A stretch of DNA of 64,000 nucleotides. Source: Gracilinanus agilis (Eukaryota). Below the pieces are notes generated by a model. That model worked only from the letters and a program-made list of their open reading frames with translations, was not told the origin of the DNA and did no database searches. Both the position numbers and the translations under genes were made by a program. Location: NCBI RefSeq assembly GCF_016433145.1, contig NC_058135.1:214883847-214947846 (forward strand), given 5' to 3'. Below, piece after piece: positions 1 to 64,000 of this stretch. The first letter of the stretch is position 1. The number at the start of each line of letters is the position of its first letter.

Positions 1-734
1 GACATTTCGTCTTTGACCTCAGAGATTCCACCAAGCTCTAAAATTTCATAAACATTCCTAACATGTTTGCTAGAAATAAAAAAAAGACAGCATGTCACAC
101 ATATTCATGCCCATTTGCAGGAAGGATACAGAAGTCCTTGAGCTGACACTCAAGACACTTGCCAACTTGTTAGGACTTGCTCTGAATCAGTATGAGTATG
201 AGAATATGATTTTGCAGGATTTCATTGGTTAAAAATGTATAAGTTGAGTTAGCATACCTTGAATAATGGACTGAGTGAATCTCCTAGCAGTAAATACAGG
301 AGACCAGCACTTCTGCATCTTTACCATATACGAGGTGATCTATTGAAAAATTTTATGGAGTTTGAGGGATAGACGATTTTCCCCAATAGAGAAAGATGTC
401 TTAAAGAATTTTCATTAGCAGGTTTTCCCCTTAAGCTTTGTAGGAGAGAAGGGGTAAGAGTCAAAAATACCAGATGGGTAGGCAGCCTTTCATCCAGAAG
501 TTTCAAAGTCTTTGGTTTCAGAATCTCTTCATACTCATAATTATTAAAGTGCTTTAGTGAGAAATATATCAATATTTACCATATTAGAAATTAATACACC
601 TTAGTATTATTACAATAATTGTTTTGACCTCATGGACTCCCTAAAAGGGTGTCAGAGATACCCAAGTTTATTCAATGAAAATTTTAGGAGTCATAAAAAC
701 TTTAATAAACAAATAATTTATTATTTATTATATA

Positions 735-832
735 TCATATAAATGTATAATGTATTATATTTTTATTAAATATATTATAAAATATGTAATGTATTATATT
801 TTTATAAAATATATATTATAATGAATAAAATA
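735..832. repeat. AT-rich ~39-bp tandem duplication
   Basis: AATGTATTATATTTTTAT.AAATAT.TATTATAA occurs twice. Confidence 0.75.
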
Positions 833-3800
833 TTTAATAAATAAATACTGAGAAGTTTTGCCATTCTCTTGACAAAAAAGAGGAATTTGAGTGGAGAGGT
901 CACATAGTTACTTAGTTACAGAACCATTCATTGATCCTTCTGTTACCATGAGTGAATAGATAATTTTTCTAAAGTATACTTTGTTTGTTGTAGAAAAGTG
1001 AAATCCCACCTCCCCAAAAATAAATAAAATAAAAGAAGGAAAATTATATTAAACACTCTCCTAATCCCAATGTCTCTTCCCCTTCCCCAAATTTTCCTTT
1101 ATGAATCTTCTTCTTATCCTGGGGTTTAGCAATTCTTTGCTCTGCTCCTCCCCCATCCATGCTCCCTTTATACAAATATACATTATTCTGACCTAGCTAT
1201 GGTCACCATGGCCCTCTAGAAAAGACAATAAGACTGTTCTTTATCAAATTGTTGGTGAATAAAACTGTGAAATACCTTCATTTTCAAACTGTTTCCTGTT
1301 TTATTATTCCCTGTCAAAATTTGTTTCCTGTCATGGAGATAGAAACTGTCCAACTGGACCTATTATTGCATGGTCTTGAATGGCATCATGCATTAGGATA
1401 CATTGGAAACATAGTCCACTCTCAGAAATGTTGACATCCATGCTTGTATTGGACTCTTGGGAGGTAAGAATTGGCAATGGCAGCTATCAGATTTACTGAC
1501 CGTGTGTTCTGTTGTCGATTTGTAATTCTTCTGTCATTTTTAAACAGCATTTTTCTTCATAAGGTATTTCAAAATAGGAAAAATATCTATCTGAAGAAAT
1601 ATTATTCATCAGATGTCAAGGATCAATTAAACTTTAAGATGTGGTAGAACTAAAAGGGAACTTGAGATATTATTAGAGACTGATAACTGGCATTTAGAAG
1701 CTAGAATGTTAGAGTTCAAATGTTTTAAGAGAAATAAGAATATAGTGTGTTTGTAGTGAAAGATAACATACAGTATAGAATATTGAAACTGGAAGGAACA
1801 GTAGGGTGTAGAATGTTAAAGAGGGGAGGGACCTTAGAAATCATTTCATTCACTCCCCTTCGATTTTAGAGGTAACAATGAAGACACTTCTCTAAAGTCA
1901 TACATTGAGGGGTGGCAGAGTCAGGTCCTGACCAACCCCAACTCTGACTGCTTTAGGATGGCCTTTAGTCACCAATGTCCTTAGGTTTTACTCTTTAGGG
2001 TAACATTCAGCTCTAGCAAGTAATAATGTTCTGTGAAGAGTGACATCTTTAAAGGAGTTCATCAGAGACTGTACAAAACTAAAGAAAAAGCCAATGATTC
2101 TGGGATTTCCTGAAATATAGGATTGGAAGCTAGGAAAGAAAGGATTAAAATAAAATAATTGTCCAAACAAATGTTTGGCCTGCTTTTAGCTTAGTCAAAT
2201 CTTAGATTTTACAAAGCAGCCTCCAAGTAAACCCATTTTTCTGGGACTAACTCTGTCCCTTGCCTCCCTTCCCTTTCAGCTGTAATCAGCAGACTATTCG
2301 GAATGTTATTACTGAATGAATTTCTGAGCAATGGTTTCTTCCATCCTGGCTTTGCATCCTAATGAGAATGTCATGTTGCTGGTCTGACTTTCCTGTTAGA
2401 TCTTATAATAGTAGGAAACAGATGAGAGGGTTGCATTAATCATTAACCATCAGGAATCTGCTCATTTGTCTTTAAGGGATGGTGATGATGTAATACATGG
2501 TTTGAAAGGGGCACAGGGAAAGGCAGATTATGTTATCTCACTTTCTCATGATGAAGACAAAGGGCTCCCTTGCAGTGAATTAGCATACACACAACTATCT
2601 TTGCAAAGAGGTTTGCTGGCAGTGATATCAGCAGGAGGGGAGAGGGGATATGATGGCATTATGGTAGAAGCACTGGAAATATGGTTAGATTTTGAACCAC
2701 AGAGCCCAGATTTGAATCCTGAATCTGCTATTTACCAGGTAGATGATTTTGGATAAAATATTTCTGGACCTCAGATTCTTCATCTGTTAAAACAGGGGAT
2801 TGCACTGAAGAATATCTATGGTCCATTAATACTTGAACATGTTAGGATCTCATTACTCTTGAGATCATTAGAACCAATCACTGACATTTTGACTATTTTT
2901 TTGTGGATTGTCCCTGTTATTCAAACTAGAATATGAATACTAAATTCAAAATAATCTTTGTCAAAAGAACATCTATTAATGGGCCCTTTTGATATCTAAT
3001 TTTGCCCTAGTGTTTTTTTTCCCATTCCCTTTAATCTTGATGGGATTTCTATGCATGTAGTTCACATAATTGATGGAGTTTTGTACAGTGGAATATCGGA
3101 GTGTTCAAATCCAACCTTAGATGCTTACCAACTATGGGACTGTAGCATAGTTTCTTGTCAATAAAGAAGACATTTAGACAAAGTTCTGGAGGGAAAATTG
3201 AGGAATTCTAACTGGAAATAAATGATGAGGCTTTATTGAAAGGCACCCTAGCTGGTCCCTGAAGGAAAAGGATATTGAAAAGTGGAAGTTAATAAGGAAA
3301 GTGTTCCAGGGAAAAAGAAGAGCTTCCATAAATAAAGGAAAATGGGAAATGGTACTTCATCTGGGGTATCTAACTAGTTTCCCAACTTGGCTGGGAACTT
3401 TATGTCTAAAGAGAGGCAATATGGGAAGGGGGAAAGACATGGTTTGCAAATAACTTTTCCATATTTTATTACACTTTATCATCTCAAAAACAATGTACAA
3501 ATCTTTGTGTTTTTAGTTTACATATGAAGAAACTATGACTTACTAAATATTATATTGTTAGTATAAAGAATGAAAGCTCCTTCAGGACAAGAACATTTTT
3601 GGTCTTTTCCTCCCCTCCCAATGCATATCATAATTAACCCCATGTCTTTGACACAGAAGGCATTTAACACAATTTCATTGAATTGTATCCATCAGTCAAT
3701 AGCAGAAATGGAACTCAGTCACCTATCTTCTAGAGCTTAATTAAAAAAAATTATTTGTTCTAGCCCAGGTGGCCCACTTGATGAATAGCCATCTAGTCCT

Positions 3801-4364
3801 CTCTAACATATATATCTTTTCCTTTATATCTCCTTTCCTCCATAAGCATGTTTCAGTTGATAAAGTCCTTGACTTGAGAGTTAGGCAAGGCCACTTGATT
3901 TCAAATCCTGCTTTGGATAATTTAATAGCTTTATGACCTTGGGAAAATCACCAAGCCTCAGTTTTCTCTCTGATAAAGGGGGTGATAAAGTCATCTGCTT
4001 CAAGGGGTTGTTGTGAGAAGCCAATAAAATAAACTATTCAAGGTGTTTTTATCATCGTCATACTGTGATCACCACAGCGTTCCACTTACAGAATGCAGAA
4101 CTGAGGAGCAAAAATAATGCTGCAAATAAATATGAAGCTTCAATTCCTGGGGCTTCCTACTTTTGGGAAACTTTGACTTGTCTCATGAATTGGTCTGGCA
4201 TGTGTCCTCAGCTTTGGGGAAGGATAGAAAATACCTTTAACAAAGACCTGATTAAACCATATCAAAAGATTTGAAATAAGAAAAAACAACTACTACTACT
4301 AAAGGACAATTGAGTGAAGACTGACAATCTCATTGCTGGCAGGAAACTCAGAATTGATGTAGCC

Positions 4365-4558
4365 AAGTGGTTCCCAAACTTTTTTGGCCTACCGCCCCCT
4401 TTCCAGAAAAAAAAATATTACTTAGTGCCCCCTGTCACATACTATCATCACCCCCTTACAGTTATTCACTGCCCCAAATGCAGCCATGGCCATCACTTTC
4501 TCCCTGGATCATTGCAGCACCCACCAGGGGGCGGTGGTGCCCACTTTGGGAATCACTG
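4365..4558 (+). mobile_element. Non-autonomous hAT/Charlie MITE, subfamily A
   Basis: TIRs (A)AGTGGTTCCCAAA ... TTTGGGAATCACTG. Perfect 8-bp TSD ATGTAGCC (4357-4364, 4559-4566). Confidence 0.93.
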
Positions 4559-4768
4559 ATGTAGCCTAAACCAGATTTAAACACAAATTCCCTCTATTGA
4601 TATGAATGACTCAATGCAGTTCAGAAAATGCCTATTAAACACCTACCATACTTAGGGAAACTATTCTTTTGTATTGATGCAGTAACTCCTCTTGTCTCCT
4701 GAATCCAATTCACCAAGAATATTATTAAATAACTAATAGGCCTAAGGCCATATGTTCAGCACAGGAAA

Positions 4769-4771
<3 letters not shown>

Positions 4772-4802
<31 letters not shown>
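4772..4802. repeat. Poly(A) tract (31 nt)
   Basis: Direct reading. Confidence 0.98.
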
Positions 4803-4806
<4 letters not shown>

Positions 4807-5909
4807 TTGTCACTGTGCCAGCAATTTACTAATTATAATTTATAGTATGATATTATTGCATATTTCTATTATTGACAATATTTAACATGTTTATTGATAT
4901 AAATAATAGTATCTATATTACCATTATTGGTAATATTTAGTATATCATGTTCTATTAGTGTATTAATATAACTAGTAATATATTATATTTATATAGTAAT
5001 ATAATTAGCAGTATTATATATAACTAATCATGATTTAAAATATTCCACATTATGAATTAAATAAGGACATCAGACATGGAGACAGAATAATACAAGTCAG
5101 AGGGTACAGTGGAAAGAACCTTTGCTCTGGAGCCAGAAATCTTGTGTTCAAATGCTATCAGTGATACTTAAAAACTGAGTGATTTCAAACAAGTCAATTA
5201 TCCCCCCTTGGTCTCAGTTTCTTCAGTGGCAAAAAATAAAGTGATTGAACTAGATGATTTCTAAAGTCCCCTCCTAATGTAGGTCTATAATCCTATAATT
5301 CTTTTCTCATTTGACCCATTGTGCTGCATTCTTTAAAGGAATCAAGAAGAAATTCAAATAAAGGGAAATGAGCAGAGAGAGGACCTCTGGCTGGAGCTGC
5401 TGTGGAAAGCTTCATGGAGGAGATGGTACCTGAACTAGACTTTGAAGGAAGGGCAGGACTGAAACAACTCTTGAGCAGATGGGGTCAAGGAGGCATCTCA
5501 ATCTTTTAACTATGGGAGAGGATGAGAAGAGAACAGATACAGTTCAGCTATAATTAGACTTCATGAAGAGGAACAGTGATAATCAGGAGTTTTGACTTTC
5601 TCAGGAATGTATGGTTTGAAACTGGGATTCCCAGAGGTCATTTTTTCCCCTAATTGTTGTTCAGGGAGTGACTTACATTTGATTTATTTAGGTTTTTTTG
5701 AAGGAACAAAAATTTCCAGATGTCTTTTACAAAGTCTAAACTAGCTCCCCATTTGGCTATATGTGGTAGTCTCATTGATCTTTCCAGTTGAGTGGAAAGG
5801 GCTCCCATAGGGACAATCACATTATGAATAACAGTATCCGGCTATGCCAAGACAAAGTTTTTGGATTCTTTAAGAATAGAGTGATTTTGTAGCCTTAAAC
5901 TTTCTTCAG

Positions 5910-5951
5910 TTGATATGGAGTCTGTGTCCCAAAGCAAGAGAAATTTTTCAG
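5910..5951 (+). other. Candidate 42-nt frame-preserving exon (unconfirmed)
   Basis: Acceptor AAACTTTCTTCAG and donor CAG|GTATGT. Two open frames: LIWSLCPKAREIFQ or xDMESVSQSKRNFSx. Confidence 0.25.
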
Positions 5952-6397
5952 GTATGTATAAATGATCTAGGTACTGGGAGGAATCTTAGAATCTAGAACA
6001 TAGAATGCCAGAATTGAAAGAGACTTTAGATTGTAGGTCATAGGGTGCCAAAACTCAGAGACCTTAGAATAAGGAGTATTGAATGATATAAAAACAAGGG
6101 ACTTTAAAGAATAATAGAAATGGCCATTAGATCAGGGTATTAGAGATATGAGAGATCTTAGAAGATATCTCTTCTCCCCTTAGATTATAATGCCTTGAGG
6201 ACAGGGACTATCTTTTCCTCATTTTTGTGTCCCAGTGCTTAATACATAGTAGGCACTTAATAAGGGCTTACTAATTGATAGTCTAATACAGGGAGTTCTT
6301 ATCCTGGGTTTTCAAAACCTTTTTTTAATCAACATATTTTTATAATGATATTTTAAAAATAATTGAATTTATTTACTAATTAATTAATTAATTGAAA

Positions 6398-6485
6398 TTT
6401 AAAACCCTTACTTCCTACTTGGAGTCAATACTGTGTATTGGCTTCAAGGCAGAAGAGTGTTAAGGGCAAGGCAATGGGGGTTAAG
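6398..6485 (-). mobile_element. 3' half of a SINE1_Mdo-type SINE, inverted relative to 6520-6720
   Basis: The reverse complement aligns at about 90% (by eye) to 6630-6717. Confidence 0.88.
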
Positions 6486-6519
6486 TTAAAATTCATTCTT
6501 TTAAAAATAAATTAAATTA

Positions 6520-6720
6520 GGGGGCAGCTAGGTGGATCAGTGGATTGAGAACTAGACTTAGAGACAGGAGGTCCTAGATTTAAATCTGGCTTCAGCCACT
6601 CCCTAGCTGTGTGACTCTGGGCAAGTCACTTGACCCCCATTGCCTACCCTTACCACTCTTCTGCCTTGAAGCCAGTACACAGTATTGACTCCAAGATGGA
6701 AGGTAAGGGTTTAAAAAAAT
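6520..6720 (+). mobile_element. SINE1_Mdo/WSINE-type tRNA-derived CORE-SINE, full length
   Basis: GGGGCAGCTAGGTGG head, CTGGGCAAGTCACTT core and GAAGGTAAGGGTTTAAAAAA tail. Confidence 0.92.
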
Positions 6721-6989
6721 ACTTCTGAAAGGTGTTCTTTACATTCTGGGCAATGGAAATATCAGTAAGGAGGCCTCTGCACTATGGTGGAAAGAACACT
6801 GGGCTTGGAGTCCATAGATTTGACTTTAAGTCCCTTCCCAGGTTCTTTCTTGAAGAGTAATCTTAGGCAAAACCTTTAATTTCTATGAGCCTCGATGCTG
6901 CCCTATGTAAGATAGCAATAATGACAATACTCGCACAGCCCACCTTATAGACTTGTAGAAAGCCATGTGTAAATGCTGATGTACTACTT

Positions 6990-7330
6990 AGACGTGAGTT
7001 CTTCTGTATGCCTCTGAGATTAGGGAAAGTTTCCCAGAGGAGGCTGTATTGGAGCATTTCTTTCAGGATAGCTATGACTTCTACAGGGAGAGGTTGGAAG
7101 CGGCTGCTTCCAGGTGTTGGGGGTGATGTGAACAAAGGAGAAAGGCAGCAAAGCTCTCAAAGGCACTGCCCGGCATTCTGTGGTCTGGAGCATGGCATGC
7201 CTTAAGGAGAGTAGACTGAGACACAGTTGGACAGGGAGGCTGGCAACAGAGTCTAGTAAGTCTTGATAGCCACGTTAAAGACTTCAGACTTTCTCACTGG
7301 AAGTCATTGAAGATTTTAGACTAGGGGAGT
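6990..7330 (-). mobile_element. L2 LINE fragment
   Basis: Purine-rich GGAAAGTTTCCCAGAGGAGG...AAAGCTCTCAAAGGCACTG...GGAAGTCATTGAAGATTTTAG, typical of reverse L2. Confidence 0.65.
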
Positions 7331-7734
7331 GACAGAAGACCTGTGTATACTCAAGGGAGACTTTTGTTCCTGTATTTAAAAGGTATTTATGATTTAGTAT
7401 CCATTCCTAGTAATTTGTACATCAAAGAAGAGATTTCTGAGATCCTATTCTAAAGGCACAAAATATACTGTTCGTAATTCTGAGAGTGCTTCTCTTGCAA
7501 ATGGGTACCTTTTCAAAAATGTGTGTGTATGTGTATGTGTATATAAAGTATCAAAAATGTCCTACATGCTGAATTTGCAACTAGTACTCTTCTATGAAAT
7601 GTTATGCTTAGGGACATTTCCTCATTGGAAAGTCAGAGAGTCAAATTTTATTTTTTGCACTGTTCCTAATGCCTGAAAGTAATAACTCTACTATGAAGTG
7701 ACTTTATCAGTCAAGAAATTTTGCTAGTTTACTG

Positions 7735-8335
7735 TCACTCGCTTCTCTCTCACTTTGTTTCTTGTACTTTTTTATTCTTTATCTACTTTTCACTCACCCT
7801 GCTTATCTCTCTTATTCCCTTGAAAATTTTTAAAATTGTCCTTTCCTGATTGACTCTATCTCAGTTTCTTTCTCTCTTTATTTATCAATCCTCCTTCTCC
7901 TTTTCTCTCTTGCTTGTAAGTTCTCACCCCCTTTATCTTTTCTGTTCTGTCACTCTCTTCCTTTACTCCTCATTCTCTAACTTTCTGCCTTTAGTCTTTT
8001 TAAATCTATCTCTGTCTCTATTTTCCCTCTCTTTCTGTGCCAGTGTTTGTGCAATTTTATACATTTCTCTATTTCCCTTATTCTTCCTGTCTCTGATTCT
8101 GCCTCGTGTTTTCCATCTTAGTCTTATTGTCTTGTCTGTATCCTTTGTCTTTTTTTCTGTGTCTGTTTCTCTATGTCTCTGTTCTTATCTCTCTGTATCT
8201 ATCTTCTCCCTCTTTCTTACTTTCCTTTTTCTGGGCCATACCCTTGAAAGCAATGTGTGTTTTCACTTAGCCCCTTTGGTAAATGTATCAGTAGGCTCTT
8301 TTTTCCTTAGTCTTTCTTTCTCAGAAATGGAACCC
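7735..8335. repeat. ~600-bp CT-rich low-complexity tract
   Basis: Strongly pyrimidine-biased plus strand. It generates the spurious 219-aa Leu/Ser/Phe ORF. Confidence 0.9.
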
Positions 8336-9550
8336 AAGCACTCACTGCACAGATGGTTTCAGGTCTTGTTCATGACCCAAGAGATAAAGACCCATTTCCT
8401 GTCTTTTCTCTCAAAGGCACAATGTCTGTTTAGAGGCCCCCACAACTCCCTAAAGAAATCCTTCAAAATTAGTCACAGATCAGAGTTTCTAGGCAGTTTG
8501 TTATTATGACAAATCCATAGGAATTCTTGATCTGAATTTATGCATCAATCAATGACCAAAGGATACAATTCTATTTTTCTATCTCTGTTTTCTCTTTGGA
8601 AGATATAGTCATGTTTAAAAAATATGCCTTCTGTATCTAGGCCACCTTGAGTCTGTTTCTTCCAGACAAGGGAACGCAAGTAGCTGGATGTACTCCTCAA
8701 GCAACTTTCTATGAAAATAGGCAGTGTACTGTAGTGGAGAGAAAGTTGGAGTCATAAGACTTGAACCTGAATCTCAACTCAGCATTTTTTCACAAATTAT
8801 TTCTGTCTGTAGACTTCAGGTATCTCATATTTTAAATGAGGGGTCTGGACTTGGTGGTCTTTTCACTTCTAAATTTATGATCATTTAATAAAGGAGAAGA
8901 AACTGGGAAACTAGGAGATATGAACGAAATAGCCAGACATTTTTTCATTTAAAAACTCCATAACATGCCATGAATTTGCCACTTAAAAATGATATACAGA
9001 GAGAGAGCAGTTGATGGTCACTGTAAGGGATCTTCTGGAACTTCTTGCCAAAAAAAGAGGCAAAATAATGGAAGAGAAAGAATGCACCACATTGATTTGC
9101 AAGTTAGAGACTCAATTGTGCAGCTTTGAGCAAGTGACCTATTTTCTTTGAGCCTCACGTTCTTTAGGATGAAGATTATGTAATTGACTTATCCTAGCCT
9201 CCCTTTTAAGGGACTGTTGTAAAGGAACCAATGAGATATGGTTCCCAAGAATGCTTTACAACTAACTAGTGCCATGTTGAATAAAGAGCTGGTAGTACTG
9301 AGGGGACAGAATAGCACAGTCCTAGAGCGAGCCTGGATTTAGATTGAAAAGGTCAAGATTCACATTTGGGAGATTTATATATGAAATTGTTTCAGAACTG
9401 ATTGACTTTGGGTAAGTCATTTTATTTTTCCAGAACCTTAGTAACTTCACTTATTTTTTGATGAAGATAATATAATTGCACTGTCAACCTTCCATATTTG
9501 TGCAAGGAACATGTCCCCCAAACTGTGAGGTGCTTTATATTTGTAAAGAT

Positions 9551-10604
9551 ATTTCGTGGTTTTTTTTTTCAATTACATGTAAGAACAAATTTCCACATAA
9601 GTTTTTCTTTTTTCTTTTATTTCTTTTCTTTTCTTTTTTAAATAATTTTTATTTTTAGAAAAGTTATCATGGTTACATGATTCATGTTCTTACTTTCCCT
9701 TTCACCTCCCCCTCCCCCATAGCCGATGCACATTTCCACTGGTTTTAACATGTGTCATCAATCAAGACCTATTTCCAAATTGTTGATAGTTGCATTGGTG
9801 TGGTAGTTTCGAGTCTACATCCCCAATCATGTCCGCCTCAAACCATGTATTCAAGCAGTTGCTTTTCTTCTGTGTTTCCTCTCCTGTAGTTCTTCCTCTG
9901 AATTCCACATAAGTTTTTCAAAATTATATGATTCATATTGTCTCTCTCCCTCCCTTCTTTCCCTTCCCTGGAGCTAGAAAACAATTAGATCTGGGTTGTG
10001 TATGTATTTCATGTTTCCATATTTTTCATTTTTGTAAGAGAATAAACATATAATCCAAAACCCTAAAATAAGAACTCTGTATGCACATATACAGTTTTGG
10101 ATATCCTTATATTCACTAAAGTAAAATAAATCATATGCTTTGATCTGCATTCCAATTCCAGCAGTTCTTTCTTTGGATGTGGATGGTATTCTTTGTCATA
10201 AATATCTTGCCATTGCCCTGGATCATTGTATTGCTAAGAGTAGCCTTTCACAGTTGATCATTTCACAGTATTGCTGTTGCTGTGTATAATGTTCTCCTGG
10301 TTCTGTTTATTGCACTCTGCATCAGTTCACATAGGTCTTTCCAGCTATTTCTGAAATCATCCTGTTCAATTCTTATAGCACAATAGTATTCTATCACCAC
10401 CATATATCACAATTTATTCAGTCCCCAATTGATGGACATCCCTTCAATTTCCAATCCTTTGCCACAACAAAAAGAGCAACTATAAATATTTTTGTACAAG
10501 CATATCCTTCACTCTCTCGCTTTTTTATCTCTTTGGAATACAGACCTAATAGTGGTATTACTGGATCAAACTGTATGCATTGTTTCATAGCCCTTTTGGA
10601 ATAG
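9551..10604 (-). mobile_element. Older marsupial L1 3' end with ORF2 C-terminal remnant
   Basis: ORF 10418-10651(-) contains QFDPVIPLLGLYSKE...CTKIFIVALFVVAKDWKLKGCPSIG, the L1 ORF2 C-terminus. Confidence 0.9.
9608..9902 (-). mobile_element. Young 5'-truncated L1 3' end nested in an older L1
   Basis: T-rich tail and L1_Mdo-like 3' UTR. 17-bp TSD TTCCACATAAGTTTTTC at 9591-9607 and 9903-9919. Confidence 0.9.
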
Positions 10605-11144
10605 CTGTGAGGTGCTTTACAAATGAGGGCTTTTGCTGTGTAAAGGTTCATGTATCATCTCCCTCCTCCCCAGGTCTTCACTTCCTTTTGAGAAGTAGGA
10701 ATGCTAATGAGTCTTTTCCTTTTCCAGAATCATAGAGTGCAAATGAACCCAAGGATATTTTCACAATGTGAATATGCGGCAAGTTACAAATCACTTTTTA
10801 AAAAATATGCATTTTCCTGGTGCTCCAGTTACTCTCTATTATCCTCACTCCATAGCTTCAGAGAAAATTGTAATTTGGAGATTAAATTATTGATAACTAA
10901 CCATTTAATTATTTCCCCACACATATTCATCTGGTAGAATAAAGACCAGTGCAGGCATGAGAAACATTTTGGATGAATTCAGTTCTAGGTCCAACAGCTT
11001 GATCACCATCTGGAGAGATGAAAAGGAAGATAGAAAAAGAGGTTACTTTGAATTTCAAAGTATTGCCTCTGTGTCTTTTTTCTCCCCTTGCACAAAGAAA
11101 TCTGCAATGGTTACAATCAGGCTTTTCAGTCTGATTTCATCAAA

Positions 11145-11420
11145 ATCACTGACACACAGAATGTTCCAATCACAAGGTACCTTAGAGTATTGGACACAGA
11201 ATGTCAGAACCAGAAGGATCTCAACATATAGAGCTTTGAAAGCAGTGGAAGAAATATTACTGCATATAGAGCATCAAATGTCACCAGCAAAAGGATCTCA
11301 GAACACAGAGTAGAGTGTCAGGATTGGAAAGACCACTCACTTTTCACAGAGAATAGACTAGCAGAACTGACAAGATCTCAACACATAAAGCCAGATCTGG
11401 AAGGAGCTCCAAACATACAA
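11145..11420. repeat. Imperfect tandem array of ~32-43-bp units (ACAGAATGTCAGA..GAAGG.(A)CCTTAGA)
   Basis: About seven decayed units. The motif equals the reverse complement of the MIR3/L3 3' terminus. Related arrays at 1672-1840, 5985-6170, 24600-24700 and 46238-46385. Confidence 0.7.
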
Positions 11421-12059
11421 TACTCTCAGTCCCAAGGAAAGAGGAAGACTGAATTATAGTATGCACATGGACACTCTTGAGGTTACCCTTTGTTCTCTTC
11501 ACATGATGCCCTGGTCATCTTTTTAAATTTTTTTTGTTGTTAATCTATTTATTTGATGGCATTCTTTAGTCTACTCCCTTGTATTTTTCTTGTTTACAGT
11601 CTGTGACATCTACCATGCATCCCTGAATTTCCCTCTTGATGGTATATTTTGGTAAAGTTCCCTTCCATACCTGTGCCATTTACTAAATCCTCACTCTTGA
11701 CATAAAACTGTGGGAAGTAAACCTTGTTGCATGGCATATGTTCAGGCTATGCAGCCTCTTTTTTCTGGTTAGTAAAATAAGTCACAGCAATCCAGTACAT
11801 TGCTGGTAGTTGAAGTTCATTTGGGTGCCTTATATTTCTTTATAATATATCACCTACCCCAGCATATAGGTATTGTGTAGTAGCTATGGATCTGGTAAAC
11901 AGATGCCTCTCCTATTTCAGTTATATTATTTTCATTTCATAAAAGGTGATTTAATTAATCGTATTTTTTCATTGGTAAGAGAGAAGGGTAAATATACAGA
12001 GCTATAGACCAAATCTGTGCATTGTATATTTCATGAGCATCCTGGTGGTTGGACAAAAG

Positions 12060-12400
12060 AAGGTTGGTTGAAGGATCTATGGATGTTTAGCCTGGAGGAA
12101 AATGAGATTCAGAGTGGCACTGATACTAGTCTCCAAATATAGAATTTTGTGAAAAAGGATTATCTTTGTTATGCTTGACCTTTAGGACAAGAACTAATGC
12201 TGGTTCTTAGAAGATGCAAAGAGAGATATGAGGAGAAGCTTCCTAATAATCCCAACAGTCTGAAAATGGGATGAGAAGCATTGGAAGGTGGCAAAACTGT
12301 GAGCCTCCTTAGAACTCTTCCAACAGAGACTAAACAATTGCTTTTCAGAGATCACTTTTGCGTTGGACTATAAGATTGATTCTGGCTCTCTGAGTTTCTA
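12060..12400 (+). mobile_element. L3/CR1 3' fragment
   Basis: GGATGTTTAGCCTGGAGGAAAATGAGA...GAAGCTTCCTAATAAT, a CR1 ORF2-end motif. A similar copy lies at 19255-19580. Confidence 0.7.
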
Positions 12401-12444
12401 TTATACTGTTATACTGTTATATATTATATGCACATCCTCACAAA

Positions 12445-12690
12445 CAGAGTGGTCCAGTAGTTAGAGCATTAGACCTGGAGGAAGGAAGACTTGGAGTTCA
12501 AATCTAGCCTCAGACACTTAATGGTTGTGTGTCCCTGGGAAAATCACTCAACCTGTTGTGAATTCCTTATCTGTAAAATGAGAATAATAATAGTTTCTGC
12601 CTCCCAAAGTCACTGTGAGTATAAAACAACCTGCTATATGTATAGTGTTTACCGAATCTCAATGACCATATTTATTATTAATATGTTTTG
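12445..12690 (+). mobile_element. MIR
   Basis: GGAGTTCAAATC B-box and CCTTATCTGTAAAATGAGAATAATAATAG core. Representative of many decayed MIR/MIR3 copies, for example ~2640, 3860, 5100, 6775, 8720, 34985, 42690 and 56080 (+). Confidence 0.8.
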
Positions 12691-13519
12691 ATGATGATGA
12701 TGTTCTCTTTGATCTTTTCCTCTCTAAGCTATCATTCCCATTTCTTTTAACTAATCTTCATTGTCCATGATTTTGAGCCCCTGCACCATTCTTCTCTCTC
12801 TGTCCTGGATGCTCTTTAACTTTTCAATATGTCCCTTGATATATATATCATATATATCATATGCCCATATAGGAAATCTATGATTTCCTAGGTATTTTTC
12901 TGACAAGCTCATCCCAAAAGATCAACATGGCATCTACTAATCTTCCAACAAATAGTTGCCTGCATTGTGTTAAATGGTGGGGATAAAAAGGAACTGGGTT
13001 TGTGAAATCCATGTACTCCAAGATAAGTCAATTCTCTGTACCAACACAGGTTGGCACCTCTTCATTGGAAAGTGTTTGACTAGCAGGATATGAAGGGATT
13101 TGTCGAAGTTCATTCATCCAAGAAATGTCAGAGGAGGGATGTGGATTTTAGATTTTCCTCTATTCACTTTGCCCCCACACGGAAAGAAAGAGTTCCTCTC
13201 CATAGTGAGCAAGTAGCTCACATTCTATTGAGAAGCTAATATGTTATATGTTAATGTTAGCTAAGAAGCTAAAAATAAGCTTATATAAAGATATCCAAAA
13301 GCATAACCCAAATGTCAGAGGTAGATCATTGGATTTGGAATGGGGAACACTGAAGTCAAGAAGTCAAATCTTGCTTCATAATATTTCATAGCTAAGAAAC
13401 CATTGGAGAGTCTCATCATCTTACAGAATTGCTTTTTATCACCTACAAAATCAGGTTAACAACTTACATTTCAGAATTGTCCTTTAAAAAAGTATAGCTT
13501 TGTATAATTAAAAATTGAT

Positions 13520-13890
13520 ATACCTACTATTTGACAAAAACTGCTGGTAAAATTGGAAAACAATATGGGAGCGATTGGGTCTAGATCAATGGTTCCCAAA
13601 CTTTTTTGGCCTACTGCCCCCTTTACAGAAAAAAAAAAATTTTACTTAGCGCCCCCTGTCACATACTATCACTGGTCCCCAAATGCAACTGTGGCCATCA
13701 CCGCCTCCCCTGGATCGCTGTAGCACCCACTAGGGGGTGGTGGTGCCCCCTTTGGGAATCACTGGTCTAGATCATCTCACATTCTATACTAAGATAAATT
13801 CAGAATGCGTTAATGATTTGAATATAAAGATGGAAACTATAAATAAATTAGGTGAACACAGAATAGTATACTTGTCAGATTTCTGGGAAA
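13520..13890 (+). mobile_element. Internal L1 ORF2 fragment split by a hAT MITE
   Basis: With the MITE and one TSD removed it translates LFDKNCW*NWKTIWERLGLDHLTFYTKINSECVNDLNIKMETINKLGEHRIVYLSDFWE. Confidence 0.9.
13587..13764 (+). mobile_element. Non-autonomous hAT/Charlie MITE, subfamily A, inserted in an L1 fragment
   Basis: TIRs CAATGGTTCCCAAA ... TTTGGGAATCACTG. Perfect TSD GTCTAGAT (13579-13586, 13765-13772). Internal sequence shared with 4365-4558. Confidence 0.95.
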
Positions 13891-14514
13891 ATTTTCTAAA
13901 AAATAAAATTTAAAGTAAAAATAAAACAAAATAAAAGGGTCTTCCTTTAAAAATTAAAATGAAATAAACAAAATTTTTATCTGTTCAATTTCTCTAGTCA
14001 GTGAAGCATCCCTTGTGACAAAGAAATGTTTAAAAATTAAAAGTCATTTTTTTCAAAATCAAACACAATATAACTATATCTGACATACAAACAATTCCCC
14101 ATTTGTAAATGCCACCCTTCCCCTCCTCTGCGTAGTTTCTCATCTCTTTTCTGGGGTTTGTGTCAACCAACTAATGGTTGAACTTGGTCCTTATAATTAT
14201 ACACAAATACATACACCCATGCCCACAGTCTGTCAGGACTGCTTCTCCTTCTATACATCAGTGGATCTCCGACCTCATTGGTGCAAATTTTCTTCACCTC
14301 AGTAGACTATAACCCACCCATGCTGAATTTATATCGTAATCAGAAGCATTTCTCATTTCCTTCTACTAACACCAGACCACAGAAAATTATTGTTTGCAAC
14401 TGTTGCCATTGGCATTTTCTAAATCTTCCAAGGGATACAGAAATAAATTCAGTACCATTCTCATTCCCATGTAAGGCTCAGTCTGTCCAGCTCTTAGCTC
14501 TTACTTTTAATGTA

Positions 14515-15081
14515 TTTAAATTTTTTAAATTTATTTATTAAGTACTTTAAAATATTCAGTTTACACCCCTTCTTTCTCTATTTCCTCTATTAGAGAAAGT
14601 CTCATTTGCCAAAAAAAATATGTATATATAAAACTCTATCTTACTTCTGTTTATTAGTTCTTTCTCCAGAGGTAGACATACACAAGTCATTCTTCCAAGA
14701 ATATTTCTTTTGTTGTATATAATGGACTCTTGGTTCTGCTTGTTGCATTCTTCTTAATTTCATGTAGGTCTTTCTGTGGTTTTCCAAAATTAACCCATCC
14801 ATCATTTCTTATGATACAATAGTATCCCCTTAAAATCAGATGCCACAATTTGTTTAGCCATTCTCCGATTATTGGGTATCACCTCAATTTCCAGTTCTTT
14901 GCCAGCACAAAAGAGCTACTATAAATATTTTAGAACATATGGGTTTTCTTCCTTTTTCCCTGATCATCTCAGGAAATAAACCTAATACTAGTATTTCTGG
15001 GTCAAAAGGCACCCATAGCATTATAACTCTTTGAACATAATTCCAGATTACTCTTCAAAATGCCTGGATCAGTTCACTTTT
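14515..15081 (-). mobile_element. Old marsupial L1 3' fragment
   Basis: TTTAGCCATTCTCCGATTATTGGGTATC...TTCTTTGCCAGCACAAAAGAGCTACTATAAATATTTT, an L1 ORF2-end motif. Confidence 0.8.
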
Positions 15082-16004
15082 ACTCTGTTGACCAGACTGC
15101 CCCTTTTCCGGGTGTATGTGTCTGATGATTTCTTTTCTGTCATCTTTTGTGCTGGTCACTGCTAGTGGCTATATGTTGCAGCTGCTTCCCTATCCTGAGC
15201 ATCTTCCTCTTGCCCTTCAGGTCACCTGCAAATTTGATTCTTCAGAGATTGTGGCATTCCATGATTCCCAGCCAATTATTATTATTATTAGCCTTATTAT
15301 GATTATTCCACTGCAATGGAACTATGTGCTTTGCCATCTAATATAAAACTGATAAAAGTGGCTAAGACTTCATTAAAGCATGCAAGGCAGCAAATGGATA
15401 AAGAAAATAATGAAAAACCTGTTTATTGTAATTAACTTAATACAAGCATTTCTGAAAACACAGCTTGTCTCATCATGCAGAAAGCTACAGGCGCTGACAC
15501 AACAGCTTTACATAATATACTCCATTTTATTCTGAAAAGAATTGTAATTTGTCGGGAGAGGGAGGGGGAGGATGTGTGTTTCCCTTCCCAAGCAGTGCCT
15601 TGGGCTCCACATGGGTTAGTGTCCTCTGCTACAGGCAATTTAAAATCCTGCTTTGGATAACTTGGAGAAGACAAATTAAACTCAGAGACCCGACAGCCAG
15701 GCTATAAACCATGGCTGCATTAACAGCAATGGTTTTTAAATTGTTTCTGAGAATTTGAGTCGAAGTTGCCCTTCTGTGCTAGAGATGCTTATTTATTCAC
15801 TTTGGATGGAACGGAGTCAAGTTTCCATTGTGCTCTACTTCAGTGCTTCATGGAGATGACTCTGGGCTCTTGAAAGCTATGCCAGCTGATTTATGAGGTC
15901 TGGTAGGTTCAACCATGTTGGAAAGCCTTTGAGCAATGGACATATCTTTTACAAGTACCAAGCCCAAGAAGGAGAGACAGGCTCATTGCCATTGGGTTGG
16001 CCAC

Positions 16005-16045
<41 letters not shown>
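16005..16045. repeat. (TAA)n microsatellite
   Basis: Direct reading. Confidence 0.98.
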
Positions 16046-16589
16046 TTCTTTTACCCAGGCTATGCCTGAGAATATTCTTCAGTGATCTGATTTCTCTACC
16101 TGGAGGACAGATTGTGGGTTAGTTTCATACTTGCTCTGCATAGAATTTTATTATGATATTAATGGTAATAGTAATATTGCTATCTATCTGCTTATCTATC
16201 TCTAATCTATACTTTTGTTGAACCTTTTGATTTCATTGATGTCTGGAACTCTGGGTAAAAAGCTTCCTTTATCAATGGAAATTGGCCAATTTGCAGTGTT
16301 AGAGATGTGTTTGGAATGCAATGAACTTCAAATCTTTGTTCGTGTCACATAATCAGTTTGTGTCAGAGGTGAGACTTGAACCCAGGTTTCCTTCACACAA
16401 GACCAGTTTGAAATCTGTTACATCAGACAGCTTCTGTATAAACTAGTTCTGAAAATGCTGAGTGCTAGAAATTTCATATTATATAATTCTCAAGTCACAA
16501 AAGGTCAGACTACCAAAAATGTAGAATTAAGGATGATGACGATAATATAATAATAATAACACTATGGTAACAGTTATGATAACACTAAT

Positions 16590-16895
16590 GTAGCATCTTG
16601 AGATTTATAAACTACTTTATGTATTTTATTTTATCATTTTATATGGATATAATTAAGATAATATAATATATAGTAAGGATAATATAATAATAAAGATTCT
16701 TGAATGTCAGGTGCTATTACAATTCCCATTTTACAGATGAGAAAATTGAGGCTGACAAAAAAATTAAAGTGACTTACCCACCCAGGATTATATGGTTTGT
16801 AAGATAACTTGTAACCTTCTGAAATTGGATTTGAATACAGAAATTCTTGGCTCAAGTCCAATTCTCTAATCACTGGATCACTGAGCTGTCTCATC
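16590..16895 (-). mobile_element. MIR
   Basis: CCCATTTTACAGATGAGAAAATTGAGGCT reverse core. Similar minus-strand MIRs at ~20620, 38840, 45440 and 60300. Confidence 0.8.
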
Positions 16896-17733
16896 TAAAA
16901 GGGATGCCTCCTATTCCAAAGGGGTGTTCAAATGGAGAATTATCAAAATATCAAAGCTGAATGAATTTAGAGGTCAAATCTAGACCTAATTTGAATGATT
17001 AAGGATATTAGATGGAGAGAAATACAATATGTTCCTGGTTACATTCGTAATTAGTGACAGAAGCTGCCCTAGAATCCAGGTCTCTTAATTCCCAGTTCAT
17101 TTTCTTTTCTATATTTTATAAGGAGAGAAGTGATGGGAAGAGAACAGTTTGGCTTGCAATTCATCTCATTTATACCACTCTGTGATCTGTACAGTGGAAA
17201 GAACAATGTTCTGATTATCTCAGAGCCTCAGAGAAGTTGTGACTGACACCAGATCATATAGATGGTAGAATCAGGATGAAAACTTGGACTCCCCAATTCT
17301 CTCCTGGGACTCATTAACTGAACTTAACCTTTGTGTTACAGCAGAGAGAGCGCAATCGATTTGGAGTCATCTATACAGGCAGGGTTCAAGTTTAAACTAT
17401 GTGATTAAGTTTATATTTTATGCCATTTACACTATGCTTTTTTGTTCTGGTCTCTGTACAGCTTCCCTGTAAAATTGGAGGGGTTGTACGTATGACCCGA
17501 ATCCTATGGCATCTTACAAAAATGTCAAACATGTGGCTTGTGCACCTCTCTTGCAGCTCACAACATTTCAGAGTCACCTTGAGCTAGATTAAAATGTAAT
17601 TGGAAAATACTTAACAAAATAAATAAAAAATACAATAAAGCATAGGTAATATTAATATGGTATTCTAAGTAAATATGGAGTCTTATGTAGAGTGTAGTGG
17701 ACTCTGTTTCTATTTGAGTTTGACACCAATGCT

Positions 17734-17952
17734 TTGTGTTCAGTTGTTTCATTCACATCTGACTCTTAGTGACCCTATTTGGAGTTTTCTTTGCAAAGAT
17801 CCTGGAGTGGCTTGACATTTGCTTGTGCAGCTTATTTTACAGATGAGGAAACTGAGGCAAAAAGGTCAAGTGACTTTTCTAGGGTCACAGAGCCAGTAAG
17901 TGTCTGTGTTTAGATCAGAACTCAGAAAGATAACTCTTCCTGACTCCAGACC
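17734..17952 (-). mobile_element. MAR1-type CORE-SINE
   Basis: Reverse of the RTE-derived tail (GTTCAGTTGTTTCA...TTGCAAAGATCCTGGAGTGG) plus the TTTTACAGATGAGGAAACTGAGGC core. Confidence 0.88.
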
Positions 17953-18146
17953 TTACAGCTTTAATATATGATCTGTGGTCCTCTAGTTGATATTTTACAG
18001 ATTAGCCAAATGACATACAGTGGTTGAGTGATTTATCCTAAATCACAGAGAATGTTAGATAAAATAGGAAGGTCTAGAACTTGGGTGTTATGGCTCCTGG
18101 TCCAGTTTAGCATCTAAACTCGTATCCAGCTCCTGGCTTCCCTGTA

Positions 18147-18410
18147 TATAAATGGAGATTTTGAACCTTGGACTTCATCCCCCATATGTCCCTTCGTGGT
18201 TGCCAAAAATGTAAAGGAGGAAATTGGGAAAGATTATGAGTGGATTGGATATTTAAGAGTTTTAGTGTGGTTACCAAGGAATTGAATAAATATCAATTCC
18301 TAATAAAAGAGACCCAAGTCAGGATGACTTTTATGGTAGTTTATTTACAATTAGGAAGGTTGAAGGTAGGGAAAATGAGAAAGAGGCACTCTAGCTTGGA
18401 CTGGAGGCCC
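18147..18410 (-). mobile_element. ERV fragment (R-U5, PBS, short leader), left arm of the palindrome
   Basis: The minus strand reads CT-rich R, AATAAA (18345-18340), U5 ending ...CCTTTACA at 18210, then TTTT and TGGCAACCACGAAGGGAC (18205-18188). This is the canonical LTR-end + PBS arrangement. Confidence 0.8.
18188..18205 (-). promoter_or_regulatory. Retroviral primer-binding site, tRNA-Arg type
   Basis: The plus strand reads GTCCCTTCGTGGTTGCCA. This matches the 3' end of vertebrate tRNA-Arg(UCG) isodecoders (...ATCCCTTCGTGGTTG-CCA, recalled) at 17 of 18 nt and lies 4 nt beyond an LTR CA end. Confidence 0.75.
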
Positions 18411-18420
18411 AAAGCAGGTA

Positions 18421-18685
18421 GGGCTTCCAAGGCCCCAACAGAGTTTCTCTCTCTCATTTTCCCTACCTTCAACCTTCCTAAATGTAAATAAACTACCATA
18501 AAAGTCATCCTGTCTTGGGTCTCTTTTATTAGAAATTGATATTTATTCAATTCCTTGGTGACCACACTAAAACTCTTAAATATCCAATCCACTCATAATC
18601 TTTCCCAATTTCCCCCTTTAATTTTTTGGCGAACATGAAGGGACTTATGGGGGATGAAGTTCAAAGTTCAAAATCTCCATTTATA
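18421..18685 (+). mobile_element. ERV fragment (R-U5, PBS, short leader), right arm of the palindrome
   Basis: AATAAA at 18487-18492, decayed U5 end ...CCTTTAAT at 18622, and PBS-like TGGCGAACATGAAGGGAC at 18627-18644. Confidence 0.75.
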
Positions 18686-18694
18686 AACCTGCAT

Positions 18695-18955
18695 GCTTTC
18701 GAGTCCCAATTGAAACCCCACTTTCTGCAGGAAACCTTTCCCAATCCCTCTTAATTCTCATGTCTTCTCTCTGTTAATTACTTCCAGTTTATTCTTTACA
18801 TCATTTATATATAACTGTTTGCACATTGTCTCCCCCATTAGACTCCCTATTCCTTGAGCACAGAAGTTGGCTTTTATCTTTCTTTTTTATTCCCAGTACT
18901 TAGAATAATGCCCAGTGCCTAGTCAGTACTTAATAAATATGCATTGAATGACCAA
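18695..18955 (+). mobile_element. L2 3' end
   Basis: GGAAACCTTTCCCAATCCCTCTTAATT...TTGTCTCCCCCATTAGACT...GTACTTAATAAATATGCATTGAATGA. Confidence 0.8.
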
Positions 18956-21540
18956 AAAAGTCTAGCCAAACATATATTAAAAATCTAATATGGCAGTTTG
19001 GTTTGTTAATTTATGATAGCTCTACCTTCCATATCACAATTAAGAAAGGCTTCCATTGTGGTTTTCTCCAAAGAGTTTTTAAGCATTAGAGTCCATAGAG
19101 AGTTACAACAAATGATGGTTAGCCCAGAGATAAGATCTGGTAACTCATTGTTTCCTCATTTCCTTGTCATTTGTGCCACATTTAGGTAGGTGAGGTGGCT
19201 TAATATCATGCCATATAATGAAAGGTCCACCATATTTCCCTTAATAATTAAAAGGAAGTAGTAGTCTGGAGAGGAAAAGATTTAGGATTGACTTAATAGC
19301 TATTTTCAAGTATTTAAAGGGCTTTCCTGTAGAATATGGGTCAAGTTTGATCTCTTTGGCCGCAGAAGGTAGATTAGAAGTCACGACTAGTGGTCTTAGA
19401 AAGATCTGAATTGGATACAAGGAAACATGCCCTGTTGTTCAGAGGATTACCAAGTTATGGGAGGTCTTCAGGCAGTTTGGATCACTCTTAGTCTATTTAG
19501 ATAACTTAACTATTTAGTACTATTTAGAGCTATTTAACTAATGGTTGGACTTCTCAGGTCTTTTCCTGCTCTGAGATTCTATGATCTCATGAGGTTAATG
19601 GTAAAAAGTGACATTTTTCTCATTAAATTTCCACATTTCATCTGTGAGGTATATACTATGAGTATAATCATCATCTTTTTTTTTAATGAGGAAACAAAGT
19701 CTCAGGTTCATTATATTGCTTGTAGTCCCATAGCTAATAAGTGTCAGTAGCAGAATTTGTTCTCGGGTTCCCTAACTCCAAATCCGACAGGAATCTTGAA
19801 AAGTTAAGTAATTGGATCTGTATCAGACCAAAACAAATTTATGTCATATTAGGGTTGAGCAGGGAGCAATATTTTAGAGTTACCAATAGGCAAATATCAA
19901 TGTTACCAATTGGGCAAGTCAGGAATATTGGATAAGAGGGGCCCTCTGAGATAAAGAACAAGAAATCAGCCATGAGCAGAGGTCTTATGTGTAAGGCCTC
20001 TGCATTAGCTTGTGTTGATATTCAAACTGATGCAGAGTATGAGGGAAGAGGCAGCCAGAGGTCAAGATCACTAGCCAGGTGATTCACCAAGAGACTTAAC
20101 AAAACCGATTGATGTTTTCCCCATGAGCAGGTATCTGAGTATATGCTTGCCTTGCTCCATTGGGATTTTTAAAGGAGCTTTCTAAGGTCTGCCCATCTTG
20201 GTACATTTATAACATCTTTTCTCACAGTCTTACTTAAATAAAGGCAAAGACAAGTGAAATGTTTCTTCTTTTCTTGATGGTGGTCGCAAGGTATGGTAAA
20301 GTGCTTATGGAGGAATGGGCCATTTGTGCTTTACTCAAAAGGATGATTTAGTGACTGTTGCATGGAGTAATATTTTACTCCCTCTCCCTCATTTTATTTT
20401 TTGAAATTTTTTGCTGAGAGGATTTTATTGCTTTTTTAAAGTGGAGATGAAGAAAGGATAAAAGCCATATTCAAGCACCAGAATAAAGGAAATTAAATTA
20501 TTATTTGCTACCAAAAACCAGTCTGAACAAAACAAAAACACCTAAATCTTAGGGGTTACGACTTTAAATTAAAACTTTGCATGCAACTTCCAATTGCCTG
20601 TTTTTATGACAATGATAATAATAATGGATATTTAAAGGCTGTTTTAAAGTTTACACAGATTTTTACTTGATTATTACATTTGACCTCTAAACAGTATTTA
20701 AACAATTTAACTCCATTTTACAGCTGAGAAAACTGAGATTCAAATGTGTGAAGATCAATTGCTTGAATTCTGTTACTACCAATTCTTTACTCTAACCACT
20801 TGGTAAACACTACATACAAATCTCAGAGAGAGGTAGCAAAAGTCACAATAATTATCTCTCTGGAGATTTAGTCTTGGATTGGCAGGTGGAAAATGCATGA
20901 CCCTAGCAATTATTTATGTTATATTATTTGGGTTTGCTTTTGTTGAAAAGTGACTTAGGAAAAAGCCCTTCTTATAGTTTTGAAAGTAGATTATTTCCCT
21001 TCCTAGCTGATAAGCTTCTTGCAGGTCAGGCTATTTTTATGTGTTCTTCTCCTGCAGTGGTCTTCTCATTGTAGGAGCTAGTAAATATTTACCAAATATT
21101 GAATGAATGATGAATGAAAGAGTAATGGTGACCTGAATAAAAATTATATGTACATATGTTTGTGTTTGAGTTGTATGTGTCCTTGATTATTTTCCCAAAG
21201 GACATTTTTTCCCTGATAATGATTGCAGTGAACATCTCCAAATGACATTGGAAAGGTTTGATGGGATTTTATTCAGAGCAGGGAACTTGCCTGATAAATT
21301 TTTTTCCTGCTGATTTGTGGAAGGACTGTGTTTGATGGACTAAGGAGGAAAGACCAGAATGCCTTTTTTTCATTTTGTTTGTGATTGGTTTTTACCCTAG
21401 CTGACATCCATGAATAGTGTTGCAGAACTTTATTAAATGTTTCTCACAGTCCCTACAGTGAGATTGGCAAGGAAGGGATTTCTGGCATGTATGGATGGGG
21501 CAGGGAAAGGTGAGTTTTCTGTCTCACTTCCCCCCCTGGA

Positions 21541-21566
21541 AAAAACAAACAAACAAACAAACAAAA
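21541..21566. repeat. (AAAC)n microsatellite
   Basis: Direct reading. Confidence 0.9.
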
Positions 21567-21685
21567 CTATAAAATTATTCTGAGTAAAAGATTTTAAGAA
21601 GTTGGTCTTCTGCTTTACCCTGTATTAACATAATCCTCATAAAACCTCAATGGAAGGCAGCATGGATTAGTGAATCAAGAATTAT

Positions 21686-22040
21686 CCTTGTAACAAACCA
21701 TTGACAAGAAGCAAGTCCCTATATGCACCAAAGTATTTATAATAGCATTTTTGTAGATAGGAAGGAATTGGCTCTAAAATAGATTCCCATGGATCGTGGA
21801 ATGGCTAAATATATTGCCATACATGAATACAATGGTACATCATTGTGCTGTAAGAAATGATGAAGGTGATGAATGCAGAGAAACTTAGAAAGATGTACTT
21901 ATACTGAGGCAGAGTAAAGTAAGCAGAACTAGGGTAAAGTTATGGATGGTGACTACAACAATAGAAAGAAAAAAAGAAAAGAAAAGAAAAAAAGTGAATT
22001 GTTACAAAGTTATAAAGAATAAATGTTATGCCCCCCCAAA
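21686..22040 (+). mobile_element. Old L1 3' fragment
   Basis: ACCAAAGTATTTATAATAGCATTTTTGTAG...GAATGGCTAAATATATTG...AATGGTACATCATTGTGCTGTAAGAAATGATGAA, homologous to the L1 ORF2 end. Confidence 0.75.
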
Positions 22041-22051
22041 AAGGTTTAAAA

Positions 22052-22182
22052 GGGGCAGCTGTGTAGCAGAGTGGATATAGTGCAAGGCCTGGAGTTGGGA
22101 GGACAGAAGTTCAAATCTGTTTTCAGATAATTCCTAACTGTGTGTCCCCAGGCAAGTCACTTAACCTTGTTTGCCTAGCCCA
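22052..22182 (+). mobile_element. Short WSINE-type CORE-SINE
   Basis: GGGGCAGCTG head, GTTCAAATC B-box and GGCAAGTCACTTAACC core. Confidence 0.8.
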
Positions 22183-22258
22183 TAACAGAAAATAAGGGTT
22201 AAGAAAAAGGTATATATGAAAATACTCTTACACTGTCCCTGTTGCTGAAGTGGGAGGT

Positions 22259-22260
<2 letters not shown>

Positions 22261-22335
<75 letters not shown>
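22261..22335. repeat. (AT)n microsatellite
   Basis: Direct reading. Confidence 0.98.
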
Positions 22336-22486
22336 TACCTGGCTCTCTGGAAGGGGATGGGAAGAGATGCTAGGGGAAACTATGATGATGGTGAAAACAA
22401 AAACAATCAGTATAAACTTTTTCCCCTAAAGAGCTATTTTGGGTCCAAGTCCTGCATCTGCTACATTCTAGGTGTGCCAGGCTTTT

Positions 22487-22666
22487 GCAACATGGTGGCC
22501 GCACCACTCCCTCCACTGTCCACTTCCTGGAGGCTTGCCATCTTGGCGTCAAACTTCACTTGGTATGGACACCTGATGGATTTAACCCAGTGCAGCTCAG
22601 AACTCTGGAGCTCAATATCCACCTCCCCAGTAACAGGGATTATATGTATGCACCACCATGTCTGAC
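22487..22666 (-). mobile_element. 7SL RNA-derived SINE/pseudogene (marsupial P7SL type), 3'-truncated
   Basis: The reverse complement begins GTCAGACATGGTGGTGCATACATATAATCCCTGTTACTGGGGAGG and continues ...GAGTTCTGAGCTGCACTGGG...ATCAGGTGTCCATACCAAG...GGCCACCATGTTGC. This aligns to roughly the first 170 nt of 7SL with many CpG-decay transitions. Confidence 0.88.
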
Positions 22667-23284
22667 CATGTTTGTGAATATTTATATTGAATTGAATTTC
22701 CATAGAACAAAATTAGCATAATATTGTGTGATTTGAGGTGCCTTGGGAAACCTTTGCAGCTTGGTAAATGTCTGCAGGGAGACAGAATGTCTTTATTTCT
22801 ACCATTAGAAATGCACCAGAACTGTCTAGACCTGTGAATTAATCAGTATGGGGTGGGGGGCTGTTGGTGAGGAAACATCTCTTGAATTCACCATTTCTCT
22901 ATGCTTACATAGCTACCATCTTCTAATGCAGATGAGCTAGTGTTCTGCAACATCACCATCACTATCACCATCATCATATAAATTAACAACAACAATAATA
23001 AAATAATCATAACAATAACCCTAAGCATTTATAGTTTTTATGGTTGACAAAGAGTGTGGGTGCTATTTTGATTTTCCCTTTTCAAGAAACTGAGGAAGAC
23101 AGTAACTTCCCAGGGTCCCATGCCAAGTGTTTGAGACTGAATTTGAACCTGTATTCCTGACTCCAAGTCTCTATTAATAGAACTTTCTACCTTCCACATA
23201 AATGATTAATAAGTTTATGTTTTTTTAAATGAATGTTCTATTGAGGTAGAGATATTCTTTTCTTTATTCTGTATCTTCTCTAAT

Positions 23285-23625
23285 ACCAAACAACATTTTT
23301 AGGCCATCTGCCATAAGGAAGGGAGATTGGATTTGTTATGCTTCTCTCTGGAGGACAGAACTGGGAGCAATGAGTGGAAATTATGCAAAGATAGATGCCT
23401 GCTTAACATAAAGGGACTGGGGACAACTGAACTCCCTGAAATGCCCATCAAGGCAATAGGTTTTCTCAAGAAACATTGTGTTCTCATTAATGGATATCTC
23501 CAATAATTTCAATGACCACCTCTGGAGGATGGAGGAGAGATGATTCATGCTTATGATAGAGACTCTATTTTCATTACTTCCGAGCTCCCTTATCACTTGA
23601 GACTCTGTCATTCCATGATTCCAAG
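23285..23625 (-). mobile_element. L3/CR1 3' fragment
   Basis: Reverse CR1 motifs (GGAGCAATGAGTGGAAATTATGCAAAGATAGAT...AATGACCACCTCTGGAGG). Confidence 0.55.
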
Positions 23626-25657
23626 GAACAGCACACCAGGGCAGTTGAAGCTTGGTAAAATAGATGAGTCAGATTTCTAGACAAAAAGAGACTCAGCCAG
23701 AAATGAAGCAATAATCATGAAAAGCCAGCCCCAACTTGATGTAGAGCAGGAAACAGGGTTGGAGTGGTTCTTTATAGGATGTGAAAGACTTGGAAGGAAG
23801 ACCTTTCAGGTGAGAGAAGGGAGGCTTCTTCTTTTGGAAATTTATAAATTCTGAAATCAGTCTTTTTTCCTCTAAGACTTCACAAAGAGGAGTCTTCCAG
23901 CTTCAAAATTACAGACTACAAAACATCTTGCAGACTTCTATATTCCCTTCAAGAAGCTGCTAGTGTTATCTTTATTCTCAGAATCCTAGGAACAGTTTCT
24001 AGACACAACCTGGGCTGACCTTCTCTTGACTTGAGCATCTGTTGCTCTTGTACTGTCCATTTCTCACTGACCTTTATGAAACAGGGACAAAAGAAGTGAA
24101 TTAGAGGGCTACAGAATTATCTTCATACTTCTTCATGTCTCTGTCCAGTGGCAAGATGTTAACATCACAGCTGCATGATTATACTTTTTTTAGGCTATCA
24201 GTCACAAGAATATTTGTCTTTATGAAACCTGCTCAGGAGGGACTTGTACAGGAAGAGATGACTCTTGTTTAAAAAATTACATGGTGTTATGGAGCACTAA
24301 TATCATTTTATGAAGCTGAGAGTCCTTGGCTAGTTGAGTTATTGATGCTGAATGCACTTTAAAAATGTAGTAACTATAAATGAATAGCTGATAAGCACCA
24401 GACCTTATGAAGTACTTAGAATCTGTGCCTTCAACCAGTTGGTGACTAAGCAACTTAAGGAGATCAACTGGCCCAAACTCCTCATTTTACATAAGGGAAA
24501 ACAGGTTCAATTAAGGGAAATGGTTTACCCAAGATCACATAGGTAGCTAGTAACAAAACTAAAATTAAGCCTAAGATTTATAACTGAGTCCCTATCCAAA
24601 TGCTATATTGTCAGAGCTGGAAGATACATTAGCACCTAGAACATAAAATTTCAGAGCTGGAAAGAAACCTAGAACTTAGAACTCAAGGAAACCATCTATT
24701 GCAACTGTCACTTTTTTACATATAAGAAACTTTCTACAAATATGAAATTTTACAAATTTGAAATGAATTTTACAAATTTTACATATAAATATGAAATGAA
24801 ATAGGCACACAAAAGGCATTTTATTTCATTTTAGTCAAGTTCACTTTTTTTCTATGAATGAGATCATTTGCTGAGACAAAAGGAAAAATTAGACATTTAA
24901 TGTCCTCACATTACCTTCTATTGAGGTGATATGGACATAAGCATACCTATTCCACTGGTGAAGAGCCAGGATGAGGGAGAATTGTCACCAATCCATTCTT
25001 GAATTCATTAATTTATTCAACAACTATTAACTCTTTACTTACTATGACTTAGAGAGGCATTAAGGCATAGTGAGTAGAGATCTGACCTCAAAGCAAGGAA
25101 TAGTTGGGATTAAGCATCACATCTGGAACTTTCTAGCTCTATGACCTTGTACAAATCACTGAAACACTGAGGGCTTCCGGCAATGTTCCAAGATTATGAG
25201 ATGGGGAGAAGGTGTCAGTGTTAAGTGGTAGAGAGTTTCTTCATTTAGGTATTCTCCATACCAGTCATCAACTCCTGCTATCCTCTGACCTCTATTATAT
25301 ATCATATTTGAGGGGTGCATAGGAAGAGATGATAAACAGATAATTACATATGTTTTCTGTCCTCATGGAACTTACAATATAAATTCCATGGGGTACTTTC
25401 TTCCTCTTGGTTCTGTCCAGGATGCCATGATTTGATCATTTGTCCTCCATGGTTTGGAATATAGTTTTTTGAGAGGTTATCAATTTGACCTGTTATTAGC
25501 CAAGGAATAAAAGCTTGATGTTGTGCAGCATATATTCAAAAGGCCAATAATCAATGTCAATTCTCAGGAGAAGAAAAAGAGTGGAGATGAGATCTGTGCT
25601 TGCCCACCATGAGAATGTAGTCAACAGCAGAGTTAGCAGCTTACTTTTGAATAAGCT

Positions 25658-25975
25658 GCACACACATACACATAAACACATACATATTTAATAAGTTATA
25701 TATATTTGTAGATACCTGTATAATTACATATACAAATATATACATATGTAGTATATTTATGCATACACACATATATAGATGCACGTGCTTATCAGACACT
25801 CTACCTACATATGGGTAAATATATACATATGTATACTTTGTTTATAAATACAGAGTTTAAATTCCAGAAAAGAGTTTGTACAATTTAATGTGCTTGAGAA
25901 ATAAAATATGATTTCAATTATATATATATGTATATATAGGTATAAGTATAGATAGAGAGATAGATATAGATATAT
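25658..25975. repeat. Compound (CA)/(TA)-rich low-complexity region
   Basis: Direct reading. Confidence 0.8.
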
Positions 25976-27167
25976 GTCTGAAGTCAGATTTCAATCCAGG
26001 ACCTTCCATTTCTGTCTCTATCCATTGAGCCACATAACTACCCTCTTTACAGTATCTTTAAGGTAGAAAGTATGAGGTAGTTCTAGCCCTTGGGCTTCCA
26101 CATAAACTATGGCTTTCATCAGTTTTTGTATATCATTATCACATTCTGAATGCAAAACAGTTGGGTCTACTTGGAACTGAATATGGGGGAAAGTTTATGA
26201 TCCTTAATAACTAATGTAGAGCAGAGTAGAAAAAAACAAGGTTATATGATGTTAGCAGCTGTGACACACATCATCGATTGACCTAAGTTCATGAGCCCCT
26301 ATCCAATAGTTTTTTTTTTACCAAAATAAAAGCATGGGCATTTATTAAACCATAGTAGCAAGGTAAATAATGAGGAAATCCCTTGCCCCCTATAGCTCTT
26401 TAGAACATACTTTCCCAAGTCATTGATGACAGAAGTCACATTGATAGGCAGGACAACTTTTCCTTCTAGGACTGCATTGTGGCTATCTTTGAAGCTACTC
26501 CCATTTGATGCTGCATTACACCACTGCTGATACTGTCTTCTTGGTTGCTTTCTCCACTGGACTACCATCTGTTGGATCCCCTCTGAACTGATTCTGCTAT
26601 GTGCTGATTTTCCACTTCCACTTATGAAAATTCCACTGAATTTTTACTGAAAGCTGTGTTTGTTGTTAAGTTGCTGATACTTTATGTCTTATTCTCTATA
26701 GAAAAGTAGTGGCATCTCCTTTGGGGAAAAAATGCCCTCAGGCTATTTGAACCCTTTTTTAAGTCAAATTGGCAGATGTACCTAGCCAGCCCATGAGAGT
26801 TCTTCTAAAATAATCTGTCTTTAGAATTCTCTAACTAACTTTCAGTGGCAATACCTTCAGACCAGACTAAAACTTTGATTGGGGACAAATACATTTCTTT
26901 CAATTTCCATTATTTCACTGGCTACTGACCTAGTTCAAATTGATTTTCTTAAATATTCATTTAGGAATACTCAAGGCTGGTGAGTAAATCTCCTGAACTT
27001 TCCCCTGCATTCCTGAAGCACTATCTTAATCCCTTTCCTATGTGTAGGAAGTGCTGTATAGGATTAGTCAATTCAGAATCCTGACCTTGAAATTTTCCTT
27101 TGTCTCTTTCCTCTCCTTCACTTCCTACATACAATTATTATCAAGTCTTTATCACATACTTTAGAAC

Positions 27168-27420
27168 AGGGATACTGAATTTTTTTGGTGTTTCATGGAC
27201 TCCTTTGGTTATCTGGTGAAGCTTATTGTCCTCTTCTCAAAGTAATGTTTTAAATGCATAAATAAAACACATAGGATTTGAAAAGGAAACTAATTTATTG
27301 AAATGTAGTTATTGAAACATATATGTGTATATTTGTATACACAACCATGTATATGTATGTTTATACATATATATGCATATGTTTAAAACAAAATAAGTTT
27401 ATGGACTTCAGCTTAGCCTC
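27168..27420 (-). mobile_element. Old hAT/Charlie-type MITE
   Basis: Reverse-orientation copy of the 48155/62140 family (CATGGACTCCTTTGG...TTTTAAATGCATAAATAAAACACATAGGATT). Confidence 0.65.
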
Positions 27421-29458
27421 TTCTCTGGTATATCTTCATCCATTCTCTATTTCTACATGGCCATCACTCTAGTTCAGGTCTCTTTGTATCTTTCCTGAAT
27501 TATAAATTACACAGTGCTTTGTAAAATGTAAGGTGATATAGAGATAGGAGCTATTATTGTCATTCTTTTTTTTTTCTTGCTCCTGCCACAAACTCCTGTT
27601 TGCTTCCCCATTGAGTATTTCTCAGTAAACACTTTGAGGAGTTGGGTTTCTAGAAAGACATTTCCCAAGACTATCATCTGTCATGCTTTTTCAGTTTGGA
27701 AATACTATAGGAGGGGTGGGGGATGACTGTTTGTTTCCAATGTCTCTGATTTTTTTTTAAATAAATGAAGAGACCAAGACTACTTTTGGCAAATTCAGAA
27801 CCCAGAAAACTGTCTACTCAGTTTTCCTTTGAAAATGGATCTCAGTTTTTCTCCAATGAATCCACTCATAATGAGACAGTGAAAGGCCAATAAAACATGG
27901 CTTATTATACTGCATAGTTGTAAATGTCCCAAGCCTAATTGTATTCTCCAGGACACAGGGAATTACCATGGAGGAAGGAAAAATAGATATTTAGATGATT
28001 TAAACAATTTGATTTATTTTATTTGATTCAATATTTATTATATACTCTACTCAGAAATGGGATAAAAAAAAACCACAGACCCTGCCCTTAAAGAGGGAAG
28101 AATGTACAAAATAAATGTATGATAGATTAATAAGGGAAATAAAAGATTACATATTTCAACCAGTCAGAATAATCTCTATCCTCTCCTCTTTTCTAACCTG
28201 TTTCATTTAGTGTACTTTTGCTGCAAAATGTAAGCTGCTTTAGGTCAGTAATTATTTTATATCTCCAGAATTTCCCAGAGAACCTGGGATATATTAAACA
28301 CGAAATAATGCTTTTTCTATTCAATTGCATTGAACTGCTAGCACCATCTCTCAGGCTTAGAATTAACTTCTCTCCATCTCTGTTCTAGTTCTCTCTTCTT
28401 TCAAGATCCACCTTAGGCTCTACTTCTTAGGAAACTTCTTTGGCAACATAGGTCATACAGCTAGTCTGTCCCAAAGGTAACACTTGGATCATAGTCTTCC
28501 TGGCTCTCTATCAATTACATCATGTTTTCTTTTTCCTCTGACTAAAAAAACTAATAACAAAAAAGCACATAAAAGAAATAAATAAAAAATTATCATGGAG
28601 ATTAGGATTATAATCCTGATAAAAAAAAAGTAAGGAAAATAATCTCCATTGAAATCCATGCTCCAACACTATTTGAAGAATGACTTCTGTGTATTTATTT
28701 CCAGAGAAAGAATTGAAATAGAAATAAGTAAGATATAATATATATGTATATATATTTATACAAATAAATAAATATAACTTTTTGTCAAATTATAGCTTCT
28801 ATAATGGGGAGAGGAAAGAGAGTCAACTGGATATTTTAATGTAACAAAGAAATTAATTTAAGATAACAGCAAAAAAAAATCATGATCTGGTATGTGGCAA
28901 GCATGGTAAAATCTCTGGTAGCTAGACTGAAAGTTGGGAAGAACCATACATGTATTGTTTAGTCTCTACCTCATCTCCTACTTTCCCTGATCCTCTGTCT
29001 CTTTTCCTCTGTCCCTTTCTTCTCCTTTTCATGTTTTTGGCAGTTAGGAATCAGACAACATGGTTACTTCCCTACTTTTCTACATTGGATGCTTCCATGA
29101 AGGCTCCAAGAAGACAACTTACTACCGATGCAACTGGACAAACTACTTAATATCTCTGGGCTCAGTGTCCTTAATTATCAAATGAAGGGACAAGACTGCC
29201 TTTGTGATCCCTTTTACTTTTAGATCTGTGGTCTAGTGAAACTTTGACTCTTGCACAAGGAAAGCCCTTCACTTCCCTGTGACACACTAAGCAAGCACAA
29301 TGCCTCATAGAAACTGAAATCTTGACTTATAAAGAAGGAAGGTTACCTCTTGTGACCCAGGTCTTCATAGAAAGGAGAAGACTCTCTACCATTTTTTACT
29401 GCTATGAAACTAGATTGAACTGAAGTTAATCCAAGCTGTTACCCTTCTTGTATTATAG

Positions 29459-29647
29459 CAGTGGTTCCCAAACTTTTTTGGCCTACTGCCCCCTTTCCAG
29501 AAAAAATATTACTTAGCCCCCTGAAAATTAATTTAAAAAATTTAATAGCAATTAATAGAAAAGATAAATGCACCTGAGGCCATTATCACCTCCTGGATCA
29601 CTGCAGCACCCACCAGGGGGCAGTAGCGCCCACTTTGGTAATCACTG
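29459..29647 (+). mobile_element. Non-autonomous hAT/Charlie MITE, subfamily B
   Basis: TIRs CAGTGGTTCCCAAA ... TTTGGTAATCACTG. Imperfect TSD TATTATAG/GATTACAG. The AT-rich internal segment differs from subfamily A. Confidence 0.9.
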
Positions 29648-32216
29648 GATTACAGTGTTAAATAAATTGGAAACCTCAAAGGCTTATGAGGGTCAGAGGA
29701 GACAATATATGCCAAGATGCATTGATGAGTATAATTGTTGCTCAGATGGTTTACTAGGAAAGTGTCTTTTCCCAAATTACAAATGTTGAGTATTAGAACC
29801 CTTTTCTCAAGGGACAGGACAGGAGTCTGAAAGATATGAAAGTTCAGATAGCCAGTGAATGTGTGCGTGTGTTGTTGTGACTAATGCAGCATTACACTGA
29901 ATTGAACTTTACAGTTTCACCACCAATTGTGCCTCAGTCTTCATGAATGTTATTTGTGGTCTTAATTGTTACTTATTACAAGTTCAGGAGTAGAACCAGC
30001 ACCTGTACATTAGCCCCCACAGGCAATAAAATGAAGGAGGATAAGGGAAAAGCCTGTGTTCATCAGTATCTCCCTATCTTCCTTCCCTGAAGTCTTTTCA
30101 ACACTCACATGGAATATCTTCAGTGGATTGTCTTGGGCCTTGAATTAGAAAGACCTGAGTTCAAATTTGCTTCTTATTTGCTGCATATCCATGAACAAGT
30201 TAATTTATGTAGGCCTCAGTTTGTTTCTTTGTTTAATATGATAAATAATGCTAGAGCTATTTTAATCAAAGATAGTCATAAGACTAGATTTGCAATATGG
30301 TTTTGCTTTGAAATTTTTAATTGCTATATTCATGCCAGTTATTATTCTTCCTTCATAACGAGGACAAAATATTTTCTCCTTGCTAGTTGCAGCAATGTAT
30401 TTCCAATTTATCCATTATATGCCATAAGTAAAGTTTAATTTCCACCTTCTAAATCAATCAGTTCATTTTCATTGATTGCCTTCCATCTTGGATCCCTTAA
30501 TTACCTGATCAAAGGTGGAGGTCCAATCAACACTATCCTTGCAATTCTACTGTAACAAGAACCAAGAGAACTCTATGCTCTATATGGCATTATCCTTATA
30601 CTACTGAGTCCATTGGCCTGGTGGTCTTCCAATCACCTGACAGTCAATCTGTCTCCAATTGACAATGATTTAGTTTCAGCATGGTAAAAACTTTTGGATG
30701 CTCAGGGATACAGCTGCAAGAGTCTTCAAACAACTTCACAAGTTTAACCACACAGAAGTTGACTGAGCCTGGAAGCTTTCAGGCTTATAGTACTTGAAAT
30801 ATCACCAGAGACCTCTCTTCTTTTGCCACTTCTTTCTTGGTCATTGTTCCTTCTCATTATTGCAGGGCATTTCTTCTGTGCATCAATAACACAAAGGATG
30901 TTCTTTAGGATTTGTAGATTGATATGTTTTATCTGTATTACATTTGATAATAGAACCCAAACATCATGCATGAATACTTGACTTGTACAGGCTGGGAACC
31001 TGGGCCCTAGTCTAATTAAGACAAATAGCATTATCCTTGCTTCTAGTATGACAGTGACTCATGTTGAGAAATTTGTCTGTTTCTTTGTGTATTTATTTGT
31101 GGCACTTGAGATTTAGGGGAGGGTCAAGAGCTAATCGCATCACTGAGGGTGATGGTCATTCATGAGAACTTGGTGCCATGCTAGTTTTGTAAGATTCAGT
31201 TCTGACAGCATGATTCTGAGACTCAGCCTATCTTTAAATGTAGGTGAGAATTACTACAAAAGAGACTCCATGTAAGGTATCTTTATTGTTTTAAGTTTGT
31301 CAAGTGTTTGGCTGTTAGTGTTTGTTTTTTCTTAGATGCAAGATTCAAGTTTGATCCTGTCCATTATCATCTGTTCAACACTATTTTTTCTTCACATAAG
31401 CCGATTTGAAAACAAAGCGGCAACGATGGAGTCCAGGGAGCAAAGAGCAGCTACTGTTTCCAAAGGATTTACTTTTATACCTTCTTGTTTTCCTTGAGTA
31501 GAGACTGAAGACTTTTAACTCATATTTATTTCTTTGTGCTTCTGAGAAAATGTGCCGCCAGCTCTATGTAAGAGCTGAGATGCTATTGCTCCTGCCCACT
31601 TACTATTCTTACTTTACGCCACATTTATAAAGATTCACTCCTTTTGTGTGTGCCTTCAGAGAATACAAGCTGCTCTCAATTTGTATTCTCTCTCATTCTG
31701 ATTCATGGAGGAATGAGTACAGTGGAGAGAGATAAGCAGGTTGAGATGAGGCTGATGGTGGGAAATTACTGTTACAAAACCCAGCAGGTAAAGAGACAAA
31801 TGAGAGAGGGACTTAGGAGAAGGATGAGAAGTAGGGGGAGGAGACAAACTCTCAAAGGAGCAGAAAGATGTTTTCATACAGAGCCCATTATGCCCCTTTA
31901 AACATCATTTATCTCTTTTTTTCTGAACCTTTCTGAAAGACTTTTCTGATAATATGATGTTCTTAAAAGCACTGTCTTTGAAACACACTTATTCTCCTGG
32001 TGAGAGGCAGCATAGCAGAGTGAATAGAGAGCAGGTTGGAAGGCAGGAGGACCTGAATTCCAGTCTTACCTCTGAAACAAAATGAATATGAAACCAGGGG
32101 CAGTTCATTTACATTTTCAATGCCTCAGGCAAATAAATTGCTAAATTAAAAATTGCAAAAAAGTATCAATATTCCAAAGTGGAGGGGACTTCTTCCATAG
32201 GAGATCTCTAGATCAG

Positions 32217-32410
32217 TGGTGTCAAACTCATTTAGAATTTACAGCCATAAAACCTTCTTAAGGATCCCTTTGAATCACATATGAATTTAGAAAACCACAT
32301 ATTGACATTATCTAAGTTACGTTATATGTTTAATTTGTTAAATATTTTCCAAATACTTTTTAATCTGGTCCAAATGTGCAGGATTTGAGAGCTTCCTATT
32401 TGAGAGTACC
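32217..32410 (+). mobile_element. Degenerate hAT-type MITE
   Basis: TCTAGAT followed by CAGTGGTGTCAAACTC, a hAT-like terminus. The right end is decayed. Confidence 0.45.
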
Positions 32411-33485
32411 AGTACCAATGAAGTCAGAGATAAGGTAAAAAAAAATCTTGACAGTATATGTTTGTAAACCTTGGAATAGTACAACATTTTAGATATAAAT
32501 AATGAGAAACATAAAAGGCAATGAAGTGGGTTAAGTGCTCCTTTGCATAATTTATTCGCCACAAGGGCCTCTGAATGAAAAGTGATATAAAAGACAACAT
32601 TCAGGAAATGTGTGTGTGCAGAAGAACATGGAAGGGTTATATAGCTAAAGTGAAGAATAGCAGATCAATACCTTGAATTCGATGTTGGTCCTTACAGAGT
32701 ATTTAAAGATATTTTTAAAAAAAGACTGTAGCTGAGTGGTCATTTGTGGAAAGGATAGACCATAAGCTAAAAGGATAAGATGGTTTGAGTAGATTACAAT
32801 TTTCACCAGAGGAAAGACTACTCACTTTGTGAAGATGTGGGTTCCATTGGAATGTGGGTTATTCATGTTTGAGGCTTACACATCTACTGTCTTGGATCTT
32901 CATGAGATCAGGGAGCTTGTTTTATCCTAACTTATTTCCCCCAGAACTGAGTACAGTATTTTACCTATAGTAGGAGCTTACCAAATGTCTTTTGCATTTG
33001 TTTTTGAATAGTTTGCTATTGGTGTCTCCCCCAACCCCTTATTGTGATTGTTTTTTATTCCATTCATGTTTATCAATGGGCAAAGGCTATGTGAGGGACA
33101 GTCCTTTGCTTTTAGTTCCTTCATTCCCTTGTCTATAGACATGGAGAAAGAGCTACACCTCTTTTTTTTCCATTGACCACAAATGAGTCCTTTTTTTGAG
33201 GAATTACAGAATATTAGAGCTAGAAGGAAACCAAGGAGAAGTTGAAATAATAGAGCAAAGAAACCTTTTATAATACAGAGCATAGAATGCCAGGACCAGA
33301 AAGAATGAAGACATAGGAAGTTAACATTATGATTGATTAAGTCTAACTTTTGCTCCATTTTACAGTTTAAGAAACTTAGGCTAAATGATGATATGTGATG
33401 ATGAGCCCATGGTCCTACAGATTGTGCTTGCTAAAGCTGAGACTTGATTTAGAACCCAGTCTAGTAGATATTCAGAACCTAGTAT

Positions 33486-34093
33486 TTTTTTTAATTCAGA
33501 ATATTTTTCCATGGTTACATGATTCATGACCCCACACACACACACTCTCTCCTCCCCCCTCCCAAACCCTACAAGCAGTTCCACTGGGTTATACATGTAT
33601 CATTGTTCAAAGCCTATTTCCATGTTATTCATATTTGCAGTAGAGCAATGTTTTAACATCAGAACCCTAATCACATCCCTATCACACTACGTGGTCTATC
33701 ATATATTTTTCTAATACATTTCTGGTTTCACAGTTCTTTCTGTGGATGTAGATAGCGTTTTTTCTCCTCAGTTCCTCTGGATTGTCCTGGGTCATTGCAT
33801 TGCTGCTAGTAGAAAAGTCTATTATATTAAATTGTGCCATACTGTATCAGTCTCTGTGTACAATGTTCTTCTGGTTCTTCTCCTTTCACTCTGCATCAAT
33901 TCCTGGAGGTCTTTCCAGTTCACATGGAATTCCCCCAGTTCATTATTCCTTCCAGCACAATAGTATTCCATCACCGACAGATACCACAATTTATTCAACC
34001 ATTCCCCAATCTATGGACTACCCCTCATTTTCCAATTTTTTGCCACCACAAAGAGCACGGCTATAAATATTTTTGAACAAGTCTTTTTCCTTA
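33486..34093 (-). mobile_element. 5'-truncated L1 (L1_Mdo-type 3' end)
   Basis: Same 3' UTR as 46850-47547 and 59546-60240. Decayed possible TSD CAGAACCTAGTATTTT / CAGAATTTAGTCTTTT. Confidence 0.9.
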
Positions 34094-34153
34094 CAGAATT
34101 TAGTCTTTTCTAACATTCAATTATCTTATCTGAAGTTTCCTTAGAGCCCTAGT

Positions 34154-34973
34154 TGTGGAATCTGTAAAAATGATAATAAATAATGGTAATGGATAATGGA
34201 GACACCAGGGATGTTAAAATAAATCTAAATGGTTGTGGGTTTACACACTGGGTTGTAGGAGAGACAGGACCAGGATGGAAGACCAGAGGTCAGCTATGCT
34301 GCTGTTAACTGACAAAAAGGCTGTTGATCAACTGTCACCCTGGGCCAGAGTCTAGAAACAAGCAGGCAAGGGGTTTAACAGCTTTAATTATGTTAACTAA
34401 AAGGTGGGATAGGGATTTCTACTCTAAAACCCTTAAAACCTAATGACAAAACCCACAGGGAAAGGGGAGGATTTTCCTACTCTAATCTAAAGATCTATGC
34501 AGGTAGGGCAGTAATGGAGTCTCTGAGTGACTGCCTCAGACCTGGACCTACCAGGCTTGAGCAGCACAGCTAAGGGCTGATGTGGCTTTGGGGTTCTCAC
34601 TGTAATCCACCGATGATCTCTGGATGCCAAGAGCCAGGTCTCAGGTACCAAGTTGAGAGGGTGTGCTTGAGACACTGTCCACCAGATCCCAAACTTCTCC
34701 TCTTCCCTTAGAACTGCACTGTAGATCTTGTCCTCTTTGCTAGATGCCATCACCACACAGGATCCCAGGGAAAATCAGGATGCAGGGTGTCCTTTACTCT
34801 GAGATCTCCCAGGGCTAACCACAGTTTGTGCTAACTCCTAATGGAGTCCCTCTCAGAGCACAAGTCACTTCTTCCTGCTCCTTCATTCCATCTTGGAATT
34901 CTCAGCTCCAGCTCCTTCCTGATAGGTACACCTTAATTCTTAATTACTAACTAATCTAATCTTCCTCACCACA
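34154..34973 (-). mobile_element. Solo LTR (~820 bp)
   Basis: TGTGG...CCACA inverted termini and ATTAAA on the minus strand (34388-34383). Only AGT is duplicated at the flanks and there is no adjacent PBS. A MIR-like SINE lies to the right. Confidence 0.75.
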
Positions 34974-35709
34974 AGTCAAGGACCTCAGTTGTGAACCGTG
35001 AAACTCAGTTTCTTTGTGAACTCAGAAACTTTCGAGTTGTGTGCCACTGGGTAAGTCACTTAACACTTATTTGCCTCAGTTTTCTCAACTATAAAATGGG
35101 GATCATAATAACACTTACCTCCTAGGATTGTTACGAGGATCAAGTGAGGCAATATTTGTAAACCATTTAGAAAAGTGTCTGACATGTAATAGGTGCTTAA
35201 TAAATTCATATTCCCTCCCTTTTGTTTTTATTTAAATGAACATTTTTGGTAAACCTGAATTCATTATACTAAAATTTTGTTCAACATTCTCTGAGTTATT
35301 AGCATTTATTAAACCTATTTTTTTTTAGGTACATGGGATACATCCAGGTGGCATAATGGATAGAATGTCAGAATTAGAGTCAGAAAGACTTAAGTTGAAA
35401 TCCTCTCTTAGACACTTGCTAACTGTGTGTTTGTGGACAAATTTTATGTATTGCCTCTTCCGTTGGAATTTTTGAGGACAAGAATCTTTTTTTTTTTCCC
35501 CCCTGGTATTATTATTCCCAGTGCTTGGCAGAGAAACTGACATAGTGTTCAATAAATTCTGCTACTTACCTTCTTATCTCACAGTGGCATCATGAGAATT
35601 AAATAGGATTATTTATGTAAGACATTTGCAAATCATAAAATGGTCTATGTATGTGCTAGCTACGTATAGTCTGTCCTTTTAAATACTCAAGTAGAATAGA
35701 AATGACTAG

Positions 35710-37060
35710 CAATCAGCTTTTTAAATATATAGTAAATTCTAAAAGAATGAACTCGAAGGGAAATTCCTTTCAAACTAACTAGAAATGCATTAAAAATCAG
35801 ATTCCAAAACCTTAATAATGAAGAAACAACGAGTGACTCAAATACCTGGAGAATTAGTTAGTGCGCAGGGCTGGTTGAACTGTATCACTATAATAAAAGT
35901 GATACTACTACCTAAACTGATTTATAGATTTAATGCTATACTATTCACAATGCTAGGGGATATTTTATAGAGCTAGACAAAATGATAATAAAATTCATTT
36001 GGAGGAACAAAAATATAGACTTTTGAGGGAATTTTTTAAATATAGGCTTTTGAAGGAAAGAAGAGCAGGGCTGCAGGGAGAAAAGCACTCATTGATCACA
36101 GATTATATTTTAAAGCAACAGTGGATAAAATAAGGAAGAATTAAAAACAATAGAATTCAGTAACCCAGTGTTCAATGAAGCTGATTCATGAGTAAATATT
36201 TAGGAAAGATGTCTTTATTTAATTAAGCACTTCTGGGAAAACAGAAAAAAAAAAGGTTGGCAGAAATTTGGTTCAAGACATCCTGTTACACCATATACCA
36301 AAGCTCATAATAGATATGTAACATGAATGTTAAAATTCATATAATACAAAAAAAGAAACAAACCCAGGCAGGAACTTTTACAGCTGTGGCTAAGGGGAAG
36401 ATGTTTAACAAAGCAAGGAATTATGGTAATTAGAAGAAATGAAATAAAGAATTTTGCTAATATAAAATTTAAATGTTTTTGCAGAAACAAATTTTTCATG
36501 AGAAGAATAAGAAGGGAGTGAAAATGTGATGGATTTGTGAATTGTTTCAATGATTTAAAAAATATTTTGAAATCATCTATAGCCAGTAATGAAATTGTCT
36601 ATATTCTTTCATCAAATGGTAATTATATGCCCAAAGAAGATCATTGATAAGTAGAAGGGTCCTATATACAAAAATGTATTTTCGTATCATATTTTGTAGT
36701 AGCATTGCATTGAATACAAAGCTAATGTTTATCAATTTGAAAAAAGGGTAAATTGTGGTACATGAATATGATGAAATATTACTATACTATATGAAATGAT
36801 AAATATGAATACAGCATAGTAAGGCAAGTCTTATATGAAGTGATAGCAAATGAGAGAAAAAACAACATCAGGAAAAGAATGTATATAACTACTAAAAGGT
36901 AAGTAAGAAAAGCAACAAAAAAATCAAAAGAGAAGCTGTGAAATTATAATGACCAAACTTGGTCCCAAAGTAGTTACATAGAATATGCTTTCCTTTTGAT
37001 CTCGTTTGTCTAGTTGAGCTGTTTTTTTTTCCTTTCTTCTTTCTAATTTTTTGCTATAGT
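35710..37060 (+). mobile_element. Highly decayed old L1 ORF2 and 3' fragments
   Basis: CTACCTAAACTGATTTATAGATTTAATGCTATAC...AAAATTCATTTGGAGGAACAAAA, typical of L1 ORF2. Confidence 0.7.
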
Positions 37061-37087
37061 GTTGGAACTATTGGGGGGTGGGGTGTG

Positions 37088-37203
37088 TGTAGCTAGATAT
37101 TTAGATAGATAGGTAGCTAGCTAGATAGATAGATAGTTAGATAGATAGATAGATGGATGGATGGATGGATAGATGGATGGATAGATAGCTAGATAGATAG
37201 ATT
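37088..37203. repeat. Compound (GATA)n/(GATG)n/(GCTA)n tetranucleotide repeat
   Basis: Direct reading. Confidence 0.95.
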
Positions 37204-38322
37204 ATATCTATATCAGGAAGAGCAGATGATTTTAAAAGTATCAGTGTATATATTTTAAAATTAGAAGCACCCAACTTGCAACTTAGGAACAATATATACA
37301 AGGGGAAGAATCATACCATTGAAATAAGTAATCAATATTTCCCTCCCACCTCAGGGGAAATTTTCCTAGGAAAAATTAAATGTCCAGATTCTCGAAGAAC
37401 TTTCAACTTATCACAGGAAAATACTTCTTTCTTTCCTATTTGCTTCTTCCTTTTTAGTCACTGCTTTTTTTGTATGTGCTCCAGGGTCAATTAGTTAATA
37501 AATGAACAATCAATATCTATACAATTTCCTCCCTTTGGGGAAGGAAAAATCTTTGAAATCTCTCCTTATCTGAAATTGCATATCAATAAACTATTGAGTG
37601 GGATGCTTTTTTTCCCTTTTTGAGATGCTTGTGGTTCAGGACTCAGTTTCCTTTAGGGAAACAAATTTCCTAGTCAAGGAGAGTTTTTTTTGGAGACCAC
37701 AGACTCCTCTCTCCTAGCTAGACTTTTTAATCACATGACCAATAGGACATTAAGATATTCTGAATTCTACTCAAGAAAATATCATCTTTTCTAGACTAGA
37801 AAAAGACATCTTTTCTAGAAGGGTTCTCTTCTCTTTCTGTCCTTTTTCTGGGCTTTTGGGTACGTAATTAAAATAATAATAATGAAAATGTCATCTCATA
37901 ATTACAGAGCACCTTAAGGTTTACAAATAAAATGAAATGTAGTCCTACCACTCAAGAGATTTTGACCCTCAAATATTGCTCTGGATTTAATGAACTGATA
38001 AGATAACAATTAATCATATGCTACCTTGTGGCTTTTTATTTTCCATTCTTAAAATTTGCCTATACTAATGTTCCATCTCTTTCATTCACCATTATGTTTG
38101 ATGAGGGCAAGCTGTTTGTGTTCTCATTCTTCATTTCTGCTTCTGAAATTTCTAATTTCTGAGACTCCTATCAGAGGCCACCCTTTGCAGGATATCTTTG
38201 CTTGTCCTCTCAGGTTCTACAAGAGTCTTCCTTTCTGTTGGTTACCTTGTAGTTCCTGTATACATCCTCATTAGAATATGACCTGTTTGATGGTAAGGGC
38301 AATGCTATAGTGTTTGTCTTTT

Positions 38323-38555
38323 TGTTTTTCAATTGTTTCACATGTATTAGACTCTTCATGTCCTCATTTCAGGTTTTTTGGCCAAGGATACTGGAGTGAT
38401 TTTCCATTTATTTTCTTCTCCATCTCATTCATCAGAGTCAGAAACTGAAGCAAACTGTGGTAAAGTGACTTGGCCAGGGTCATAAATTGTCTGAGGCCAG
38501 ATTTGGACTAAAGAAGAAGAGTCTCTATGACTTCAGGCACAGTACTCTATCCACT
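38323..38555 (-). mobile_element. MAR1-type CORE-SINE
   Basis: TTGGCCAAGGATACTGGAGTG tail motif and GTGACTTGGCCAGGGTCA core. Confidence 0.8.
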
Positions 38556-39254
38556 CTAATTCTATTAACATAATATTCAATATTCTTTATTCATGAAGTT
38601 AAGAAAGGATGTAATTTAATATAGAAAAATTCCCATGAAAATAAACTGTTTTTTTAAAATTACTTAAAGTGTTTATCTTATCTTGGATATGTTGTTTCTG
38701 TGGATCAGACCTTCTCTAATAATGACAGAGAAATGAAGTATTATTGGACTCATTGATTAAAGCAGAGTAGAAAGCATGCTGTGCCAGAAGAAAACAAAAG
38801 TAAGCGCAGAAAGAAAGACAGACTTATTATCTTCATTGTACCAGGAATTATGCTAAGCACTTAATCATTACCTCATTATATACTTACAGCCTTGTTAGGT
38901 AGGTGCTTTTATAATCTCCACTTTACAGATAAGAAACTGAGGCAGATAAAAATTAAGTAATTTGACCAGATAGGGTCATATATCAAATGTGTCAGAGGCT
39001 AAATTTAAACTCAGGCCTCTCTGATTCAAGAGTGGATGCTCTACCCATTGTACCAGTTAGCCTCTTCTAAGAAATGGATTCAAGTTCCATTTCTGATATT
39101 TGATCTCTGAATGATCAGCTCAGAGCTTCAGTTTCTTAATTTGTAAGATGGGAATAATAAGGCTCACATAATGTAGTAGATAGAAAAAATTTTGAAATCT
39201 TAAAGTGCTAAAAAAAGGTCTATTATTATTATTATCCATCAAACCACAAATCTG

Positions 39255-40020
39255 AACTTACTATGTGCCAGGCACTATGCTAAGCATTGGGCATTCAAAT
39301 GAAAAAGAATATATATTCTTTTTCACATATATATATATCCCAAAACCAAATAAATACTAAGTAATTAAATATAAAGTAATCTGAGAGGGAAGAAACCAGT
39401 TTAGATCAGGAAAGGCTGCAGGTGACGCATAAATTCCATTTTTCCAGGAAAAGGATTCTGGGAGGCAGAGATGAGGAAAGAGTGTATTTTAGGCATGGAG
39501 ACAATCAGTATAGAGGCCTGGAGTAAAATAGTGAGCACCATGTGTAAGAGAAAAGGCCATTTTGACTGAAATCTAGAGTTTAGGATGGGAATTAATGTGT
39601 AAAGACTCCTCAAAGATAGGTTGGGGTCAGGCTATAAAGGGCTGTAAAATCTAAACAAAGGAGTTTACATTTTATTCTAGAAGGCAATAAGGAGTCACTG
39701 GATTTGCCTGACTAAGGATGACACATGGACAAGTTTGCATTTATAAAAAAGCACTTTGGCATCAATGCGTAGGATAGAATGGACAAGGGAGAGATTTGAG
39801 GGAGTGAGATCATTCAAGATCTATTGTGATAATCTTGAGAAGAGGGAATGAGTTCTTGAACTAATGTCAGCTATGTAAGTAGAGAGAAGTGAATGGATTT
39901 GAGAGATGCTGTTTAAAAAAATATGGCAACTTATTGAATGTATGGTTTAAAGGAGAGTGAAGAGTCCAGTATAATGCAAAATTATGAAAATGAGGGAACC
40001 AGGATTAATGGCATGAGGAA
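39255..40020 (-). mobile_element. L2 LINE fragment
   Basis: ACTTACTATGTGCCAGGCACTATGCTAAGC (reverse L2 3' end) followed by purine-rich L2 internal sequence. Confidence 0.75.
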
Positions 40021-40105
40021 ATATGCAGGGAAAGAGAGTTGAGGAGGAAAAGGGGAAAGAAAGATGGAAGAGAAGAGAAGAAATAGTAGAAAGTTATGGT
40101 TAGAG

Positions 40106-40331
40106 GGGGCAGCTAGGAGATGCCATGGATAGAGCGACAGATCTGGAGGCAAGAAAAATCATTTTTCTGAGTTTAAATCTGGTCTCAGACACTTACTAGC
40201 TATGTGACCCTGGTCAAGCCATTTAACCTTATTTGCCTTCATTTCCTGTAAAATGATCTGGGGAAGGAAATAGGAAACCACTCTAGTTTCTTTACCAAGA
40301 AGACCCTCAATGGGGTTATGAAAGAGTTGGG
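40106..40331 (+). mobile_element. MAR1-type CORE-SINE
   Basis: GGGGCAGCTAGG head and GGAAGGAAATAGGAAACCACTCTAG tail. Confidence 0.85.
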
Positions 40332-40591
40332 CATATCTAGAAGATGGCTTGATAACAACATAAAAGAATATCAGTATTTCTTATTAAGGAAATAGAATAG
40401 TTGGAGGAAATGTTGAGATCCAGTATGTGAACCTCCATTTTCTGTGTCTGAATTAAAGTGAAAAAGGCTATGAGACATAAAGAAAACAAGAACCTCAAAA
40501 TAGCAATATCAATATAACAGCACATATTCTATCTCAAGACAAAGTGAAATTCACTCCAATTGAAGGGTATAGATAATAACTGCTGTGGAGT

Positions 40592-40790
40592 AGAGTAGCT
40601 AGGTGATTCAATGGATAGAGATCCAGTACTAGAAATGGAAGGACCTTGGTCCAAATTTGATCTCAGGCACTTCCTATTCGTGTATCCTTGGGCAAGTCAC
40701 TTAACCCAATTGTCTAGCCCTTACTTCAACCTTGCCTTGAACTGATATGTGGTATTGATTCTAAATCAGAAGGTAAGGGTTTAAAAAAAT
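40592..40790 (+). mobile_element. SINE1_Mdo-type SINE (older copy)
   Basis: GTAGCTAGGTG head, GGGCAAGTCACTTAACC core and AGAAGGTAAGGGTTTAAAAAA tail. Confidence 0.85.
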
Positions 40791-40960
40791 AATTCCTGTG
40801 TGCACTGAAGAGTAGAGAATAAAATAGACATAAAAGACTAAAGTTATCCCAGAGAACTTCACAAAGCAGGAAGCAAGGTTTACTTTCATCAATGTGATTT
40901 TTCCCTGAATTCTCCCTGCATTATTCACTTTCCTGTTCAGCTGTGGAGCCCAGAACAAAA
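40791..40960 (-). mobile_element. L3/CR1 ORF2 remnant
   Basis: ORF 40761-40958(-) starts MFWAPQLNRKVNNAGRIQGKITLMK, resembling the CR1 QFWAPQ...ERVQRRATRM motif. Confidence 0.7.
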
Positions 40961-41789
40961 CATAACCATCTATCCATGTCTAGAGTTATGAATGTCTTGA
41001 TTTGTTCCTTTGGATTTCTGGCCACTTGGCCTTGGTTAAAATCATAGTCTCTTCCTTACATCTGGAAGGAGCCATAGAATACAGAAGTCAGAGTTGAGTG
41101 GTACTGTCTTTTAGCTCATTTAGACCCTAGTCCCTGATTTTATAGATGAGGAAAGTAAGACTAGGTGAAAAATAACTTACTTAAGATTATATTTCTCTTA
41201 AACATAACATCATGACCATATTTTAATACTCTTTAAGTCCTAGGTCAATAGTCTTTCAGATTATTTGGGAGCTCTTACAGGGGAAATAAAGAAAAGGCCA
41301 AGTTATAGGAATCTTGAATTAGACTTCAAGTCACTGAAAACATACTTGATTACATTATTACCCAAAAGCAAGGATTGTTACACTGCTAAGAGGATGCCTA
41401 CAGTTTGGGATGCTCTTTTTCCATTAGAAAGTCAAACATCTGATTATATGGTTGTATTTCTAATTTTAAAAGCAGATTTCCTGGTTTATTGATGTGCTGA
41501 GGGAGCTCTGTATGGTTAGGAGCCAAAATGAGTGCTGAGAAAGGAAGCTGCTTTGCCAAAGAGATACTTATGCCTGATTCTAGAATTGTCGGGGGCCCGG
41601 TATATGTGAATAAGTGAATCTGACAGTTCTTACTTGTTGGTTATAATGTTAAAAGGCAAAATACCTAATTCACTTAAGTGCAAATGATTACAAAGTCACT
41701 CTAACCGGAAATCTAAGTGCATAGCTTCTAGTTAGGAATAAAGCACATTTTATTCTATTTACATGAAACTCAGATACTGGAGGTAGGAA

Positions 41790-42130
41790 AAAGAGAATGG
41801 CAGGAAGAACAAGAACAAAGAGAAGAGAACCAGATAAATAAAGAGTGGAAAGAGATAAGAGAACTCTATGAGAAAGGAGAGAGATAAAAATGAAGAAAGG
41901 AGAAAATATGAGATAGAATAGAAAAACTAAATAAAAGAGGCAAAGAAGTTAAATACATGGGAGGAGGAAAGAGTAAAAAAAATGAGACAACTAGAGAAAG
42001 GACAGAAAAAAACAGAAATGTAAAAAGAGGCAGGAAAATAATGGAGAAAGAAGCAGGATCTGGAGAGAGACAAAGAAGACCAAGTGAGGAATAGAGAAAA
42101 AAGCTGAAAGAGAAAAAGAAGAGAGGGAGA
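41790..42130. repeat. GA-rich low-complexity tract
   Basis: Purine-biased plus strand. It generates spurious Phe/Leu/Ser ORFs on the minus strand. Confidence 0.85.
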
Positions 42131-43736
42131 ATATAACTTCTGAAATGGATAGATTTACCCAAGCTGGAAGAAAAGTCAATTTGCCCCACTTCAAGGTACA
42201 AAAAGCTAATTTCATGTTTGAATGAGAGAGGCCAAGTCATCACAACCCAGCCGATCCAGTGATCACTAAGCAGGTTGGGACTCTGGTCCTTTGGGACTGG
42301 AAGCTAAGAGAACATGGACTACTCAATAGCAATAAACAAGGCAACTACAAATGGCTAAATATATTTTAAACCCCAAGGCAGCAAGTTTATTTAAGTAATA
42401 AAAGTATCTTTGAGCAATTCATCTGAAGGAGAATAAATATTATATTGTTCCCCCTGAAAGCCATCGTATTTTGGTACATGTCATGGAGCCTTAGACACAT
42501 TTGATATATGATCTTGATAACTAGACATCCGAGTGTGGTGATAGATGAGAGAATAAATGAGGCCTGATGTTGGAGGTAGCAGAAGGCCTGTAAATTATCA
42601 GGTAGTTGGATTGTTTTTATACCTCTATTACATGTTAGAGTTCTCTGGAGCGCTGATGAAGTGGAATGGAACTAGCATCTGTCCTGTTGCATTAAAATAT
42701 GGCTGCTCAAACCTTATAATAGATAGAATTTGGTCCAGAGAAAAAGATCCAAAGTACTTGCCTACCAAGATCCATGTTAAGCTGTGTGACCCTCAGTAAG
42801 TCGCTTAACTCTGAGCCTTCCTGCTTCACAAGATTCTCGTGAGAAAGATATTTTGTAAAGACCTTATTTTTCACTCCTTTGACATTTTGATGGAGTAGTT
42901 TGAAATAGTCCAGGGACAAGTTGCTACCCAGCTGTTATTCTTTCCTATGTAATGTTCTGTGGACTATTGCTCAGGTGGAAAAAATGGCTGCTTCTTGTTG
43001 TTAACTAAGAATATTGGAGAAGGGGCTCATCTCCTAAAGACTCAAAGAGGCATTTTGGGGATGACTCCAAGAGATAAGATGAAAAGATGGCATGAACTTC
43101 TTCCTCTCTTCAGTTTTTTGATCTTTCATAAGTTTTTATAATTAAAAAGATTTTCATCACACTAGCCTGGAAATTCAACATATTTAGTCAGCATCATTTA
43201 CTTGAAAAGATGTTCTTAAATTTCTGTGGACCAATGCTATGTCTATTTGATGGCAAACAGTGCGATCTGGGATAATATACTGGCTTCAGAAGAGTTCAGC
43301 TGTTGAATATACAAGGATATTTTAAGTCCTGTATGAAGACATTTACCATCTGTTAACTTATAAGAGGTGGTGAGTTTCTGGTATATAATTCTAGTTCTCT
43401 GGTCATATCTTACTAGTTATTCAATAAATGCTTTTTAAAAAATTGTAGCCATATTTCTATATCTATTGTTTTCTTTTGATAACCTCCATTAATCAATAAT
43501 TCTGGAATAATTTACTATCAATAACCTGATACTCAGTTGTCATTGTTAGCTCTTTTTATTAAAAAAATGCTGATAGTCCATTTATTGTCCTACTATTCTT
43601 TGCCAATTGAGTTCATATGAATGTCACCCTTGGAAGGACTTTTGATTCTACTGTGGGATCTTAATGCTTCATAGACTCCATCTGGAAACCAGTTACAATT
43701 ACCTTGAATTAATAAAGGAATGACCAGAGTTATCTA

Positions 43737-44625
43737 TCTAGGTGGAACAGTAGAAAGAACTCTGGAACTGGAGTAGGAGAGATTTTAGTTCGAACCTGGT
43801 ACCAGAGACTTATTATCTGCCTGACAATGGGCAAGTCATTTAATTCTGTTTGCCTTAGTTTCCTTATTTGTAAAATGACTTATTTAAGGGATAAAAACTA
43901 AAGGTTGGACTAAATTTATGAGAAATGTAGTTGCTGTAATTATTATTACCCAAGTCAGAATGACTTATTTAGTAATTTATTTATAAAATAGAGGGAAAGA
44001 GTAAAAGTAAGGAAATAATAGAGAGAAGATAATTACTCCAGTGGGGCTTCAGAGGCCCCAGCAAAGTGGGCATAGAGGTAAATTACACAAGGGTTTTAGC
44101 CACGAGGCCTCCTCTAAGACAAGGGACCTCTCCTGAGGCTAGTACCTCTCAGAAAAAGCCAAGAAAGGAATCAGTCTTTTTCACTCACCCACTTGGTAGT
44201 TCTAAGGGAAAAATCGAAGAGCAGTCTGAGGTCCCAAGCTGGAGCTCCTTCAAGTTCAAATTGAAGGTGAAAGATCTTATCACAGGAAGTTATTGCCACT
44301 TTTAAAGATCATTCCTATCGTCACTTCCTGTGCCTTCCTTCCACTTTACATGGACCAATTACAGCTAAAACTTTGCTTAGGACTGTTAGTTGATTCTGAT
44401 TCTTCACCCACTATCGCACATGTGGGTCACAGACCTCCCCATACTTAAGGATAAGTGGGGTATATACACTTCTGATGATTAAATCTAAAAATGGACAGGG
44501 GAGAGTTAATCCCATCTTCACACTTGGAGAAGGGAATGGCAAAGCATTCCAGTATCTTTTCCAAAAAATCTTCAAATCAGGCCACAATCAGTTGGATGTG
44601 ACTGACATAATTGAACACTAAACAA
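43737..44625 (+). mobile_element. MAR1-type SINE split by a solo LTR (halves 43737-43881 and 44523-44625)
   Basis: The left half ends TTTGTAAAATGAC and the right half resumes TTGGAGAAGGGAATGGCAAAGCATTCCAGTATC. Confidence 0.8.
43882..44522 (-). mobile_element. Solo LTR (~640 bp) interrupting a MAR1 SINE
   Basis: The minus strand starts TGTGAAGATGGGATTAACTCTCCCC and has AATAAA near 43980. MAR1 halves lie on either side, with (A)CTT duplicated at the junctions. Confidence 0.75.
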
Positions 44626-45058
44626 TATCATTCTAGTACTTAGAATCATAAACTTAGAACTGGAAGGTACATCAGAGATCAACTAGTGCAATACTTTGAT
44701 TTTGGAGATGAAGCAGTTGAGTTTTAGGGGAGATTGTGACTTGGCCAAAGTCACATGGGTGATATGTGTTAAAGGAATGATTTGAACCCAGCTCCTCTCA
44801 TTCTAGAATCAGTGGTTTTTCCATTATACCAGCTACCTACTCTTTCCCCCCTACTAGTAAAGCATTTATAACTCTAAGTTGCATTACAAATGTGACTAAT
44901 TTTTAGATTTTTATAAACTTTAATTTCCCTTACTAATCTTTTCAAAAAGCAGCATGTGTGGCAAGGCATGGTGGATACCTGATTAGGATTTTGAGTGGAT
45001 AGTGTAGAATCTGTTGCTGCTATTCTTTTCATCATGGCATTCCTCTATTAGGACATAA

Positions 45059-45295
45059 GGGAGCTGCTAGGTTGCACAGTGGATAGAACACCACATTTTG
45101 AATTAGGAAGACCTAATTAAAATGTGGCCTCAGACACTAGTTATGTGACCTAGGGAAAATAACTTAACCCTGTTTACCTCAGTTTTCTCATCTGTAAATT
45201 GAGCTAGACAAGAAAATGCACAACCACTCCAGTATCTCTGCCAAGAAAAGGGGTCATGTAGAGTCTGACATGACTGAAACAACTAAACAACAACA
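45059..45295 (+). mobile_element. MAR1-type CORE-SINE
   Basis: CTCAGTTTTCTCATCTGTAAA core, CCACTCCAGTATCTCTGCCAAGAAAA and a (CAA)n tail. Confidence 0.88.
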
Positions 45296-46849
45296 TAAAA
45301 AAGAAAAAAAAATAGATTCACACCCAGATTTTCCTGATGCCAAGTCTAAGGCTCTATTTACTCCACCAAATTGCCCTTGCTAGGTGAATAAGAATTAAAT
45401 TGGCTATGAAGAAAAAGAGGATGGCAGAAGGTATGCCAAGCTTTTATCTTTACCAAAATAGCTAAAATGTATGTCATGCTTTAAGGTTAGCAAAACATTT
45501 CACATATATTATCTCATTTGCTCCTCATAACAAACCTGTAAAGTAGATACTATTATTATTTCCATTTTACCAATGAGGAGACTAGAATTTAGAGGCGGGA
45601 TTAAGTGACTAGTCATACAGGTAGTTTCTGTGGCAACATATCACCCTGGTTTTCTGATTTCATATTCACTCCTCCATCCCTTCTGCCACAATAGACATTT
45701 ATATGAATTATAGCATCTTTAGTCAATCCCTAGCCATCTTTGTGATAGTGGTCAAATTGCTTCCTTCTTTAGGCCAGTTTTCTCCTTAGCAAAATGGGCA
45801 TAATAATGCTTGCTCTACCTCTCCCAGAGGTTTTTTTTTCCTAAGGAAAGTATTTTGTCAGTCTTAAAAAGTGTTAAAGAAGTGAGATCTCTCATGATCA
45901 TTTATGCCTTGGCAGACTTACACACAGCACTTTTGGCCAACAGTAGCATGTGTGGCAAGAGAGGCAAGGCGGATAGCTGATTAAGTCTTAGCGCAGAGCA
46001 TCTCATTTTCCACCTGCTTCCATCTACTCTGTCTCTGGAGTGAGGCATGGAGGGAGAGGTAATGAGTGCCCCATGCTGGGCAATGCTGGAAATCCCTGAA
46101 TGGAATCTGTCTTGCCTACATACGAAAGACAGCCAGGAAGTAGAGCAGCTGTACTCACAGTTTTTTGGCAAGGTAGCTGAGCAACAGCTCCAGCACCATG
46201 GAGAAGCCCTTTGTCAACTTGGAACAGGCTCAGAGAATCACAGATTATCAGACCTAGAAGGGACCATTAAACATAGAATGTACAATGGAAGAGCTGGGAG
46301 GTACCTTAGAGCAGAGAGTTTGGTGGTAAGGACCCTAGAACACTAAAACAATAATGTTAGAATTGGAATGGGTCTTAGAGATAATGGAATACAAGCCTCT
46401 CATTTTATAAAAGAGAAAACAGAGTCCAAGAGATGATATTATTTTCCCAGAATCATGTATCTGTCACTTGGGCATGACCACAAAGTCTTAGAGTCAGAAT
46501 CTGAACTCAGGTCTCCTGAGTGTGTCACCTTTTTCACTATGTCATGTTCTAAGTAGGTCATTATTATTTTGCCATCCACAATTGGTCCTGTTTTAGATCT
46601 TGGTATCTCAGTAAGACACTGACACTTTGATTTGATGTTAATCCTGAGTTTTTGCTCTTAGTGATACTAGAAAACTCAATCAATTAACTCCTTTGTTCTG
46701 CTCACAAAAGAAATATTAGATCTTTTGTTTTGTTAATTAAATATGAATGTCTTATCTGCTCCTTGGGGGATGGGAAAGAATGGATGAGGATGATGTTTCT
46801 CTTCTATTCACCATTCATTGGTGTTGGTTTTTCTCTTCAGAACCCACTT

Positions 46850-47547
46850 TTTTTAATTTTAAAATTTTTATTTAAATAATTAATTTAGAACATCTTGCCA
46901 TGGCTATAAAATTCATGTTCTATCCCTCTCCTACCTCTCCCCCCTTCCATAGTCAATGCACAATTCCACTGTGTCATTGTGTGTCATTGATCAAGATATA
47001 TATTCCACATTATTGATATTTGCGCTAGGGTGCTCATTTTGAGTCAGTATCCCTAATTATATCCCCAACCACCATTGTGATGAGGCAGTTGTTTTTCTTC
47101 TGTGTTTCAACTCCCACAGTTCTTCCTCTGAATGTTGATAGCATTTTTTCTCATAGGTCCCTCATAGTTATCCTGGATCATTGCATTGTTGCCAGTAGAG
47201 AAGTCCATTACATTCTATTTTACCACAGTGTATCAGTCTCTGTGTAAAATGTTCTTCTGGTTCTGCTCCTTTCACTCTGCATCAATTCCTAGAAGTTGTT
47301 CCAGTTCACATGGAATTCCTCTAGTTCATTATTCCTTTGAGCACAATAGTATTTTATCACCAACAGATACCACAATTTTTTCAGTCATTCCCCAACCTAT
47401 GGACACCCCTTCATTTTCCATTTTTTTTGCCACCACAAAGAGCACAGCTATAAATATTTTTGTACAAGTCTTTTTCCTTATGATGTCTTTGGGGTATAAA
47501 CCCAGCAGTGGTATGGCTGGATCAAAGGGCGGGCAGTCTTTTTAGCA
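46850..47547 (-). mobile_element. 5'-truncated L1 with TSD
   Basis: T-rich tail and L1 3' UTR. 15-bp TSD CTTCAGAACCCACTT at 46835-46849 and 47548-47562. Confidence 0.93.
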
Positions 47548-48154
47548 CTTCAGAACCCACTTCTAAGGGTTCATAATCCTGAATAGGCCCTCCAAGAATG
47601 GAGCCTGTATTGTATCATGGATAAAAGGTCAATGTAGAATGAAAGAGACTTAGCTTCATGTCCTGTCCTTTTAGATACATAGGGACCCTCAGAATTTAGG
47701 AAACTCACTTGAGTTTTTGCTGGCCCCAAGTCATTCATTCAGACTTTCTGTAGAAGACAAGTTGCCATTCTGCCTGAATCAGAGAGTTTTGTTAGGGATA
47801 TTTCTCTATTATGACAAAGCCAGAGAGCTCAAGAAAACAAAAATACCAAATATAACTAAAAAAGGTCTTTATGATTCTTAATATTCCTTCTCTTAAATGG
47901 GGAGCTCCTAGAAGGCAGTGTTTGTCCCATTTCTCACATTATTCTTTATGCTTAGCATAGCACTTGGCCAATTACTCCTTGGAACCTCAAGAACTTCATA
48001 AATTTGAGTATTTCAGATTTTACTATCAATTCTACACTCTTCCCATACCTCATTAGATGGGTTCTGGAAGGGTCAAGAGTTGTGATTTTTTGATATAGGA
48101 AACTTCAGATGAGGAAAAAACCTCACCTATAGGCAATATGCATTATTAGAATAA

Positions 48155-48310
48155 GGTTTCTTAATCCAAGGTCTATGAGCTTGTTTTAAAAATATTTTGA
48201 TAGTTATGTTTAAATGTAATTGGATTCTCATGTAATCCTGTGTATATTATTCTATCCATTTAAAAACATCATTCTAAGAAGAGGTCCATAGGCTCTACCA
48301 GACTTCTTAT

Positions 48311-48404
<94 letters not shown>

Positions 48405-48420
48405 CTAAGTATTCCTGATT
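48155..48420 (+). mobile_element. Old hAT/Charlie-type MITE containing a (GA)n expansion
   Basis: GGTTTCTTAATCCAAGGTCTATGAGCTTG...CATTTAAAAACATCATTCTAAGAAGAGGTCCATAGGC, homologous to 62140-62300. Confidence 0.7.
48310..48401. repeat. (GA)n microsatellite
   Basis: Direct reading. Confidence 0.98.
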
Positions 48421-49904
48421 TTTGGAGTATAGAGTCAACTCTTTAACAACTAGGTTCTATGAAAAATTATGTGCACAGGATACACTTTTAAGTTTAATCT
48501 GCAATATGTATACTTTATCCCTTTAAGTCTAGAAGTCAATAAAAGTTTAGAAAGCAATAAATGAATTTTTTTTATTTTAGCATTTGCTGATTCCTGAGGT
48601 GTAAATGCTCATATTGAAAACTTAACAATTGATTCTATGAGCAATTTGATCTGTTTAAAACATACCCCTCTCTATATTATAAAATTCCTGGAATAAAATG
48701 GATGATTAAAACATTCTTGTTCACAAGGCCAAATATGTATCAGAGTTGGGATTTGAACTCCTATCTTTCTTGATTTAGGGTCCCCTGTTTATCCTATACT
48801 CTGATATTATTAGGCGGATTTATAGGGGAGGCAACTGACTTTCAGAAAGTCAAAATGACTTGCCCAAGGTCAGCCAGGACTCACATTGAGGTTTTCTTAT
48901 TTGTGAAAACTTCATGCAAGCCCAAATACATTAGAATCTAGCAAGGGCATTCAAAAATTTCATAGGAAAGGATGAGAAATTCAAATATGAAAGGATCATT
49001 TCTAATTAGTGAGGAATAGGGGAGGGAATGATGATGAGGAAAGCACCTGAATTAGACTTTGAAGGAAAATAAGTATTTAGGCAGATAAGAGTTAGAAAGA
49101 AAGATATGGTCAAAAGACCTGAGGTGGGAGAAGAGGAGGTGAAAACTAAGGTTGTGAAAAAATCTGGAAGATAAGGCGGCATCGGGCAGTAATGGACCTT
49201 GAAAGACAGGACAAGGAGTGGGGACTTTATTCAGTAGGCAACAGGGAGCCATGGAATGGTTCTTAACAGGAGAGTGACATGTTCAGAATATTACATTAGG
49301 AAGAGAACTCTTCTGGCTGATAACTGCCATTTAGTAGAAAAATCTGTGATTGACAGAACACTGTGTGCCTTGCAGCTCAGACACTCTCAGGAGAATTAAT
49401 AGCAGTCTCTTGCTGCAGAGTTGACATGGATGACAATGGTAGAAAATTATATTAAGCCAATTAGAATTTTCTAGAACTTTTAGTGACATGGAACTTGGTG
49501 GTTGGTTTATTCTTGTGGATATTATTGTCATGAAGATCATACAGTGTGATGGAAAGAACACAGAAGTGGGAATAAGAATGTTTGGGTTTGGGGTTCATGA
49601 CAGGTAAATGACCTTACCTTCCTCTGCCAAGTTCTCTCATTTCTAAAATGAGGATAATGATGCCTGTTTTACCTAGCTCAAAAGGACGTTTGCACCACAG
49701 CCCAGGCAGGCAAGTTGTTTCCATTTAGAGAGCATCCACTCTATTTTCAGACAAGCCTAATTATTACCAAGTACTTCTTTATATTGAATTAAATTTTGCC
49801 TTCCTACTTCTAGATTGATACTGTTTCTGAAAAGGATCAATTTCTCATGGCTTAATGTTCTGGGTTTTCCCTTCAGGATCAAGTTTAATTCTTCATGTGA
49901 TTGA

Positions 49905-50154
49905 CAGCAGGGGCTGTGGATAGAGTACTGGTTCTGAAATTGGGAAGTCTCATTTTTCTGAGTTCAAATCCTGCCTCAGGCACTTGCTATCTGTGTGATC
50001 CTGGGAAAGTCACTTGACCCTGTTTGCCTCAGTTTCCTCATCTGTCAATTGAGCTGGAGAAGGAAGAAGCAAGTCACTCTAGTATCTTTTCTGAGAAAAC
50101 CCCAAATGGAGTCATGAAGAGTCAGACAAAACTGAAATGCCTGAACAACCACCA
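49905..50154 (+). mobile_element. MAR1-type CORE-SINE
   Basis: GAGTTCAAATCCTGCCTCAG B-box, CCTCAGTTTCCTCATCTGT core and AAAACCCCAAATGGAGTCATGAAGAGTCAGAC tail. Confidence 0.9.
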
Positions 50155-50631
50155 CATTTTAGTCCTTTGTGTATATGAACCCAGTTTCCCAGAATTCTTT
50201 TTTTTCCAGATTATTCCTTTCTGCACTTATAGATAAATATGCCATGAATTTTTGTTGAATAAGTGACTCCTTTCTGATGTATAGAATAGAAAATATTTCA
50301 AATTGAGGGCAAAGCCAAGACAGGCAATGAATTATTTTTATACATATTAACTCATGAAGACTCCCATTGTCAGAGGTGGGAATGTATAGCCTTCAGAATC
50401 AGTAGAAAAAGATTCCACACTAATGTACCAAAAATATTTTGAAGTACTGAAGTTCAAATTTTGAGAGAACCTTGTTGGGTCAAGGAAGGAAAAAAATAGA
50501 AGCAATGTGTGAAAGTTACAAAAAAAAGAAATATTAACACTGATATTAGGAAAATATTGCCTGGTGATTGAAATTATCTTGAAATGGGATGGATTTTGGG
50601 GGAAGTAATGGATTTCTTGTTTTTGAAGGGT

Positions 50632-50820
50632 TTTTAAAAACCCTTTCTTTCTGTCTTTAAATTAATACTTTGTACTGGTTTCAAGGAAGAAGGGCTATAA
50701 GCAATGGGTGCTACATGACGTTGCCTAGAGTTACACAACTTAGAAATGGTGTAGACTAAATTTGAACCCAGGCCCTCCTATTTCTAGGTCTAGGTCCCAG
50801 GTCACTTAGCCCCCTACCTT
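50632..50820 (-). mobile_element. SINE1_Mdo-type SINE inserted in an L3 remnant
   Basis: Reverse-orientation tail (TTTAAAAACCCTTTCTTTCTGTC) and TTTGAACCCAGG B-box region. Confidence 0.65.
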
Positions 50821-51169
50821 TCCTCTATTAGAGGTTTAAGAGAGAATTATTTTTCAAGAGTTGGACTAAATAGCTACTGATGATCCTTTGGATTCTAAGT
50901 CTATGATTCTAGCCAGAAGTTCTCTCTTTGTTCCCTTCCCCATCATCATCCCTCTGGATTATTTGCAGAATGACAGAAGATTAAAGAAATCTAAGAGGAT
51001 ATCTAGTCCTCTTGAGACCTAAACAAGAATCCCCTCTATCAGATCTGTTCAAGTTGTCATCCAATCTTAGCTCAAAAGGCTCTACCAGTGAGCAACCTTG
51101 GCAAACCCATTTTGCTTTAGGACAGCTCTCATTATTAGAGAGTTTTTACTTAAGCCTGACACTCTAGAA

Positions 51170-51354
51170 CAGGGGTCGGCAACCTTTTTGGCCGTGAGAG
51201 CCATAAATGCCACATTTTTTAAAATGTGATTTCATGGGAGCCGTACAGTGCTCACAGTGCGCGCTCTTGTAACAGTGCCTGAAAAAAAAATTGACTTTAT
51301 GGCTCCTGCAGAAAGAGCCATATCTGGCTCGAGATCCATACATTGCCACCCCTG
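51170..51354 (+). mobile_element. Non-autonomous hAT MITE (CAGGGGTCGGCAAC TIR family)
   Basis: Starts CAGGGGTCGGCAAC and ends ATTGCCACCCCTG. TSD CTCTAGAA/CTGTAGAA (7/8). Confidence 0.9.
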
Positions 51355-51369
51355 CTGTAGAACTTCACC

Positions 51370-51900
51370 TATTACTCCTATTTCTACCCTCTGTAGTTCA
51401 ACTAAACAAGTCTAATCTCTGTATCGCATGACAGGTTTTTGGATAATGGAAGACAACAATCATTTACTCTTTAGACCTTTTCATCTCCAATATGTACTTC
51501 TTTCAGCTGACCTGTTGTCTAGTCTCTTTGATATCCTCCTTGTCTTTGTTGGAATGTGTTCAAGGTCTTGTGCCCTTACTAAAATACGGTGTCAAGGATT
51601 TTATACAGTCCTCCCTAATTGAGGCAGAATCATTTCAAGTCAGTCTTACAAATAATAGTTTGAACTCATGCCCCAAGGCTGTGTTTTTGCTTTAAGGATT
51701 TCAGACAAAGAGGTATTCCAGTGATGCCTTTCTGGGAATTGTTCTGGAATTATTCTCTTCATATTGACCACCTACTTCAAGCCCCTAATTTGTTCATCCT
51801 TAGCTCAATTCACTTAATTAGCACCTGTCACCAAAATCCCAGTATAATATACTTTGGCAGTATGAATTCAGAAAATATCTGCTTCCTATCATTTCTGTTA
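51370..51900 (-). mobile_element. Probable L3/CR1 ORF2 remnant
   Basis: CCCTTACTAAAATACGGTGTCAAGGATT resembles the reverse of the CR1 LEYCVQFW-region DNA. Heavily decayed. Confidence 0.45.
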
Positions 51901-51943
51901 GTGTTCTCTGTCATTTAATCCCATTATATGGTTTAAACATTTG

Positions 51944-51946
<3 letters not shown>

Positions 51947-51982
<36 letters not shown>
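51947..51982. repeat. (TA)n microsatellite
   Basis: Direct reading. Confidence 0.97.
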
Positions 51983-51987
<5 letters not shown>

Positions 51988-52119
51988 GTTAGGGATGTTA
52001 TTTATCAGGGAATCTCAAGATATCATTAAAGATGGCTCAATGACTATATAAGCTCTTAACAAATGGCCTAGTGACTGAACAGTCACAATGAGTTGGCCAA
52101 CAAGAATATAGAAAATACA

Positions 52120-52190
52120 TTTTTTTAATTTTTTCTTTTTTAGAAAAATTTTTCCATGGTTACAAGATTCATGTTCTTGCTCTCTCTCAA
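52120..52190 (-). mobile_element. Very short L1 3' end
   Basis: T-tail plus TTCCATGGTTACAAGATTCATGTTCTTG, shared with the other L1 3' ends. Confidence 0.7.
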
Positions 52191-52559
52191 GATTAAATGG
52201 TGGCACAGTAAGGCTTTGAACCCAAGTCTGTGACTGCATATCAGTTACTATGAGAGAAATAATAAATTAATGAATCAAAGACATTCATTAATCGAAAATA
52301 CTGAGGATTTAAAATAAAAAACTGAGATAATCTGTTGTGTCAAGCAACTCATGTTCTAAGGAGATGGACAATATGTATAGGAAGGTTCAGCTGCTGGTCA
52401 AACGGAATACATTGTTAGTCCTCAGAATTCTGTGACAGAGTGATTGCCAAAGTCCAAAGGTCTGGAAGGTTTATACCTGTTGCCTCTTACTATTCCAAGG
52501 AGTAATCAGAGCTATTCTTTCCTTAGAAAGCCATTATTTGATCCTATCATAACCTCAAG

Positions 52560-53100
52560 CTATTATAACTCTTCCTTCTTTCAATGCAAAACTCCTAGAA
52601 AGATTATCTACATTAATGTCTTTTGGGATTTCCAGCTAGATATATCATTAAAATCTCAAGCTTAAAAAAAAAACAACAGACTCCAATCTTCCTTCCTAAA
52701 CATGTTCCTTCTCCATACTTGCCTATTAAGTGTTCTTTGACACCAATACTTGTATCCTTAGTCTCCCATTTCCTTACTCTTGGTGTCATCTTTGAATCTT
52801 CACCCACATGTTTCGTAGCCAATCAATTGTCAAACTATTATTTTTGTCTCCAGAAAATGTCCTAATATATTCACTTCTCTCCACTTAAAGGGCCATAACT
52901 AGCACAAAGTAAATAAGGCTTTGCCCAAGGCACTAATATCCAGGATAGGAGCAGGGAGTACTTCCTTCTGTGGATGATATGCTTCCTACTGTGATAACCA
53001 ACGTGTCTATGCTTCCATGATTTTTCACTGGTCCATAACACAGTGCCATACAACTGTCCCAGGTCTACCATCCATAAGATTTTTATCACCATTTAAGACT
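52560..53100 (+). mobile_element. L2 LINE fragment
   Basis: Pyrimidine-rich CTCCAATCTTCCTTCCTAAAC...CTTGGTGTCATCTTTGAATCTTC...CTTCTCTCCAC, L2-like. Confidence 0.6.
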
Positions 53101-53636
53101 TACTTTCTGCTAATCCACATAGACATAAGAAAAATATTGTTCTATATCATGGTATGACTGACTCCTTCCATTTAAGAACCTTTTATGTATTCTTAGGATA
53201 TCTATATCTATATATTTATTTATATATACATAAATTATATGGAAGTATATAACATATTTTTTCTTGCTATAAGTTTAATAAAGTTAGAGAGCTATGGCAA
53301 ATATTTCAGTCCTTTAGAGATCCATGACCTGGGGATTCCTTCTGCCACTCTCGGTCTTCTCACTTCTATGGCTTGGTATGTGACCTTTGAGGGTTACTAT
53401 GGGCAAACAAGACTGGATAACCTGCTGATAAATGCATTTGAATTTAAACTTTCTAGGAATGGTGTAGGGATAATTAAAGTACAGATTATACTGTGATAAG
53501 TATAAAGGAATGCATATTATGAGGAATATATAAAGGATTCCATGAGAAAGAGATCACTTTCTACTAGAAGGATCAACCATAGCTTTATAGAAGAAATAGA
53601 AGCTGAGCTTGGATTTATGAAATCATACACGTAGAG

Positions 53637-53830
53637 CAGTGGTTCCCAAACTTTTTTGGCCTTCCGCCCCTTTTCCAGAAAAAAATATTACTAAGCCCCC
53701 TGGAAATTAATTTAAAAAAATTTTTGATAGCAATTAGTAGGAAAGATAAGTGCACCTGTGGCCATCACCACTTCCCTGGATCACTGCAGCACCCAACAGG
53801 GGGCGGTAGCTCCCACTTTGGGAATTGCTG
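53637..53830 (+). mobile_element. Non-autonomous hAT/Charlie MITE, subfamily B
   Basis: TIRs CAGTGGTTCCCAAA ... TTTGGGAATTGCTG. Imperfect TSD ACGTAGAG/ATCTAGAG. Internal sequence closely matches 29459-29647. Confidence 0.9.
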
Positions 53831-53894
53831 ATCTAGAGCTTTAAGGAGCCTTTTGATTTGATTTTTTTGATTTGAGTTTTTTTTTTTTTTTTGG

Positions 53895-54050
53895 CAAAGA
53901 TACTGGATGGTTTGCCATTTCTTTCTCCAGCTCCTTTGAGAGATGAAGAACCTGAAGCAAACAGGGTTGAGTGGAACACAACTGAAATGAATGCACAACA
54001 AAAATCAGAGTTAGTAGGTGAATCTGGTTCAAAGGCCATTCTCCCTTCAC
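53895..54050 (-). mobile_element. Partial MAR1-type SINE
   Basis: TTGGCAAAGATACTGGATGGTTTGCCATTTCTTTCTCCAGCTC, the reverse of the MAR1 tail. Confidence 0.8.
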
Positions 54051-56747
54051 TATAACAGACTAGTCTTTCAATAATAGTAACAATAACAATACCAATACCA
54101 ATACCAATAATAATAATAATATTTAAAGCTCATAAATATATAGCCTTGTAAGGCTTACAAAACACTTTTCCCTCCATAATTCTGTAAGGTAGGTCAGAGT
54201 TCAATTTGGTAAATATGTGGCATTCATGAAGGATGCTACCTTCACTAATTATAGCATCAAATGAAAATCATGACATTCCTTTCAGTGTTGTCACACAAAT
54301 ATAGAAGAGTAATATGATATTGTAATCTTAGATTTTAGGTGAAGAAGTTTAATTTATTTAAAACAAACTGAGCCATGGGGAAAATTTATCCTCTTCAGTT
54401 TAATAAATCCTATTGTTTATCTTATTTGCCCTGATTGTCTTGCTATTTCTTTTCTGTAACTCAACCACACAGTGGATTTTAAGACTTTGCAAGGAATGAA
54501 CATATACAAGTGAACAATTAAATGATTGTGGGATTTACATGGAAAACGTCATGTAATATAGATTTGTTAAGATTACTTTCTTTGAAGGCCTGAGCTGTTT
54601 CTGAAGTGGGCTTACAGTGGGAAATGTAATACGATTTGGCTGAGTTTCCAGTTGTCAGCAAGTAACCTGATGCTTTCACAAATCCCCTTTCATTCCACAG
54701 GGATAACTTTTGGGTAGCCTGTCAGACCAAGTAGTCAAACATGCCTGCTGTTGCCTATTGACATCTATGGCCCTGACCTTCCCATGAACCTCAACTAAGT
54801 CTTTTCTAGGTTTGTAATATTTTCATTCACCAAAAAAAGAGAAAAAATTCACTAATGACATTTTTCACAGTACAACATTTAAGATAGCACTGAGTATCAA
54901 TCAAGAATTTTATTTTAATCTTTAACCTACCATCTCCTTTTTGCTTTTTGTCTCCTTTTGTAGGATATGTCTAGGTTGAATATGAGCATCACAAAAATAT
55001 AATAAGCTTGGAGTCAGAAAACCGGGTCATGAGTGTGAGCTGTGCTGCTCACTAGCTGCATGACCTGAGGAAACTTTTCTTTCCTTTCTTAATTTAAAGA
55101 TGAAAAAATGGGGAGAGGAAGAGATGTTAAAAGACCCAAAAGAAAATCTCTAAGTTTGAGGTGGCTTCTTTATAGAATATTTGTGGAAACACATGGACAA
55201 TAACAAGAAGGAGAAATTGCAGATGGGTTGGTGATTTGCAAAGGCTAGGCTAGGTGAGAAAATATAGACAGAAATAATGCTGAATACCAAACACAATCAT
55301 TTCATCCCACACATCACTTAGCACTGAACCTTACTCATAAAGAACATTCAATATACATTCATTGCATGAATGAATAAGTAAATGAATTTCCAGGGGATTT
55401 TTGGGACAAATGTTGCTGGCCACATTTTTTCATAATCAATATATTCGATTTCTGGATAAGAGAATGAATGAATGAAAATAATTTCTTAATGATATTTTAT
55501 GTGCCAAACACCATGATATGCTCTCAGAACACAAAGTTATGAACAATGCCATCCTTGCCTTCAAGGAGTTTACATTCCGAGAGTGTAGACAACATATATA
55601 GGGGAGTAGTTGTCAAGGAAAGGGGTTATTGCCTGAAAAGGCACCAATATTTTGAGCGAAGCAATTGAGGTCTCCACTAACATAAACACTTTTTAATTTG
55701 TTGAAAGCTTAGCTTTATAGTAAAAGATTTTCACACATCTCAACTCAAACAGGCACGTATCTCACTGGAAGAGAATTCCGAGCACCAAAGAATCTGGCTA
55801 ACTTCCAGGTATCAGCTGGCTGATGTACTGGGGGATGGTATGGGAAGCAGGGGCAGTCTTCATTTCACAAGCTAACGAACAAAACAAAAACATCGCCTTC
55901 AAAAAGATGTAGAACATCTTCTAGGAACCAGTTTTGATGGGCATTCAATTAACACAGACAATTAATGAATTGTTATCAGTCATTGCTCCATTTTTAATAA
56001 CTCATGCTTGACTGATCTGTTGAAAGGCATGATAAGTGGGCATTCATCCAGAATGGTCTTTGGATGCACAGAGACAGTTATGGTACAGCAGAACAAGCAC
56101 TGAGCATTGTCTTTAGCCTACAAAGGTCTGAGTTCAAGACCCGACTGTTCTACTTACAAGCCATGTGATAGTAGGCAAATCACTTAATATTCCTTAACCT
56201 TAGTTTCTACATCTGTAAAATGGAGATGAAAACACCTTCTCTGCCTTTTGTCCAGGGAAGTTGTAAAGATACAGTAAATTAATATGTATAAAACAAGATG
56301 ATGATATATTTTTGAAGGCAAGGCTAAAAAAGAATAGCAATAAGCAATCCTCTGTCAGTGTGTGTGGTTAGCTATACAAAGGGAGTGGAATAGATCTGGG
56401 AGTTCGCTTTACTGGAATTCTTCTCCTAGATATTCATGACTATTTTAAGAGATGGAGAAGAGATTCTTATTCAAGTATGAGTTAGACCCCTTACAGTTGA
56501 GAGTTACTGTGATCCTTTGTATTCTGTGGCAGAATGACAATTCTCTGTTCTCCTTGAGCAAGCCTATATTTTTGGAGTGACCCTTCCTAGCCATGTTTCA
56601 AATAATAAAAACCTACTTATCTAAATCTTTATGTGCCTTATATTGCAAGTATCACAGGATTCGAGGATGTAGAAAGAGAAGGAATCTTAGATGTCATAAA
56701 GTCCAAATGCCTCATATACACACAGATATGTAGATGTATAAAAATCT

Positions 56748-56767
56748 CATATATATATATATACATA

Positions 56768-56811
<44 letters not shown>
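56748..56811. repeat. (TA)n microsatellite
   Basis: Direct reading. Confidence 0.97.
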
Positions 56812-56812
<1 letters not shown>

Positions 56813-57869
56813 TCTTGAGAGTTAGAGAGTTCACTTCTATCTGCATTCCATACAGTAATTTATAAACAGTTTTCCAATCCATGTAATTTTATTCCAAATT
56901 TAGTACTTTTTACTGTATATTATTCTTCCTCATTGTTCTGTGTTTCAGGGAATTAACTTCAAAATCAGAGTAGATGATTAGTCTCTCCTACCCACTGCCC
57001 AACATTCAGTAACAAATGCTTTCCAAATGATTAGTTGTGTAGTAAGCATTACTTATGTGAAACTAAAAACTAAGAGGACAATTTTGATACACAGCTCATG
57101 AAATCTAGTGGAGTGTTGTTTGTTGAACGATTTGAAATACCAATTGAATCTCAGAAAAAAGTGAATGCAAGGAGTGCATTGGCACCCAACTCTATCCCCT
57201 TGGTGTGTACTTGCCTTCCAGATAAAGAGCATGGATCCCCAGACATTTAGTTTCTGAACCTCTGCCATCTTTTCCATGGTGATAAAAGCACAGGTATCCT
57301 TGTGAGAATCATAAGATGAGTATTCAGCAGAAATGCAAATTCAAGATTGAATTGTTTCCTCATATAGGCAGCATGATCTCTCATTAGTAAGGCCCCTGTT
57401 CAATAAAAGTTCTTTGTCTTTTGTTCATTTGGGGGCTTTTGGGGACCTTGTCTATGTGCTGAATTTTAGCTCCGTTCCTGGGTTGGAAGGAGAAATGTCC
57501 TGGACTATTCCAGTACTTGAGGTCGACTCAGCTGCCTCTTACATTGTGGAATAGTACTTCATGGGGATGGCCTGGATGACTCACCGTGGGGATACCTTCA
57601 GTTGTTCAGTCCAATTGTTGCTTGTGCTGGATTATGTTGAGTTCCATCCTCTTCCTTCATGAAAGGACCTTGTTGGGCTGTATTCCTCCACCTCCTGCTT
57701 GTGCTGGATCTTACCGGAGTTCCAACACTAACATTCTGGAACAGGTTTTCCCCTCCTACTCTAATGACATTGGCCTTTCTTGCTGTCCTTCAATTCTGAC
57801 TTGTACTGGGGAACTGCTTCCCCCATTCTTCTCTTTGTTTTAATGCCCCAAGATTCTTTTTGAGGTTGA

Positions 57870-57875
57870 GTGTGT

Positions 57876-57918
<43 letters not shown>
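57870..57918. repeat. (TG)n microsatellite
   Basis: Direct reading. Confidence 0.97.
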
Positions 57919-57932
<14 letters not shown>

Positions 57933-58981
57933 TGTGTATCTATCTGTAGATGGGAATGCTCTGAACATTCCTTCCTCCACCATCTTGGTTCACAGAATTA
58001 CAAGTCTCATCAAGGATTCTTAAGATTGGTGATGTCCAATTGGCTAAAGGACATCTTCCTGAGCTTGTGGACAGTCATGTCTGAATGCTGAATGACCACA
58101 GCACATGTGCCTATCTCATGTACAATTTTTATCACATTTATGATTGGGTTTGATGCTTTATGGATTTAGATTCAGTTTCTTTTTGTTTATGAGAAAAAAA
58201 TCACAGGATTAGTTCCAATAATTAACCTAAAAATTAATTATTGCCAATGACATGTGGAAATGGCAGTTATGTTATGTCAGGATGGGCAATAGACTCAATC
58301 AGCTTGAGTATTAATAAATATCTTGAAAAAGGAACTTGACAGAAGCTACTGTTATCTTAAAAGGGAAGGAAGATGGGAGTGGCAAAATCATTTGCAGAAA
58401 TTAAAAGCAAAGGAAAAAAAAGTTATGAAACTATAAGAGGTTCTTCAAAGGAAAATGTTTACTCTTAGTAGACAAGCAAAAAGGATTTTAATAAAAATGA
58501 TACTTGATTTAAATATTATTCTATTTAAGTGAGGAGTTCAGTGTATATACTTAGTTTCATTATGAAATAAATATTGATAACAATAATCACATTAATAACA
58601 GTAATAACATGATCCATCCCTTAGCATCACTTCAATAGGCTTCTATATGTTCAGGAAAAAGTAACAGTACAAACCATGAGACAGATCAGACCAATCAAAA
58701 TAAAGCATTTATTGAAGAAAAAAAGAGTCAACTTGGACATTCATATCATTGGAAAGTTCAAAGGGAGGGACCATAGATGTTAATTAGTTCAGTCTCATAT
58801 CTGTCGCATGCAGTGTCCTTTCTGAAATACTCTGGGCAAATAAATAGTCATCCCATGATATACTTGAATACTTCTACTGATGGAGAACCCATTACCTATT
58901 AAGTCTACCCATTCCTTTCTAAAAGTTCAATAGTACACATTTACTTTTCACACTAAATAAATGAGACTCTCCAGAAGAAAG

Positions 58982-59026
58982 TGACTCATGTGCTCATTTG
59001 CATAGCAAATAAATGCTTTTGATTGG
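58982..59026. promoter_or_regulatory. Candidate enhancer motif cluster: AP-1, octamer/PORE-like, CCAAT
   Basis: TGACTCA 58982-58988, ATTTGCATAGCAAAT 58996-59010, ATTGG 59022-59026. Confidence 0.3.
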
Positions 59027-59545
59027 TCTTATTGCTTGGTTGGTTCTGCCTAGTCTAAGGGCTAATTAATGCTCTTCCTTTTGTTTTTTGAGCAAAGGGA
59101 CTTTTCAATTTTCAAAGACATAAAGCCAAACAAAAAAGTGACATATTTTACAAAAAACAAATCTTTATTATTTATTCATAACAAATGTAAATAACAAATA
59201 TTATTTATTTACTCCTTATATAGTCCAATGCTAAGATGGAGGAATTATACATTTCAGATTAGGCCTGGTATTTGACCTCAGAGAGGTTTCAGTCCTTTTA
59301 GTCCTAGGAGATTACTTTGAAACATTCTGTTCTAAACTAGGGTCATTGAAAGTCTCATAATCTTCTCTGAAAACAGACCAAACTAGGAAATAGTGTATAC
59401 TTGGTCTAGGTGTTTAATGAGTTTTATATAGGACAGGTCGGCATTCAGATTTCCAGTGCTCTTCCCTTGGAATTCAGAGTCCTAGTGGCAATTCACTGTG
59501 CTTGATGATATCAGGGATACAGATGAGAATAGGACTTTGTCTTTT

Positions 59546-60240
59546 AATGCCTGCCCTTTGATTCAACCATACCACTGCTGGGTTTGTATCCCAAAGAGAT
59601 AATAAGGAAAAAGACTTGTACAAAAATATTTATAGCCGCGCTCTTTGTGGTGGCAAAAAAAATGGAAAATGAAGGGGTGTCCGTAGGTTGGGGAACGACT
59701 GAACAAATTGTGGTATCTAGTGGTGAAGGAATACTATTGTGCTAAAAGGAATAATGAACTGGAGGAATTCCACGTGAACTGGAGCGGCCTCCAGGAATTG
59801 ATGCAGAGTGAAAGGAGCAGAGCCAGAAGAACATTGTACACAGAGACTGATACATTATGGTTCAACTGAACGTAAAGGACTTCTCTACTAGAAGCAATGC
59901 AATAATCCAGGACAATTCTGAGGGACTTATGAGAAAGAAAGCTATTCACATAGAGAGAAAGAACTGTGTAAGTTCTTTCATAGAAACACAGAAGAAAAAT
60001 ATCTGCTTGATCAATGGTTCCATGGAGATATATTTGGGGATGTAGATTCTAAACAATCACCCTAATGAAAATATCAATAATATGGAAATAGGCTTTGTAT
60101 AATAATACATGCATAATTCAGTGGAATTGCTCTTTGGCTCCAGGAACAGGGAAGCATGAGGGGAGAGAAAAAAAAACATGAATCATATAACCATGGAAAA
60201 ATATTCTAATTTAATTAATTAAATAAATAAATTTAAAAAA
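59546..60240 (+). mobile_element. 5'-truncated L1 (ORF2 C-terminus + 3' UTR + A-rich tail)
   Basis: Translates PFDSTIPLLGLYPKEIIRKKTCTKIFIAALFVVAKK, then a frameshift, then ...NKLWY...YYCAKRNNELEEFHVNW...LQELMQSERSR. Confidence 0.93.
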
Positions 60241-62139
60241 TGGGAAAAAAAGACTATCTTTTTTTGTGTAAACACAAGGAGTTTCCAATCTAATAGTAAT
60301 TATTAATAATCACAATAATTGCTAATTTTTATATAGTTCTTAATATCTGAAAAGCTCTGTCCTAATCACTATAATTATTATCCCATTTGATATTTCCAAC
60401 AACCTTGGGTGATAGGACCTATTATTTTCCTTATTTTAAAGATGAGGAAACTGAGCCAGGCAGTAATATATGTGATTTGTTTCAAGAATCACACAGCTAA
60501 TAAGTATCTAAGGCTAGATTTGAACTTGGGTCTTCTTGACTCTAGTCCTAAAACTCTATCTACTGTGTTATCTGGATGCCTTGCAATAGAGAATATAAGG
60601 TATATACACGATTGAGTATAATACAGATACAAAAAATAAGGTATCACTTCTGATTAGAGATGACCTCGTAGCTTTCATAGAAGAGATTGTGGTACTTTAG
60701 TTGAATGTTAAAGGGTTGATGATATTCTGAGAAATAAAAATTGTTTTATAATTCAATAATAAAAGCTTCTATTTAAATATTACTTTGCAATGAACAATGC
60801 ACTCTAATAACATTATCTCAGATGATATAAATCATTATGTGAGACAATATGGAGACCAGCATGGTATCATGGTAAGAAAACTGGAAATGCCACACAAAGA
60901 TATTAATTTACATCTTAGCTTTGCTATATATTAACTGTATATTATTTGCCAAATTGTTTTACTTATTTTTATCTAAGATTTTCCATTTGTATAATGTGGG
61001 CTTTAGGTTCCTAAATCCCTAAATTTAGATCCCATGATCCCTAAGCTGCTCTTCTTCCAAACCTGGCCCCATGCATGAAATCTTGGGATTCTGTAAATAT
61101 GGCAGTGAATATTTTACAGCAATGGAAACTGAGGCAAAGAGGCATGAATTGGCTTGGTATAATTCATACAGCTAATAAGTAAAAGGGCCTGGTACTAGAT
61201 TCCAGATCATAAATATCCAAATGTAAAGGCTTTTCCGTTATAACCATGTCACAGTTTATCTTTCCACGTCTCTTTCCAATAAGATGGAAGGTCTGGCTTC
61301 CTCAAACATCCCTGAGGCGCCTGGCTGTTTGCATTCTGACTGGATCAGTTCCCTCAACAAATGCCAGGAAGAATAATGAGATGGATCCAGTTTTCCTTCC
61401 ACTGTCAACATACCTCTGATATAGGCGTGCCAAGGAAGCTTTGGCAGGCCTAGAAAGACTCAGAATGGGCCCTGGGCCATAATTGTTAGAGGCAAATACC
61501 CATTAAAATATTTAATAGGTTTCATTGTTTACTGGGTCCTTCCTTTGTTGGAAAGGAGGGATGTTTAACAGGAGAGTTTAGTAGGCTTTTTTTCTTTTGG
61601 TCTGTTTCTAATATAGATCTAGCTCCTCTATGGTTAATAATCTTTGGAAAGGGATTTTCATCATTTAAGCTCCTGTATGTTTCTACCTCTAGACTTCTTG
61701 GTAAATGCAAACTCATTAAGCCATCATAGCCCTCTTGAATCTCCTCCTCTAGCCCTGGTTAGTGTCTTATTCACTCATTAATATAATACACTCCTGATCA
61801 GTCTTCTCATTTTCTTTTCCAATCTGTCCTGCATTTCTTGCTAGATTCATTTTCTTAATGCTCATCTCTCAACACTTCTATGTTGAGCTGATCAAACATC
61901 TTGAGGAGTTTCCCACTGGTATGGTAGAGGTAAGAATGTTCAACATGATGCTTGAAGACTTGGGGTCAAGCTCTGGCTCCTCTCTTTCTTAGTTTTGTCA
62001 TAGTGAATGTATTGCTTCTTCTCTCTAAATCTTTGTTTCTTCATCTTTTACATGGAGGGGTTGGACTGATTCACCTTGGGCCTTTAATCTCTTTCAGTCT
62101 TAGTTTTCTCATCTGTCAAAGGAGGAAGCTAGATTAGTG

Positions 62140-62540
62140 CAGGGGTGCTTAACTTAGGGTTTATGAACTAATTTTTAATTTCAATAACTGTATTTCAACT
62201 TAAAATGTTTCTTTTAAAACCATATATGTATCCTATATATTTTATTTTATGCAATTAAAAACCTTCTTCTGAGGAGTTCATAAAATTCACCAAACTGCTT
62301 AAAGCAGTGATGGGCAAACTTTTTAAAGAGGGGAACAAAGGAAAATAAATGCTCATCTGTCAGTCTGTTTCTTAGACACTCTTTGGAAGTTTCATTGTAT
62401 TGTATCCTACTCATTGTATTTGTCAGATTAGGAATAATGTCGTGAGGCCTGATAGAACATTTCGGGGGGCTACCTGCCGTGGTTCACCCATCACTGGCCT
62501 AAAGGATCCATGATAAAAAAAAAGTATCTAGAATTCTTGG
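62140..62540 (+). mobile_element. Old marsupial hAT/Charlie-type MITE, split by a younger MITE
   Basis: Starts CAGGGGTGCTTAACTTAGGG and has TTTTATTTTATGCAATTAAAAAC. Resumes after 62504 with GATCCATGATAAAAAAA. The same family is seen at 48155-48420 and 27168-27420. Confidence 0.7.
62305..62496 (+). mobile_element. Non-autonomous hAT MITE (CAGTGATGGGCAAA TIR family) nested in an older hAT element
   Basis: TIRs CAGTGATGGG ... CCCATCACTG. TSD GCTTAAAG/GCCTAAAG (7/8). Confidence 0.9.
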
Positions 62541-63623
62541 GCTTGAGGTTTTCTGAGGTCCTTTTGACCTCTAGAACTATAATTTTATCATGTCTAATGT
62601 TTCTTAGTATGAGTGGATTATCTATAAATTGAGAATTATAATGCTTGTACTATCTACTGCATAAATTCATTTTGAGAAAAATTGCTCATCTATCTTAAAC
62701 TACTCTATAGGTGTTAATATCATTGTTATTATCAGGTTCCATGGTTTATTTCTCTTCTCTTTGCTTTAGAGGAGGGGACTTTTAACAGGAGAGCTCAGTA
62801 GACTTTGTAATATATTAAAACATATATTTATAATACATTACTTTAATATTAACCTTCTAGTACATCATAACGTAAATCTATTAAAAACTCCAAAAGACCT
62901 TAAAAAATTGGAAAGACTTCAAGTAGGAGAATGGCAATGAATTATGTGTCTATTGCCTGAGAATTGGTCTATCTGAATACAGACAATGTGCTTCATCCAC
63001 AAAAGTCTGGTCATTAAGGAATTAATATTTTGTCCAAATTTACCAATGAAAATATCTACCATGGCGTGCAATTGGTTCTATATTGGTTGAGGGAGTACCC
63101 TGACTCTTGTCCCATGGATGAAATTTTATTTTGGCCTATTCATGAAATAAATTCATAGGTAGGTATGCAGAATTGTCCATGTCTGGTCCAATATTACCTT
63201 TTAAATTTGTATCTCGTACTATTGTTCCACTGCTATGTTTATATTAGATCTGGCTTTGTAAAACTTGTGAGTTTCCAACCTTAGACCTTTTCCCCCTACT
63301 GTATTCTCCACTTGGAGTACTCAGCATCCATCTGTGTTTCATTCTTCAAGGACCACCCACCTCAAAAGGGACCTCCTCTATAAATATAATTGTGCTATTG
63401 TGTGGGAAGACTCAAAGTAGACAGTGAGGACTGGTGCTACCATGATAGTTGTGGTAACTTTAGTGGAAATAGGCAAGTTGGAAAGAGAGGCAAGTTTCAC
63501 AAATTTGATAGCCATTAACAGGATAATTTTGATAATGGGAAATTATTAAAGTAACTCTTCAAATTAATGACTTTAGTAGCTTTTGGAGAAAAATACTTTA
63601 TAGATCATCATATAATTTTGATA

Positions 63624-64000
63624 CAGGTATGCTTCATTTTATTGCGCTTTNNNNNNNNNNNNNNNNNNNNNNNNNNNNNNNNNNNNNNNNNNNNNNNNNN
63701 NNNNNNNNNNNNNNNNNNNNNNNNNNNNNNNNNNNNNNNNNNNNNNNNNNNNNNNNNNNNNNNNNNNNNNNNNNNNNNNNNNNNNNNNNNNNTTTGAATA
63801 TATCTGTTATGGTTACCTTTGATCAGTGACTCAATGTAACTGACGGGCACCACTTATAAGGTAAAAAAAAAGAAAAAAAAAGAAAACCCTTATAAGACAG
63901 CAAACTTAATTGATAAATGTTGTGTGTATTCTGTCTGCTCTGCTGACTTGCTGTTCGCCCTTTATCTTCCCCTTCTTGGGTCTCCATATTCCTTGAGACA
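63624..64000 (+). mobile_element. Tigger1-like (TcMar-Tigger) DNA transposon 5' end, extends beyond the window
   Basis: TA followed by CAGGTATGCTTCATTTTATTGCGCTTT resembles the Tigger1 5' TIR. After the gap, ATATCTGTTATGGT...TATAAGACAGCAAACTTAATTGATAAATGTTGTGTGT...CCATATTCCTTGAGACA follows the recalled Tigger1 5' region in order. Confidence 0.88.
63651..63792. other. Assembly gap (142 N)
   Basis: Run of N in the sequence. Confidence 1.

Follow-up and report, generated by a model that had tools for sequence, protein, structure and literature searches.

A 543-bp palindrome in the genome of Gracilinanus agilis (positions 18145-18687 of the window, by which we mean the whole 64,000-nucleotide stretch analysed) is probably an aberrant reverse-transcription product of tRNA-Arg-primed, gammaretrovirus-like ERVs that integrated into the germline as one unit. 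Its parts follow the order U3(1-50), inverted PBS, inverted R-U5, R-U5, PBS and inverted U3(1-50), bracketed by a 4-bp duplication (Table 1). The initial annotation treated the palindrome as a one-off locus, whereas we found the same PBS-to-inverted-U3 junction in 32 distinct elements of this genome.

Structure of the palindrome

The arms at 18147-18385 and 18447-18685 pair without gaps at 225 of 239 positions, leaving 14 differences, and the next-best register pairs 95. The counts in the initial annotation (239 bp, 14 mismatches, no gaps) were therefore exact. An inverted-repeat search of the window returned 18144-18392 and 18440-18688 at 93% identity, the sole long, closely spaced, high-identity pair among the 25 longest inverted repeats. 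The palindrome annotated at 18147-18685 thus stands, but the true extent of the element is 2 bp greater on each side. RNA folding predicts one hairpin of -422.5 kcal/mol (z = -41 against 20 shuffles) that closes on a loop of 10 nt, as the initial annotation had described; the capacity it had proposed for a duplex of more than 200 bp is likewise borne out by this in silico fold. Each arm carries an AATAAA in the outward sense.

Table 1. Features of the palindromic element and its insertion site, in window coordinates.
Feature	Position	Strand	Basis or remark
Left target-site duplication, CCTG	18141..18144	+	sequence
First ~50 nt of U3, ~270-bp LTR family, integrase-type end	18145..18194	+	94-100% against U3 starts of ordinary copies
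18-nt tRNA-Arg PBS	18188..18205	-	tRNA-Arg match
Long arm, last 234 nt (R-U5) of ~700-bp LTR family	18210..18443	-	includes 47-nt spacer; AATAAA at 18345 (-)
Fold-back junction, 5-nt microhomology	18439..18443	+	common to LTR positions -234 and -184
Short arm, last 184 nt (R-U5) of same ~700-bp LTR	18439..18622	+	AATAAA at 18487 (+); variants private to the two arms
Second 18-nt tRNA-Arg PBS	18627..18644	+	arm pairing; junction search
Second copy of U3 5' end, outward-pointing	18638..18687	-	arm pairing; junction comparison
Right target-site duplication, CCTG	18688..18691	+	sequence
Old dispersed repeat hosting the insertion	18688..18950	+	upstream part stops at 18144; of 40 scored copies, 39 lie elsewhere in the genome (70-78% identity)

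The initial reading of the inner arms as head-to-head R-U5 copies of an ERV LTR proved correct: they are the last 234 and 184 nt of a ~700-bp LTR, and these are the only parts of that LTR inside the element. Because the arms meet at a microhomology between LTR positions -234 and -184, the 47-nt spacer is part of the left arm. A genome-wide search that allowed up to 3 mismatches found the fold junction at this one place and nowhere else. Two variants are common to both arms and absent from 8 other copies of the family, from which it follows that a single molecule was the source of both arms. The tRNA-Arg PBS proposed for each arm was also confirmed, its 18 nt matching the 3' end of tRNA-Arg (TCG and CCG genes called by ARAGORN in the animal's own genome).

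The outer sequence was revised. What had been described as ~41 nt of leader, with no U3 attached, is instead the start (~50 nt) of the U3 of another LTR family (~270 bp), in inverted orientation. The switch from PBS to U3 runs through a 7-nt microhomology (18188-18194 on the left, common to the PBS and to U3 positions 44-50) and ends at the 18th PBS base. Since the outer ~50 nt are an inverted U3 start on each side, the element ends in two U3-type integrase ends. The left terminal TG now reads TA, and TG...CA is present at neither terminus of the window element today; most sister elements have the terminal CA. We also considered the leader reading at other LTR-PBS junctions and rejected it, as 0 of 12 continue with that sequence.

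The duplication CCTG/CCTG directly flanks 18145-18687 within an old repeat that we take to be an L2-type 3' end. Flank collinearity was assessed against 14 copies of this repeat and gave an overlap of exactly 4 in two, of 3 in one and of 8 in one, the other ten being uninformative. The arms of the element differ by 6.2% (15/241), and other pairs that were born identical differ by 3.9-11.1%; a mismatch excess in the outer arms was not significant (p = 0.21). Assuming neutral change at 1-3 x 10^-9 per site per year, arms that differ by 6% would be roughly 10-30 million years old. The target-site duplication of MLV is 4 bp (PMC3790719).

A class of PBS-to-inverted-U3 elements

Searching the genome for the PBS joined to inverted U3 (≤3 mismatches) gave 38 matches and 0 in a reversed-pattern control. 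Removal of 4 plain U3 starts, 1 duplicate locus and the second count of the window element left the 32 elements. Whole ~270-bp LTRs followed by PBS and inverted U3 make up 26 of them, two with a damaged end, and in two more (L040 and L114) the LTR has a different U3. L038 is a complex form with two LTRs. The remaining three are fold-backs, namely L042 and L118, in which one side is a U5 end, and the window element, which alone among the 32 has PBS-U3 at both ends. Most junction elements measure 299-343 bp and have ~62-bp inverted ends and short target-site duplications.

Both ends could be located in 30 elements, which excludes L041 and L108 (one end not located). Within this set an exact 4-bp duplication was present in 17 of 30, compared with 1.1% of 870 cross-locus pairs, and a duplication within one mismatch in 25 of 30, compared with 7.5% of those pairs; the duplication of L038 becomes exact when the true end of that element is taken. 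Ends of the same element resemble each other more than they resemble ends elsewhere, with 3.24 differences in 43 nt versus 3.95 between elements (p = 5e-5), and they share 10 minor variants versus 2.3 in shuffles (p = 0.0002).

We placed 24 short forms and 32 ordinary LTRs on one tree, leaving out the non-standard elements; L121 (a duplicate of L113) and L165 and L166 (tandem repeats of L164) were also dropped from the analysis. On this poorly resolved tree, short and ordinary labels change 17 times against a shuffled mean of 18.3, and a single clade of short forms is rejected (p-AU 0.0002). This scatter among ordinary LTRs and the rejection of a single clade show that the short forms arose repeatedly and not as one transposing family. 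The U3 motif of the ~270-bp family has 2148 genomic matches, so junction elements number ~1.5 per 100 acceptor U3s (32 versus 2148, a rough figure given that the two patterns differ).

Individual loci showed further peculiarities. L038:897-1821 holds two inverted LTRs flanked by GTAG/GTAG, and its inverted U3 tail continues through a PPT-like tract, from which it follows that the acceptor was longer than plus-strand strong-stop DNA. L144:8432-9575 (the same locus as L103) is two-U3-ended, contains a full ~700-bp LTR of the window element's own family and is flanked by TTAC/TTAC; it starts with the LTR and continues with a PBS that extends along the tRNA, ~90 nt of further sequence and its own inverted U3 1-308. 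At L113 the 4 flanking bases are reverse complements of each other, with no direct repeat.

Parent LTR families and the anti-PBS

A search of the animal's own genome (3.70 Gb, with seven contigs of chromosome scale) with the arms, in which 40 of 3692 candidates were scored, returned dispersed single-arm matches; given this sampling, other palindromes of the ~700-bp LTR could be missed. The best copies of the inner arms are LTRs of ~700 bp that have TG...CA ends, and many of them are flanked by 4-bp duplications. In 32 copies of the ~270-bp family without PBS, a set that includes 3' LTRs and mis-set ends, the 4-bp duplication is exact in 9 and within one mismatch in 20. A purine-rich, PPT-like tract lies just before the U3 start in 3' LTRs of this family, which identifies the outer sequence of the palindrome as a U3 terminus. 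Among 40 examined loci of the 151 matches listed for Gag_p30 (PF02093), the ~270-bp LTR stands upstream in 3 and the ~700-bp LTR beside Gag in 0. The first 12 nt are nearly the same in both families.

The ~270-bp family carries an anti-PBS. The best local match falls at U3 44-63/64 in 31 of 32 ordinary copies, with a median score of 12 against a shuffled mean of 6.2 (99th percentile 9); scores in the ~700-bp family are 6-8. The stretch U3 44-63 is conserved and resembles the 3' terminus of the primer tRNA, with 17 of 21 positions identical in the copy at L049:1542-1561. It could pair with the PBS in genomic RNA and thereby join the two RNA ends.

Coding capacity beside six LTR-PBS junctions was limited to L1-type domains at one locus (39 selected frames). 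A ~4-kb two-LTR element at L142:264-4322 has a tRNA-Arg PBS and LTRs that are 4-5% apart; a Pfam scan of four of its frames gave no match, and it is probably non-autonomous. Three ~270-bp LTR copies lie ~3 kb apart at L079 and L164-L166, two with the same flanks, and probably represent a tandem duplication. Three clustered tRNA-Arg genes (TCG, TCG, CCT) were found at L125:1041-2072. At 7 of 7 distinct loci (L096, L100, L103, L123, L126, L127 and L129, with L124 the same place as L096), complementarity to tRNA-Arg runs 39 nt past the LTR end to tRNA position 38, halting before G37. In some families, as shared leaders show, this 39-nt complementarity has been inherited. It may be a trace of synthesis that read through m1A58 as far as a modified G37.

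A proposed reverse-transcription route

We propose that minus-strand strong-stop DNA folded back at the 5-nt microhomology near the start of R and primed itself, and that the extension would have copied R-U5, followed by 18 nt of the tRNA that had primed it. The resulting PBS 3' end would have annealed to the anti-PBS in U3 on a genome of the second family packaged in the same particle, and synthesis from there would have run off the U3 terminus. Second-strand synthesis, a second tRNA copy and a second jump would then have given two U3 ends, both of which integrase would have joined to germline DNA. Because the window element's own LTR family lacks the anti-PBS, its origin requires two such jumps and the presence of two families in one particle. 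The short forms probably arose when the PBS end of plus-strand strong-stop DNA (U3-R-U5-PBS) annealed to the anti-PBS in U3, on the same molecule or on a co-packaged one. Run-off at the U3 terminus, followed by the second strand, would leave linear DNA with two U3 ends. The insertion in the window is most likely dead and decaying neutrally.

The switch point lies at the end of the 18-nt PBS, where plus-strand synthesis stops on the primer tRNA; in PMC8599865 this stop is reported to come once 18 nt of tRNA have been copied, ahead of m1A58. PMC6894440 reviews template switching between co-packaged genomes. The fold-backs L042 and L118 have a native U5 end and exact target-site duplications, which points to formation before integration. 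L042 fits the model well: its long arm lies on the U5 side, and its end falls 27-31 nt downstream of TATATA in four copies, those of six aligned that carry the segment. The fold of the window element lies 21-26 nt after a weak TATA-like AT run (judged by eye), a shorter distance than in L042 and a marginal fit. L118 departs from the model, as its longer arm is on the opposite side and its fold is far from the TATA. Equilibrium DNA folding was mostly negative and gives self-priming little support: the predicted fold paired the 3' end at the junction in 1 of 8 LTR copies truncated at -234, and in 1 of 24 short elements it paired the PBS end with U3 40-50. The sequences folded were decayed, and the prediction ignores nucleocapsid.

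Alternative origins

The main rival, which we consider unlikely, is a host replication template switch after insertion. An LTR-PBS-inverted-U3 element would have come first, and an inverted copy of its right end, seeded by the ~12-nt similarity of the U3 ends, would later have replaced the left ~520 bp, returning at the 5-nt microhomology. Such a sequence of events would yield the identical final structure and keep the target-site duplication. It draws support from the nearly common start of the two LTR families, from L040 and L114 as known cases of a foreign LTR with a U3 tail, and from L103/L144 as a two-U3-ended element with a full 700-bp LTR. It leaves L042 and L118 unexplained, as these fold-backs end in U5 and have clean duplications. 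It also expects younger arms, and the observed 6.2% sits inside the range of comparable pairs; moreover, its first step still requires the same reverse-transcription error as our preferred route.

The size of most junction elements, together with their inverted ends and short duplications, would also suit a MITE-like family of non-autonomous DNA transposons with 62-bp terminal inverted repeats, of which the window element would be a palindromic derivative. We regard this as scarcely credible, since the inverted ends resolve into U3 plus a tRNA-templated PBS, the duplications are variable 4-mers as in solo LTRs, the inner LTRs come from different families and the tree test already disfavours a common founder. 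Palindromes are a known assembly hazard, and on that count alone an artefact might be suspected, but this explanation, like that of two separate LTR insertions meeting head to head, is just as implausible in view of the 14 differences in 239 sites between the arms, the single duplication bracketing the whole unit within an older repeat, the private variants common to both arms and the 31 sister elements at other loci.

Silencing potential

The initial annotation proposed that read-through of the locus makes a trans-acting silencer, a role for which the sequence offers no support, as there is no internal promoter, the G-U-compatible mismatches are 4 versus 4 and arm divergence is ordinary. Whatever the origin of the palindrome, we judge it very improbable that the locus is read through into a hairpin and becomes a source of siRNAs or edited dsRNA directed at tRNA-Arg-primed ERVs. 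In favour of such a source is the very stable predicted hairpin, which spans R-U5, PBS and a U3 start common to many copies. Against it, the element is without the TATA-like region of the LTR and contains AATAAA three times per strand. The even split of G-U-compatible mismatches between strands (small numbers, low power) and the arm divergence, which is as in other pairs (again with low power), also weigh against this use. No host gene was recognised in the window in 69 of 110 frames plus 22 further candidates, a survey in which short exons can be missed, and a Pfam scan gave one weak sub-threshold match in each set (69 and 22). The window contained no CpG-rich stretch and 0 Rfam matches.

A broader version would have retroviruses seed their own silencers, with the U3 anti-PBS rescuing strong-stop DNAs, providing them with two integrase ends and planting germline hairpins against R-U5 and the tRNA-Arg PBS, and with the 543-bp copy being read through and diced; we think this highly unlikely as well. 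Since the proposed route makes long TE-matching hairpins in one step, it is nonetheless a testable source of inverted-repeat loci, even if the window copy is silent.

Relation to known systems

The fold-back resembles self-primed HIV-1 strong-stop DNA, whose 3' end folds back and is extended by reverse transcriptase into an inverted R-U5 duplication. [quoted passage not shown] The elements described here differ from that product in their extra U3 ends and in being germline-fixed with integrase-type duplications. They resemble plus-strand strong-stop DNA and second strand transfer (PMC8599865, PMC6088434) in having U3-R-U5 plus exactly 18 tRNA-templated nt and a 3' end that anneals to its complement. 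The acceptor here, however, is a PBS-complementary U3 stretch and not the minus-strand PBS, and the outcome is a ~320-bp two-U3 element and not a provirus. Auto-integration inversion circles of LTR retrotransposons share the character of aberrant in-particle cDNA with inverted segments, but those are circles in which integrase attacks its own DNA (PMC7197481), whereas we see microhomology switches at the PBS end and chromosomal insertions.

Among integrated repeats, ERV1 or gammaretrovirus-like solo LTRs are similar in being LTR-sized, mostly with TG...CA ends, and flanked by 4-bp duplications. Solo LTRs arise by post-integration recombination, without a PBS or an inverted U3 tail; our elements have both, and in the window one complete U3-R-U5 between the duplications is absent. 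MITEs and palindromic DNA-transposon derivatives are likewise short, non-coding and hairpin-forming, with terminal inverted repeats, but our elements have no common founder and take their ends from LTR and tRNA. The likeness to inverted-repeat endo-siRNA loci would lie in a possible duplex of more than 200 bp that matches a repeat family.

The resemblance to MITEs means that repeat annotation could misfile these elements, and a repeat-library entry (Dfam, Repbase) for them may exist. Our literature search, conducted in listings and the beginnings of abstracts with subscription papers mostly outside its range, found no description of such insertions. Within that range the reactions themselves are known, and germline-fixed products were not found described as a recurrent class. 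Strong-stop DNAs that primed themselves or were mis-transferred are known from the test tube as dead ends, and in this genome ~30 of them appear to be present as germline insertions. If our reading holds, they form an in vivo record of the reverse transcriptase stop on the tRNA and of families sharing a particle, and two U3 ends would suffice for integration. The search can be repeated in any genome by looking for a PBS and then the reverse complement of the LTR start.

Other inverted repeats in the window

Fragments of dispersed repeats, presumably L1-like, lie in opposite orientation at 33553-34093, 47098-47535 and 59548-60152, where they are 74-97% complementary and 12-26 kb apart. A shorter inverted pair, 82 nt long and 83% complementary, occupies 6398-6479 and 6634-6715, with 154 nt between its arms.
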